Positions 1 through 64,000 of a stretch of 64,000 nt of DNA are shown one piece after another. The stretch covers positions 22,382,001 through 22,446,000 of the forward strand of contig OZ024743.1 in assembly GCA_964016885.1 (NCBI GenBank), written 5' to 3'. The notes beneath the pieces are model-generated. The model was given only the letters and a program-made list of their open reading frames with translations, was not told the DNA's origin and searched no databases. Numbering within the stretch: position 1 is the first letter of the stretch; each line of letters opens with the position of its first letter. The position numbers and the translations under genes were made by a program. Source of the stretch: Eledone cirrhosa (Eukaryota).

Positions 1-3000
1 TTGTATGATAGTCTAAGGCTTCTGCCATTGTCCAGCTGTTAAGTGGACTAAGGAAATTAAATTAAGTGCATTTCTCTGAAACAATAATATGGCAGCAGGC
101 GAATTTGGATACAAAAAAACACTGAGTTGCTAACACAATATACAAAATTGTGACATCCAACTTCATCAAGCAAAGATGGGATGTGAACTAGTAATAACTC
201 AAGGGATGATTAAAACAGTGCAGCTGCTTCGATGAGATTCAAACCCATATTGATTCTCAAATAAAGTAGTTTATTTATATTTAAGCTGTCTTTCTGAAAG
301 ACCAGACCTTCACTCTCACTTTGGGATTGTATGTATGTATGAACCCATGACTTTTAACTGACTTTTCAAATTTTTAGTTCATGTAGTGACATGCAGCATT
401 TCATGGACATTTTAAACCTGGCAGAGTCTATCCCTTTCTAGGTGTGAACACAGCTAATTTCTTTCAGTGAAAAAGAGAGATTGATAGATAGAAAATGAGG
501 ATAGAGGTAGAGAAGAATTGACTCCAGTACTAAACTGGTATTTTTTATCAACCTTAAATGATTGAAATGTAATGTTGGCCTCAGCAGGATTTAAACTCAG
601 GGCTCAAAGAGCTGGATCGAATACTGCAAAGCATTCTATTCCATGTTCTAATGAGTCTTCCAATTTGCTGCCTTCACTTTGGGATTATAGGGTTTTTTTT
701 TAATTCTTCTCAGTATACAATCAACAACAATAAATGAAAAAGAAAAAAAATGACTATAGCCAGACAAAGAAATTCAGGAAACAAACTGAAAGATAATATC
801 CAAATAACTTAAATTCAGCCTGTGTCCTTCCAATACTAGACATAGAGACTAAAGTGTGGCTACTAAGTTGCTGTCATTTAATGACTAACTAGATTATCTC
901 AATATAAGGTTCCATGTATGTACTTGCTGACCTCAGGTGCTTGGTTGAAATATGAACAGGTGCCAAGAAAATAGTTAAAATAGGATAATAAAAGATACAG
1001 AAAAAAAAAATAATTAGCAAAGGTTCAGTAAAGAAACTGATTTTATTATGAATAATTCTATCTTTGGGGTAGTTGTCAGTCTGCTGATAAATGATTGTTT
1101 AGGGTGGGAATGAAAGATATAAGATTCAAACTATCTGTAACAATTAAATTTCTGACAGCTACCTATCTCATTAGAAGTAAGGGTGTGCTATGTAGAAAAT
1201 AAAGTAATAGGTTTACAGAGTGTTGCCAAAGTTGAATTATTTTGCTACTATAAATAGCATGGAAGATACTGATTCCATATTTTAGATATAAATATTGAAA
1301 TATAGAAGTCAGTAAGCATTGAAAAACATAGCTGCAGCATGTATCCATTATTAAATAAAAGTTAGCTAAAACCACTTTGCTCCAAACCCTTTTTTGTAGT
1401 TCAAATTCTCAAGTCCCCTACCCATGCAGTTGTCATCTTCATTTGATTCCAGAAATTGATGGCCACAATCCTCTGCCACCTATTTCAACTTTTGTAATCA
1501 GTTGTGATCCCATAGTCAGGTGATCAGCTCAAGTTATAAGTGGGTTTTGAATCCTGATGCAGAATTTGAACTCAGAGCACAAAGTGCCAGAAAAGATCCT
1601 GCGAAGCATCTTGTACAACACTAACAATTCTGCTAATCCACAGCAATGGATATGTACCCCAAAAAATGACTGACAAAGTTGACCTCTATGGAAAATTTGA
1701 ACTCGGAGCACAGAGCCAGAACAAATGCCACAAAATATTCTATCAGATGCACTTATAACTGGCAATTCACTCACTTGAAGCAGTAGAGATTTTGAAGTGG
1801 ATTTTTGTTAGGGTCAACATTGCCTTTCATACTTCAATAAAATAACTCCCTGTTAGGTATTTTCTGGGGGAGGGAGGGTTACAAAAGATGATAGAGTGCT
1901 ACTCTAGGGGCCTTCCAGTATTTAATTTTATACCTATACATTCCGTGATGAAATCCTTGTAGGTTGAGTTTGCTATTTGAGTTTTCAGAGTTGATAAATA
2001 CAAATGATAGTAATATAAATAATTTAAATGAAAGCAGTGGTTTGGTAATCTAGCTTTGCCTTTCATCATTACAGGATCAATAAATAAAGTACCTCTGAGG
2101 TCAATTTAATCGACTTTCCCCCTTCCCTTCAAATTGCTGGCTTGTACCAAATGTAGGAACCATTATTAGAGTGAGACAGAATGCTTTGTGGTATTTGTTC
2201 CAGCTCTCTACACTATGGCTTCAAATACCTTCATGGTTAACCATTATGCATTTCATCATTTTGAGGTCAATAAATAAAATACCAGTCAAATGTGTAAGAC
2301 TGGAACAAATGTTAAAGCTTTGGGGCTGTAGTAGTAGTTGCAGAGACACAAAAGAAAGCAAAACAGAACAACAGGTTTCACAAAATAAATGAGTGATGTT
2401 GATCCCTAGGCTTGTTGTCACTTTTGTATTGCAATATAGGTGCAATATCAGTGCAGAAGGAACACAGAGTGATATAATGTAAGGGGAGGTTTGAAAACCA
2501 TAAGAATATACAGGAGTTGTGTTCTATTCCAGGCAGGGAAATGAAATGCATGAGACTCTTGATGCGGAGGAAAAAAAATCCTAGCCGTTTTTTAACTGGT
2601 ATTTTTGATAGTAAAAATATTGCTTTTGTTTTTTTTTGTGTCCAACATTAATATCTTGCTGTGCAATTAAATTATAATTCCATTTCTTTTGTTAGTTGGC
2701 GTTCTGTTTGTAAACTGTGATTTTTTTTATTCTTTGTTAGTTTTCTTTATGGAAAGGTGTGGCTCATAATTATTGAAGCCATTTTTCTGTGTGCAAACAG
2801 CATGAGATAAGATATTTATCTAATGAAAATGACAAACCTTAATTTTGTGTTTAAACACTGTAGATGTAGGTTTTCCATAAGTTCAATAAAAGTCTATTCT
2901 CATCATCATCATTTAACATCCACTTTCACTGATGGAGGGGATCGACGGGTAGTCAGCCAGCCAGGGTCGTAGTCAAACAGAGGAACTGACTCCATAGATG

Positions 3001-3367
3001 GGCCAAGAGCCTGCATCTTGTTTACATACAATCCCACACACTATTGCATCCATCTATATTTTGTTGACAGCAATAGAGATGTTGTCACATCTTTGACACT
3101 GCTGAAGAGTCCTCCTGCCTCTTTGTTTGGCAGGTTTTTTTATGGTTGGATGCCCTTCTTGTCACCAACTACTTTACAGAGCATACTGGGTGCATTTATT
3201 TATGTATTTAAAAATGTTTCAATTTGAAAAGTGACATGAAAAGACAACTCACAATAGTTATAGTGATGATGATGACTATGAGTTTAGTTAGATTTCTTAG
3301 GAATTCCCCTTCACCCTACAGTCACACTTAGATTTAACAATTCATATAATGAAGTTAAAATACTTAC

Positions 3368-3514
3368 ATCATATCTTATCTGAAATCGCTGTAAAAATCC
3401 AAGATCTAAGAACATCCGCACACAAGCTTGTAAGGTATTGTCATCATCCAATAAGAAGTCATTGAATTTGTAATCTAGTAAATTGAAATCTGCTGATGTT
3501 GGAACTTGAATGCT
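3368..3514 (-). CDS. PDE11: PDE exon (start of catalytic domain); gene continues beyond the left edge of the window
   Basis: tttaag/gtaagt; 147 nt, SIQVPTSADFNLLDYKFNDFLLDDDNTLQACVRMFLDLGFLQRFQIRYD. Subfamily (PDE11 vs PDE5/6) is recalled similarity, not a search result. Confidence 0.9.
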
Positions 3515-3676
3515 CTTAAAAAAAATAAAATAAAAAGTGAGAAAAAGTATTAATAAGTATGAAATAAATAAAATAATATTTTCAAAAGTATAATGGAGAA
3601 ATGCCTATGTAAAGTAGATAGAAGCATAGCAAAAAGTTGATTACTTAGAAATAGTAATTTCTTTTCATTTCTTTTC

Positions 3677-4353
3677 AGAGACGTTTTGTATTGTTTTGCT
3701 CAGAGCACAATGAAGCACTGCACATAGTGCTGCAGGCAGTAGTGTGTATTCAGATCAGAGTGAAGTCTTTATATGGAACCGCAAGGGCACTATCATGACA
3801 TACAGTGTGTCTCAGGCACTTTAAATCTGGCAGAGCGCATCCACTCTCCAGGTCTTTACATAACCTCTTTTATCTAACTGTTATCTATTCTATCAACTCT
3901 GAAACAATAAAAAGCAAAGCTGACCCAGTCAAAATTTGAACATAAATGGAAAGGAAGCAGCTGAAGAGAACAAGACATTTTGTTTCATATTCTGACATTT
4001 TCTGTCATTTCCACCATAATAATGGGAGGAGTGGGTGGATGAAGAGGTAGCAGATGAGTGGGTGGATGAAGAGGAGACAAATGAGGTAGTAGATAAGGAT
4101 GAGAAAAATGAGGAAAAGGAAGATGAAAAAGAAGTGGATGAAGAGAATAGGGATGAGAAGACAAGTGATGATGGTGATGGTGAGTATTGTTGACTTCATC
4201 TTCAGTCAACTGTCTTGCTGGTAGCTGATCAAATGTGCTGGAACAACAAGATGGTTCAGACACACTTCACTCTGATCTGAATACACCCTACTGCCTGCAG
4301 CACTATGTGCAGTGCTTCATTGTGCTCTGAGCAAAACAATACAAAACGTCTCT
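3677..4353. repeat. Long inverted repeat, 90-bp arms at 3677-3766 and 4264-4353
   Basis: Arms are reverse complements with one mismatch; the ~500-bp spacer includes a GA-rich low-complexity tract. Confidence 0.9.
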
Positions 4354-4446
4354 CTGACATTTACAACATTGATTAGGTAGACATATAATTTGTATAATGT
4401 TCTGGCATTATTTCAATGCCTATAGCATGTGACCATAATGAATGTG

Positions 4447-4720
4447 TATGGCCTAGTGGTGACAGTGTTGAACTCACAATTATAAAGCCATGAGTTTGAT
4501 TCTCAGATTAGCAGATTTTTAGGTTGCAGTGTGTCCTTGAGCAAGACATTAAATTTCAAATTCATTTTTTGCAGTGCTCCAGTATGCTGAGGTGAAAATC
4601 AATACAAAGAGTAGCCAAGGTTTAGCTCTGTGGCAGACTAGCACCTCATCCAAGGGAAAAGTCTTATATTCTCACTCATAGCATCACATAAAACCAGGAT
4701 AAGCTCTGGCTTTCATCCAA
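4447..4720 (+). mobile_element. tRNA-derived SINE, family 2 (degenerate)
   Basis: tggcctagtggt A-box-like head and gtgtccttgagcaagaca core shared with the 6815-7143 copy. Confidence 0.6.
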
Positions 4721-5929
4721 GTCATGCAAACATGGAGGAATGGACATAAAAATGACAACTAATTATCTGACTTGATTCCAGTTCAATTTACAGCAGTGGT
4801 CACAAATGGAGATATGCATCATAACATTTCTATCTTTCATTACTGTGCATGAGTGCTAGTAAGCTCCTGGAAAACTGTAATTGCAATACACTTTCAACTT
4901 TCAGCTTCTCTGTAGGTTATTTCTTGAGATGAAATGATGGATACTTCTTATTTGCAATATATTAAATTTTTTGGAATGTATTCCAAGCAAAACTGAACAA
5001 CCACTTTTCAGCAACCTGTCAGTGCTTCAATGTTTTTTATATATTTTTTTACCATCCTATAATCTGTCTGTTTGTTGTTGATTTTGTTTAGCCCATGTCA
5101 ACTCTAATGTTTCAGTATAGAACTAACCCATTTGCCACAAAATAGGCTCTAGTTTTAAGAAGGAAAAACCTCCCATTTTCTAGGGTTCCTATTTGAATTA
5201 ATCTCTTGCAACATAATTTTATATAAAAACTATATGTTAAGTTACTATCTTTGCAATAAAATAATTAATAATCTGAGAAAATCCCTCAAAATGCTTCATT
5301 AAATTTATTGAATGTTTTTAATTAGAAATAAGATCCTGGAATGGTTAAAAGTAAGCATTATAGCTGTAAGCATCCAATCGGTTGTACATATATAGCATTC
5401 ATTATCTTTTGATAGAGAAACTAAAAAGGAAACTAAAACATGACAACAATAATAAAGGTAATCAGAAAAGAGTTAGTCTGACTGACAAAATAGGTTCCAT
5501 TCATTATTTACCATTAAATGGTTATCAGAGGGCTATGCAACTAGATATTTAAACATTTGATCCAATAAGCCAACAAAGTAGCTTTTTCATGGCCCTTCAA
5601 TCTAGAAAAACTAGCAACCAAATATCTCAAAAATCATACCCTACAGTTTTTCTCAAGAAAAAGAAACAAATTGGATAAACTATATCTGAAAATAAGAGAT
5701 GAAGAAAGTGGTCGCCATATCTGGAAGGCTTTTGATCATAGGTCTGCTTGATCAGGGCTGATTTGGAGCTAAACTACATTTACTCCAACTAAAACCATTC
5801 CCCTCATGTAAGAATGTTAAACATGAATATAAAATAAACCTGACCACACACCATCTTAAAAAAGCAAGCAATCCTTGTTAGCAGGGAAAACAGATTATGG
5901 TGATGATAATGAAGATGATGTATTCTAAC

Positions 5930-6073
5930 CTTGAGTTTTTCAGCTTCTTCACCTGATGCAGTAGCATGATAGGAGAGAACTTCCAGAGAAACTTGCTGCC
6001 GTGCTATTGCCTTCATTGCTGTTTCATACATCTGTGTATTATCAATTCCCATACCACAGAAGATGGCAAAAGC
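5930..6073 (-). CDS. PDE11: PDE exon (end of GAF-B and linker helix)
   Basis: cttgcag/gttaga; 144 nt, [48 protein letters not shown]; lies inside ORF 5804..6079. Confidence 0.93.
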
Positions 6074-6814
6074 CTGCAAGAAAATAAATTAACAAATTAG
6101 GAGTGTGTTTACAATAAATTGAAATTTTAGTTCTAGGATTGAGAGGAGATGGCTAAGAATACCTAAATGCTAATCTTATGACTGAGCCAGTCAGTATGTA
6201 AAATATATCTATATCTTTTCTAATTTCTGTTACATAGTAATAATTATTTAATTAACCATAGAAATGTGAAAGGCATTGTATTGGTTATTTTATTTTCCCA
6301 GCCATTCAAATCTTTTTTTATTTCAATTAACTTCCCTCATCTAATTTGTGTCATGACAAAATGAATATCTATAATTAAAACTTACATATCATTGCACAGT
6401 TAAATTTGCAAGATGATTTATTCTTAATTAAATTCCTGACAAAGAATGTATACTTTTCTCCAAATGTGTGGGATTGGTATCAACATAAGAAATCAATATC
6501 TTAGTCATCTTCCAGCCCTAGTTCAAAAATAGATTTCCCTTTCCTTTTACCAAATAGAATACCAAATGTTTGTAACTCCTTATTACTTATATTTACTTCA
6601 TAGACAGAGAGGGGATATAAAGTAGAATTGAGTTCAGTAAGATCCAAAACTGGAATCGAGAACATAAATACAGTAAAAAATGTTATGCCGCTGTCTATAG
6701 TTTCCGTAATCTCCAGGATTCTACTTCAAACAAATAAAAGAGAACACTCTTTAGAAAAGTGATTGAAATCTTTAAATATATCACAATACTAATAATATAT
6801 ATACATATTTTAAG

Positions 6815-7143
6815 CCACCTTTAGTCACAAATGACCATGGTTATGACCATGGTTAAGCACCTGGAAAGTTCCCATCTGAAGCACAAGCCTGGGCAAAGTA
6901 TGTTTATGGAAGACAAGCAGTTGCCAGTCTCCCCTCTCCACACCACCGATGTTTTTCCAAGGGAAAGGCAATGGCTGATACAGCTTGGCACCAGTGACGT
7001 CGTAACTCATTTCTACAGCTGAGTAAACTGGAGCAACGTGAAATAAAGTGTCTTGCTCAAGGACACAACGCACCACCCAGTTCAGGATTCAAACTCACAA
7101 CGTTATGATTGTGAGCTTAACACTAACTAAAAAAGCCACTCGC
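6815..7143 (-). mobile_element. tRNA-derived SINE, family 2
   Basis: Minus strand has a tRNA-like head then gtgtccttgagcaagacactttatttcacgttgctccagtttactcagctgtagaaatgag; related copies at 7353-7503 and 19615-19860. Confidence 0.75.
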
Positions 7144-7352
7144 CTTTATATATATATATATATATATCTCATCATCATCATCATTTTACATCCGCTTTTC
7201 CTTGCTTGCAAGGGTAGGACGGGAACTGATTCTGGCTTGATTTCTACAGCTGGATGCCCTTCCTAACACCAACCTCATTTACAGTGAGTGCTGGGTGCTT
7301 TTATGCCGTGGCACCTCCACGACCACTTTGCAGTGGAATGATAGGGACCCAA

Positions 7353-7503
7353 GTCCTATCATCTCATTTCTACAGCTGAGTAAACTGGAGCAATGTGAAA
7401 TAAAGTGTCTTGCTCAAGGAAACAACACATCACCCGGTCTGAGAATTGAACTCACAACCGTTCGATTGCAAGGCCAATGCTCTAACCACTAAGCCATGTG
7501 CCT
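7353..7503 (-). mobile_element. tRNA-derived SINE, family 2 (5' part)
   Basis: gtggcttagtggttagagc-like head, gagttcaattc B box, and ~60 nt nearly identical to 7005-7065. Confidence 0.75.
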
Positions 7504-7538
7504 CCATATATATATATAAAAATTTTTTTTAAAATTAC

Positions 7539-7682
7539 CTCAAAGAAATGTTCATCGTTTTTGTTAAATGGAGTCCGATCCAGTTTGTTGATAAGTTGGC
7601 TAACACCGATAATCTGCCCAGTGGCATTTCTTATAGGCATACATAAAATAGACCTAGTTTTAAAGCGAGTATCTTCATCACT
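7539..7682 (-). CDS. PDE11: PDE exon (GAF-B, NKFDE-type motif)
   Basis: ttttacag/gtaatt; 144 nt, SDEDTRFKTRSILCMPIRNATGQIIGVSQLINKLDRTPFNKNDEHFFE. Confidence 0.93.
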
Positions 7683-8861
7683 CTGTAAAAAAAAGAAGTG
7701 AATAAAAAAAATGGTGAAGATTCAAATGCTAACATAAAAGAATCATTACTTTACACAATTTCTAAGTAAAATTTCAAAATACATTAAAATCATGAATGAC
7801 TACTAATTAATATTCAACATATTAAGATAAGAGCAAGTACCCAGTGGTGCACTTTTGAACCTCAAATTAATGTCTAAAATGACAAATTTACATTAACCTC
7901 TTAGCACTTAATTCTGAATTTGATTCAAAGTGATATTCATTGTTGTATTTAGAGAATTGAAGTAGAATACGGTGATATGTTGTACATTAGTAGAATAAAC
8001 CTACCTTAATAGCACTTGTAAGATTAAAATAGCTGAAACAACTTATAGTTAAGGAAATTTCCTGCATGTATGTATGCCTTAGATATATAAATGGAAATAA
8101 CAAATCTGAGTTAAATATAAATCTTTCATATTTATGAAGGACACCTGGAATAGGGTACATACAAATCCTGCATCAATTATATGGCTCTGATTTTGAAAAT
8201 TGCATGCCTTGGATTAAGTGGCAGGTGTTATGCCTGATAGTACCTAATTTAATAAGACAGACTAGCAAGTGTTCTGTAGTGTAATTAGTTAAGTAGTCAA
8301 TAAGAAGAATCAGAAGAATGACAGACAAAATGTACTCAGTATTCAATTACATCTCTTTACCTTCTTGATCTATATTCCACCTAATCATTTTCTTTTTGTA
8401 TCCTTTTAGGGTCAGAATAATAGGTATCAACCAAGTATAGCCTTATTCCTATGATCGAAATCCTTAATATTATTCTCATGGGTGATAAAACCAGTAAATC
8501 ACAGGATACACCTTTACATTCTGAGTTCAAATGCCACCAAGATCACCTACATGTCTCCCTTTCTATAGTCAATAAAATATACCCAGTAAAATACTTGGCT
8601 TGATTTCATTTTCTTCCCAGTATGTATGTCTTTATATCTATGTTAGAAATTGTCATTATTATTATCATTGGTTTTCTTGACAAGGTACAAGGTTTGTTAT
8701 ATTCCTGTTCCATTTATCCTATGCCCATAGCTAGATATACAGGAAAGTGTTGTTTCCAAAGTCTGCTCTATGAAAGATGAGCTGCATCCATGCAAGCCCT
8801 TTGATGCTCAAAAACAGTGGGAGTGGTTCAGAATATTCTAGGTGAATACTACCTGTCCTTA

Positions 8862-9120
8862 TACTAAGCATAACACTACAGGCAGTGACCCTTCATTCTC
8901 CCTGTCATTTTACTAAGCACAGCACTACAGGCAGTGCTGTGGTTGCATTGACAGTGACCCTGCATCCTCTGTGTCATTCTACTAAGCACAGCACTGCAGG
9001 CAGTGCTGTGCTTGCAGTATCATCAGTCATTTGTTCTCCTCATTTTTCTGCCACACATAGCACTGTGGGCAGTGCTGCGTATGCATTGGTGGTAACTGTT
9101 TTCCCTGTAATTCAGCTAAG
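8862..9120. repeat. Degenerate ~68-bp tandem repeat (about 4 units), each with a hairpin core
   Basis: Recurring actaagcacagcact-cag-gcagtgctgt; best unit aagcacagcactgc-ag-gcagtgctgtgctt is a perfect 14-bp stem. Confidence 0.75.
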
Positions 9121-10249
9121 TGTACTACTGCATATAATTTAAGGAACATATTTCACAATGCTTTTTATACACCCCATTTTCTAAAGCTGAAGCTGCACCA
9201 TTAAAAATGTGGCAGTGCTATATAACACCCCCCTTTGTTGATGGGCTTATGTCCATAAACTAAGCAAAAGCGTCTGAATTGGAGAGAGACAGAGAAAGGG
9301 GAAAATTTGTCCATAACTTGATAACAATCTACAGCAGAGAAGTGTTCTGCATATGGATTGACCTAGAATGAATGAGCTGTATCCATAGTTTAATGAATGA
9401 ATGAGCTGTATCCATAGTTTAATATACACCAAACAAAATATTTCTTAAATCAAATCAAGTGAGGAAACATTTTTTTTATAGCATGACACACAGAGATAAA
9501 ACCCAAAGAAGGAATGGGACAAAGGTATGAAAAATATCCTAAAGAAATTAAACCTGATGAAAGAGATAATACAAAGGTCCACCAGAGCCAGTACAAGCAC
9601 TGCAACACTAACAGTAAATGTGACAAGAGATCAGAAATTGCAAGGAGTGGAAAGGTGCCCTTTCAGCCTACAGTGGACAAGACAACCTCTTTAGTATTAG
9701 TGTCATGACAGAACTTGGAAAAGCAATGACAAATAAACCAAGGCAACATGTTAGAGTAGAAAGGATCCTTTGGCCCTGATGAGGACTTGACAACATTTCT
9801 AGTAGTGGTGCCACAATAAAATGCACTCATTATATTCTGTAATGTGGTAGTGTTGGTGTCACAAACTCTGTAGAGGGGTTGTTATTAGGAAGGGCATCAA
9901 GCTATATAAACCATATCAACATATGGACCATATGATAAAACATACCTAATATAATCTGTAAAATGGCAGGGCTGGTACCATGATAAAATGCACCCCAATA
10001 TACTTTATATAATGGTAGTGCTGGTGCCATAATAAACTCCACAGGGTAGAGGTTGGCAATCGAAACAGCATTCAGCTGTATAAACCATACCAAAATATGG
10101 ACCATATTAGAAAGACCTGATTCTCTAGCCCGTTTAGTCTTGGACTGTGATGACTCATTCAATTCATGCCAGCATGGAAAATGATGAAAGATGATGATGA
10201 TAATATACATATATGTGGTCTGTGTGTGAATGTAAATGTAAATACTTAC

Positions 10250-10297
10250 AGATGGATCAAACCTGCAATCAACATAAGCATTTGGAATGTTGAGAAT
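10250..10297 (-). CDS. PDE11: PDE exon (GAF-B)
   Basis: tttcacag/gtaagt; 48 nt, ILNIPNAYVDCRFDPS; phase 0-0, in frame with the previous exon. Confidence 0.9.
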
Positions 10298-10971
10298 CTG
10301 TGAAATAAATTATAAAAAGAAATAAAAGAATCTCACATAATTTAAGAAAGCCATACTTTCAGATGTACCAATCTTTGCAAATGGAGAATAGAACATCTTT
10401 GCTTATTATCTATATTTATTTATAAAGAAAACTTAACTAGTAAAATAAGTTTTCTTTTTGCCATTTTACATAAACACATGCACAGACAGAAAAAAAGTCA
10501 TATGCAAGCAAATACACAAACATACACACAAAGATAAGCACATGAATAAATACAACTTAAGTATACATGAAATTCATCAATCTTTTGTTCTACCCTTTAT
10601 AACTGTGATATAAATAGATATTCATGATACAGTTAGCAGTAAATCATAATAAGATAACGTTAAGTTTGTCAACCGAAACGTTGGTATTTATAATGAACTT
10701 TTCAGCAAACCACACAATTGCATAACACAGAACATAAATGTATTTATTTCTATTAAACCATTATTGTTATTATTGTTGCAGACACATAAATACATACTAA
10801 AAATATCTTGCAGTATTCGGTTACAGACCTGCTGGCCTTAGCAATGAGTACTAAATGACATATAATTGTATACTATGTATACTTGTTACCCAATTTCTCT
10901 TTTCTATATAAAACACCACCTTAATGTTCTATCTTGTCTTTGGAGAGATGACTCAAGAAGAATTACTATCA

Positions 10972-11178
10972 TTTGGCAGCATCGGTAGAGTGTTAGATAC
11001 CATGTTTCGCAGCATAGAGTTACAGCACTTTACAGTCTGAATTCAAATCTGACCGGTGTTTGCTTTGCCTTTCATCCTTACTGAATCAATAAAATAAAGC
11101 ACCATTGGGGTCGATTTAATCGACTTTCCCATCCCCCAAAATTGCTGGCCTTGTGCCTAAAAGTAGAAACAATTATTT
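10972..11178 (+). mobile_element. tRNA-derived SINE, family 1 (long variant)
   Basis: tggcagcatcggtagag head; ggggtcgatttaatcgactttcccc insert; gcctaaaagtagaaacaattat tail. Confidence 0.8.
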
Positions 11179-12650
11179 GAAACTTCCTTTGAACTCTGTT
11201 TCATTCACAAATCATGCTGAGTGTCAACATGGTACCTGAGGAAAAATTTGAAAACACACATTTTACAATCAATTGTCATACAAATGGCACAAAAACAGTA
11301 AATGTCTCTGCAAGGTTTTTAAACTGACAATGCACTTCTCAAGACATGGATAGTGTCAGTCAGCACTATTTTCTGTATCTCTTGCAGAGATGGCTTCCAA
11401 GTATCTGGTCCAAATATTTTTCAGTCATCTTTTTTATCATACCAAGTGCACCGGCTATGACTGGTATTGTACAGACCATAAGATGCAACATTTTCTTAAT
11501 TTCAATTGATACATCTTTATACTTACAGAGCTTTCTGAACTCTTTTGAAGAGATGTTATGATCTGATTGGAATACTCATGTCAATTAAGAAACATGTTTT
11601 CTTTTTATGCTCCTTCAATATTATATCAGGTCTTGTTGGCCTTGATTGTTCTGTCAGTATTCACAGGGAAATCCCAGAGGATTGTTACATTCTTACCTCC
11701 AGTTGCTGCATATGGGTGATGGTTGTACCATTTTTCCTCTGTTTCCAGACCATAAAACATGCACATTATCCAGTGTAAGAATTGCCCAACTTTATCATGC
11801 CTCGTTTTATATGCCTGGGGAGCTAATACTTTGCAGCCTGAAACCAGGGGGTCAATGGTCTCAACAAAATCAACACATTTGGTCAATTCCATTTCTGAAC
11901 ACATTAGGCAACATGAGACTTGTGCAGTCAAAATTAAGCCCTAACTCTGTCTTTAACCCAGAATTCTGCAGCCACTGATGGGTAAGAGCTTGATCCACAT
12001 CAGGTTCTTTGCTATGGAGAACATACTGCCCATGCAGTGGTTTTTGCTTCAATTTAGTGCACAGTCTATGTTGGCCTTCATGTTTTGTCAACACTTTGAA
12101 TTTCTTTGTGGTATTAAGTGCAGAATCAGTATTATTTTCAAACTGTTCTTCTGCAAACTTGCTACTTTCCTTTGTGATTGAATGTAACCTCTTCTTCCTT
12201 TTGTGACCTGCAACCATTTCTATCATCCAGTCATCTATAGTTTTGAGGTATTGTTTGAGTCCAATGGTCGATATCCTGTATGAAAGCTCAAGCTGGATCA
12301 TTCTTCTACCTCCATCTTGTCTAGAGAGACGGAGGTGATCAACATCTGCTTTTGGGTGATGTATTCTATTACAGCTAAGAAGTTTCCTGATTTTGGTGTC
12401 CATTCTCTTAATTTCATTAATGTTCCAATTTATAATATTGAAACTAAGTGATAACAGGGATTGCAAGCACATTTATGGCAGATAATTTATTTCTCGAGTT
12501 AAGCTCTGTTTTTATGACAGCACCTACTCTCCTGTAGCATTCCTTCCTGATTCTCTCTTTCATGCTCGCATGGTGAATACTTCCTTGATTCCTAGATACC
12601 TGTAGGCTTGTCCTTGTTCCCTACTTACTGTATTCACATCCATTTCCATT
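11178..12650 (-). mobile_element. 5'-truncated, decayed R4/Dong-clade non-LTR retrotransposon (RT C-terminus, CCHC knuckle, restriction-like endonuclease)
   Basis: ORFs 11870..12472 and 11626..11931: HPKADVD..L.R..GGR, KPLHGQY, C..C..ET..LVSGC, RHD, LWDF..TDR..AN(KP)D, GALG, LQEIQKIVL; several frameshifts. Confidence 0.85.
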
Positions 12651-12674
12651 ATGACTATTATTATTATTATTATT

Positions 12675-12957
12675 GAAGTCTCAGTCATTGATGTTATTTA
12701 ACTGGAAAGTTTATTCAAATGAGCATCAAGCTGCTACCTGCAGCCTCAGATATTCAGGACATATCGGAGGGTTCTTGCTGTTCCCAGCAAGCATGCCTTT
12801 TGAAGTGTCCCAAAAAAAGGGGGCTGGACTAATGTTCTTTAACCATCCTTGAAAACTTTTTGAAATAGCACCTAGTGCTCCTATGACAATCGGGATGACC
12901 TTGATCTCATGACAGTCCCAAATCCTTTTTGATTCGCACTTTAAATCCTTGCTACTT
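12675..12957 (-). mobile_element. Second, divergent R4/Dong-type 3' fragment between (TTA)n tracts
   Basis: Minus strand reads KRIWDCHEIKVIPIVIGALGAISK...LQKACLLGTARTLRYVLNI*; (tta)n on both sides. Confidence 0.75.
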
Positions 12958-13798
12958 TATTATTATTATTATTATTTATTTTGCAGTGTTTTATATAATT
13001 TCTTGCTGGATCCTAAAAACACTTCACCCACAGAAGGATATGTCTGCATTGTACATATATCATCAGTATCATCATCATTTTATGTCTACTTTTTCATGCT
13101 TGAAAGCATTAAAGCAAAGTTGGTCTTGCTGGGATATGAACTGAGATTTCAGAGAGCCAGAACAAATATCACAAAGAACTTTGTCCTATTCTCAATCAAC
13201 TCTGCTAATTTGCCACATGGGAAAATCTGTTACCAACACAAATGCTCTAGCCAGCTATCCAAGAAATTAGGGTAGAAATCCAGTCTGAAATACAAGGATA
13301 TGGTTAAACACAGCTTGAAACAAATATACAATGACACCTACAGCAGCCCAGCACAGGAGTTAGTGGTGGATAGCAATCCACTTTTGATAATACAACTCAT
13401 TACTTTATATATAGGATGGTCATTATCAACTATTAACAGACAGCATATGATGATGTCATTAAACATTAATTAGTATTGACAAAACAAAAGGCCAATTTAT
13501 TTAAGTAGGGTGGATATAGACCATTGAAATGACCAAAATATATTACAGGCATTTATTTATTCTTAGATTTTAAATTCAAAATGCAGAACGGCAAAAGTAA
13601 TTATTGAAAAGCTTTTAGTCTGGAAGTAATCTGCGATTTCTGCAACATTTAAGATATTAATGTATCTATAGAATTAAAGTACTACAAGTAGCAGAATTGA
13701 TAACTTGTGATCTTTAGTTATGGCTATTTTCATTCTGTATTCAAATCCTACTTAGATGGACATTGCATTTCTTTCTCCCATGAAATAATAGTCACATA

Positions 13799-14673
13799 AG
13801 ACTGGCAACTGAAGCTGGCTGTGGACAAGTGTACCACCATGCATTTTGGGAGGAAAAATCCAGCGTCCACATACTCCCTCCACAACACTGATATCAAGAA
13901 GTCCTCTTGTGAACGTGAACTGGGCATTACTGTCAGCAGCAATTTGCGTTGGACAAAGCATGTCTCTAAGATTGTCATGAAGGCCAAGGGTGTCTTGGCA
14001 TCACTCAGCAAGACCTTTGTTAGCTGCTCTCCAGCCATCTATTTAAAACTGTATACAGCTATGGTACGACCACACTTGGAATTCACATCACCTGTCTGGA
14101 ACCCCTATCTTGCTCAGAAGATTGACCGCCTGGAAACTGTTCAGAGACGTGCAACCAAGCGCATACCCTCCATCAGACACCTACCATACTCTGAATGCCT
14201 TGCTTCCCTGGGCATGGATTCATTGAAGCTCCGACGTCTGGAAATGGACTTGATAAACACCCACAAAGTTATTAACCATCTCGCCAACAACAACCCTGAG
14301 CACCTTTTTGATCTCCATGTGTCTAACACACGTGGACATGCCTACAAAATCAGAAAACAGCACCGCTCCCATGACTTTCATAAACATTTTTTCTTGCTCA
14401 GAGTTGCTGAAGCATGGAACTGCTTGCGTCAGTTGTTAGCTGCCGAGACACTGCATCCTTTAAAACACTCATGCTTCCCGAAATACGCCAAAACTACACC
14501 TGATGTACCCCTTCCATACACATGCACACATGTGTATATCATGACTCATGCACTGTTCATTTTCCTGATATTTGTACATTACCCTATGTACTATACATAC
14601 ACTTTTTGATGAGTTGTAGTGCACCTGAGCACTGTACACAATATTTCATTATTATTATTATTATTATTATTAT
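13799..14673 (+). mobile_element. 5'-truncated copy of the CR1/L2-type LINE
   Basis: ORF 13821..14609 (ERELGI, VRPHLEF...WNPY, LETVQRRATK, TRGH); highly similar to 51345-52205; (ATT)n tail. Confidence 0.95.
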
Positions 14674-14862
14674 AATTCTTATGCTGGTTTCAGTTATTAG
14701 ACTGTGGCCATACTGAGGCACCCCCCATTCAAAGGTTTAGTCAACCATACTAATTTCAATACTCATTTCAGTCTGGTACATATTTTATGAATCTCTATTT
14801 GTTGAACTGCTAGGTTATGGGACTTGAATGGAGACAACATAATACCAGTTTTTAGACTAGTG

Positions 14863-15047
14863 CAGTGGTTCCCAAAGTGGGTTCTGTGGAACCCAAGGGT
14901 TCCACAAAGGAGTGTCTGGGGTTCTGTGAAAAAAGTTAGAGGAGTATATTAATATTACGACCATATAACAGTATTAAACTTTGGGGTTCCCCCAAAAGTT
15001 TCCGAACCAAAAAGGGTTCTGTGTTTGAAAAGGTTTGTGAAGCCTTA
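14863..15047. mobile_element. hAT (Buster/Charlie-like) MITE
   Basis: Left TIR cagtggttcccaaa, degenerate right TIR tttgtgaagcctta; 8-bp TSD gactagtg at 14855-14862 and 15048-15055. Confidence 0.7.
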
Positions 15048-15954
15048 GACTAGTGTAAACATGAACACACTGGCACACTCACAAATATGATGGGGCTTAG
15101 CTCAATTTCAAATTATACCTAAGTTACTTGTTAAACAAAGACTATAGTAGTAGAGACTTGCTCGAGATACCACAGAAGAGTGGTATCAAAACCAGATCCA
15201 TGAGTTTGTGAAGTGAAATTCTTAACCCCTATAACCTTTTAGTGGTAGACTAAATTTATATTTTTCTCTGCCTAAGTAAAATCAATATTGATCTTACTAT
15301 AGAATTAAATTTACTATAGAATTCACCATGCTACAGGGAGTTTGATATATGTAAGCATATTTGAAATTTATAAAATTATAATAATACTAATATTACCATT
15401 TTCTCAGTAAGACTAAATTTGACTTTTGCATAATTACCATTTTACAAACATTAAATATACGTTCACATATTGAATAGGTTGTTATTCCTGTTACATGGCA
15501 TCTTCTTCAATTTTATATTGTTATAATATCAGTGGCTTATGATATTAGTATGTATCACTTCTGCTAATTTTGACAGTCTATGAAGCAGTTTGTTTTTGCT
15601 ATTTCTTCAGAATAAGCCAGCATAGAACTAATGTTTTAATAGATTGCTGAATGCTTATCTATTATTTATGCAAAAAGATAAAAATGTGCTTCAAACATAT
15701 TGTTATAAATATAAGCTTGTATAAGCTTACAAACACTGTACATACTTCCACATACTGATTAATATTACTGGCCTCTAATTCCAGACTTTGTTTGCAACTG
15801 AGATCAAAATAGCCAAATACTAATACAATCAAATTTTATTATGGAAATCTTAATTCAGTATACTAATACTAATGAGGTTAAAAAATAGGTTTATACAGTT
15901 AATTTAAACTTTCTATATTGATAACTTATATTCATATTATTTCATACAATATAC

Positions 15955-16587
15955 AAGTCCTTCAACTGCCACTACCAAGGAAAACATTGAGTTCATCACA
16001 TGGTGATAGATGACAGACAATTGACAGTAAATCAAATGTCCTGTAAGATAATTGAGAATATTCTGCACAATGAACTTTGCACGATGAAGGTTTCTGCTTG
16101 GTGGGTGCCACGTCTTCTGAAACCTGATCAAAATTGCACCAGGCTGATCACATCACAGGCAAACCTGACATTGTTTGAGACAGATCTAGCTGGTTTCCTT
16201 GAACATTGGTCTTGTTTCATCAGGCAAATGTTCCTGCACACAATTCCTTGGTTTCAATGGCTGATGTGTGTGACTGTGGCTTTGAACTGGTTGATCACCC
16301 TTCTTATTCTCCTTATTTGGCTCCTATCTGACTACCATCTATCTCTTCCCCAACATGAAAAAAGACTTGGCTGGGAATTAGTATTGCAGTGATGATAACA
16401 TCATATCTGCTGTTAATGACTTGACAAACAGGATGAAAGCTTCTTCACCAATGGGATCCATGCACTGCAGCACCAATGGAAGAAGTGTGTGAACTGTAAG
16501 GGAAACTATGTTGAAAAATAAACCTCATTTGATCAGATTCCTTGAGAGTATTTGGTCAGCCTATGAACATTTCAGTCAAACCTTGTA
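15955..16587 (+). mobile_element. Internally deleted mariner transposase relic with right TIR
   Basis: VSAWWVPRLL (WVPxxL motif), degenerate HPPYSPDLAP.DY, WKKCV..KGNYVEK*, TIR-like end closing on TA. Confidence 0.85.
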
Positions 16588-18155
16588 CTGTATGTCTCCA
16601 TGTCTGAAGAGGTAACTAAAAGGTTTAGTGTCAGGAGGGTTACCCAGCTGTAAAATGTTTTCAAAACATCCTATCTATCTCATGCCAGCATAGAAAAGTG
16701 GATGTGAAAACAATGATGATGATAAAGATGTTTGCATTTCATTTTAAACAGAATGATGTGTAGATTTGTAGAGTCAACAAAAATGAAGGGACTCACTTTT
16801 CATTCACTTTCACATTAATCATTAATGTTTGTAAAGAAAATGTAAACTTATATTTATCATTCAATTTTAATTTATCTATGATTATAAAGAAATGAAATGT
16901 GAAAAATTCAAATAGGATTGATTAAAGTGGATGGACTTCGTTCAGTTTTGAATCAGCTAAAGTACACCTGCTCACTGGCTGATTATTCTACAGAAACATG
17001 CACCCTTAATGTAATCTTAAGGCAAGATAAGCATAACACACTGTGTGACAAGCCTGAACCTTTGAAGGACAGGTACAACTCATCTGATAGGCTTCCGTAC
17101 AGTTACTATCTCTCCAATTTTACTCTCAAGGTTTAATTCAACCCAAGGCTAAGGTGGGGTCCTGATTGCAAAGTTTACTTCTTAACCAATGGTTCAAGAA
17201 ATAAAGTAATATTTCTAACCTTAGGCTCAAGGATGCACATTTTGGGGGAAAGATTTAATCAAGCCCAGTACATGTCTGTCACTCATTTTATAATTCTGAA
17301 AAGATAAAATCAACCCTACTCCTCACTACCAATCTTTGTGTCATTGTACGAAGTTTTTATCTACATTTATTTATATATTAATTAGGAAATAAACCATTCC
17401 ATGTAATATGACAAATTCCATGAAGAAAAAAAATCATTGAGTATGTTGTTGAATAGAAGAATTGTCTGTAATCATAGCAAAACAAAATCAAGCAAGAGAT
17501 TCAATGACTTTAATGATTTAACTCAAATAATCAGCTGAAAGTTCAGGCTCCCAAAAGGTAACATATGGATAGCCTCAATTCATTAGCCTAAGACATTTAA
17601 ATATTTACTTAGCCTAAAAATATTGGAGTATTTTATGCCCTACATCTCAAGGATATCAAATCTCAATATGTCATTTATTATATCAACTGGGGTTTCTTCT
17701 TCAGTTGGTTGTTTTAAAAGTAGTTACTAATTTAGAGAAATTAATAAAATCTTTCTTTACTTGTTTTTCTTTCTTCACAATGATGGATATAACACAAAGG
17801 TATTTTGCTCTATAGCTGAAGTTAGACAAAAACCAGAAAATGTTCATACTACAATTCAATTTCTTTCATTTTTAATTCATCTTTCACTCACAGCTTTCTG
17901 CTTCATTAACAAATACAACACAATTTCACACCAACTAAATAAAACTCACCAATTATTAACATTAATCAATGTGCTAATTGGTCTATCATATAATCAGATA
18001 TATTCACAAAATCGTAATTTTAATGAAAACAAACTGCATTAAATCCATCGCGTACAAAGATTTAATTTAGCATTTAAATTTGTTGTAATTATCAATCTTC
18101 AAGATGTCTAGCTAAAAAAAGAGAAGGAAAGGAAATAATTCTATTATATACTCAC

Positions 18156-18222
18156 ATCTCCTGTTGTTGCTACATGACCAGTGATGCCAATGTTAATTGG
18201 ATATCTTGGTTCTCTTGACAAC
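18156..18222 (-). CDS. PDE11: PDE11/PDE5-like phosphodiesterase exon (GAF-B), first exon visible in window
   Basis: ctgtag acceptor, gtgagt donor; 1 nt plus 22 codons, LSREPRYPINIGITGHVATTGD, matching the PDE GAF motif PINIGITGHVATTG. Confidence 0.9.
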
Positions 18223-19088
18223 CTACAGTAATAACAGTAGACAAACAATTGAAAACAACAAGAGAGAGAAAGATGGAATTTAAAACATATTTCACACTAA
18301 AATAAAGAATAATCATGAAAGCCATGTATTAACTCTTTCTTTTTAACATGATATGCCATAAGTTGTTATTGTTTAACACCCAACCAGCCCTGACTGGAAC
18401 AGACTCTCATCTAACAATACAAAATCAGGTTTTCACTGAACTACTTTGACAGCCCAGTTTTGACTATCATATGGAACTGCTCCAGTAATCTCATTAATGA
18501 CTTGCGAAATCATGGTAGAATTTTGTATTTACAAAATATATTAATCACAGACTTTAAAGTATCCACCTGGGAATGAAAACCAGATCACAAACTTGATCTG
18601 CAAGTTAGTTTATAATCCGTTCTGTATTTCTTACAAACAGCAACCAAAATACATGATATATTTTAGTGCAATTCAATACAAATACCACATAAACTTAGAA
18701 ATGAAGTAATACAAAGATATAAATTTCAACATATTAAAAAAATGACAAGTCAGCACTACATAAGTAATAAAAAAAAAGTTTAATAATGGAACTCTTTTGT
18801 TGTCATATTTTAAATCATACTGCCTATGAACTTTAAATAATTTTAAAATGTATCAAGAGTTTAGAAAGATTTAGTAGTATGATTAAATTCTTCACTATTA
18901 AGCCAGTGTTCAGAACATATAAAAGGTTCTTGTGTAAAATTATGATGAAATAGTTTTCGATAAACATAAACACTTTAAAACAAACAGTTTTGCATTGTAG
19001 AACTAGGGGTGGTTTCAGGTAGTTTAGCACCCTAAATAATTGAGTCATTATTCTGTATATGATTCCTATTTCACAGACCAAGGTATAG

Positions 19089-19127
<39 letters not shown>

Positions 19128-19614
19128 TCTAAATGAGTTCAGAATTTAATGAGATATAATTAAATATTACGAGCCAGAAATTTAACTGGTATGTTATTTT
19201 ATCAACCCAGGAAGAATGAAGGGCAAATTTGAAAATGTCAGGATTTGATTTCAGAATGTAAAGCTCAGTACAAATACTATAAGTTATTTTGTCCAATGCT
19301 GTATTGATTCTCCCAATCAATAATAGTTTCCAATTTTGGCACATAATCAGCAAAATTGAATGGAGAGGGCCGTTGATGAAATCAACAGGAGTACTTGACT
19401 GGTATTTTATTTTATTGACTCCAGAAGGATGAAAGAAAAATGGTTTCTATTTTAAGCACAAAGCCCACAGTTTAGGAAAAGGAGGAACCCCAATACTTGA
19501 TTTGTATTTAACATTATTAACTCTGGATGGCTGGAAGGTGAATATAGTCACAACAGACTATAGATGCAAAATGTATAGGCTATACTAACAATCTAAACTC
19601 TGTCTTAAGCCAGA

Positions 19615-19860
19615 AGGCTCGTTAGACCGGTTCTTATCCTGGTTTCATGATGTGAAGTGACTGAGAGTACAAGACCTCCCCCTGGACAACACACTTATCC
19701 ACCGAAGGGTTAAACCCCCAGCTATTGCTGGTATATTGGAGCAACATGAAATGAAGTGTTTTGCTCCAGAACACAGCACGCAACCCAGCCCAGGAATGAA
19801 ACCTACGACATTATGATTCTAAGTCCAACACCCTTACCACTAGGCCATGCACCTCCACAT
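19615..19860 (-). mobile_element. tRNA-derived SINE, family 2-related
   Basis: Minus strand tggcctagtggtaaggg head; aaaacacttcatttcatgttgctcc core. Confidence 0.65.
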
Positions 19861-20596
19861 AGGCCTATAACTAACAATAATGTTAATGATACTAATAACG
19901 ATTTCTAATTTAGGCACAAGGTCAACAAATTTGGGGAAAGGAGAAAGTTGATTAAATTGATCCTAGCACTTGATTGGTACTTTATTTTCTTAACTCCTAA
20001 ATGCTGAAAAATAGAGTTGGCCTTGGCTAGATTTAAACTGAAATACTACAATGGCATTTTATCCAATACTGTCTCAATTCTTCCAATCCAAACACAAATG
20101 AACAGATTTTGAAGTAGAAGAAAATTGATTAAATTGCATCCAATATTTCACTGACAGGCACCTATTGTATTGACTTTAAAAGATTCTACGGCAAAATTCC
20201 AACTCCTAATGTAAAGAAGTACAACAAACTACTGAAGAACATTTAATCCTGGAATCTACAAATTCTGCCATCTACCACCTTTAAGAATAGGAAAAGAGCT
20301 GATCATCAGAGAGGACCAAGGAAATTATATTTGAATTGGTATTTCCATTGCAGATACTATTATATTGGTTACAAACGCTGGCAGAAGGGGATGGGATTTG
20401 AACGCAGAACACACAGAGCTGGATCAGATATTGCAGACTATTGTGTCTGACATTTTAACAATTGTGCCAATCCACTGCTCTTGGTCTCATAAGTTATTTA
20501 TTGACCCAGAAAAGATGAAATGCCTGACTGACCTCAGTGGGATTTCAACTGTGTGTGCAGAGAACTGGAACAAATACCCATGTTGCCAATAACAAT

Positions 20597-20985
20597 AACG
20601 ATTTCTAGTATAGGCACAAGGCCAGTAATTTGGGGGGAGGGGAAAGTCGATTAAATCGACCCCAGTACATTACTGGTGTTTTATTTTATCGACCCCGTAA
20701 GGATGAAAGGCAAAGTTAACCTTGGCAGGATTTGAACTCAGATCATAAAGGGCCATAACTCTATGCTGCAAAGCATGGCATCCGGCCATCTACCGATACT
20801 GCCAATCCACCATATCGGTAGAGGGTCGGACGCCATGCTTTTTAGCATAGTTACGTCCCTTTACGATCTGAGTTCAAATCCCGCCGAGGTTGACTTTGCC
20901 TTACATCCTTACGGGGTCGATAAAATAAAGTACGAGTAATGCACTGGTTAATTGCTGTCCTTGTGCCTAAAGTAGAAACAATTAT
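20597..20985. mobile_element. Head-to-head pair of family-1 SINEs (minus 20597-20812, plus 20813-20985)
   Basis: taccgata-ctgccaatccacca-tatcggta junction; arms complementary over most of their length. Confidence 0.9.
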
Positions 20986-22399
20986 ATTTATAACAATGAT
21001 CAGGATGTTAACAATAATAAACATCATCATTGTGATTATTATCGAATGGAGTGAGGAAATGATATGATTCTCCTTAGAGGGTGGCATTCATAAACAACAA
21101 AGTATACTATAAAGATATGAAAAAGAAGAAAGCACTTTATCAAATCAACCATCAATTTAAATAGATTAGCAGCTACAAGATGAGATATAATTGGAAATAA
21201 CAGTCCAACACAGGCAAAACTGTTTATAATTAAAAAAGACATTAAGAAATATATATGAACACACCTATATATAAACAATTCAACAAGTGAGATAAAGAAG
21301 AAAACATACTGTATGACAAGTTGCTACACACACACATTTTATATATATCATAATCCTCATTTTATGACACATACACACAATAACTCAAATGAAACATTAA
21401 CACACAAAAATATAATGACATAGTTAAACCAATCAACTGAGATAAGTAGTGACAACAGCAGACCAGTATATGTGATTTCATACATTGATGATTTGTAGTC
21501 AGTGAAAAGATATAGAAACTAAGATAGTAAAACCAAATTAGGTTCCATGGAAGAAAGAGCATTGATACCAAAATTACCACTCACAAAAGAATAAGAACAA
21601 CTAATGAAGCAATTCAACAAAACTTGCAAGATACAGACAGCAAATAAATTACATGAACTACATACTAATCACCATCATCATCATTATCATCAATGTTGTT
21701 AAAAAAAAAAGAAAAATGGAAAGAAGAACAAATATATGAGGAAAGTTACCTTAGAAATCAACAAAACAAATTGAAAGAAATTAGTATTCTTTAACATTAA
21801 CTTACATTCAAAGCAAGGAAGTAAATCTTGATGGTAGGAGATAACAGAGAATGGTAGAGAAAATAGTGGAATATTATATAGTGTGTGTCTGCAACATAAA
21901 TACATGAAACTGAAGAACTACTACAGCAATAAGTACAAGAATTTGTGGAAAGAGTTTCGAGATTTGATAATCAAAGAAGTAATTTGCCCAAACCAAGAAA
22001 GAAACGATTTACAGAAAACAAGAAACAGCACAGCTCAGACTATAAAACAAAAGAACAGTTGAATAACAATACCTCAAATAAGTAAATAGTAATAATTCTT
22101 TCTAACATTCACACAAGATTTGGGGAAGATGAAAGTCAATTATATTGCCCTCACTACTTATTTAGTATTTTATTTTATTGACCCTGGATGGGTGAAAGAC
22201 AATGTTAACCTCAGTGAGATTTGAACTCAGAAAATTGCTGCTTTGATGACTCTGCTCTTGAGGAAAATACATTGGGAACATAAAGACAAAAAAGTTACAA
22301 CACAGAGTGGGATTTATATGGAGTAACGGGAATAGGTACACAAAGAGAAGTCAGTAGGTATAACAATAATAGTAACTGTAGTTAATAATGGTTTTTTAA

Positions 22400-22964
22400 G
22401 GGAAAGGAAAGTCGATAAAATCGACCCCAGTGCATTACTGGTACTTTATTTTATCGACCCGTAAGGATGAAAGGCAAAGCTAGCCTCGGCGGGACTTGAA
22501 CTCAGAATGTAAAGGGCCGAAGCTCTACCACTACTGCCAATCCATTGCCTTGTAATAAATAATAATTGTTTCTACTTTTGGCACAAGGCCAGCAATTATT
22601 CCAGTGTATTACTGGTACTTTATTTTATCGACCCCGTAAGGATGAAAGGCAAAGTTAACCTCGCCGGAATTTGAACTCAGACCATAAAGGGAAGTAACTC
22701 TTTGCTGCAAAGCATGGCGTCCAACCCTCTACCGATACTGCCAATCCACCACCCTTGTAATAAATAATTGTTTCTACTTTAGGCACAAGGCCAGCAATTA
22801 CCATGTGCATTACTGGTACTTTATTTTATCGACCCTGTAAGGATGAAAGGCAAAGTGAACCTCGGCGGGATTTGAACTCAGATCGTAAAGGGACGTAACT
22901 ATGCTGGAAAGCATGGTGTCCGACCCTCTACCGATACTGCCAATCCACCCTTGTAATAAATAAT
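22400..22964 (-). mobile_element. Three tandem family-1 SINEs separated by a repeated 16-bp target sequence
   Basis: ccttgtaataaataat at 22548, 22753 and 22949; the copies differ from one another. Confidence 0.9.
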
Positions 22965-25236
22965 AATTATACAAAACAATAACAAATGTCAACAAGGAAA
23001 AGTTCCCCAATGTGAAAGGACTGCACTTTAGAGTAATTCTAGATAAAGCCCCAAACAAATTCCTGGATTAGCCTGCCATATCAAGGACATTTAAAGTGTT
23101 CTCTCCAAGTTTCCTACCTGTTCTTTACAAAATCATAGTCAGAATAAACCCATCCAGCTACATCAATTCTACTCTTCTTATTCATCTTTGATAAAACAGA
23201 TTAAAATTCAGCACTTCACCTTTACTCTCACCTTTTAAATGGTACTTGATAAAGCTGATGAAGGTCTGGCCAGAGCAAAAGATTCCTGTCATCAAGCCTT
23301 TTAGAGATTTCTACCATACAGCTTCCTTCACCATAGCTACTAGTCCAAGAAAGACTAGCCATACCTTCATTCAATTTTCTCTATAGACCCAGCTGATAGC
23401 TGGATCAATCATACCCATGAGCACTGTTACTAGAGTTCATACTGTTGTAGGTATTTGGGTCAGGCTTCCAGTTTGGGGATACTTTCCCCACTCACATTTT
23501 GCAAATAAAAAAAGGAACATGGGCACTGCCCTTCCTTTGGACAAAAACAATTTTAAAAAACACTACAGAAACTGGAAATAAGCTTTGGTTTTATGTATCC
23601 CTAAAACTTGAAATGGTATTAGCAGTGTTGATAGTAGTTGACTCTATAAACTGAATGTTAATGCTATGGAGACATGAGTACATCTGATAGATATTGTTGT
23701 AACAACCACACGATGAACATGGTGTTGATTTGTTCATGTCTTCAGTTGACTAATGTTTATTTGTTTTAATAACAGTCTATTTATATGATTCAGTGTCCGG
23801 CTCATTTGGTGAATTGAAAGAAAATTGCTATCTTAATTAGTTTTATATTGTGAACCCATGTGATAGTTGAAGCCACACTTAGAAGAATCTTAACTAAACT
23901 CTATTAAGTATGTAAATATAATACCTAATAACAACTATATTATGAAATTTGAAATATCTGCAACCTAATGCAAATGGCCAATAACAATACTCATTATAAA
24001 TAATAGTTGCAAAAATTGAATAACGTAGCCTTAGACACAGACAAAATTGAACTGAAGCACAAATGCCATTTTTTCTGTCTCAACTATCATTTATAGTGAT
24101 GAAGTTTTATTATGGTCATTTGCATTAGGATGCACACAGTCAATCAGTTGTTTAAACTATGATTTCAATATTTGAGTTATTTGAATTGATGGTTTAGAAC
24201 ATAGTAATTAATAATTGATAAATTGAACTTGATTTATGATATCATGCTTTATAACAACTAATCAAGACAAAGATCTTCAATATAATCTAAATATATATAT
24301 ATAGCTAGATGTCAATTACTTATATCACAACTGTCATTTCCTTGAATCCAATTTGTGACCATGGACCATGCATGATTCTTAAGATTCTTAAGAGAATTAC
24401 TGCGCTGTAAAACATTCTACTTGAATGGCATTATTTAAATCAATCATTTCTTGACCGAGTCTATACTTGAGAAGATAATTGGCTTGTTTCACTCAACTAG
24501 CTACATAATGAATAAGTGTTTTGATAGAACTACATAATTTCAAATTAAATCTGTGTTTGTAGTTGTTATTTTGCTATCTATTGAGTAGTTCACTGGTTTA
24601 GAGGTTTGGTTCATAATGATGAGGTCCTGTGTTTGATCCTATTGTATGGAATCTTACACAGATGTCTTTAACATAGCCTCATGTTGACTTAAAAATTGTG
24701 AGTAAAATTGTGAAAACAAAGGTTTTTGAAGCCCAATTCAGTCTTGTCATACATTGAGACAAGCTGAATCTCTCTGAAAATAACATTAAGGGTACACATG
24801 TCTGTGAAATATTCAACCACTTACATGTTAATTTATGAATCAATTGTTCAGTTGATCAAACTACTGAGTGTTCATTGTTGAACAGAGGATCCATCATGGT
24901 ATTTTCAGCTTCTCAAACCTGTATTGCTTGTATAATATGTATTGCTTTATATAATAAATTTCTTTTTTATATATTCATTGAAACTGAAAGTCACTTGTGC
25001 ATATTTTCTCTGTATTGTTTATTACTTTTACTTTCATATTTTGTCTGTTCTACATTTACATTTTGCTTGTAGATATATACACACACACACAAACATGTTC
25101 ACGCACATCCACGCATAATTTTATTAGATACAAAATACATTGCAATTGAATAGTTTCTGTGACACAATATTGTATTGCATTAGAAGTCAGAATGTGAATG
25201 TATATAATTGCATTTTGACTTTTGACATAATATAAT

Positions 25237-25419
25237 TGTTTCTACTTTTTGGCACAAGGCCAGCAATTACCCAGTGCATTATTGGTACTTTATTTTATCG
25301 ACCCTGTAAGGATGAAAGGCAAAGTCAACCTCAGCGGGATTTGAACTCAGATCGTTAAGGGACGTAACTATGCTGGAAAGCATGGCATCCGACCCTCTAC
25401 CGATACTGCCAATCCACCC
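25237..25419 (-). mobile_element. Young family-1 SINE with 19-bp TSD
   Basis: acttttgacataatataat at 25218-25236 and 25420-25438. Confidence 0.92.
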
Positions 25420-27552
25420 ACTTTTGACATAATATAATAATGCATTGAAACAATTATACAATTGCTAGGTATAATATACCTAATATAATTTGCATAAACT
25501 ATACATGTATAATGTATTAAATTTATTATTAAAATGTGGGCTCCTTGAGTCTTGTTCTGAAATATCAACTGGCATTCACACATATTGGATTCTGATCTGG
25601 TGATAGTAATAGACTACAAAAGTATTTATAATATAGTATTTTAACTCAGTTCAAACTTTATTTCTTATGACTTTCTCTATTAGTTATTTTTATAATTACA
25701 ATTCCCATACTTTAAAAGTTTGCCTCTTTTATAATTATGTACCTATCTTTAAACATTTGTTTATCTTAAATATTTTATTTTAATCATATTTACAAGTCTA
25801 ATTCCATTTGTCTACCTTTTACACTATTTTACACTGTGCTCTTGGCAACAAATCCTACCCCCACTCCATTGCACCCTTATTAAACTAACTTTCTATTAAG
25901 ACTGATAAAGATTTTGATCCATATGACTAAAATGAAACATGACAAGTGCTTGAAAAACTCTGTAAATACATGAATATTGAAGTAAAAATAAGTAAGATAT
26001 GACCATGACAAAAAGCACCCGGTCCAGCCTGTAAAGTGGAAGTACTGGTGCCTTAAAAGAGGCTTCCAGTACATGCTGTGAAGTGCTTAGCTGTAGGAAG
26101 GCCATCCTGCTGTAGAAACCAAGCCAAAAGCCTATGTGCAAGACAGTCATATGACATGTCTGACAGTCACATTAATTGCTACTGCTGATGATGATGACAG
26201 TAAAGGTTGAACCACTATCAGTGTAGTGATTATAATAAAGATGAACAACTACATAAATGCCATACCAGGTGTTACAAAGTTGAACACATTCTAAAAAGAA
26301 TTACCCTCAAGCTCCCCCCCCCCCCTATTGGGAAACTGTTCCTGGTTGATATCTGTTATTGTTATCATATTATAATTACTGTTATCGTTATACCTACTAT
26401 TTTCTCTTTGATGATGTCTCCTTTCCTGTAATCCCCTCTCTGTGTTGTTTTTGTTCTTGTATTGTTCCCAATGACTTGAGCTCATTATTCTCTTTTTTCT
26501 TACACTGGTACAAGACAACAAATGTATAGTGTACAGTAAATGAATTAGCATCAATATATTCCTTGGAATTATATATCTAACAAATACACAAAGCCTCAAA
26601 ATTTGGGCTAAAATATTTCATTGCGGTTTACTTTCCCAGCCACATAAAGGAATGTAACTAAATACTGCAAAGTATTGTGTCTGTTGATCTTCTGATCCTG
26701 ACAAGCCACCTAGGAATTATAAGAACAAAAACACAGATAACAGTTATACATACTCATCTGAATTGTTCTTGTCAACATCTGTGGCATGAAGTTCAAATAC
26801 ATCGGAAAAAATGCCCTGGAAATAAAGAAAGAATTTGCTATAAGAAAGGGAAAAAAGAAAGATTCATATACAAGCCAAAAAACAGAAGTGAGACATTTTA
26901 TAATTGATGGAACATGACAATATGTTTAGGATGCTTGCTTCATAATCATGAGGTTCCAGGTTTGATTCCTCTCTGCAGGTAGCACCTTATGCAGATGATT
27001 TCTACCAAGCCTTTTAAGACAAAATATGTAGACGGAAAGTGTGTGTAAGCTCATTTCATTATCTTAGCTTTGCCAGTTTCATGCATTTTAACTTTTTAAT
27101 CAGGGAGAGAAGGGCCATGACCATGACTCTTTGGTTTTTCAAAGCTTCCAAAATTGGAGGGTGGAAGGAAAGAAGCTATCCTCAAAACAGAGATTTAACT
27201 CAAATACTTGCTGCAGAGTTAAATTTGCTAATAAAAAAAAAACCCAAGATCTAGTGGTTGTCTTAAAATGGACTATGAATTAAATCCACCACACATGAAC
27301 TCAAGACACAAAATGCTGGAACAAATACAAGAAAGTAGTTTGTCTAACACCCTAAGAATTCTGCCAATCCACTACTCCGGACCTCAGTGAGATCTGAACT
27401 CAGAGCACAGACAGCGAGAACAAATTCCACAAATTATTCTATTCAATGTTCAAATGATTCTGCTAATTTAACAGGTATTAGATGGGCTACAAATTTGTGT
27501 GGATAAGACTTAATATCTGTTAGATTAATAAAAAGAATAGTTCTAAAGTGAG

Positions 27553-30500
27553 AGCATTGTAGCATGTCCAGCGTGGCACCTTGTACTCTTTAATAGTATT
27601 GCAACATGTCTAGTGTGGCACCTTGTACTCTTTAATAGTATTGCAACATGTCTAGTGTGGCACCTTGTACTCTTTAATAGTATTGCAACATGTCTAGTGT
27701 GGCACCTTGTACTGTTTAATAGTATTTCAACATGTCCAGCGTGGCACCTTGTACTGTTTAACAGTATTGCAACATGTCCAGTGTGGTACCTTGTACTGTT
27801 TAACAGTATTGCAACATGTCCAGTGTGGCACCTTGTACTGTTTAACAGTATTGCAACATGTCTAGTGTGGCACCTTGTACTGTTTAATAGTATTGCAGCA
27901 TGTCCAGCGTGGCACCTTGTACTGTTTAATAGTATTGCAACATGTCTAGTGTGGCACCTTGTACTGTTTAATAGTATTGCAACATGTCTAGTGTGGCACC
28001 TTGTACTGTTTAATAGTATTGCAACATGTCTAGTGTGGAACCTTGTACTGTTTAACAGTATTGCAACATGTCTAGTGTGGCACCTTGTACTGTTTAACAG
28101 TATTGCAACATGTCTAGTGTGGCACCTTGTACTGTTTAACAGTATTGCAACATGTCTAGTATGGCACCTTGTACTGTTTAATAGTATTGCAACATGTCCA
28201 GTGTGGCACCTTGTACTGTTTAACAGTATTGCAACATGTCCAGTGTGGCACCTTGTACTGTTTAATAGTATTGCAGCATGTCTAGTGTGACACCTTGTAC
28301 TATTTAATAGTATTGCAACATGTCTAGTGTGGCACCTTGTACTGTTTAACAGTATTGCAACATGTCCAGTGTGACACCTTGTACTGTTTAATAGTATTGC
28401 AACATGTCCAGTGTGGCACATTGTACTGTTTAACAGTATTGCAGCATGTCTAGTGTGACACCTTGTACTGTTTAACAGTATTGCAACATGTCCAGTGTGA
28501 CACCTTGTACTGTTTAATAGTATTGCAACATGTCCAGTGTGGCACATTGTACTGTTTAACAGTATTGCAGCATGTATAGTGCGACACCTTGTACTGTTTA
28601 ATAGTATTGCAACATGTATAGTGTGACACCTCGTACTGTTTAACAGTATTGCAGCATGTCTAGTGTGACACCGTGTACTGTTTAACAGTATTGCAGCATG
28701 TCTAGTGTGACACCTTGTACAGTTTAACAGTATTGCAGCATGTCTAGTGTGACACCTTGTACTGTTTAAAAGTATTGCAGCATGTCTAGTGTGACACCGT
28801 GTACTGTTTAACAGTATTGCAACATGTCTAGTATGACACCTTGTACTGTTTAATAGTATTGCAGCATGTCTAGTGTGACACCTTGTACTGTTTAATAGTA
28901 TTGCAGCATGTCTAGTGTGACACCTTGTACTGTTTAATAGTATTGCAGCATGTCTAGTGTGACACCTTGTACTGTTTAATAGTATTGCAGCATGTCTAGT
29001 GTGACACCTTGTACTGTTTAATAGTATTGCAGCATGTCTAGTGTGACACCTTGTACTGTTTAATAGTATTGCAGCATGTCTAGTGTTACACCTTGTACTG
29101 TTTAACAGTATTGCAACATGTCTAGTATGACACCTTGTACTGTTTAATAGTATTGCAACATGTCTAGTATGGCACCTTGTACTGTTTAATAGTATTGCAA
29201 CATGTCTAGTGTGGCACCTTGTACTGTTTAATAGTATTTCAACATGTCCAGTGTGGCAGCTTGTACTGTTTAACAGTATTGCAACATGTCCAGTGTGGCA
29301 CCGTGTACTGTTTAATAGTATTGCAACATGTATAGTGTGACACCTCGTACTGTTTAATAGTATTGCAACATGTCCTGTGTGGCAGCTTGTACTGTTTAAC
29401 AGTATTGCAGCATGTCTAGAGTGACACCGTGTACTGTTTAATAGTATTGCAACATGTATAGTGTGACACCTCGTACTGTTTAATAGTATTGCAACATGTC
29501 CTGTGTGGCAGCTTGTACTGTTTAACAGTATTGCAGCATGTCTAGAGTGACACTGTGTACTGTTTAATAGTATTGCAGCATGTCTAGTGTGACACCGTGT
29601 ACTGTTTAATAGTATTGCAACATGTAGAGTGTGTCACCTCGTACTGTTTAACAGTATTGCTACATGTTTAGTGTGACACCTTGTACTGTTTAATAGTATT
29701 GCAGCATGTCTAGTGTGGCACCTTGTACTGTTTAACAGTATTGCAACATGTCTAGTGTGGCACCTTGTACTGTTTAATAGTATTGCAACATGTCTAGTGT
29801 GGCACCTTGTACTGTTTAATAGTATTGCAACATGTCTAGTATGGCACCTTGTACTGTTTAATAGTATTGCAACATGTCTAGTGTGGCACCTTGTACTGTT
29901 TAATAGTATTGCAACATGTCTAGTGTGGCACCTTGTACTGTTTAATAGTATTGCAACATGTCTAGTATGGCACCTTGTACTGTTTAATAGTATTGCAACA
30001 TGTCTAGTGTGGCACCTTGTACTGTTTAATAGTATTGCAACATGTCTAGTGTGGCACCTTGTACTGTTTAATAGTATTGCAACATGTCTAGTATGGCACC
30101 TTGTACTGTTTAATAGTATTGCAACATGTCCAGTGTGGCACCTTGTACTGTTTAATAGTATTGCAACATGTCTAGTGTGGAACCTTGTACTGTTTAACAG
30201 TATTGCAGCATGTCTAGTGTGACACCTTGTACTGTTTAATAGTATTGCAACATGTCTAGTGTGACACCTTGTACTGTTTAACAGTATTGCAACATGGCTA
30301 GTGTGACACCTTGTACTGTTTAACAGTATTGCAACATGGCTAGTATGGCACCTTGTACAGTTTAACAGTATTGCAACATGTCTAGTGTGGCACCTTGTAC
30401 AGTTTAACAGTATTGCAACATGTCTAGTATGGCACCTTGTACAGTTTAACAGTATTGCAACATGTCTAGTATGGCACCTTGTACTGTTTAACAGTATTGC

Positions 30501-33500
30501 AACATGTCTAGTATGGCACCTTGAACTGTTTAACAGTATTGCAACATGTCTAGTATGTTAAACAGTACAAGGTGCCATACTAGACATGTTGCAATACTGT
30601 TAAACTGTACAAGGTGCCATACTAGACATGTTGCAATACTGTTAAACTGTACAAGGTGCCACACTAGACATGTTGCAATACTGTTAAACTGTACAAGGTG
30701 CCATACTAGACATGTTGCAATACTGTTAAACAGTACAAGGTGTCACACTAGACATGTTGCAATACTGTTAAACAGTACAAGGTGCCACACTGGACATGTT
30801 GCAATACTATTAAACAGTACAAGGTGTCACACTAGACTGTTTAACAGTATTGCAACATGTCTAGTGTGGCACCTTGTACAGTTTAACAGTATTGCAACAT
30901 GTCTAGTATGGCACCTTGTACTGTTTAACAGTATTGCAACATGTCTAGTATGGCACCTTGTACTCTTTAACAGTATTGCAACATATCTAGTATGGCACCT
31001 TGTACAGTTTAATAGTATTACAACATGTCTAGTGTGACACCTTGTACTGTTTAACAGTATTGCAGCATGTCCAGTGTGGCACCTTGTACTGTTTAACAGT
31101 ATTGCAGCATGTCCAGTGTGGCACCTTGTACTGTTTAACAGTATTGCAGCATGTCCAGTGTGGCACCTTGTACTGTTTAACAGTATTGCAGCATGTCCAG
31201 TGTGGCACCTTGTACTGTTTAACAGTATTGCAGCATGTCCAGTGTGGCACCTTGTACTGTTTAACAGTATTGCAGCATGTCCAGTGTGGCACCTTGTACT
31301 GTTTAACAGTATTGCAGCATGTCTAGTGTGACACCTTGTACAGTTTAACAGTATTGCAGCATGTCTAGTGTGGCACCTTGTACTGTTTAACAGTATTGCA
31401 ACATGTCTAGTATGGCACCTTGTACAGTTTAACAGTATTACAACATGTCTAGTGTGACACCTTGTACAGTTTAACAGTATTGCAACATGTCCAGTGTGAC
31501 ACCTTGTTCAGTTTAACAGTATTGCAGCATGTCCAGTGTGGCACCTTGTACTGTTTAACAGTATTGCAGCATGTCCAGTGTGGCACCTTGTACTGTTTAA
31601 CAGTATTGCAGCATGTCTAGTGTGGAACCTTGTACTGTTTAACAGTATTGCAACATGTCTAGTGTGGCACCTTGTACTGTTTAACAGTATTGCAACATGT
31701 CTAGTGTGGCACCTTGTACTGTTTAACAGTATTGCAACATGTCTAGTGTGGCACCTTGTACTGTTTAACAGTATTGCAGCATGTCCAGTGTGGCACCTTG
31801 TGCTGTTTAACAGTATTGCAGCATGTCCAGTGTGGCACATTGTACTGTTTAATAGTATTGCAACATGTCTAGTATGACACCTTGTGCTGTTTAACAGTAT
31901 TGCAGCATGTCTAGTGTGGCACCTTGTACTGTTTAACAGTATTGCAACATGTCTAGTGTGACACCTTGTACTGTTTAATAGTATTGCAACATGTCTAGTG
32001 TGACACCTTGTACAGTTTAACAGTATTGCAGCATGTCTAGTGTGACACCTTGTACTGTTTAATAGTATTGCAGCATGTCCAGTGTGGCACCATGTACTGT
32101 TTAACAGTATTGCAACATGTCAAGTATGACACCTTGTGCAGTTTAACAGTATTGCAGCATGTCTAGTGTGACACCTTGTACTGTTTAATAGTATTGCAAC
32201 ATGTCTAGTGTGACACCTTGTGCAGTTTAACAGTATTGCAACATGTCCAGTGTGACACCTTGTACAGTTTAACAGTATTGCAGCATGTCTAGTGTGACAC
32301 ATAGTACAGTTTAACAGTATTGCAAAATGTCCAGTGTGACACCTTGTACAGTTTAACAGTATTGCAAAATGTCCAGTGTGACACCTTGTACAGTTTAACA
32401 GTATTGCAACATGTCCAGTGTGACACCTTGTACTGTTTAACAGTATTGCAGCATGTCTAGTGTGACACCTTGTACAGTTTAACAGTATTGCAGCATGTCT
32501 AGTGTGACACCTTGTACTGTTTAACAGTATTGCAGCATGTCTAGTGTGACACCTTGTACAGTTTAACAGTATTGCAACATGTCTAGTGTGGCACCTTGTA
32601 CTGTTTAATAGTATTGCAACATGTCTAGTGTGACACCTTGTACTGTTTAATAGTATTGCAACATGTCTAGTGTGGCACCTTCTACTGTTTAATAGTATTG
32701 CAACATGTCCAGTGTGGCACCTTGTACTGTTTAACAGTATTGCAGCATGTCTAGTGTGACACCTTGTACTGTTTAACAGTATTGCAACATGTCTAGTGTG
32801 ACACCTTGTACTGTTTAATAGTATTGCAGCATGTCTAGTGTGACACCTTGTACTGTTTAATCATATTGCAGCATGTCTAGTATGGCACGTTGTACTGTTT
32901 AACAGTATTGCAGTATGGCACATTGTACTGTTTAATAGTATTGCAGTATGTCTAGTATGGCACCTTGTACTGTTTAATAGTATTGCACCATGTCTAGTAT
33001 GGCACCTTGTACTGTTTAACAGTATTGCAACAAGTCTAGTGTGACACCTTGTACTGTTTAATAGTATTACAACATGTCTAGTGTGGCACCTTGTACTGTT
33101 TAATAGTATTGCAGCATGTCTAGTGTGGCACCTTGTACTGTTTAACAGTATTGCAGCATGTCTAGTGTGACACCTTGTACAGTTTAACAGTATTGCAACA
33201 TGTCTAGTGTGGCACCTTGTACTGTTTAATAGTATTGCAACATGTCTAGTGTGGCACCTTGTACTGTTTAATAGTATTGCAACATGTCCAGTGTGGCACC
33301 TTGTACTGTTTAACAGTATTGCAGCATGTCTAGTGTGACACCTTGTACTGTTTAACAGTATTGCAACATGTCCAGTGTGAGACCTTGTACAGTTTAACAG
33401 TATTGCAACATGTCTAGTGTGACACCTTGTACTGTTTAACAGTATTGCAACATGTCTAGTGTGGCACCTTGTACTGATTAACAGTATTGCAGCATGTCCA

Positions 33501-36500
33501 GTGTGGCACCTTGTGCTGTTTAACAGTATTGCAGCATGTCCAGTGTGGCACCTTGTACTGTTTAATAGTATTGCAACATGTCTAGTATGACACCTTGTGC
33601 TGTTTAACAGTATTGCAGCATGTCTAGTGTGGCACCTTGTACTGTTTAACAGTATTGCAACATGTCTAGTGTGACACCTTGTACTGTTTAATGGTATTGC
33701 AACATGTCTAGTGTGACACCTTGTACAGTTTAACAGTATTGCAGCATGTCTAGTGTGACACCTTGTACTGTTTAATAGTATTGCAACATGTCTAGTGTGA
33801 CACCTTGTACAGTTTAACAGTATTGCAACATGTCCAGTGTGACACCTTGTACAGTTTAACAGTATTGCAACATGTCCAGTGTGACACCTTGTACTGTTTA
33901 ACAGTATTGCAGCATGTCTAGTGTGACACCTTGTACTGTTTAACAGTATTGCAGCATGTCTAGTGTGACACCTTGTACAGTTTAACAGTATTGCAACATG
34001 TCTAGTGTGACACCTTGTACAGTTTAACAGTATTGCAGCATGTCTAGTGTGACACCTTGTACAGTTTAACAGTATTGCAAAATGTCTAGTATGGCACCTT
34101 GTACTGTTTAACAGTATTGCAACATGTCTAGTGTGACACCTTGTACAGTTTAACAGTATTGCAACATGTCCAGTGTGACACCTTGTACTGTTTAACAGTA
34201 TTGCAGCATGTCTAGTGTGACACCTTGTACAGTTTAACAGTATTGCAGCATGTCTAGTGTGACACCTTGTACAGTTTAACAGTATTGCAACATGTCTAGT
34301 ATGGCACCTTGTACAGTTTAACAGTATTGCAACATGTCTAGTGTGACACCTTGTACAGTTTAACAGTATTGCAGCATGTCTAGTGTGACACCTTGTACAG
34401 GTTAACAGTATTGCAGCATGTCTAGTGTGACACCTTGTACAGTTTAACAGTATTGCAAAATGTCTAGTATGGCACCTTGTACTGTTTAACAGTATTGCAA
34501 CATGTCTAGTGTGACACCTTGTACAGTTTAACAGTATTGCAACATGTCCAGTGTGACACCTTGTACTGTTTAACAGTATTGCAGCATGTCTAGTGTGACA
34601 CCTTGTACAGTTTAACAGTATTGCAGCATGTCTAGTGTGACACCTTGTACAGTTTAACAGCATTGCAACATGTCTAGTATGGCACCTTGTACTGTTTAAC
34701 AGTATTGCAGCATGTCTAGTGTGACACCTTGTACAGTTTAACAGTATTGCAACATGTCTAGTGTGACACCTTGTACAGTTTAACAGTATTGCAACATGTC
34801 TAGTATGGCACCTTGTACTGTTTAACAGTATTGCAGCATGTCTAGTGTGACACCTTGTACAGTTTAACAGCATTGCAACATGTCTAGTGTGACACCTTGT
34901 ACAGTTTAACAGTATTGCAACATGTCTAGTATGGCACCTTGTACTGTTTAACAGTATTGCAGCATGTCTAGTGTGACACCTTGTACAGTTTAACAGTATT
35001 GCAACATGTCTAGTGTGACACCTTGTACAGTTTAACAGTATTGCAACATGTCTAGTGTGACACCTTGTACAGTTTAACAGTATTGCAGCATGTCTAGTAT
35101 GGCACCTTGTACAGTTTAACAGTATTGCAACATGTCTAGTGTGACACCTTGTACAGTTTAACAGTATTGCAGCATGTCTAGTGTGACACCTTGTACAGTT
35201 TAACAGTATTGCAACATGTCTAGTGTGACACCTTGTACAGTTTAACAGTATTGCAACATGTCTAGTATGGCACCTTGTACAGTTTAACAGTATTGCAGCA
35301 TGTCTAGTGTGACACCTTGTACAGTTTAACAGTATTGCAACATGTCCAGTGTGACACCTTGTACTGTTTAACAGTATTGCAGCATGTCTAGTGTGACACC
35401 TTGTACAGTTTAACAGTATTGCAGCATGTCTAGTGTGACACCTTGTACTGTTTAACAGTATTGCAGCATGTCTAGTGTGACACCTTGTACTGTTTAACAG
35501 TATTGCAGCATGTCTAGTGTGACACCTTGTACAGTTTAACAGTATTGCAGCATGTCTAGTGTGGCACCTTGTACTGTTTAACAGTATTGCAACATGTCCA
35601 GTGTGGCACCTTGTACTGTTTAACAGTATTGCAGCATGTCTAGTATGACACCTTGTACTGTTTAACAGTATTGCAACATGTCCAGTGTGGCACCTTGTAC
35701 TGTTTAACAGTATTGCAACATGTCCAGTGTGGTACCTTGTACTGTTTAACAGTATTGCAACATGTCCAGTGTGGCACCTTGTACTGTTTAACAGTATTGC
35801 AACATGTCCAGTGTGGCACCTTGTACTGTTTAACAGTATTGCAGCATGTCTAGTGTGGCACCTTGTACTGTTTAATAGTATTGCAGCATGTCTAGTGTGA
35901 CACCTTGTACTGTTTAATAGTATTGCAGCATGTCTAGTGTGACACCTTGTACTGTTTAACAGTATTGCAGCATGTCTAGTGTGACACCTTGTACTGTTTA
36001 ACAGTATTGCAACATGTCCAGTGTGGCACCTTGTACTGTTTAACAGTATTGCAGCATGTCTAGTATGACACCTGTACTGTTTAACAGTATTGCAACATGT
36101 CAAGTGTGGAACCTTGTACTGTTTAACAGTATTGCAGCATGTCTAGTATGACACCTGCACTGTTTAACAGTATTGCAACATGTCTAGTATGGCACCTTGT
36201 ACAGTTTAATCATATTGCAGTATGTCTAGTATGGCACCTTGTACTGTTTAATAGTATTGCAACATGTCTAGTGTGGCACCTTGTACTGTTTAACAGTATT
36301 GCAACATGTCCAGTGTGGCACCTTGTACTGTTTAACAGTATTGCAACATGGCTAGTATGGCACCTTGTACAGTTTAACAGTATTGCAACATGGCTAGTGT
36401 GACACCTTGTACTGTTTAACAGTATTGCAACATGGCTAGTATGGCACCTTGTACAGTTTAACAGTATTGCAACATGTCTAGTGTGGCACCTTGTACAGTT

Positions 36501-39500
36501 TAACAGTATTGCAACATGTCTAGTATGGCACCTTGTACAGTTTAACAGTATTGCAACATGTCTAGTATGGCACCTTGTACTGTTTAACAGTATTGCAACA
36601 TGTCTAGTATGGCACCTTGAACTGTTTAACAGTATTGCAACATGTCTAGTATGTTAAACAGTACAAGGTGCCATACTAGACATGTTGCAATACTGTTAAA
36701 CTGTACAAGGTGCCATACTAGACATGTTGCAATACTGTTAAACTGTACAAGGTGCCACACTAGACATGTTGCAATACTGTTAAACTGTACAAGGTGCCAT
36801 ACTAGACATGTTGCAATACTGTTAAACAGTACAAGGTGTCACACTAGACATGTTGCAATACTGTTAAACAGTACAAGGTGCCACACTGGACATGTTGCAA
36901 TACTATTAAACAGTACAAGGTGTCACACTAGACTGTTTAACAGTATTGCAACATGTCTAGTGTGGCACCTTGTACAGTTTAACAGTATTGCAACATGTCT
37001 AGTATGGCACCTTGTACTGTTTAACAGTATTGCAACATGTCTAGTATGGCACCTTGTACTCTTTAACAGTATTGCAACATATCTAGTATGGCACCTTGTA
37101 CAGTTTAATAGTATTACAACATGTCTAGTGTGACACCTTGTACTGTTTAACAGTATTGCAGCATGTCCAGTGTGGCACCTTGTACTGTTTAACAGTATTG
37201 CAGCATGTCCAGTGTGGCACCTTGTACTGTTTAACAGTATTGCAGCATGTCCAGTGTGGCACCTTGTACTGTTTAACAGTATTGCAGCATGTCCAGTGTG
37301 GCACCTTGTACTGTTTAACAGTATTGCAGCATGTCCAGTGTGGCACCTTGTACTGTTTAACAGTATTGCAGCATGTCCAGTGTGGCACCTTGTACTGTTT
37401 AACAGTATTGCAGCATGTCTAGTGTGACACCTTGTACAGTTTAACAGTATTGCAGCATGTCTAGTGTGGCACCTTGTACTGTTTAACAGTATTGCAACAT
37501 GTCTAGTATGGCACCTTGTACAGTTTAACAGTATTACAACATGTCTAGTGTGACACCTTGTACAGTTTAACAGTATTGCAACATGTCCAGTGTGACACCT
37601 TGTTCAGTTTAACAGTATTGCAGCATGTCCAGTGTGGCACCTTGTACTGTTTAACAGTATTGCAGCATGTCCAGTGTGGCACCTTGTACTGTTTAACAGT
37701 ATTGCAGCATGTCTAGTGTGGAACCTTGTACTGTTTAACAGTATTGCAACATGTCTAGTGTGGCACCTTGTACTGTTTAACAGTATTGCAACATGTCTAG
37801 TGTGGCACCTTGTACTGTTTAACAGTATTGCAACATGTCTAGTGTGGCACCTTGTACTGTTTAACAGTATTGCAGCATGTCCAGTGTGGCACCTTGTGCT
37901 GTTTAACAGTATTGCAGCATGTCCAGTGTGGCACATTGTACTGTTTAATAGTATTGCAACATGTCTAGTATGACACCTTGTGCTGTTTAACAGTATTGCA
38001 GCATGTCTAGTGTGGCACCTTGTACTGTTTAACAGTATTGCAACATGTCTAGTGTGACACCTTGTACTGTTTAATAGTATTGCAACATGTCTAGTGTGAC
38101 ACCTTGTACAGTTTAACAGTATTGCAGCATGTCTAGTGTGACACCTTGTACTGTTTAATAGTATTGCAGCATGTCCAGTGTGGCACCATGTACTGTTTAA
38201 CAGTATTGCAACATGTCAAGTATGACACCTTGTGCAGTTTAACAGTATTGCAGCATGTCTAGTGTGACACCTTGTACTGTTTAATAGTATTGCAACATGT
38301 CTAGTGTGACACCTTGTGCAGTTTAACAGTATTGCAACATGTCCAGTGTGACACCTTGTACAGTTTAACAGTATTGCAGCATGTCTAGTGTGACACATAG
38401 TACAGTTTAACAGTATTGCAAAATGTCCAGTGTGACACCTTGTACAGTTTAACAGTATTGCAAAATGTCCAGTGTGACACCTTGTACAGTTTAACAGTAT
38501 TGCAACATGTCCAGTGTGACACCTTGTACTGTTTAACAGTATTGCAGCATGTCTAGTGTGACACCTTGTACAGTTTAACAGTATTGCAGCATGTCTAGTG
38601 TGACACCTTGTACTGTTTAACAGTATTGCAGCATGTCTAGTGTGACACCTTGTACAGTTTAACAGTATTGCAACATGTCTAGTGTGGCACCTTGTACTGT
38701 TTAATAGTATTGCAACATGTCTAGTGTGACACCTTGTACTGTTTAATAGTATTGCAACATGTCTAGTGTGGCACCTTCTACTGTTTAATAGTATTGCAAC
38801 ATGTCCAGTGTGGCACCTTGTACTGTTTAACAGTATTGCAGCATGTCTAGTGTGACACCTTGTACTGTTTAACAGTATTGCAACATGTCTAGTGTGACAC
38901 CTTGTACTGTTTAATCATATTGCAGCATGTCTAGTATGGCACGTTGTACTGTTTAACAGTATTGCAGTATGGCACATTGTACTGTTTAATAGTATTGCAG
39001 TATGTCTAGTATGGCACCTTGTACTGTTTAATAGTATTGCACCATGTCTAGTATGGCACCTTGTACTGTTTAACAGTATTGCAACAAGTCTAGTGTGACA
39101 CCTTGTACTGTTTAATAGTATTACAACATGTCTAGTGTGGCACCTTGTACTGTTTAATAGTATTGCAGCATGTCTAGTGTGGCACCTTGTACTGTTTAAC
39201 AGTATTGCAGCATGTCTAGTGTGACACCTTGTACAGTTTAACAGTATTGCAACATGTCTAGTGTGGCACCTTGTACTGTTTAATAGTATTGCAACATGTC
39301 TAGTGTGGCACCTTGTACTGTTTAATAGTATTGCAACATGTCCAGTGTGGCACCTTGTACTGTTTAACAGTATTGCAGCATGTCTAGTGTGACACCTTGT
39401 ACTGTTTAACAGTATTGCAACATGTCCAGTGTGAGACCTTGTACAGTTTAACAGTATTGCAACATGTCTAGTGTGACACCTTGTACTGTTTAACAGTATT

Positions 39501-42500
39501 GCAACATGTCTAGTGTGGCACCTTGTACTGATTAACAGTATTGCAGCATGTCCAGTGTGGCACCTTGTGCTGTTTAACAGTATTGCAGCATGTCCAGTGT
39601 GGCACCTTGTACTGTTTAATAGTATTGCAACATGTCTAGTATGACACCTTGTGCTGTTTAACAGTATTGCAGCATGTCTAGTGTGGCACCTTGTACTGTT
39701 TAACAGTATTGCAACATGTCTAGTGTGACACCTTGTACTGTTTAATGGTATTGCAACATGTCTAGTGTGACACCTTGTACAGTTTAACAGTATTGCAGCA
39801 TGTCTAGTGTGACACCTTGTACTGTTTAATAGTATTGCAACATGTCTAGTGTGACACCTTGTACAGTTTAACAGTATTGCAACATGTCCAGTGTGACACC
39901 TTGTACAGTTTAACAGTATTGCAACATGTCCAGTGTGACACCTTGTACTGTTTAACAGTATTGCAGCATGTCTAGTGTGACACCTTGTACTGTTTAACAG
40001 TATTGCAGCATGTCTAGTGTGACACCTTGTACAGTTTAACAGTATTGCAACATGTCTAGTGTGACACCTTGTACAGTTTAACAGTATTGCAGCATGTCTA
40101 GTGTGACACCTTGTACAGTTTAACAGTATTGCAAAATGTCTAGTATGGCACCTTGTACTGTTTAACAGTATTGCAACATGTCTAGTGTGACACCTTGTAC
40201 AGTTTAACAGTATTGCAACATGTCCAGTGTGACACCTTGTACTGTTTAACAGTATTGCAGCATGTCTAGTGTGACACCTTGTACAGTTTAACAGTATTGC
40301 AGCATGTCTAGTGTGACACCTTGTACAGTTTAACAGTATTGCAACATGTCTAGTATGGCACCTTGTACAGTTTAACAGTATTGCAACATGTCTAGTGTGA
40401 CACCTTGTACAGTTTAACAGTATTGCAGCATGTCTAGTGTGACACCTTGTACAGGTTAACAGTATTGCAGCATGTCTAGTGTGACACCTTGTACAGTTTA
40501 ACAGTATTGCAAAATGTCTAGTATGGCACCTTGTACTGTTTAACAGTATTGCAACATGTCTAGTGTGACACCTTGTACAGTTTAACAGTATTGCAACATG
40601 TCCAGTGTGACACCTTGTACTGTTTAACAGTATTGCAGCATGTCTAGTGTGACACCTTGTACAGTTTAACAGTATTGCAGCATGTCTAGTGTGACACCTT
40701 GTACAGTTTAACAGCATTGCAACATGTCTAGTATGGCACCTTGTACTGTTTAACAGTATTGCAGCATGTCTAGTGTGACACCTTGTACAGTTTAACAGTA
40801 TTGCAACATGTCTAGTGTGACACCTTGTACAGTTTAACAGTATTGCAACATGTCTAGTATGGCACCTTGTACTGTTTAACAGTATTGCAGCATGTCTAGT
40901 GTGACACCTTGTACAGTTTAACAGCATTGCAACATGTCTAGTGTGACACCTTGTACAGTTTAACAGTATTGCAACATGTCTAGTATGGCACCTTGTACTG
41001 TTTAACAGTATTGCAGCATGTCTAGTGTGACACCTTGTACAGTTTAACAGTATTGCAACATGTCTAGTGTGACACCTTGTACAGTTTAACAGTATTGCAA
41101 CATGTCTAGTGTGACACCTTGTACAGTTTAACAGTATTGCAGCATGTCTAGTATGGCACCTTGTACAGTTTAACAGTATTGCAACATGTCTAGTGTGACA
41201 CCTTGTACAGTTTAACAGTATTGCAGCATGTCTAGTGTGACACCTTGTACAGTTTAACAGTATTGCAACATGTCTAGTGTGACACCTTGTACAGTTTAAC
41301 AGTATTGCAACATGTCTAGTATGGCACCTTGTACAGTTTAACAGTATTGCAGCATGTCTAGTGTGACACCTTGTACAGTTTAACAGTATTGCAACATGTC
41401 CAGTGTGACACCTTGTACTGTTTAACAGTATTGCAGCATGTCTAGTGTGACACCTTGTACAGTTTAACAGTATTGCAGCATGTCTAGTGTGACACCTTGT
41501 ACTGTTTAACAGTATTGCAGCATGTCTAGTGTGACACCTTGTACTGTTTAACAGTATTGCAGCATGTCTAGTGTGACACCTTGTACAGTTTAACAGTATT
41601 GCAGCATGTCTAGTGTGGCACCTTGTACTGTTTAACAGTATTGCAACATGTCCAGTGTGGCACCTTGTACTGTTTAACAGTATTGCAGCATGTCTAGTAT
41701 GACACCTTGTACTGTTTAACAGTATTGCAACATGTCCAGTGTGGCACCTTGTACTGTTTAACAGTATTGCAACATGTCCAGTGTGGTACCTTGTACTGTT
41801 TAACAGTATTGCAACATGTCCAGTGTGGCACCTTGTACTGTTTAACAGTATTGCAACATGTCCAGTGTGGCACCTTGTACTGTTTAACAGTATTGCAGCA
41901 TGTCTAGTGTGGCACCTTGTACTGTTTAATAGTATTGCAGCATGTCTAGTGTGACACCTTGTACTGTTTAATAGTATTGCAGCATGTCTAGTGTGACACC
42001 TTGTACTGTTTAACAGTATTGCAGCATGTCTAGTGTGACACCTTGTACTGTTTAACAGTATTGCAACATGTCCAGTGTGGCACCTTGTACTGTTTAACAG
42101 TATTGCAGCATGTCTAGTATGACACCTGTACTGTTTAACAGTATTGCAACATGTCAAGTGTGGAACCTTGTACTGTTTAACAGTATTGCAGCATGTCTAG
42201 TATGACACCTGCACTGTTTAACAGTATTGCAACATGTCTAGTATGGCACCTTGTACAGTTTAATCATATTGCAGTATGTCTAGTATGGCACCTTGTACTG
42301 TTTAATAGTATTGCAACATGTCTAGTGTGGCACCTTGTACTGTTTAACAGTATTGCAACATGTCCAGTGTGGCACCTTGTACTGTTTAACAGTATTGCAA
42401 CATGTCCAGTGTGGCACCTTGTACTGTTTAATAGTATTGCAGCATGTCTAGTGTGACACCTTGTACAGTTTAACAGTATTGCAACATGTCTAGTGTGGCA

Positions 42501-43432
42501 CCTTGTACTGTTTAACAGTATTGCAACATGTCTAGTGTGGCACCTTGTACTGTTTAACAGTATTGCAGCATGTCTAGTGTGACACCTTGTACAGTTTAAC
42601 AGTATTGCAACATGTCTAGTGTGGCACCTTGTACTGTTTAATAGTATTGCAACATGTCTAGTGTGGCACCTTGTACTGTTTAATAGTATTGCACCTTGTA
42701 CTGTTTAACAGTATTGCAGCATGTCTAGTGTGACACCTTGTACTGTTTAACAGTATTGCAACATGTCCAGTGTGACACCTTGTACTGTTTAATAGTATTA
42801 CAACATGTCTAGTGTGGCACCTTGTACTGTTTAATAGTATTGCAACATGTCTAGTGTGGCACCTTGTACTGTTTAATAGTATTGCAACATGTCTAGTGTG
42901 GCACCTTGTACTGTTTAATAGTATTGCACCTTGTACTGTTTAACAGTATTGCAGCATGTCTAGTGTGACACCTTGTACTGTTTAATAGTATTACAACATG
43001 TCTAGTGTGGCACCTTGTACTGTTTAATAGTATTGCAACATGTCCAGTGTGGCACCTTGTACTGTTTAACAGTATTGCAGCATGTCTAGTGTGACACCTT
43101 GTACTGTTTAATAGTATTGCAACATGTCCAGTGTGACACCTTGTACAGTTTAACAGTATTGCAACATGTCTAGTGTGACACCTTGTACTGTTTAATAGTA
43201 TTGCAGCATGTCTAGTGTGACACCTTGTACTGTTTAATCATATTGCAGCATGTCTAGTATGGCACCTTGTACTGTTTAACAGTATTGCAGCATGTCTAGT
43301 ATGGCACCTTGTACTGTTTAACAGTATTGCAACAAGTCTAGTGTGGCACCTTGTACTGTTTAACAGTATTGCAACACGTTCAGTCTGGCACCTTGTACTG
43401 TTTAACAGTATTGCACCTTGTACTGTTTAACA
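27553..43432. repeat. 42-bp minisatellite array, ~15.9 kb, roughly 375-380 units
   Basis: Consensus gtac(t/a)gtttaa(c/t)agtattgca(a/g)catgtc(t/c)agt(g/a)tg(g/a)cacctt; inverted blocks at 30556-30837 and 36652-36933. Confidence 0.99.
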
Positions 43433-45109
43433 CTTACATGGTTGTTTCAGCTGTGGAAAATAGAAACCAAATTTCTTTCAATTCACAGGCTACCATGTTT
43501 TAAAAAGACATTAGATAATATAGTCCAAGGTACACAATTCCTGAAAAAGGCTTGGATTAACATAGTTGGAATCCCTTTTCTCATAGATTTGCTAGATCAA
43601 GGATAAGCTGGGATTAAACAATGACAAATGATCGAGTAATTGACAAAAACTTCATTTATTTACAGCATGTGCTGAATGGCAAGAGCGTACATAAGTAAAT
43701 GAAGATTCTATTGATTGGTAGGGCCTAACACATATCATACAGTAAGTACAAAGACTTGAAATAGTGATGTTTAAATTCTAATTACATTCCTTTAAACATC
43801 CTTATTGATGCGATAATTTTCATTGTCAAACTATACACCTATTTATGTTGGGTCGCAAACCATCTCCAGTACCAACTGAAGACTGCCATGCATCAAGCAC
43901 TGACCAAGTACACATGTTCTTTTGTATCTAACTAGACAACTAGAATGAGTGAGCATGCATCCATTCATTAGTTCATTCAAGCATGCACACACACACAAAT
44001 TGTAGGTCGAAATTGATATAACACACCTTGAGTTGTATCATGTATTCCACATAAGAATACAACTAAGTAACTATTTAGCAATAGGGAACTCATACATTAC
44101 CACATTAATAATTTAGGAAAGATGTATTCCCAAAATTAGAAGGGCTAATCCCTAATACTGGGTATGACTGTTTTGTAAAAAACTAAAGCCTCTATTTATC
44201 ACATTTGGAAGTGGGAGAAGGATTGACAGGAGAGATTAATATCAGGAACAGCAGCTGGTGCTAAAACTAAATTGATATATAAATAGAAATTACAAATGTA
44301 TGTATGAACATGTGTGTATGTATGTCACAGATGAGTATTTCCCAGCAGGAACAGAGTCTACATTTTAGATATTGAATTAACATATTCCACCAGTTCTATC
44401 TGATAACATATATATATTCACACACATATATGTATATATATATAAACTGGGTGTAAGAGAAATCAGATGAAGTGAGCAAGGGAAAAGAATGTATTGGGAT
44501 TCACATATGATGCATATAGAGGACAGCAGCTGTATAAAAAAGTGCAGTACACTCAAAGTGAATAGAAACTGCAGAAGAGAAAGACTAAAGAAACAAGGGA
44601 TATAGTGGTAAAGACTAACCACAAAGCTAAACCTAACAACAGAGATGACAAAAGACTGTGATGATTGAGGACACAAGTTGCAGAAGGAAACTGCCTTCCA
44701 ATGCAAGAATGGTGAAACAAATTTTTAAATAGTGGTAGTATTGGAGGCTGGAAGTTTTATCTATATTTGAGCCTCCTGCCTAATTAGATTTTAAGTCTCC
44801 ATTGACCACCACATATTTGATTCCTTTATATCACTCACCCTCCCTCAAGCGCACATAACATAAGGATGATTATCTCTTCTCTCTGGCACTAACTCACACA
44901 GTCTACTATTCACTAACCAATGCCACTCATATAAACTTGGAGATTTTTTTCCTGTTTTTATCCAATTCCCCCACTGCCACCAACATTACCAGTCCACTCC
45001 TTCTTCCATCATGGATAACAGCAGGCATATTTGTACCCCATGCATCCTACTACAACCATCCCTAAACTGCCAGCAAACACTCTTTACCCTCAATCCAATT
45101 TGCATTGAT

Positions 45110-46231
45110 ACTCCATTTTATGTCCTAAATGCAAAGTATGGGTGCATAAAAGATGTAGTGGGATCACAGGTAAGCTAACTAAGAACATAGATTTTACATG
45201 TGGCCGGTGTTCTGGTGCAATAAGTAGCAGCAAGTGCCCACAAAATACTAGCTCTTTCAATTGCGCAGAGGGTTCTATAGAAATAGTGGACAGCTTCCGT
45301 TACCTGGGCGATAAAATCAGCAGTGGGAGAGGGTGCTCTGAAAGTACTGTAGCTAGAGTCAGAACTGGTTGGAAAAAGTTCAGAGAGCTTATACCACTAT
45401 TAGCTGCTAAAGGGTTCTCCCTAAAAATGAAAGGCAGGTTGTACGATGCCTGCATACGAACAGCAATGTTGCATGGCAGTGAGACCTGGGCATTGTGTGC
45501 AGAGGATATACGCAGACTAGAGAGGAACGAAGCTTGCATGCTCCGCTGGATGTGTAACAGTAATATACGTGAACGGCAAAGCATAAACGAACTAAGGAAA
45601 AAATTAGAGATAAGAGGGATCAGATGTTGTTTACTCGAGAGAAGGCTACGTTGGTATGGACACGTGATGCGCATGAAAGTCGATAGCTGTATAACAAAGT
45701 GCAGGGCAATAAAGATAGACGGTAGCCACGGAATAGGCAGACCTAGAAAAACCTGGGACGAGCTGATAAACTCCGACCTCACACACTTACACCTCTCCAA
45801 GACAATGTCACTGGACCGAGACCTTTGGCGGTACTCAGTAACAGAGAAGACTCGCCTTGCCAGTAGGCATCTCTAACAAAATACACGCCGTCCCGCCACC
45901 ACCCCCACCCCATCCACACCACCCCGTTCTATGTAAAGTTATGTTGGTGCCGCGCCATCCAGGCCGAAACAAATGAGATTGTGTAGGTGTCACGACAAAA
46001 AAACACACAGTCCACGCTGTAATGTGGCCGTGTAGGCAACACGGTAAAAACCTCCCAGACCCACACTGTAAATGTGGTTGGTGTTAGGAAGGGCATCCAA
46101 CTGTAGAAAACCTGCCAGACAGTCCTATGCGAGCAAGACAATCACTCTTGCCTCAAGTGGGACTACCCCCGTCCAAACCCATGCAAGCGTGGAACACGGA
46201 CGTTAAACGTTGATGATGATGATGATGATGA
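45110..46231 (+). mobile_element. 5'-truncated RTE-clade LINE with (TGA)n tail
   Basis: ORF 45142..45876: VDSFRYLG, LHGSETW, RRLRWYGHVMR, GRPRKTW; 3' UTR ends aacgttgatgatgat. Confidence 0.9.
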
Positions 46232-47618
46232 TATATCATCATTTCCAAACTAAAACATATGAGAAAGATATGATCATCTGATCTGTCTAGTTTCAGGTGA
46301 CAATCTGTCCAACCCATGCCAGTATGAAACAGAGGCATAAAACAGTGATGATGATATACATATGTGTAAATCCATAAATGTTATCATGGCACATTAAGGT
46401 GTTTATACTGGAGCCACAACAAAATGCACCCAGTCTACCATGAAAAGTGGTAGTGACAGACCCACAGTAAAATGTTTCCAATTCACATCAGCATTATGAA
46501 AGGCATTCTGCTATAGAAAACCAAGGCAAAAATTGAAGATACACGCAAGATGTGGTCATCTGACTTGTCTAGCTTCATAACAACAGTCCATCTAACCCAT
46601 GCAAGTATGGAAAATAGATGTTAACTGATGATGATGATTATATATCTATGTAGACAGATAATTGAGGAGAGAGTGAATTTATAAATACTAACTTGTAAAA
46701 TATGCAATGAAACAAAATTAAACAAATAAATGTAAACATTTTATGAAAGAGTATAGTGCCATATGTGTCCTTTTGAATGTTCACATTTTCATAGATTCCT
46801 TATAGCGACACATTTCAATAAGTTCAAGTGCAAATATATGCCTGCTATTGAACATAAGGCTAAATATCAATATATTGAAATGTTATTACTTCACATTTCA
46901 ATTTGTATACATTAGTAGCAAATCATGTATCTATTGGTATTTGTAACAGTACCAGAAGACAATAATATTTCACACTAATCATTCATTTTAGCACTTGATA
47001 TAAATCAACCATCATAAAAAAATAATCGAATTTTGGTGTTAGAAATAACAGTGAACCATTTTAAATATACATGGTCTGTTACTAATATAAACAAACAAAT
47101 TTATATATGAACTATAATCTGAAACTAGTATGGAGAATTACAATATTTTCTGCAATGGAGAGATATAAAATGTGTTTACATTCACAGCAAAGGTTATAAT
47201 TTAAAAATTGTAGCTATCCTCATCATCATAGTTTTTACATTCTCTTTTCTATGCTGGCATGGGTTGAACAAGCTGTTTTACAGCCAGATGCTCTTCTTGA
47301 CACCAATCCTTTTTAGTTTCCTCTTTGGACATGCCAAGATATTATGTAACTTTTCTAAAAACTGATATTGATGTAAATTTAAAATTTCAGATTACCCAAT
47401 CCATACTGTAAGTTAATGAATTAATTCACCATATTGCTAACAAATAGAGATTGGACAAGCAATTTACTGGTTTGTTTTTGATGCACATAAATAACTATGA
47501 GATACAAATCTCTATAAGGTGAAAATGAGAGTAGTTGTCTGATAAATCTTCAAATACAACTGAACCAGTAGCAAATTATAATTTAAAAAATGCAGGTATA
47601 CCTATATTTAAAACGTTA

Positions 47619-47621
<3 letters not shown>

Positions 47622-47690
<69 letters not shown>
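47622..47690. repeat. (GA)n microsatellite
   Basis: About 34 perfect GA units. Confidence 0.95.
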
Positions 47691-47695
<5 letters not shown>

Positions 47696-47749
47696 AGATC
47701 TGAATATGGAAGTGACCCTGCTCAAAAAGGAGTAGGCATAAACTCCTGA

Positions 47750-48856
47750 CAATGTACACAAGAGATGTAGTGGGATAACAGGTAGACGAATGAAAGGGAA
47801 GAGTTTATATGTAGAAAATTCACAGAAGAAATCGAGAGCAAGAGTTCTAATGATATAAATCTTTTCCAGCCACAGTAAGGGCCTATAAAAGTGGTTGATA
47901 GCTTCCACTATCTAGGTGATTTAATTCGCAGTGGAGGAAGGTGAAATGAGAGCATAATAGCTAGAATAAGGATAGGATAGAAAAAATTTAAAGGGCTACT
48001 CTCATTGTTGGTTACAAAAGGTTTAATAATAATAATAATAATAATGAAAATATTGTGTAGTGCTCAGGTGCACTACAACTCATCAAAAAGTGTATGTATA
48101 GTACATAGGGTACTGTATAATACAAACATCAGGAAAATGAACAGTGCATGAGTCATGATATACACATGTGTGCATGTGTATGGAAGGGGTACATCAGGTG
48201 TAGTTTTGGCGAATTTCGGGAAGCATGAGGGTTTTAAAGGATGCAGTGTCTCGGCAGCTAACAACTGACGCAGGCAGTTTGTTCCATGCTTCAGCAACTT
48301 TAAGCGTGAAAAAATGTTTCCGAAAGTCATGGGAGCTGTGCTGTTTTCTGATTTTGTAGGGATGTCCACGTGTGTTAGACACATGGAGATGAAAAAGGTC
48401 TCAGGCTTGTTGTTGGCGAGACCTGCTGCATGTCAGTGAAACATCAGCTGTGACTGCAAAGGACATGCAGAGACTGGACAGAAATGAAGCAACCATGTTT
48501 CGTTGGATGTGCAATGTAGATGTGAGAGAAAGGCAGAGCTTGGATGAACTGAGGAAAAAGGTGAGTTTAAGAGGAATTCAAGGTGGTGTGCAGGAGAGGA
48601 AATTGCATTGGTATGGGCATATGATGTGCATGGATGATGATCGCTGGGTGAAGATGTGCCAGGAAATCCCAGTTGAAGGAAGCTACAGTAGAGGTAGACC
48701 AAGAAAGACCTGGGAAGATGTGGTGAGAGCTGAACTCAGATCACTGAGACTCATGGAAGAGACTATGAAGGAACATAGCAAATGGAGGGATGCCATGTTG
48801 AGAAGGACCTATCCAACCTATGCAAGTGTGGAAAAGAGGATGTAAAAATGATGATG
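47750..48856 (+). mobile_element. Decayed RTE-clade fragment interrupted by a CR1/L2 insertion
   Basis: VDSFHYLGD...LLVTKG to the left of the insert; ORF 48450..48845 (LHWYGHMM, GRPRKTW) to the right; tgatgatg tail. Confidence 0.85.
48024..48421 (-). mobile_element. 5'-truncated copy of the CR1/L2-type LINE
   Basis: ORF 48194..48382 TRGH...FFTLKVAEAWNKLP; same 3' UTR and tail as the other copies. Confidence 0.95.
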
Positions 48857-51493
48857 TGTATCCCGGGTTCAATTGGAGGTAACCACAGTAAGTAAGGAAC
48901 TGAGCTTCCTTGCAAGAAGATGTCTATCTCCTTTATGCTGATCTCTAGTGAAAAATCTTTGAATGGTAAGGAAATCTTGTTAATCATTTCTCACTGGGTT
49001 AACCGAGAACAACTAGTGCCAAATTTTCAGCAAACAGAAGATTCGGAACTGGATTTCACCAATATAGAATAACATCACCATATTTCTTTGAATAAACACT
49101 GTAGTAAGACAGCAAAATATATTCTAAATAAAGTTGCAGGCTCAACTTTGCTTGACACCAAACCTGATAATAAAACTATCAAATAGTACAGTGGCCTCAG
49201 TATAGTCATAGAAGGAGAAAAAGAGCGTGAGCAGTCCTTCCCCTAGCAGAACAGCTCTGCTAAGTAAAATTTTAAAGATGTTTATGTAATTTTGTTCTCA
49301 ATGCTGTGACAGTATTTTTTCTTGATTGTATCATGCCATAATGCATTGTGATTAAATATTTCCTTTTTCAAAATCCGATATTCAAATTGTGGGTTAAAAT
49401 AAATTTGTAGATAATGCTATCTTATTGTAGTATTTTATTCTGATAACCATGTTTTACACTCAGGATCTCAAGTCCATTCTTTAATGTCATTATTTTTGTC
49501 TCATGAATTTGGTGCATATATTCTCTGAACAAAAGATTTTCATAAGAAATAGTGGGTTAGGCTATGAAATTATTTGTTTATCTCTCAACTAATGATGGCA
49601 GATAAATGGCCAATTCAGCTGGATTGCTTGCTTTGATGTATTTCATTATTGCATGCACTTCAAATGTTCCCTAGCTGTTCTTTGAAAGTTGTAATTAAAA
49701 CAGTAAAAATACATGGAACGACAATCATCACAACCACTCAATATGTGTGTGCATGTGTCTTCATAGATATATATATAAATTTGAATTTTACAATGTCTAA
49801 TATAATTTGTGTGTGTGTTTAAATATGTAAGTATGCATTTTTGTGAACATATACATTTTTCTATAAATTCTTCAATTGTTTCAGTTAAGGCTCAGCATGG
49901 CTCAAGTTAACTCTGTAAATGAGACCATGCTAAGGCACCACCATTAATAGTTTCAATGTCTTTTGTTCAAATAGTCTGGTGACAGTATGTGTTTATGTGT
50001 TATCAAAATTCTCCATCAACAACTTTCTTGTCAGCAACAGTCATCCTTTGATTGTGTCTATATCCCAAATAGGAGAAGGAGTTATGTACACTTGGTTTTC
50101 TCGTGTTGTTTCTAGACCACCATTTAAATACAACATGCCATGACCATTGTCTTGCAAATGAGAAACCTGCACTCTAGTGGTTGATACTTTTATATTTCTG
50201 TATATAAACACTTTAGTTGTTGGTTCATCAAATTTTTCTCTAATGGAAAAAAGCATATGAAAAATATTTCAGTCCTTATATTTTTCTTTAAAATCATTAT
50301 AAATAAGTGACTGAAGATGTTATGCTACCCATAGATTTACTGGTTCTAAATCTATGGACAAACCTATTTCTATATCTTGTATGTTTTCAGTAGGGAGTAC
50401 TGATTTCACCTTGGCAGAGAATGAAAAGGAATTTGTTACATATAAAATTGTTTCTCTATATATCTAAAACTATCTTTGTATCTATATTATTTTTCTCTTT
50501 TTGTCACTTTTCTTCCTTCTTTCTCCCTATTTTCTGCTGCTTTAGAATGAAGACATTTATACAGATAATATAACATAATTATCTAACTGACTCCCTACTG
50601 TTACATTGCTGAAAATGTTCAAAATACAGAAATAGGCTTGTCTTTTGATGTAGAAATAGGAAATATAAAAATTAAAACTATAAACAACATAACATCATGA
50701 GTGAGTTACTTAAAATGATTGCAAAAGAATGATAAGGAACAAAATAATGTTCATATGCTTTCCTTCCTTGAAACATGAATGAGTAAACAACTGAGCTGCT
50801 TATTTCATCATCATCATCATCACTGTTTAATGTCTGCTTTCCCTGCTAGCATGGATTGGATGTGTCTACATAGTAGACCTGCTTCAGTACTGATTTGGTC
50901 TGACATTCTAAACAGGCTGAGGAGTCTGCATGTTGGTTACGTGTCCTCATACATTCCATTGAGGGCACAGTTGTCATATTTTGATACAAACTGAAGGGTC
51001 CTCCTAACAACTTAATATATATATATATATATATTTATTATGAGGGAAATCAAAGAATATATATATATATATATTCTTAACAAAATGTACCCAGCCTACA
51101 CCATAAAATGATCATTTACGTGCTATGATAAAAAGCACCCAGTACACACTGTAAACGTGGTTGGTGTTTGGAAGGTCATCCAGCCATAGAAACCAAGTTA
51201 GAATCAGTTCTAATAATAATAATAATAATGAAATTATTGTGTACAGTGCTCAGGTGCACTACAACTCATCAAAGGTGCATGTATAGTACATAGAATAATG
51301 TACAAATGTCAGGAAAATAAACAGTGTATGAGTCATGATATAATAATAATGAAATATTGTGCACAGTGCCCAGGTGCACCACAACCCATCAAAAAAGTGT
51401 GTGTACAGTACATAGGGCAATGCACAATCATCAGTAAAATGAACAGTGCACGAGTCATGATACACACATGTGTGCATGTGTATGGAAGGGGCA

Positions 51494-54316
51494 CATCAGG
51501 TGTAGTTTTGGCGTATTTCGGGAAGCATGAGTGTCTTAAAGGATGCAGTGTCTCGGCAGCTAACAATTGACGCAGGCAGTTTGTTCCATGCTTCAGCAAC
51601 TCTGAGCGTGAAAAAAATGTCTGCGAAAGTCATGGGAGCTGTGCTGTTTTCTTATCTTGTAGGCATGTCCACGTGTGTTAGACACATGGAGATCAAAGAG
51701 GCGCTCAGGGTTGCAGTTGGCGAGATGGTTAAAAACTTTGTGGGTATTCACCAAGTCCATTGCCAGACGTCGGAGCCTCAATGAATCCATGCCCAGGGAA
51801 GCAAGGCGTTCAGAGTATGGTAGGTGTCTGATGGAGGGTATGCGCTTGGTTGCACGTCTCTGAACAGTTTCCAGGAGGTCAATGTTCTGAGCAAGATAGG
51901 GGTTCCAGACTGATGATGCGAATTCCAAGTGTGGTCGCACCATAGCTGTATACAGTTTTAAATAGATGGCTGGAGAGCGGCTAACAATGGTCTTGCTGAG
52001 TGATGCCAAGACACCCTCGGCCTTCTTGACAATCTTAGAGACATGCTTTGTCCAACGCAAATCGTTGCTGACAGTAATGCCCAGGTCACGTTCACAAGAG
52101 GACTTTTTGATGTCAGTGTTGTGGAGGGAGTATGTGGACGCTGGATTTTTCCTTCCAAAATGCATGGTGGTACACTTGTCCACAGCCAGCTTCAGTTGCC
52201 AGTCTGTGATCCATTGCTGCATTGTGTCCAGGTCTGATTGTAGGAAAGAGTTGTAAATTTCAGGATCAGTCCTTTTGATTTCAAGGTACAGCTTGATGTC
52301 ATCTGCATATTTTAGTACCGTGGCATTCTGTAAGTTGGCATCTATGTCATTAATATATGCCACAAACAAAAGAGGACCAAGAACAGATCCCTGTAGTACA
52401 CCAGATGACATCTCATATGGTGAAGAATGCTGTCCTAGAACCGTGACTACTTCCTTTCGGCTGAGAATGAAGGATTTCAGCCAGTCGAAAAGATCATCCC
52501 TCACACCCATTGCAGAGAGTTTTGCCATAAGTCTTTTGTGTGGCACAGAATTAAAAGCCTTAGCAAAGTCAAGGTAAACAACATCCACCCATGAGCCGCT
52601 ATCAGTGATCCGGGTGATGTCCTCAAGGAACTCGATAAGCTGATCACAGCAGCTGGAGTTAGGGATAAATCCAAACTGTGAGGGCCGGATGAGGCTGTGA
52701 GAGCTCCAGAAGTTCCAAAGTGTTTCTCTGACACAGGATTCCATCAGTTTGGCCATACAGCTAGTAAGACTGACTGGACGATAGTTGACAGGTGACATGC
52801 GATTGCCCTTTTTGAACAGGGGAATGACACTGGCAGTTTTCCACTGCTCCGGAGTAGCACCATTGCTGAGACAGTATTGAAAGAAAAAAGAAAGCTGGCG
52901 CAAAAGGAAATACCCGCCACGTTTGAGAAGCAGGTATGTCACACCATCAAGACCAGGGGAGGCATAGTTGCGCTTATTCTTAAGGTGACGTCGCAACATT
53001 GCAGGTGTAAATTCCATAGTTGTTATGGAATTTGATGTTAGAGATGGTGGAGATGGTACATTCTGGTTTTCAACAGTAAAAATACTTGCATAGCACTCAG
53101 CAATGAGTTCTGCGCATTCCTTGGGATCGTCAGTGATCTGGCTTGTGTGGGGATTGCGAAGAGGACCAACTGGAGAGTGAGGTCTCTGCTTTGAATGAAC
53201 ATATTTCCAGAACACCTTACTGTCAGGATTGGTTGCGATGCACTGTTCAAATTCAAGCACTGCCTTCTTTGTCACTTGCTTGAGATGGTTAGAAGATTTA
53301 TTCCGCTTTTTTCTGTTGGCATCTGATCTATGCAGTTTATATTCCCGTTCAGCGTTCCGACGTTCTTTCCTGGCAAGTCGGACCGCTGAAGTTTCCCAGA
53401 TTGCACTTTTGGGGTGGTTATTTTTCCGCTTCCGTGGCACTGATGCTGCACACGCTATCCATATTGAGTCCAGGATGCTCTGGAGTATAGAGTTCACATC
53501 TCCAGAGTTATACATCTCATGCCAGTTTGGGCGCTGTAGCTCAGTGCAAGTTCCAATCCGCCCTCTTCCAATCAAAGCAAGCAGATTGGAGATGGCTCTG
53601 GTTTTTGTTGCTGCCCTCAAGTGCCAGATTGACAATGATCATAGCATGATCAGAGTCGCCTAGAGGTTCCTCAGTAGTACAACTGATAACCACTTCAGGA
53701 GTAGTGGTGAAGATCAGGTCCAAAGTGTTGTCACCTCTTGTTGGAGAGGTGACTACTTGTGACCAGTTTGAGTCCAGCACTAGTTCAAGGAAATCGTTTG
53801 CACCCTGTGGCCAACGAAAGGTTTCCCAATCGATCTCAGGATGATTGAAGTCACCTGCAATAAACACATAAGTGGCTGTTTTCTTGGCAGCAACTCTGAG
53901 GATATCGCAAAGCTGTGTGTCCTGATGGTAGTTTGGGGGGCGATAAACAACACCAAGCAGAAGTGTTGACATGGTCATACGTATGTCACAGAAAAAAACT
54001 TCTTCCTGTGATTCGTTCAAATCAACGCAAGGAATTACCGAAAAGTTTGAACGAACGTAGACCATCACACCACCACCACGGCGGTTAATGCGGTCCTTGC
54101 GGAAAAGGTTGTACCTAGTAATGGTGAAAACCCCATCACAGAGTAAGGAATGTGCCCATGTTTCCGTGACTGTGATGAAGTCAGGGTCGATGCTTCTGAC
54201 GTAGGATTCGAACAGATGTATCTTGTTGCATAAACTGCGAGCATTTAAGGACAACAATTTGTACCCTGCTCGCAGTTTATGATGGTGTGTAGAGGGTGGC
54301 AGGTTGTTCTGGTTTA
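51494..54316 (-). pseudogene. LINE ORF2: APE endonuclease plus reverse transcriptase, two frameshifts
   Basis: LNARSL, TETW, GDFN, LDL, SDH (53541..54257); NYRPVSL, LDFAKAF, QGSVLGP, YADD (51593..53635). Shifts near 53548 and at an A7 run at 51611-51617 (A6 in the 48.3 kb copy). Confidence 0.92.
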
Positions 54317-55664
54317 GTTTCCCAGAGTTGTAGCAGTTTTTACATTGCCAGTTATTGTGGGTAGATCACACTCAGACCAGCTGGTATCTCTCTTCCACGT
54401 TTCACCAGCCTTGACAAACCTCCAGATCTGCCCATCATCACGCAGACTGAAACTTTCATCTTGTGCTGAGTTCCGATTCAAGGAAGCTGCAGCACGTAGT
54501 TTTGGACGTACATGGGGTGGTAGGCCTGGGCGTGTTCGGAAGGTAATCCGATTTTCACGCCCAGCTTTAGCAGAGGCCAGATGATATGAGGTTGCCTCTG
54601 CGGGGTCCGAGAAAGACAGCCTGATGAGTCTGGGTTTTGGACCAGGTCGACCAAGGCGGAGGGCACCCTTTGGGGGAACACAGCCTAGGTCTTTGGCTGA
54701 GCTGGCAGCAAATGCCTGAAGATCAGCCTTGTCCTCTGGTACCCCAATGGCAATCACATCATGGGTAGCAGATTCCGCAGTCTTTTCAGCAAGAGGTACA
54801 GGGAGATTCTTTAGCAAGGCATTCCGATAAGACCCCTCATTGTGGGGTCCTACCCGAATGCTTGCCTCTATTCCTGCAACTTCCCTTCTCAGAGCAGAAA
54901 TCATTAGTTGCAGTTCCGCAAAATCTGTACTGGTCGGTTGTTGTTGTTGCTGCTGCTGCCGTCGTTGTTGGTGATGATGTTCCTCCACGGGAATGGCAGG
55001 GGAGGACACAGTCGCAGGTTGTTGCTGTTGTTGTTGTTGGTGATGATGATGTTCCTCCACGGGAATGGCAGGGGAGGACACAGTCGCAGGTTGTTGCTGT
55101 TGATGTTGTTGCTGATGATGATGTTCCTCCACGGGAATGGTAGGGGAAGACAGTCACCAGTTGTTGGTGTCGAGATGTACTGGGAGTGGAAGACATGGGT
55201 TGTTGTTGTTTCTGATGTTCTCCCACAGGAATAACAGTAGAAGCCAGTGTCATAGGTTTTTGCCGTTGTTCAGTAACAATGGTAGAGGAAGACACAGTCA
55301 TTGGTTTTTGTTGTTGTTGTTGTTTTTCAATAACATTAATAACATTCGTGGAGGCAGGCACACAGGCCAGACACTGAAAGGACCAGGATTTTAGCTGGAC
55401 CATCTCCCATATTCCATCCATCATAGCATTATGATGTCTCTTTTTTTGGCCTGGGATCCTCCGGAAGCCTGTGGCGCATTGAAGGCAGACAGAGATGCGA
55501 CAGGTTCCACATTCGACCCAGCGATTACGGAACGAGTTTTCGGGTTCCGCACAGATATGGCAGATGTGGTTTTCTGGGCAATGTTCTATCTTGGGACATC
55601 GGCCGGTTTTGTCGCATATTTCATCGATGGATATCACCATGGCAATTTTGTTATTTCTACCCAT
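54314..55664 (-). pseudogene. LINE ORF1 (~450 aa) with N-terminal PHD-like finger, Q/H-rich repeats and coiled coil; one frameshift
   Basis: CHIC...WVECGTC...CLQC...FQCLAC; ORFs 54837..55691 and 54314..55132 join if a TG dinucleotide lost near 55151 is restored (actgtc vs actgtgtc in the neighbouring repeats). Confidence 0.8.
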
Positions 55665-58164
55665 CCGTAGAAAAACACAGAATGTAAACAATATAGGTTT
55701 AGCGCACTTGATTACGATAGAAATAAAATGTCTGTTTTTTTGTGTATTTTGTTTCCGTTTTCCTAAATGTTGTGTGTGTACAGAAGAGTTTGAATTACAT
55801 TACATGTAAACAAATAAATATGCTGCGTAAGTTAAATGAAACGTACTGTAGAAGGCAGTTGTTTATTAACAGCGAAATAAGGTTGTTTTTTTTTTGTTTT
55901 TTTTTTTTTTTGTCCTGATACTGCTTCTTTATAGTAAACTTTCAATAATATTTTTTTTTCAAATTATTAACTTTCAGCTGCTAGTATATATATATAATTA
56001 AAAGGTGTATGTGGGTTAGAAGCGAGGTCAATGTTAAGAAATATTTTACCAATGTAAATTGGTAAAATTGGCCAGTATAGTGTCTCACACGAAATAGTGT
56101 GGTTTCTTTTCACGTGTGTGTATATGCATATGGAATGTATCTGTATATAAATTTGTGTGTATATTGTTGTTTATATGTTTTGTGGAGTACTTACTGCGAT
56201 CCTTAAGGGACGTAGTGATTTGTTTTGTTTTTTTTCCTTTTTTCCCCGTCCATGTCCACACGTGGTTTGTTGGCGAAAATCAAGTCAAATTATATATACT
56301 TCGTTAAAATAATTCTATCTTGAAACTGGTACTAGTTGTCAGGGAACAGTGAAAGTAATTGTGATAATGAATATTGTAATCCATCTGACATGTGTTTAAA
56401 GGGCTGTTTTTGGTGAAAATATTATATTTTGTTCGGTATTTTGTTCTGTATGAGCAAGATACAATCATCTGATCTGGCTTGCCCCACAACAGGACAATTC
56501 AACTAACTCATGCTAGAATGGAAAAATGGACATTAAATGATGATGATACTGATATTTACCTGTCTACAGTAGGACCAATAATGCTGTCAGAACTTTATGT
56601 AGCACAGATATGAATATCCCAAAGAAATAAGGTGAAAAACGTTTTTGTTTTTGTGGAAGAATAGCATCAAATTAGATTTTGTTGAGTATAAGCTGAACAA
56701 TGTAAACAAAGAAGTTGAGGCTGAGTGCTTATTTCGTTCATTGTTTTATGATCGTTTCAAAAGTTTGAATGAATCATGATAATATGGTGTATATGTGTGC
56801 ATGTGTATGAATAGTTGTATCAATGATGGTGCTTTATGTATAAATGTGTGTGTGGGTGGATGGATGGATGTGTCGTTATATGCTTATGCATTTATGTGTA
56901 TGTACACAATGACCATTCCATTACTAGCTTCATTATTTGACCTCATGACTGATGTATTTGAAGAAATTCAAATCTTTCCCTCTCTCTTCAGTCTCTGCTG
57001 TTTTTTTTTTTTCTCTCTTCTGGTGTGTGTGTGTGTGTGCCCACATATATATATGTATGAGTGTGTGTGTGCATGTGTGTGTTATGTGAGAGGCACACTA
57101 AACCTGAACTGCCTTATCTCCCAAAATGTCTAAATCTGGCCCTACCAGTACCTACTTGGACTTTCCAAAAACTACCATGTATCATGATAAACCAGGCCTA
57201 TTGGGCAGTTTTTAACTATGTGGACAGAAATAAAGCCTTTATGCAAACAAATAAAAAAAGGAAGCCTAAATTAATGTAATATACCTTAGCTATCAATTGC
57301 TTTTATTTTTATTTAACAATTTCAGCTCATGCTGTTCAGAGTGTGCAGCATATACACTGACCTAAGTGAGGCATGTCATACCGAAGCTGAAAGATTTAAG
57401 AGTTGCTTCCAAGTATTTTATTGGGTACTTTCTTGATGCAGGCTGTTCCGGTGTTAAATGCAGGACCAAAACAATCTAAAAATTCTTCTTAGTTGGTAAA
57501 GACTTTGTCACATATACCTAAGAAGACATTTAAGTAATATTCCAAACATTGGGTTAATAATGAGAAAGTTAGTTATATTACTAGAGCTCACAAAATTTTG
57601 GATTATTTAAAAAATTATTTGGAATTCATAGACAGTGTTTTCAATAAGAAATATGGTGATGTGAGTTTTAATAAAAGTCATAAATCAACTATGACAATGT
57701 TAAATTAACAGACAGTTAAATTCTAGGGGCTCAATTTAGAAATGAGAAAATGGGTTGAATTGATTTTTTTTATTCATCTCTCTCCCTTGATATATTGGGA
57801 AAGCTGATATTAGAGATTTCAGATGAAGCAATAGAAAATTATTTTAATCAATAAAAGCATATGTATATATTTAAATGTGTTATATCAGTTGTTATTCATG
57901 AGATTATTAATTTACAAATTATTAACCCCATGACAAAATTATTAAATATAAAAAAGATACATCTACATTATAATTTGATTGGCAAAAATGCTAGAGCATT
58001 AGACAAAATGTTTTGCATATTTAGTTACTGCCCTTTATGTTCTGACTGCAAATCCCACCAAGATCAACTTTGACTTTCATCCTTCTGGATAATATAAACT
58101 AATAGATTGATATAATTGACTTCCTCTCCATGTGCCTAGATTAGAAATCATTATATTTTTGTAT

Positions 58165-58355
58165 AGGGCGGTGGATTGGCAGTATCGGTAGAGGGTCGAA
58201 CACCATACTTTCCATCATAGTTACGTCCCTTTACGGTCTGAGTTCAAATCCCGCCAAGGTTAACTTTGCCTTTCATCCTTACGGGGTCGATAAAATAAAG
58301 TACCAGTAATGCACTGGGTAATTGCTGGCCTTGTGCCAAAAGTAGAAACAATTAT
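58165..58355 (+). mobile_element. Young family-1 SINE inserted at the tail of an older copy (57980-58150)
   Basis: ggcggtggattggcagtatcggtag head, gagttcaaatccc B box; TSD attatattttt at 58150 and 58351. Confidence 0.9.
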
Positions 58356-59397
58356 ATTTTTATAGGTTTGTTCTTTAATTGCCATCAGGTGTTTTATGCC
58401 TAAATATTTATATAATACCCGACAAGCATCAAACTAGGAACCTTTCTTTCTAAAGTAAAGTAATAACATGATCTAATGGGTAAGAGCATTATTAACCTTT
58501 GTTTAGATGTAAAGGGTCCTAGTTTGAATCCAATCAGGTACAGATTGATAAACATGGCACAAGCTATCAACTGGAGATCAAACTGTTGGAAACTGATTCC
58601 ATCTCTAGAGGCATATATGACTAATTTATTTGCTTATTTTTGTAGCAAAGAAACGGATGTTGAAGCAGATTACTTTAAACTAACACTGGTTTCATCTTTA
58701 AATATACAGATTGGACATTTTATGAAAAATATATTTTTTGATTTTTTAAAAATATGAATAAGTAAATATATTTATGATATCTATTTTTTTAACATTACTG
58801 AATGTTCATAGCTAGAATATCTTCATTCATAGTAGTACTTGATCAGAGCTAACTTGGAACTAAATAAAAATAACCCCACAATTTTAAGATGACAATTCCT
58901 GAACATCTATGGCTTTGACTAAGAACATTAGTGATATATAAAAGCAATTACAGATGATCAGAAAAGATCTAAAAATCTCTTTTGCTAAATTATTTTAACA
59001 TCACAGTATTCAGTAGAATAGCATTAATAAAGTTAGTTTACATAAGTGTTGAGCTTATATAGAAACAATATCTCAGAAAGTTTGTGACTTTCCAGAGAAT
59101 ATTAGCAACACAAGAATAAAGAAAACCATAAGTTGTAAAAATTGCTGTTAGCCATCACTTTCTTCTATATCATTCAATTGGCAGCAGCCACTCTCTCTTA
59201 TCATTACCCATCTCTATTACTAAATATCATTCACTCTCTCTTACTACCACCCATCTTTATTGCTATTTATCATCCACTATTTTACCATCACTCATTTCTA
59301 TATCATTCATACACTCTCTTACCATCACCTTTCTCTATTGCTATCCTTCCTTACTCTCCCCAATTACTCCCTTTTCTTTCATTATTTGTTGACCTGC

Positions 59398-59590
59398 ATA
59401 GGGCGGTGGATTGGCAGTGTCGGTAGAGGGTCGGACGCCATGCTTTCCAGCATAGTTACGTCCCTTTACGATCTGAGTTCAAATCCCGCCGAGGTTGACT
59501 TTGCCTTTCATCCTTACGGGGTCGATAAAATAAAGTACCAGTAATGCACTGGGTAATTGCTGGCCTTGTGCCTAAAGTAGAAACAATTAT
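59398..59590 (+). mobile_element. Young family-1 SINE with 17-bp TSD
   Basis: attatttgttgacctgc at 59381-59397 and 59586-59602. Confidence 0.93.
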
Positions 59591-60489
59591 TTGTTGACCT
59601 GCGTTACGCTCCATCACTCATGATTACATCTTCCATCATCCTATCTACACCCACATCATGCTGCTCCAGACATTTCTCTAATCTATTCATTATGAACCAG
59701 CATGTAACTAACTATCATTACCTCTCTTCCTGCTCCTATCACAATATATATATGATTCTCTTAGTTATACTTTCTCTTCTTTCACTCTATTTTCCACACT
59801 GACTTAATTGTACTCTCCCAGTCCCTAGAACAGAGACAACATCTGGTAGTGAGAATTATGATCTTGCATAATAAAAGACAACATTTCTATGACTGGTTCC
59901 ACAATAAAATGTACCTAGTACACTGTGTAAACTGATAGGGGAATAAACAAAACCACCATAGGGTAGAGAAGACTTTAGTCTGGCTGAGGAAATGACAACA
60001 TTTCTAGTACTTGTACAGTGGTTAAATGAACACAGTACATTCTGTAAAGTGGGTAACATCCAGGCATAGAAACCATGCCAAAAATGGAATGTATGAGCAA
60101 GGCTTGATATTCTAACCTAAATAAAATGGCTGTAACTCCCAATAAGAATTCACATAAACTATGATGACTTGACCAACCCAAACCAGCATAGAAAGCAGAT
60201 ATAATATGGTAATGATTTTCACAACTCAACCTTGCAAATAGGAGCTATTTCTAACATCAGCAGAGTAGGAATGGTTTTGTTATTTATCTCTATACTGTTA
60301 TATATCTCTATACTGTCATAGAAACAAGATTAGCTGAGTAGAGCTAGAATGACAGACTCTAATATGCTAGGTGTTCTTGCATTATATTCTGAGCAATTTT
60401 TTGTATACAAATAATACACTAATTAAAGTTCTAGGGACCATTTGCAATCGATATATATATATATTTGAGGTCTTGTCATTTCCTTCATA

Positions 60490-61060
60490 ATGTTCAGTAT
60501 CCTGAGATCAGCCATCAACACTTTTTTCTCTTTTCATTGGCCTCCCTCTTCCAAAATTTCCTCAGGTTCTTCTATTTTCAGAACACCTACTACCACTGCT
60601 CATTGGCCACCTACGTAACAGAAGCTGCTAACTACTCCAGTGCATATGCCATATACAAAGTCTTACTTCTGTTAGTCTGGCTGTGACCCCACTGCATCCC
60701 TTGAGTACCCATACATAGTTTACATTGGATATACAGTATAGAATTCCTACCTAAAATTTTTCTGCATGCGATGCCTGGCAACTTCCTAAACAACAGAATT
60801 CTGTTTTCTTCCTGGCTATCTAAGACTTTTGTCTTTGGTTTACTTTAAGACTCTTCTTCAATGTTTGTAACTTTTCCTCTAATTCTTTGACTGATTCAAC
60901 TTTGAGAACTAGGTCATCAGCAAAGAAGAGTTCAGTTTTAAACGCTTCTATTATGGCCAGAAGTATAATGAATAGAAGAAGGGTGAAAACTAAACTATGA
61001 TGAACCCCAATATACATGCTGAGTTCCCTAAAAATCTCATTGTTAACATGGTGCGCACAG
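60490..61060 (-). mobile_element. Decayed RTE-clade RT fragment
   Basis: ORF 60820..61188: GVHHSLVFTLLLFII (degenerate QG..LSP.LF), FFADDLVL. Confidence 0.75.
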
Positions 61061-62089
61061 ACCTTATAAAATATTGAAAAATTGACATATACTTGGTTTT
61101 CTTGGCAACAACCAGAATACAGCAGGTGGTACTCTGTCATATGCTTAGACTGTTTTGTTACATGATCATTCAAGTGACAATAAGACAAGTGCTAAAGATC
61201 AGACGTGATCATATTAAGAAAAGAATAAAGGATACATTGGATATTGTGGTCCTAGATGCACAATATATCTGAGAAAACATAACTGAATAGCTGTGGATGG
61301 AATACCCTTCATTATATGTCTGTTTAATGAGAGCTCACTCTGGGCTTTACTACTATACAACCTTGATACACACATACACACACACAATAAGTCTATTCAT
61401 GCACATTCATAAAGAAGCAAATTCAAATAATAATTATTATTATTTGACTAGCAATTAATAATAGTATAGGAAATAATAGGATGAAAAGAATTATTAATAC
61501 TAATAGCATTTATAAATTGAAAGTAATTAAAAAGAACCAAATGAATGTTTAGAATAATTCAGCAAAGCATCTGTTAAAGAAATGCAGTTGCATCACTGAG
61601 AAAATAAATATTAGCAACAAAAAGAGAGTTATTAGCAACAAAAGGTGAATGTATGCAGTAAGCTTTTTGGCAAATGTGCAAGCACAGTTTAAAGTAGGTA
61701 ATAAAATTACAGATTATAAGAGGTTTTGGTATTATCATTAAAGATAAGAAAGAAAGTGATAGAGAGTGAGTAAACAAAAGAGATGTAGCAAGTAAGAAAT
61801 AAGGAGTGATTTAGAAAAGGTGTAAAATGAAGAGAAGTTTATAAGTAAATGTAGCATTCTTAATTAAAAGAGCATTGATCCCAAAAATTACAGAAGTTTA
61901 CAATTAGTGTTAGAAAGTTAGTGAACTAGGAGGAAAAAAAATGAAACGCTAATTTGGGGAGAGAGATAAAATGGAAAAAATGAATTTACAGAAATAATCA
62001 CCATTTTACCATTAATCCTCTTTTTCCCATCCTAGAAAGAAAAGGAAAAGCAAATATGCTTAGAAAAGCAACTGACAAAAATTAAGGGG

Positions 62090-62120
<31 letters not shown>

Positions 62121-63837
62121 GATGTTTTCAGGAAATGAAAATAGAAGGAAAAAAATATATGTAGGCAGATTAAAGAGGCGAAAATATAAACATTTGTAAT
62201 AGAATGCACTTGGAATAATAACTTTGAGATAAAATATGAATTGTTCTGACTGTTGTTCCCCTTAAGCAGGGATTTGAACTTGGAATGATAGAGGCATCAA
62301 ACTAGAAGATATAAATATTAATTACAGCCCACCATTTTACCATTTGAAGCTTAACTATGTTTGCTTCCTCCTTATTCACCATGTCTTCAAATGAAATATT
62401 ACAAATGGCAGTTTGGCAAGTAATGGTGATAAGCTGTAATGTGAACTCATCCAATACAAGGTGTCATGGAAACTTGAACATAACAACAACAATGAAAACA
62501 TCAACATGAACAACAATAGCAACAACAACAACAATAAAAACATTTTTATAACTATGAGGAAAGCTTATAATTTGTCTATGGGTACCAAAGACAGGTTCAA
62601 GTTGATTAAACAAGGCTCTATGATTTTAACAACTCCAGATGGAGGAGGGGAAAAGTTGATCCCAACAGAATTTGAACTCCAAACATAGTAGCATGTGTAT
62701 ATGTGTGTGTATATATATATATATACATACATACACTGACATGTACCATACATCCTCATAAGTTCATTTTAAGTAGGACAAGTTTCATATAATCATGTGT
62801 GTGTATTTGAGTGTCTATATATATGTGTGTGTAAATATATATAATATATATACATATACCTATATACATGCAGAAATTCACCCAAACACATGTGCATGCA
62901 TGCACACATTCACATATATATTATATCCTCAAGTCAGGATGTGGCTAATAACAATCATATGAGCAATAATGAATCAAATTAGTCAGAGATACTCATAGCC
63001 TGACAAGTCTCTTTATCATATATACAACTCAATGGACAGCATGCCTCTTGGCTGTTTCTAGCATGTGTATGTGTGTCTGCATGTATGTGTGTGTACATAT
63101 ATACATAAGGGTGTATGTGTATGTGTGTGTGTTTTGGAGAGTGTCTGTGTGTGTAGGTGTGTTGTCTTTGTGTAAATCATTTTATGCCCGTCTTTACATG
63201 TTGGCAGACTTTGTAGATTCACTAATTTTCAGAGATTTCCTGGCGTAATTGCAAAATAAATTCATAAATAATTGCAGTAGATGATTTATTTTTGTTGCTG
63301 AATATCATATATTATATATGCAAATACACGTACATACACACAATTATATATACACAAACTCACATATGCAATATCATCACCCTCTGTTGTCAACCATCAT
63401 CATCATTTTCGATCCCATGAGGTTGAGCTCTCTTCCACATCTCTCAACACTACACTATCCCTCTCCTTTCATGATATACACTTATCAATCAACCTCTTTC
63501 CTATCAATGATCACCATGAAGCAACAATTGTCCCTCTACATCCCCAAACATCTTATTCTATTTTCCTCCTTCACACCCATATTCATACTTCCTCCAATTT
63601 TTGCATCCTGTTCCCCCACCCACCTTCAAATTACAGACTTGTGCATTTTTACCTTGAAAACAGTGAAGGTATATATGAAGACCCTTGCAAGGCATACTCT
63701 GCAATATAAGCACCATGATAAAATGCACCCAGTGTAAGTTGGTTGGTAATCGAAGAAAAACAATGCAGCTTAGAGGGAGCACTTCAGACTTGTGAAATTA
63801 TGTTATACATTTAACAATATAGTTAGCAAGATTCAAT

Positions 63838-63950
63838 ATGTGTGGTAAAGTGATTAAGGAGTTTGCTTTGCAACCATTTAATGCTGTATTTCGTTCCACT
63901 ATGTGGCACCTTGAGAAAGTGTCCTACTATAGTTTCAAGTTGGCCCATTG
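63838..63950 (+). mobile_element. Degenerate tRNA-derived SINE head
   Basis: gtgtggtaa...ccactatgtggcaccttgagaaagtgtcctactatag. Confidence 0.55.
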
Positions 63951-64000
63951 TATGTGAGCGCACGCGTGCGTGCGTGTATATAATGTCCAATCCTTGCAAG

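Follow-up and report, generated by a model that had tools for sequence, protein, structure and literature searches.

Architecture of the element

The window, a 64,000-nt stretch of Eledone cirrhosa contig OZ024743.1, carries on its minus strand a LINE copy of the APE-RT type (51211..56437), delimited by blastn against the intact copies L031-L033 and a gap list, with domains assigned by Pfam. The copy is ~97-98% identical to these intact copies (blastn), its 5' end falls short of that of L032, and it is a broken member of a young, abundant family for which 1,291 candidates were counted. ORF1 (54314..55664; about 430-460 aa in intact copies) is interrupted by a 2-nt gap at ~55152 and encodes a PHD-like Cys cluster, Gln-rich repeats, a coiled coil, an RRM and a CTD, as judged from the sequence and a structure model. 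ORF2 (51496..54323; ORF list and Pfam), which encodes an APE endonuclease and a reverse transcriptase (RT), lies in the -1 frame relative to ORF1; it is broken twice, by a 5-nt gap at ~53548 and a 1-nt insertion at ~51617, and spans 957 codons from stop to stop in intact copies. The 3' UTR (51211..51495), identified from the sequence and intact copies, consists of two imperfect ~120-nt repeats and an (ATT)n tail. APE and RT domains in ORF2, a simple-repeat 3' tail and dispersed 5'-truncated copies together identify the element as a LINE; no protease domain was found in the family with Pfam.

At the junction, ORF1 closes on the heptamer G_GGA_AAC (54323-54317, minus strand), in ORF1 phase and directly abutting its UAA stop (54316-54314), just as an earlier note on this DNA had described; from the sequence and its copies we predict this heptamer to be the -1 shift site. 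From 54365, the -1 frame reads through the heptamer into the APE domain (Pfam Exo_endo_phos) without a stop, and the first in-frame AUG of ORF2 lies at 54065, 86 codons past the heptamer and inside the endonuclease. The junction is common to three intact copies of the family, and the intact copies also retain the -1 relation and have no AUG in frame before the APE domain, bearing out the earlier description of ORF2 as open across the site and AUG-less. An in-frame CUG in the ORF2 frame (54300..54302), 11 nt past the ORF1 stop and 18 nt ahead of the stem discussed below, is a candidate start codon if ORF2 is reached by reinitiation.

The structure model of ORF1 (pLDDT 85.6) matches human L1 ORF1p (2ykp, E 1.9e-4) and superimposes on the L1 ORF1p RRM (2w7a) with Z 9.0, rmsd 2.4 and 80 aligned residues. 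An earlier model built from three sequences was poor (pLDDT 45.7). Searching PDB sequences with the ORF1 profile brought up no match under E 0.07, and an Atlas search on ORF1 returned only leads under 0.9, baculovirus FP-like clusters among them. The N-terminal Cys spacing (55362..55562), also present in P0090, fits a PHD finger by eye, with Cys replacing the usual His, while Pfam detected no PHD finger in ORF1. We tentatively place the element in the CR1 group from ORF2 C-terminal motifs together with the ORF1 type. Type IIC ORF1s, described in the accessible text of PMC4120745 as a PHD followed by a transposase-22-like coiled coil, RRM and CTD and found in CR1 subgroup 5 and L2 subgroup 6, resemble the arrangement seen here, in which the candidate PHD-like cluster precedes a coiled coil and an L1-ORF1p-like RRM and CTD; as in those lineages, ORF2 comprises APE and RT. 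The accessible portions of PMC4120745 and PMC13343379 contain nothing on the route to ORF2 in type IIC CR1/L2 LINEs.

Conservation of the heptamer in the family and its near relatives

The heptamer and stop were present in all 30 of the nearest copies, which were chosen for closeness, so that retention of the heptamer or the stem among them shows a family trait and does not demonstrate selection. Both were also present in 47/50 distinct copies of subfamily B and in 21/24 more diverged copies. In subfamily B, the -1 frame opens just three codons ahead of the heptamer, and an AUG therefore cannot fit there. A search for further close families in G000 yielded mainly subfamilies A and B. A more distant relative, L097 (59% APE identity), has an ORF1 that ends on G_GGA_AAC followed by UAG, with a tail upstream of the heptamer that is unalignable and differs in length. 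No relatives of the element were found among viral contigs, and four matches in prokaryote genomes told nothing about the junction.

Codon-level constraint across distant families

Conservation of the heptamer singled out by the earlier note extends beyond L097 to distant families. In a library clustered at 50% identity, ORF1 had 62 relatives, seen as proteins only, of which 54 had the tail motif: GN in 43, KN in five, EN in five and none of these in one. Thus 53/54 distant relatives keep GN, KN or EN in an otherwise unalignable tail, with Asn almost always the closing residue of the ORF1 alignment; shuffled tails contained GN in 7.5 cases on average and 16 at most (2,000 shuffles), versus the 43 observed. 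Residues whose codons are unable to end in G make up 21% of the tails and precede none of the 43 GN motifs (P 3.6e-5, a value that, like our other P values, is too small because the compared families are kin). Testing of 5,580 ORF1/ORF2 protein pairs gave two that could be reconciled in the -1 frame, one forcing G_GGA_AAC and the other A_AAA_AAY; in both, the ORF2 gene call begins with a Met ~13 codons upstream of the site, leaving room for an upstream start in these two.

In 26 more distant families, the site was located through the ORF1 protein motif alone. The codon preceding it ends in G in 25 of them, across seven amino acids, and the exception gives U_UUA_AAC. Glu at the site is encoded by GAA in 17/17 cases (background 0.57) and Asn by AAC in 19/19 (background 0.35); nearby codons for Tyr, Phe and Gly show no such restriction. 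In most of these families the heptamer lies 19-32 codons upstream of the ORF1 stop. The -1 frame contains a single stop in the 494 codons that follow the site but 64 in the 489 that precede it; the +1 frame contains 85 in 494. The site type swaps among slippery heptamers, with Gly exchanged for Lys, Glu or Leu. On this comparative evidence, the heptamer is under constraint at the nucleotide level, beyond the needs of the protein.

Among 28 families with ORFs in the -1 relation, in-phase heptamers occur in the overlap of eight under a strict rule (1.3 expected) and of 20 under a relaxed rule that was set after G_GAA_AAC had already been noticed in the data (3.1 expected), compared with five and eight families in the two out-of-phase windows. 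A usable in-frame AUG is present in only 4/28, and among the protein relatives the heptamer sits directly at the ORF1 stop in only 10/53; the signal therefore tracks the heptamer and not a stop-start pair. The -1 relation was missing from nine of the 37 clusters that had an ORF1-like run: three look like copies with A-run indels, and six (L107, L151, L163, L164, L165 and L168) seem to be differently laid out.

RNA structure around the site

The perfect 15-bp inverted repeat reported in the earlier note was recovered by sequence and folding, with its 5' arm at 54267..54281, a 23-nt loop and its 3' arm at 54229..54243, where it encodes N-A-R-S-L-C, an APE-domain motif. It folds with z = -5.0 (0/200 shuffles as stable), its window ranks best of the 207 in an intact copy (z -6.5), and 20 shuffled versions held no perfect inverted repeat longer than 8-11 bp. 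The stem is perfect in 29/30 nearest copies and 14/15 paired in a sister lineage; of 20 diverged A-type copies, ten have an A.C mismatch in it. The prospect of compensatory change, also raised in the earlier note, was realised once, as an A-U to G-C replacement in subfamily B, but there the stem is cut to nine basal pairs, and it is absent from the corresponding place in L097. The perfect stem may, as we first thought, be newly derived in the lineage of the window copy, but contigs of two other organisms share the 5' arm of that copy, their 3' arm being only partly covered.

Stimulators usually lie 5-9 nt from the slippery site, according to the accessible text of PMC5009743; even against a wider limit of 15 nt, the stem, as noted earlier, lies further away, at 35 nt. 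Given this spacer and its patchy conservation, a role as canonical stimulator is unsupported; the stem is real, yet probably not the frameshift trigger. The ACCC (54297-54294) and GGGU (54266-54263) motifs, between which a pseudoknot had been suggested, exist in the window copy, but both strands are missing in subfamily B and the pseudoknot was rejected. In this family we found no strong structure 5-9 nt past the heptamer. A weak alternative helix, beginning 6 nt past the heptamer, is possible in both A and B (duplex -4.3 and -5.2 kcal/mol, respectively); in the window copy its 5' strand is 54303..54310 and its partner, 54255-54248, lies inside the loop of the long stem. L097 has a hairpin near 9 nt past the site (z -2.8). 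Across families, simple folding gave z < -2 just after the site in only 4/34, the subfamily B junction fell outside the eight best-folding of 183 windows, and Rfam returned only a chance miRNA match (E 0.12).

Probable frameshifting and its alternatives

An ORF1 that ends on an in-phase heptamer, followed by an AUG-less ORF2 one base back, suggests that ribosomes slip by -1, and we consider it likely from the comparative data that programmed -1 frameshifting at G_GGA_AAC yields an ORF1-ORF2 fusion. Some ribosomes would slip at the heptamer, the Gly and Asn tRNAs moving in tandem, and enter ORF2, giving a product with both endonuclease and RT. By analogy with Gag and Gag-Pol, much ORF1p would be made for little fusion, and the ORF1 coiled coil may trimerise the fusion, which would bring the RT to the RNA that encodes it. 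The stimulator is the least certain step: most likely it would be slow decoding of the stop abutting the heptamer, assisted by the weak pairing from 6 nt downstream, with the long stem having at most an indirect role, such as ribosome queuing. The earlier note had left a choice between a retrovirus-like fusion and structure-dependent coupling; the predicted fusion is strongly supported by comparison, but the structural part is weaker.

A missing AUG is by itself no proof of frameshifting, since L1 makes ORF2 independently of its AUG and with no frameshift, and it is conceivable, if unlikely, that ribosomes terminate at the UAA and restart at a non-AUG codon, such as the CUG aided by the stem, making ORF2 as a separate protein. 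Subfamilies A and B both retain the CUG in its A-rich surroundings, the stem (down to the nine basal pairs and compensatory change of B) is positioned better for a scanning or initiating ribosome than for a slipping one, and hairpins, in work by Kozak, can reportedly help weak start codons; AUG-independent L1 ORF2 synthesis is a precedent in the accessible text of PMC1965478 and PMC5009743. L097, however, lacks the CUG, its sole AUG lying two codons ahead of the APE motif; in only 11/28 families does an AUG, CUG, GUG, ACG or UUG lie 30 nt or less from the ORF1 stop, and 6/28 have none across the whole open stretch. Restarting also leaves unexplained the forced codons at heptamers 19-32 codons before the stop, the swaps among slippery types and a -1 frame whose opening coincides with the site.

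Two further routes appear less probable. Should the GN ending be a protein motif of ORF1p, the heptamer would be a by-product and ORF2 would be reached by splicing, an internal promoter or similar, which we regard as improbable: the nearly invariant Asn could indeed belong to a short linear motif, (S/Q)GN, but Gly is replaced by the chemically unlike Lys, Glu and Leu, all giving slippery heptamers, synonymous choice is forced wherever DNA was seen, and from the site onward the -1 frame is all but free of stops. Contigs of two other organisms span the junction without a joint, although contigs cannot reveal rare forms. Marginally less probable still is slippage of RNA polymerase II or RT, adding a base in a purine run so that some RNAs are fused in frame. 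In its favour, three of the 50 distinct subfamily B copies are fused in frame through an indel in an upstream A6 run; against it, that run is missing from the window copy's subfamily, the runs at issue are merely 3-4 bases, and the signal is tied to codon phase (the 20 families against five and eight), which a polymerase cannot read. The three fused copies have no private variants in common and look like independent accidents, and a replicating sub-lineage with ORFs fused in frame was ruled out on the same ground.

Comparison with known systems

How LINEs supply a scarce second protein is an old question, for which the studied L1 and SART1 elements point to reinitiation. Mammalian L1 and SART1 resemble the window LINE in having a bicistronic RNA and little ORF2, but its ORFs overlap in -1, without an AUG and with a conserved heptamer. 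SART1 has an overlapping stop-start and a downstream stem; no such overlapping stop and AUG is seen here, the ORF2 frame lacking an AUG for 86 codons. L1, in the accessible text of PMC5009743, has a spacer between its ORFs and an AUG on ORF2, which is nevertheless made AUG-independently and without frameshifting (also PMC1965478). PMC5009743 also lists G_GGA_AAC among the most shift-prone heptamers. As in retroviral and LTR-retrotransposon gag-pol and in PEG10, an AUG-less enzyme gene overlaps a structural gene in -1 at an in-phase X_XXY_YYZ; unlike them, the element is non-LTR, its ORF1p has an L1-ORF1p-like fold and no strong structure was found at 5-9 nt, and, with no protease domain found by Pfam, the fusion may stay uncut. 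Dictyostelium has two APE-type non-LTR elements, TRE5-A and TRE3-A, that require a -1 frameshift for ORF2 translation according to a figure legend in a review (PMC5911963), the route that we propose here; they differ in host, in ORF1, in a C-terminal zinc finger on ORF2 and in tRNA-gene targeting. In the full-text literature, where subscription and older papers are thinly covered and an earlier proposal may exist, we found no slippery site proposed for CR1-group LINEs.

If frameshifting is confirmed, one of the most widespread animal LINE groups would have arrived at a retrovirus-like solution: ORF1p and RT would be made in a fixed proportion, the enzyme would be a fusion, and there would be a simple reason for it to act on its own RNA. 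ORF2 annotation of such LINEs would also change, as gene callers begin at internal Met codons. More tentatively, and with somewhat less than even confidence, we suggest that -1 frameshifting is standard for a large part of CR1-like LINEs whatever their ORF1 type, that the working retrotransposase is a Gag-Pol-like fusion built into an ORF1 trimer, and that some lineages use undescribed signals, namely a shift site of the form G_GGG_GA(A/C) and, in place of a pseudoknot, a linear GUGGUAGG element positioned 12 nt downstream. The relatives offer a ready-made collection of candidate eukaryotic frameshift signals, some of them seemingly lacking the textbook structure. G_GGG_GA(A/C), which to our knowledge is not a known tandem-slip heptamer, occupies the site in six families.

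Results and discussion

Conservation of the ORF1/ORF2 junction

The ORF1/ORF2 junction of the LINE on the minus strand of the window (51211–56437; ORF1 plus an APE/RT ORF2, from sequence and domain matches) is a real feature. ORF1 ends on the heptamer G_GGA_AAC (54323–54317), in ORF1 phase with UAA immediately after it, and ORF2 lies in the −1 frame and is open across the heptamer, as the earlier note had described. Its claim of an ORF2 start without AUG also held, the first in-frame AUG lying 86 codons on, beyond the first two APE motifs. A junction DNA search of the 3.0-Gb genome G000 gave 1,291 candidates, 40 of which were scored. The heptamer proved conserved across family copies, being retained in 30/30 nearest copies, 47 of the 50 distinct copies of sister subfamily B (86% APE identity) and 21/24 more diverged copies; the exceptions are consistent with ordinary decay or 5′ truncation. 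The window copy itself is not intact: ORF1 is interrupted by a 2-nt gap, and ORF2 by one of 5 nt and by a 1-nt insertion. All six copies fetched whole carry a 957-codon open ORF2 frame, and in three (L031–L033) ORF1 is also unbroken, with the same junction as the window. In subfamily B, the −1 frame opens just three codons upstream of the site. Heptamer and stop also occur, behind different upstream sequence, at a contig end from another organism. In three subfamily B copies (L046, L047 and L054), indels in an A6 run put ORF1 and ORF2 in one frame, fusing them into 1,381 open codons in L046 and L054; these events were independent, and a sub-lineage of in-frame fusions was rejected.

Among relatives identified by ORF2, we kept the best 80 of 440 from a metagenome scan (among 600 matches listed) and added four further loci and two own copies; 78 of these 86 loci could be anchored, forming 50 clusters. 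Thirteen clusters without an ORF1-like run under the rule applied were dropped, among them L097, L131, L162 and L174, in which slippery-type heptamers are present. Offsets in the 37 retained clusters were −1 in 28, +1 in 7 and in frame in 2, and only 4 of the 28 −1 families have a usable in-frame AUG for ORF2. An in-phase heptamer falls inside the overlap in 8/28 of these under a strict definition (1.3 expected) and in 20/28 under a relaxed one set after the data had been seen (3.1 expected). Relative L097 (59% APE identity; encoding protein P0003) ends ORF1 on G_GGA_AAC followed by UAG, with a preceding tail unalignable with that of the window. Other lineages carry A_AAA_AAC or U_UUU_UUA at the site. 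U_UUU_UUA is the HIV-1 shift site; in L120, L126 and L167, ORF1 ends soon after an in-phase U_UUU_UUA and ORF2 is in −1. A further six families (L102, L138, L141, L145, L152 and L173) have G_GGG_GA(A/C), as TCG GGG GA(A/C), at this position, with rare Ser and Gly codons (0.08 and 0.16) and the −1 frame opening just upstream; it is a possible undescribed shift site, perhaps acting by single-tRNA slippage. In L107, L151, L163, L164, L165 and L168, ORF2 shares the frame of the ORF before it or is +1 to it, mostly without a usable AUG, so the group includes other routes to ORF2. In an unrelated LINE family of G000 (L266, L275, L276 and L277), an in-phase A_AAA_AAC stands 171 nt before the endonuclease, whose frame is shifted by −1 from a short one upstream, possibly by chance since the region is A-rich.

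Mechanism and rival explanations

We consider programmed −1 frameshifting the best explanation of these sequences, and a likely one: ribosomes would slip −1 at the heptamer, producing an ORF1-ORF2 fusion protein. The sequences show the layout and its conservation; slippage, the fusion product and a stimulator are inferences. When the site was located through an ORF1 protein motif, leaving the heptamer unused (26/50 clusters), the preceding codon ended in G in 25/26, even though it encodes any of seven amino acids and is in some cases a rare codon; Glu was GAA in 17/17 and Asn AAC in 19/19, while adjoining codons vary. Stops in the −1 frame numbered 1 in 494 codons past the site vs 64 in 489 ahead of it, and the +1 frame had 85 in 494. 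On a tree with many deep branches unresolved, ten heptamer labels required 14 changes; G_GAA_AAC families mostly form one group and are therefore non-independent. A rival explanation, AUG-independent reinitiation at the in-frame CUG (54300–54302), we regard as unlikely.

Sixty-two ORF1 relatives emerged when 1.84 billion representatives were searched; eight of them, mostly fragments, lacked the anchor tail motif and were left out (one, P0140, ends in GN). The 54 anchored tails carry GN (43), KN (5), EN (5) or none (1), 1–33 residues past the last conserved Trp and 0–18 residues from the end; 2,000 shuffles gave a mean of 7.5 GN and a maximum of 16. The residue preceding GN is one whose codon can end in G in 43/43 (21% of tail residues cannot). 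A protein motif of ORF1, with ORF2 made by another route, we think very improbable; polymerase slippage seems slightly less probable still. Of 5,580 ORF1/ORF2 protein pairs, 2 reconcile in the −1 frame, one fixing G_GGA_AAC and the other A_AAA_AAY; the frameshift reading is weakened because both ORF2 gene calls start with Met about 13 codons upstream.

In published work, L1 is believed to rely on an unusual mode of initiation and HeT-A needs a frameshift within gag (PMC5009743, also our source for heptamer and spacer rules), TRE5-A and TRE3-A require −1 frameshifting (PMC5911963), AUG loss is tolerated by L1 but not Zorro3 (PMC1965478), and +1 frameshifting or reinitiation has been suggested for Paramecium LINEs (PMC5405496). 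The portions available of PMC4120745, PMC13343379, PMC10294476, PMC1925062, PMC4255032, PMC4700185 and PMC13405545 contain nothing on the junction, and our literature search, beyond whose reach older primary papers lie, turned up no description of a slippery site for CR1-group LINEs. The present analysis adds the interchange of slippery types at a single position, the independence of site from stop and a weak case for the stem.

Downstream structure

The 15-bp stem (54281–54267/54243–54229) reported earlier is present, with a folding z of −5.0; no other local structure along an intact copy is stronger. It is perfect in the lineage of the window and 14/15 paired in 10/20 diverged copies of its subfamily, A. 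In subfamily B the stem is down to 9 basal pairs, including a compensatory change and a G-U. The 5′ arm is identical in contigs from two other organisms and differs in another family from such contigs; L097 has no stem at the corresponding place, and a hairpin closer to the site. Some selection may act on the stem. Its 35-nt spacer lies outside both ranges described (5–9 or 11–15 nt) in PMC5009743. The ACCC/GGGU pseudoknot proposed in the earlier note is not conserved, being lost in subfamily B; A and B could each form a weak helix that starts 6 nt past the site and pairs into the stem loop. Across 34 families, structure was not enriched past the site. In L098-type families, Val 12 nt past the heptamer is GTA in 20/20 (background 0.26), within GUGGUAGG, a choice for which stop avoidance gives no reason; GUGGUAGG is a candidate linear stimulator or protein-binding site.

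The LINE copy and its surroundings

The ORF1 C-terminal part (56 sequences) has a predicted fold (pLDDT 85.6) whose best structural match is human L1 ORF1p (E 1.9e-4; RRM against RRM, Z 9.0). With a PHD-like Cys cluster recognised by eye, this modelled likeness fits type IIC as given in PMC4120745. Gln/His-rich 57-nt repeat units in ORF1 (54935–55330) differ in number between copies, with in-frame gaps of 57 nt and 9 nt between the window copy and L032. The element is putatively a CR1 LINE. A possible target-site duplication (56443–56447 and 51207–51211) is uncertain, being only 5 nt. More than 20 equal-scoring copies lie on one strand about 35–40 kb apart (G000 contig C28, 124.7–126.35 Mb; also C178 and C1185), so the LINE sits within a large tandem array unit at these places. 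At 48393–48845 (plus strand), the window reads like a C-terminal fragment of the ORF2 of another LINE, presumably RTE-like.
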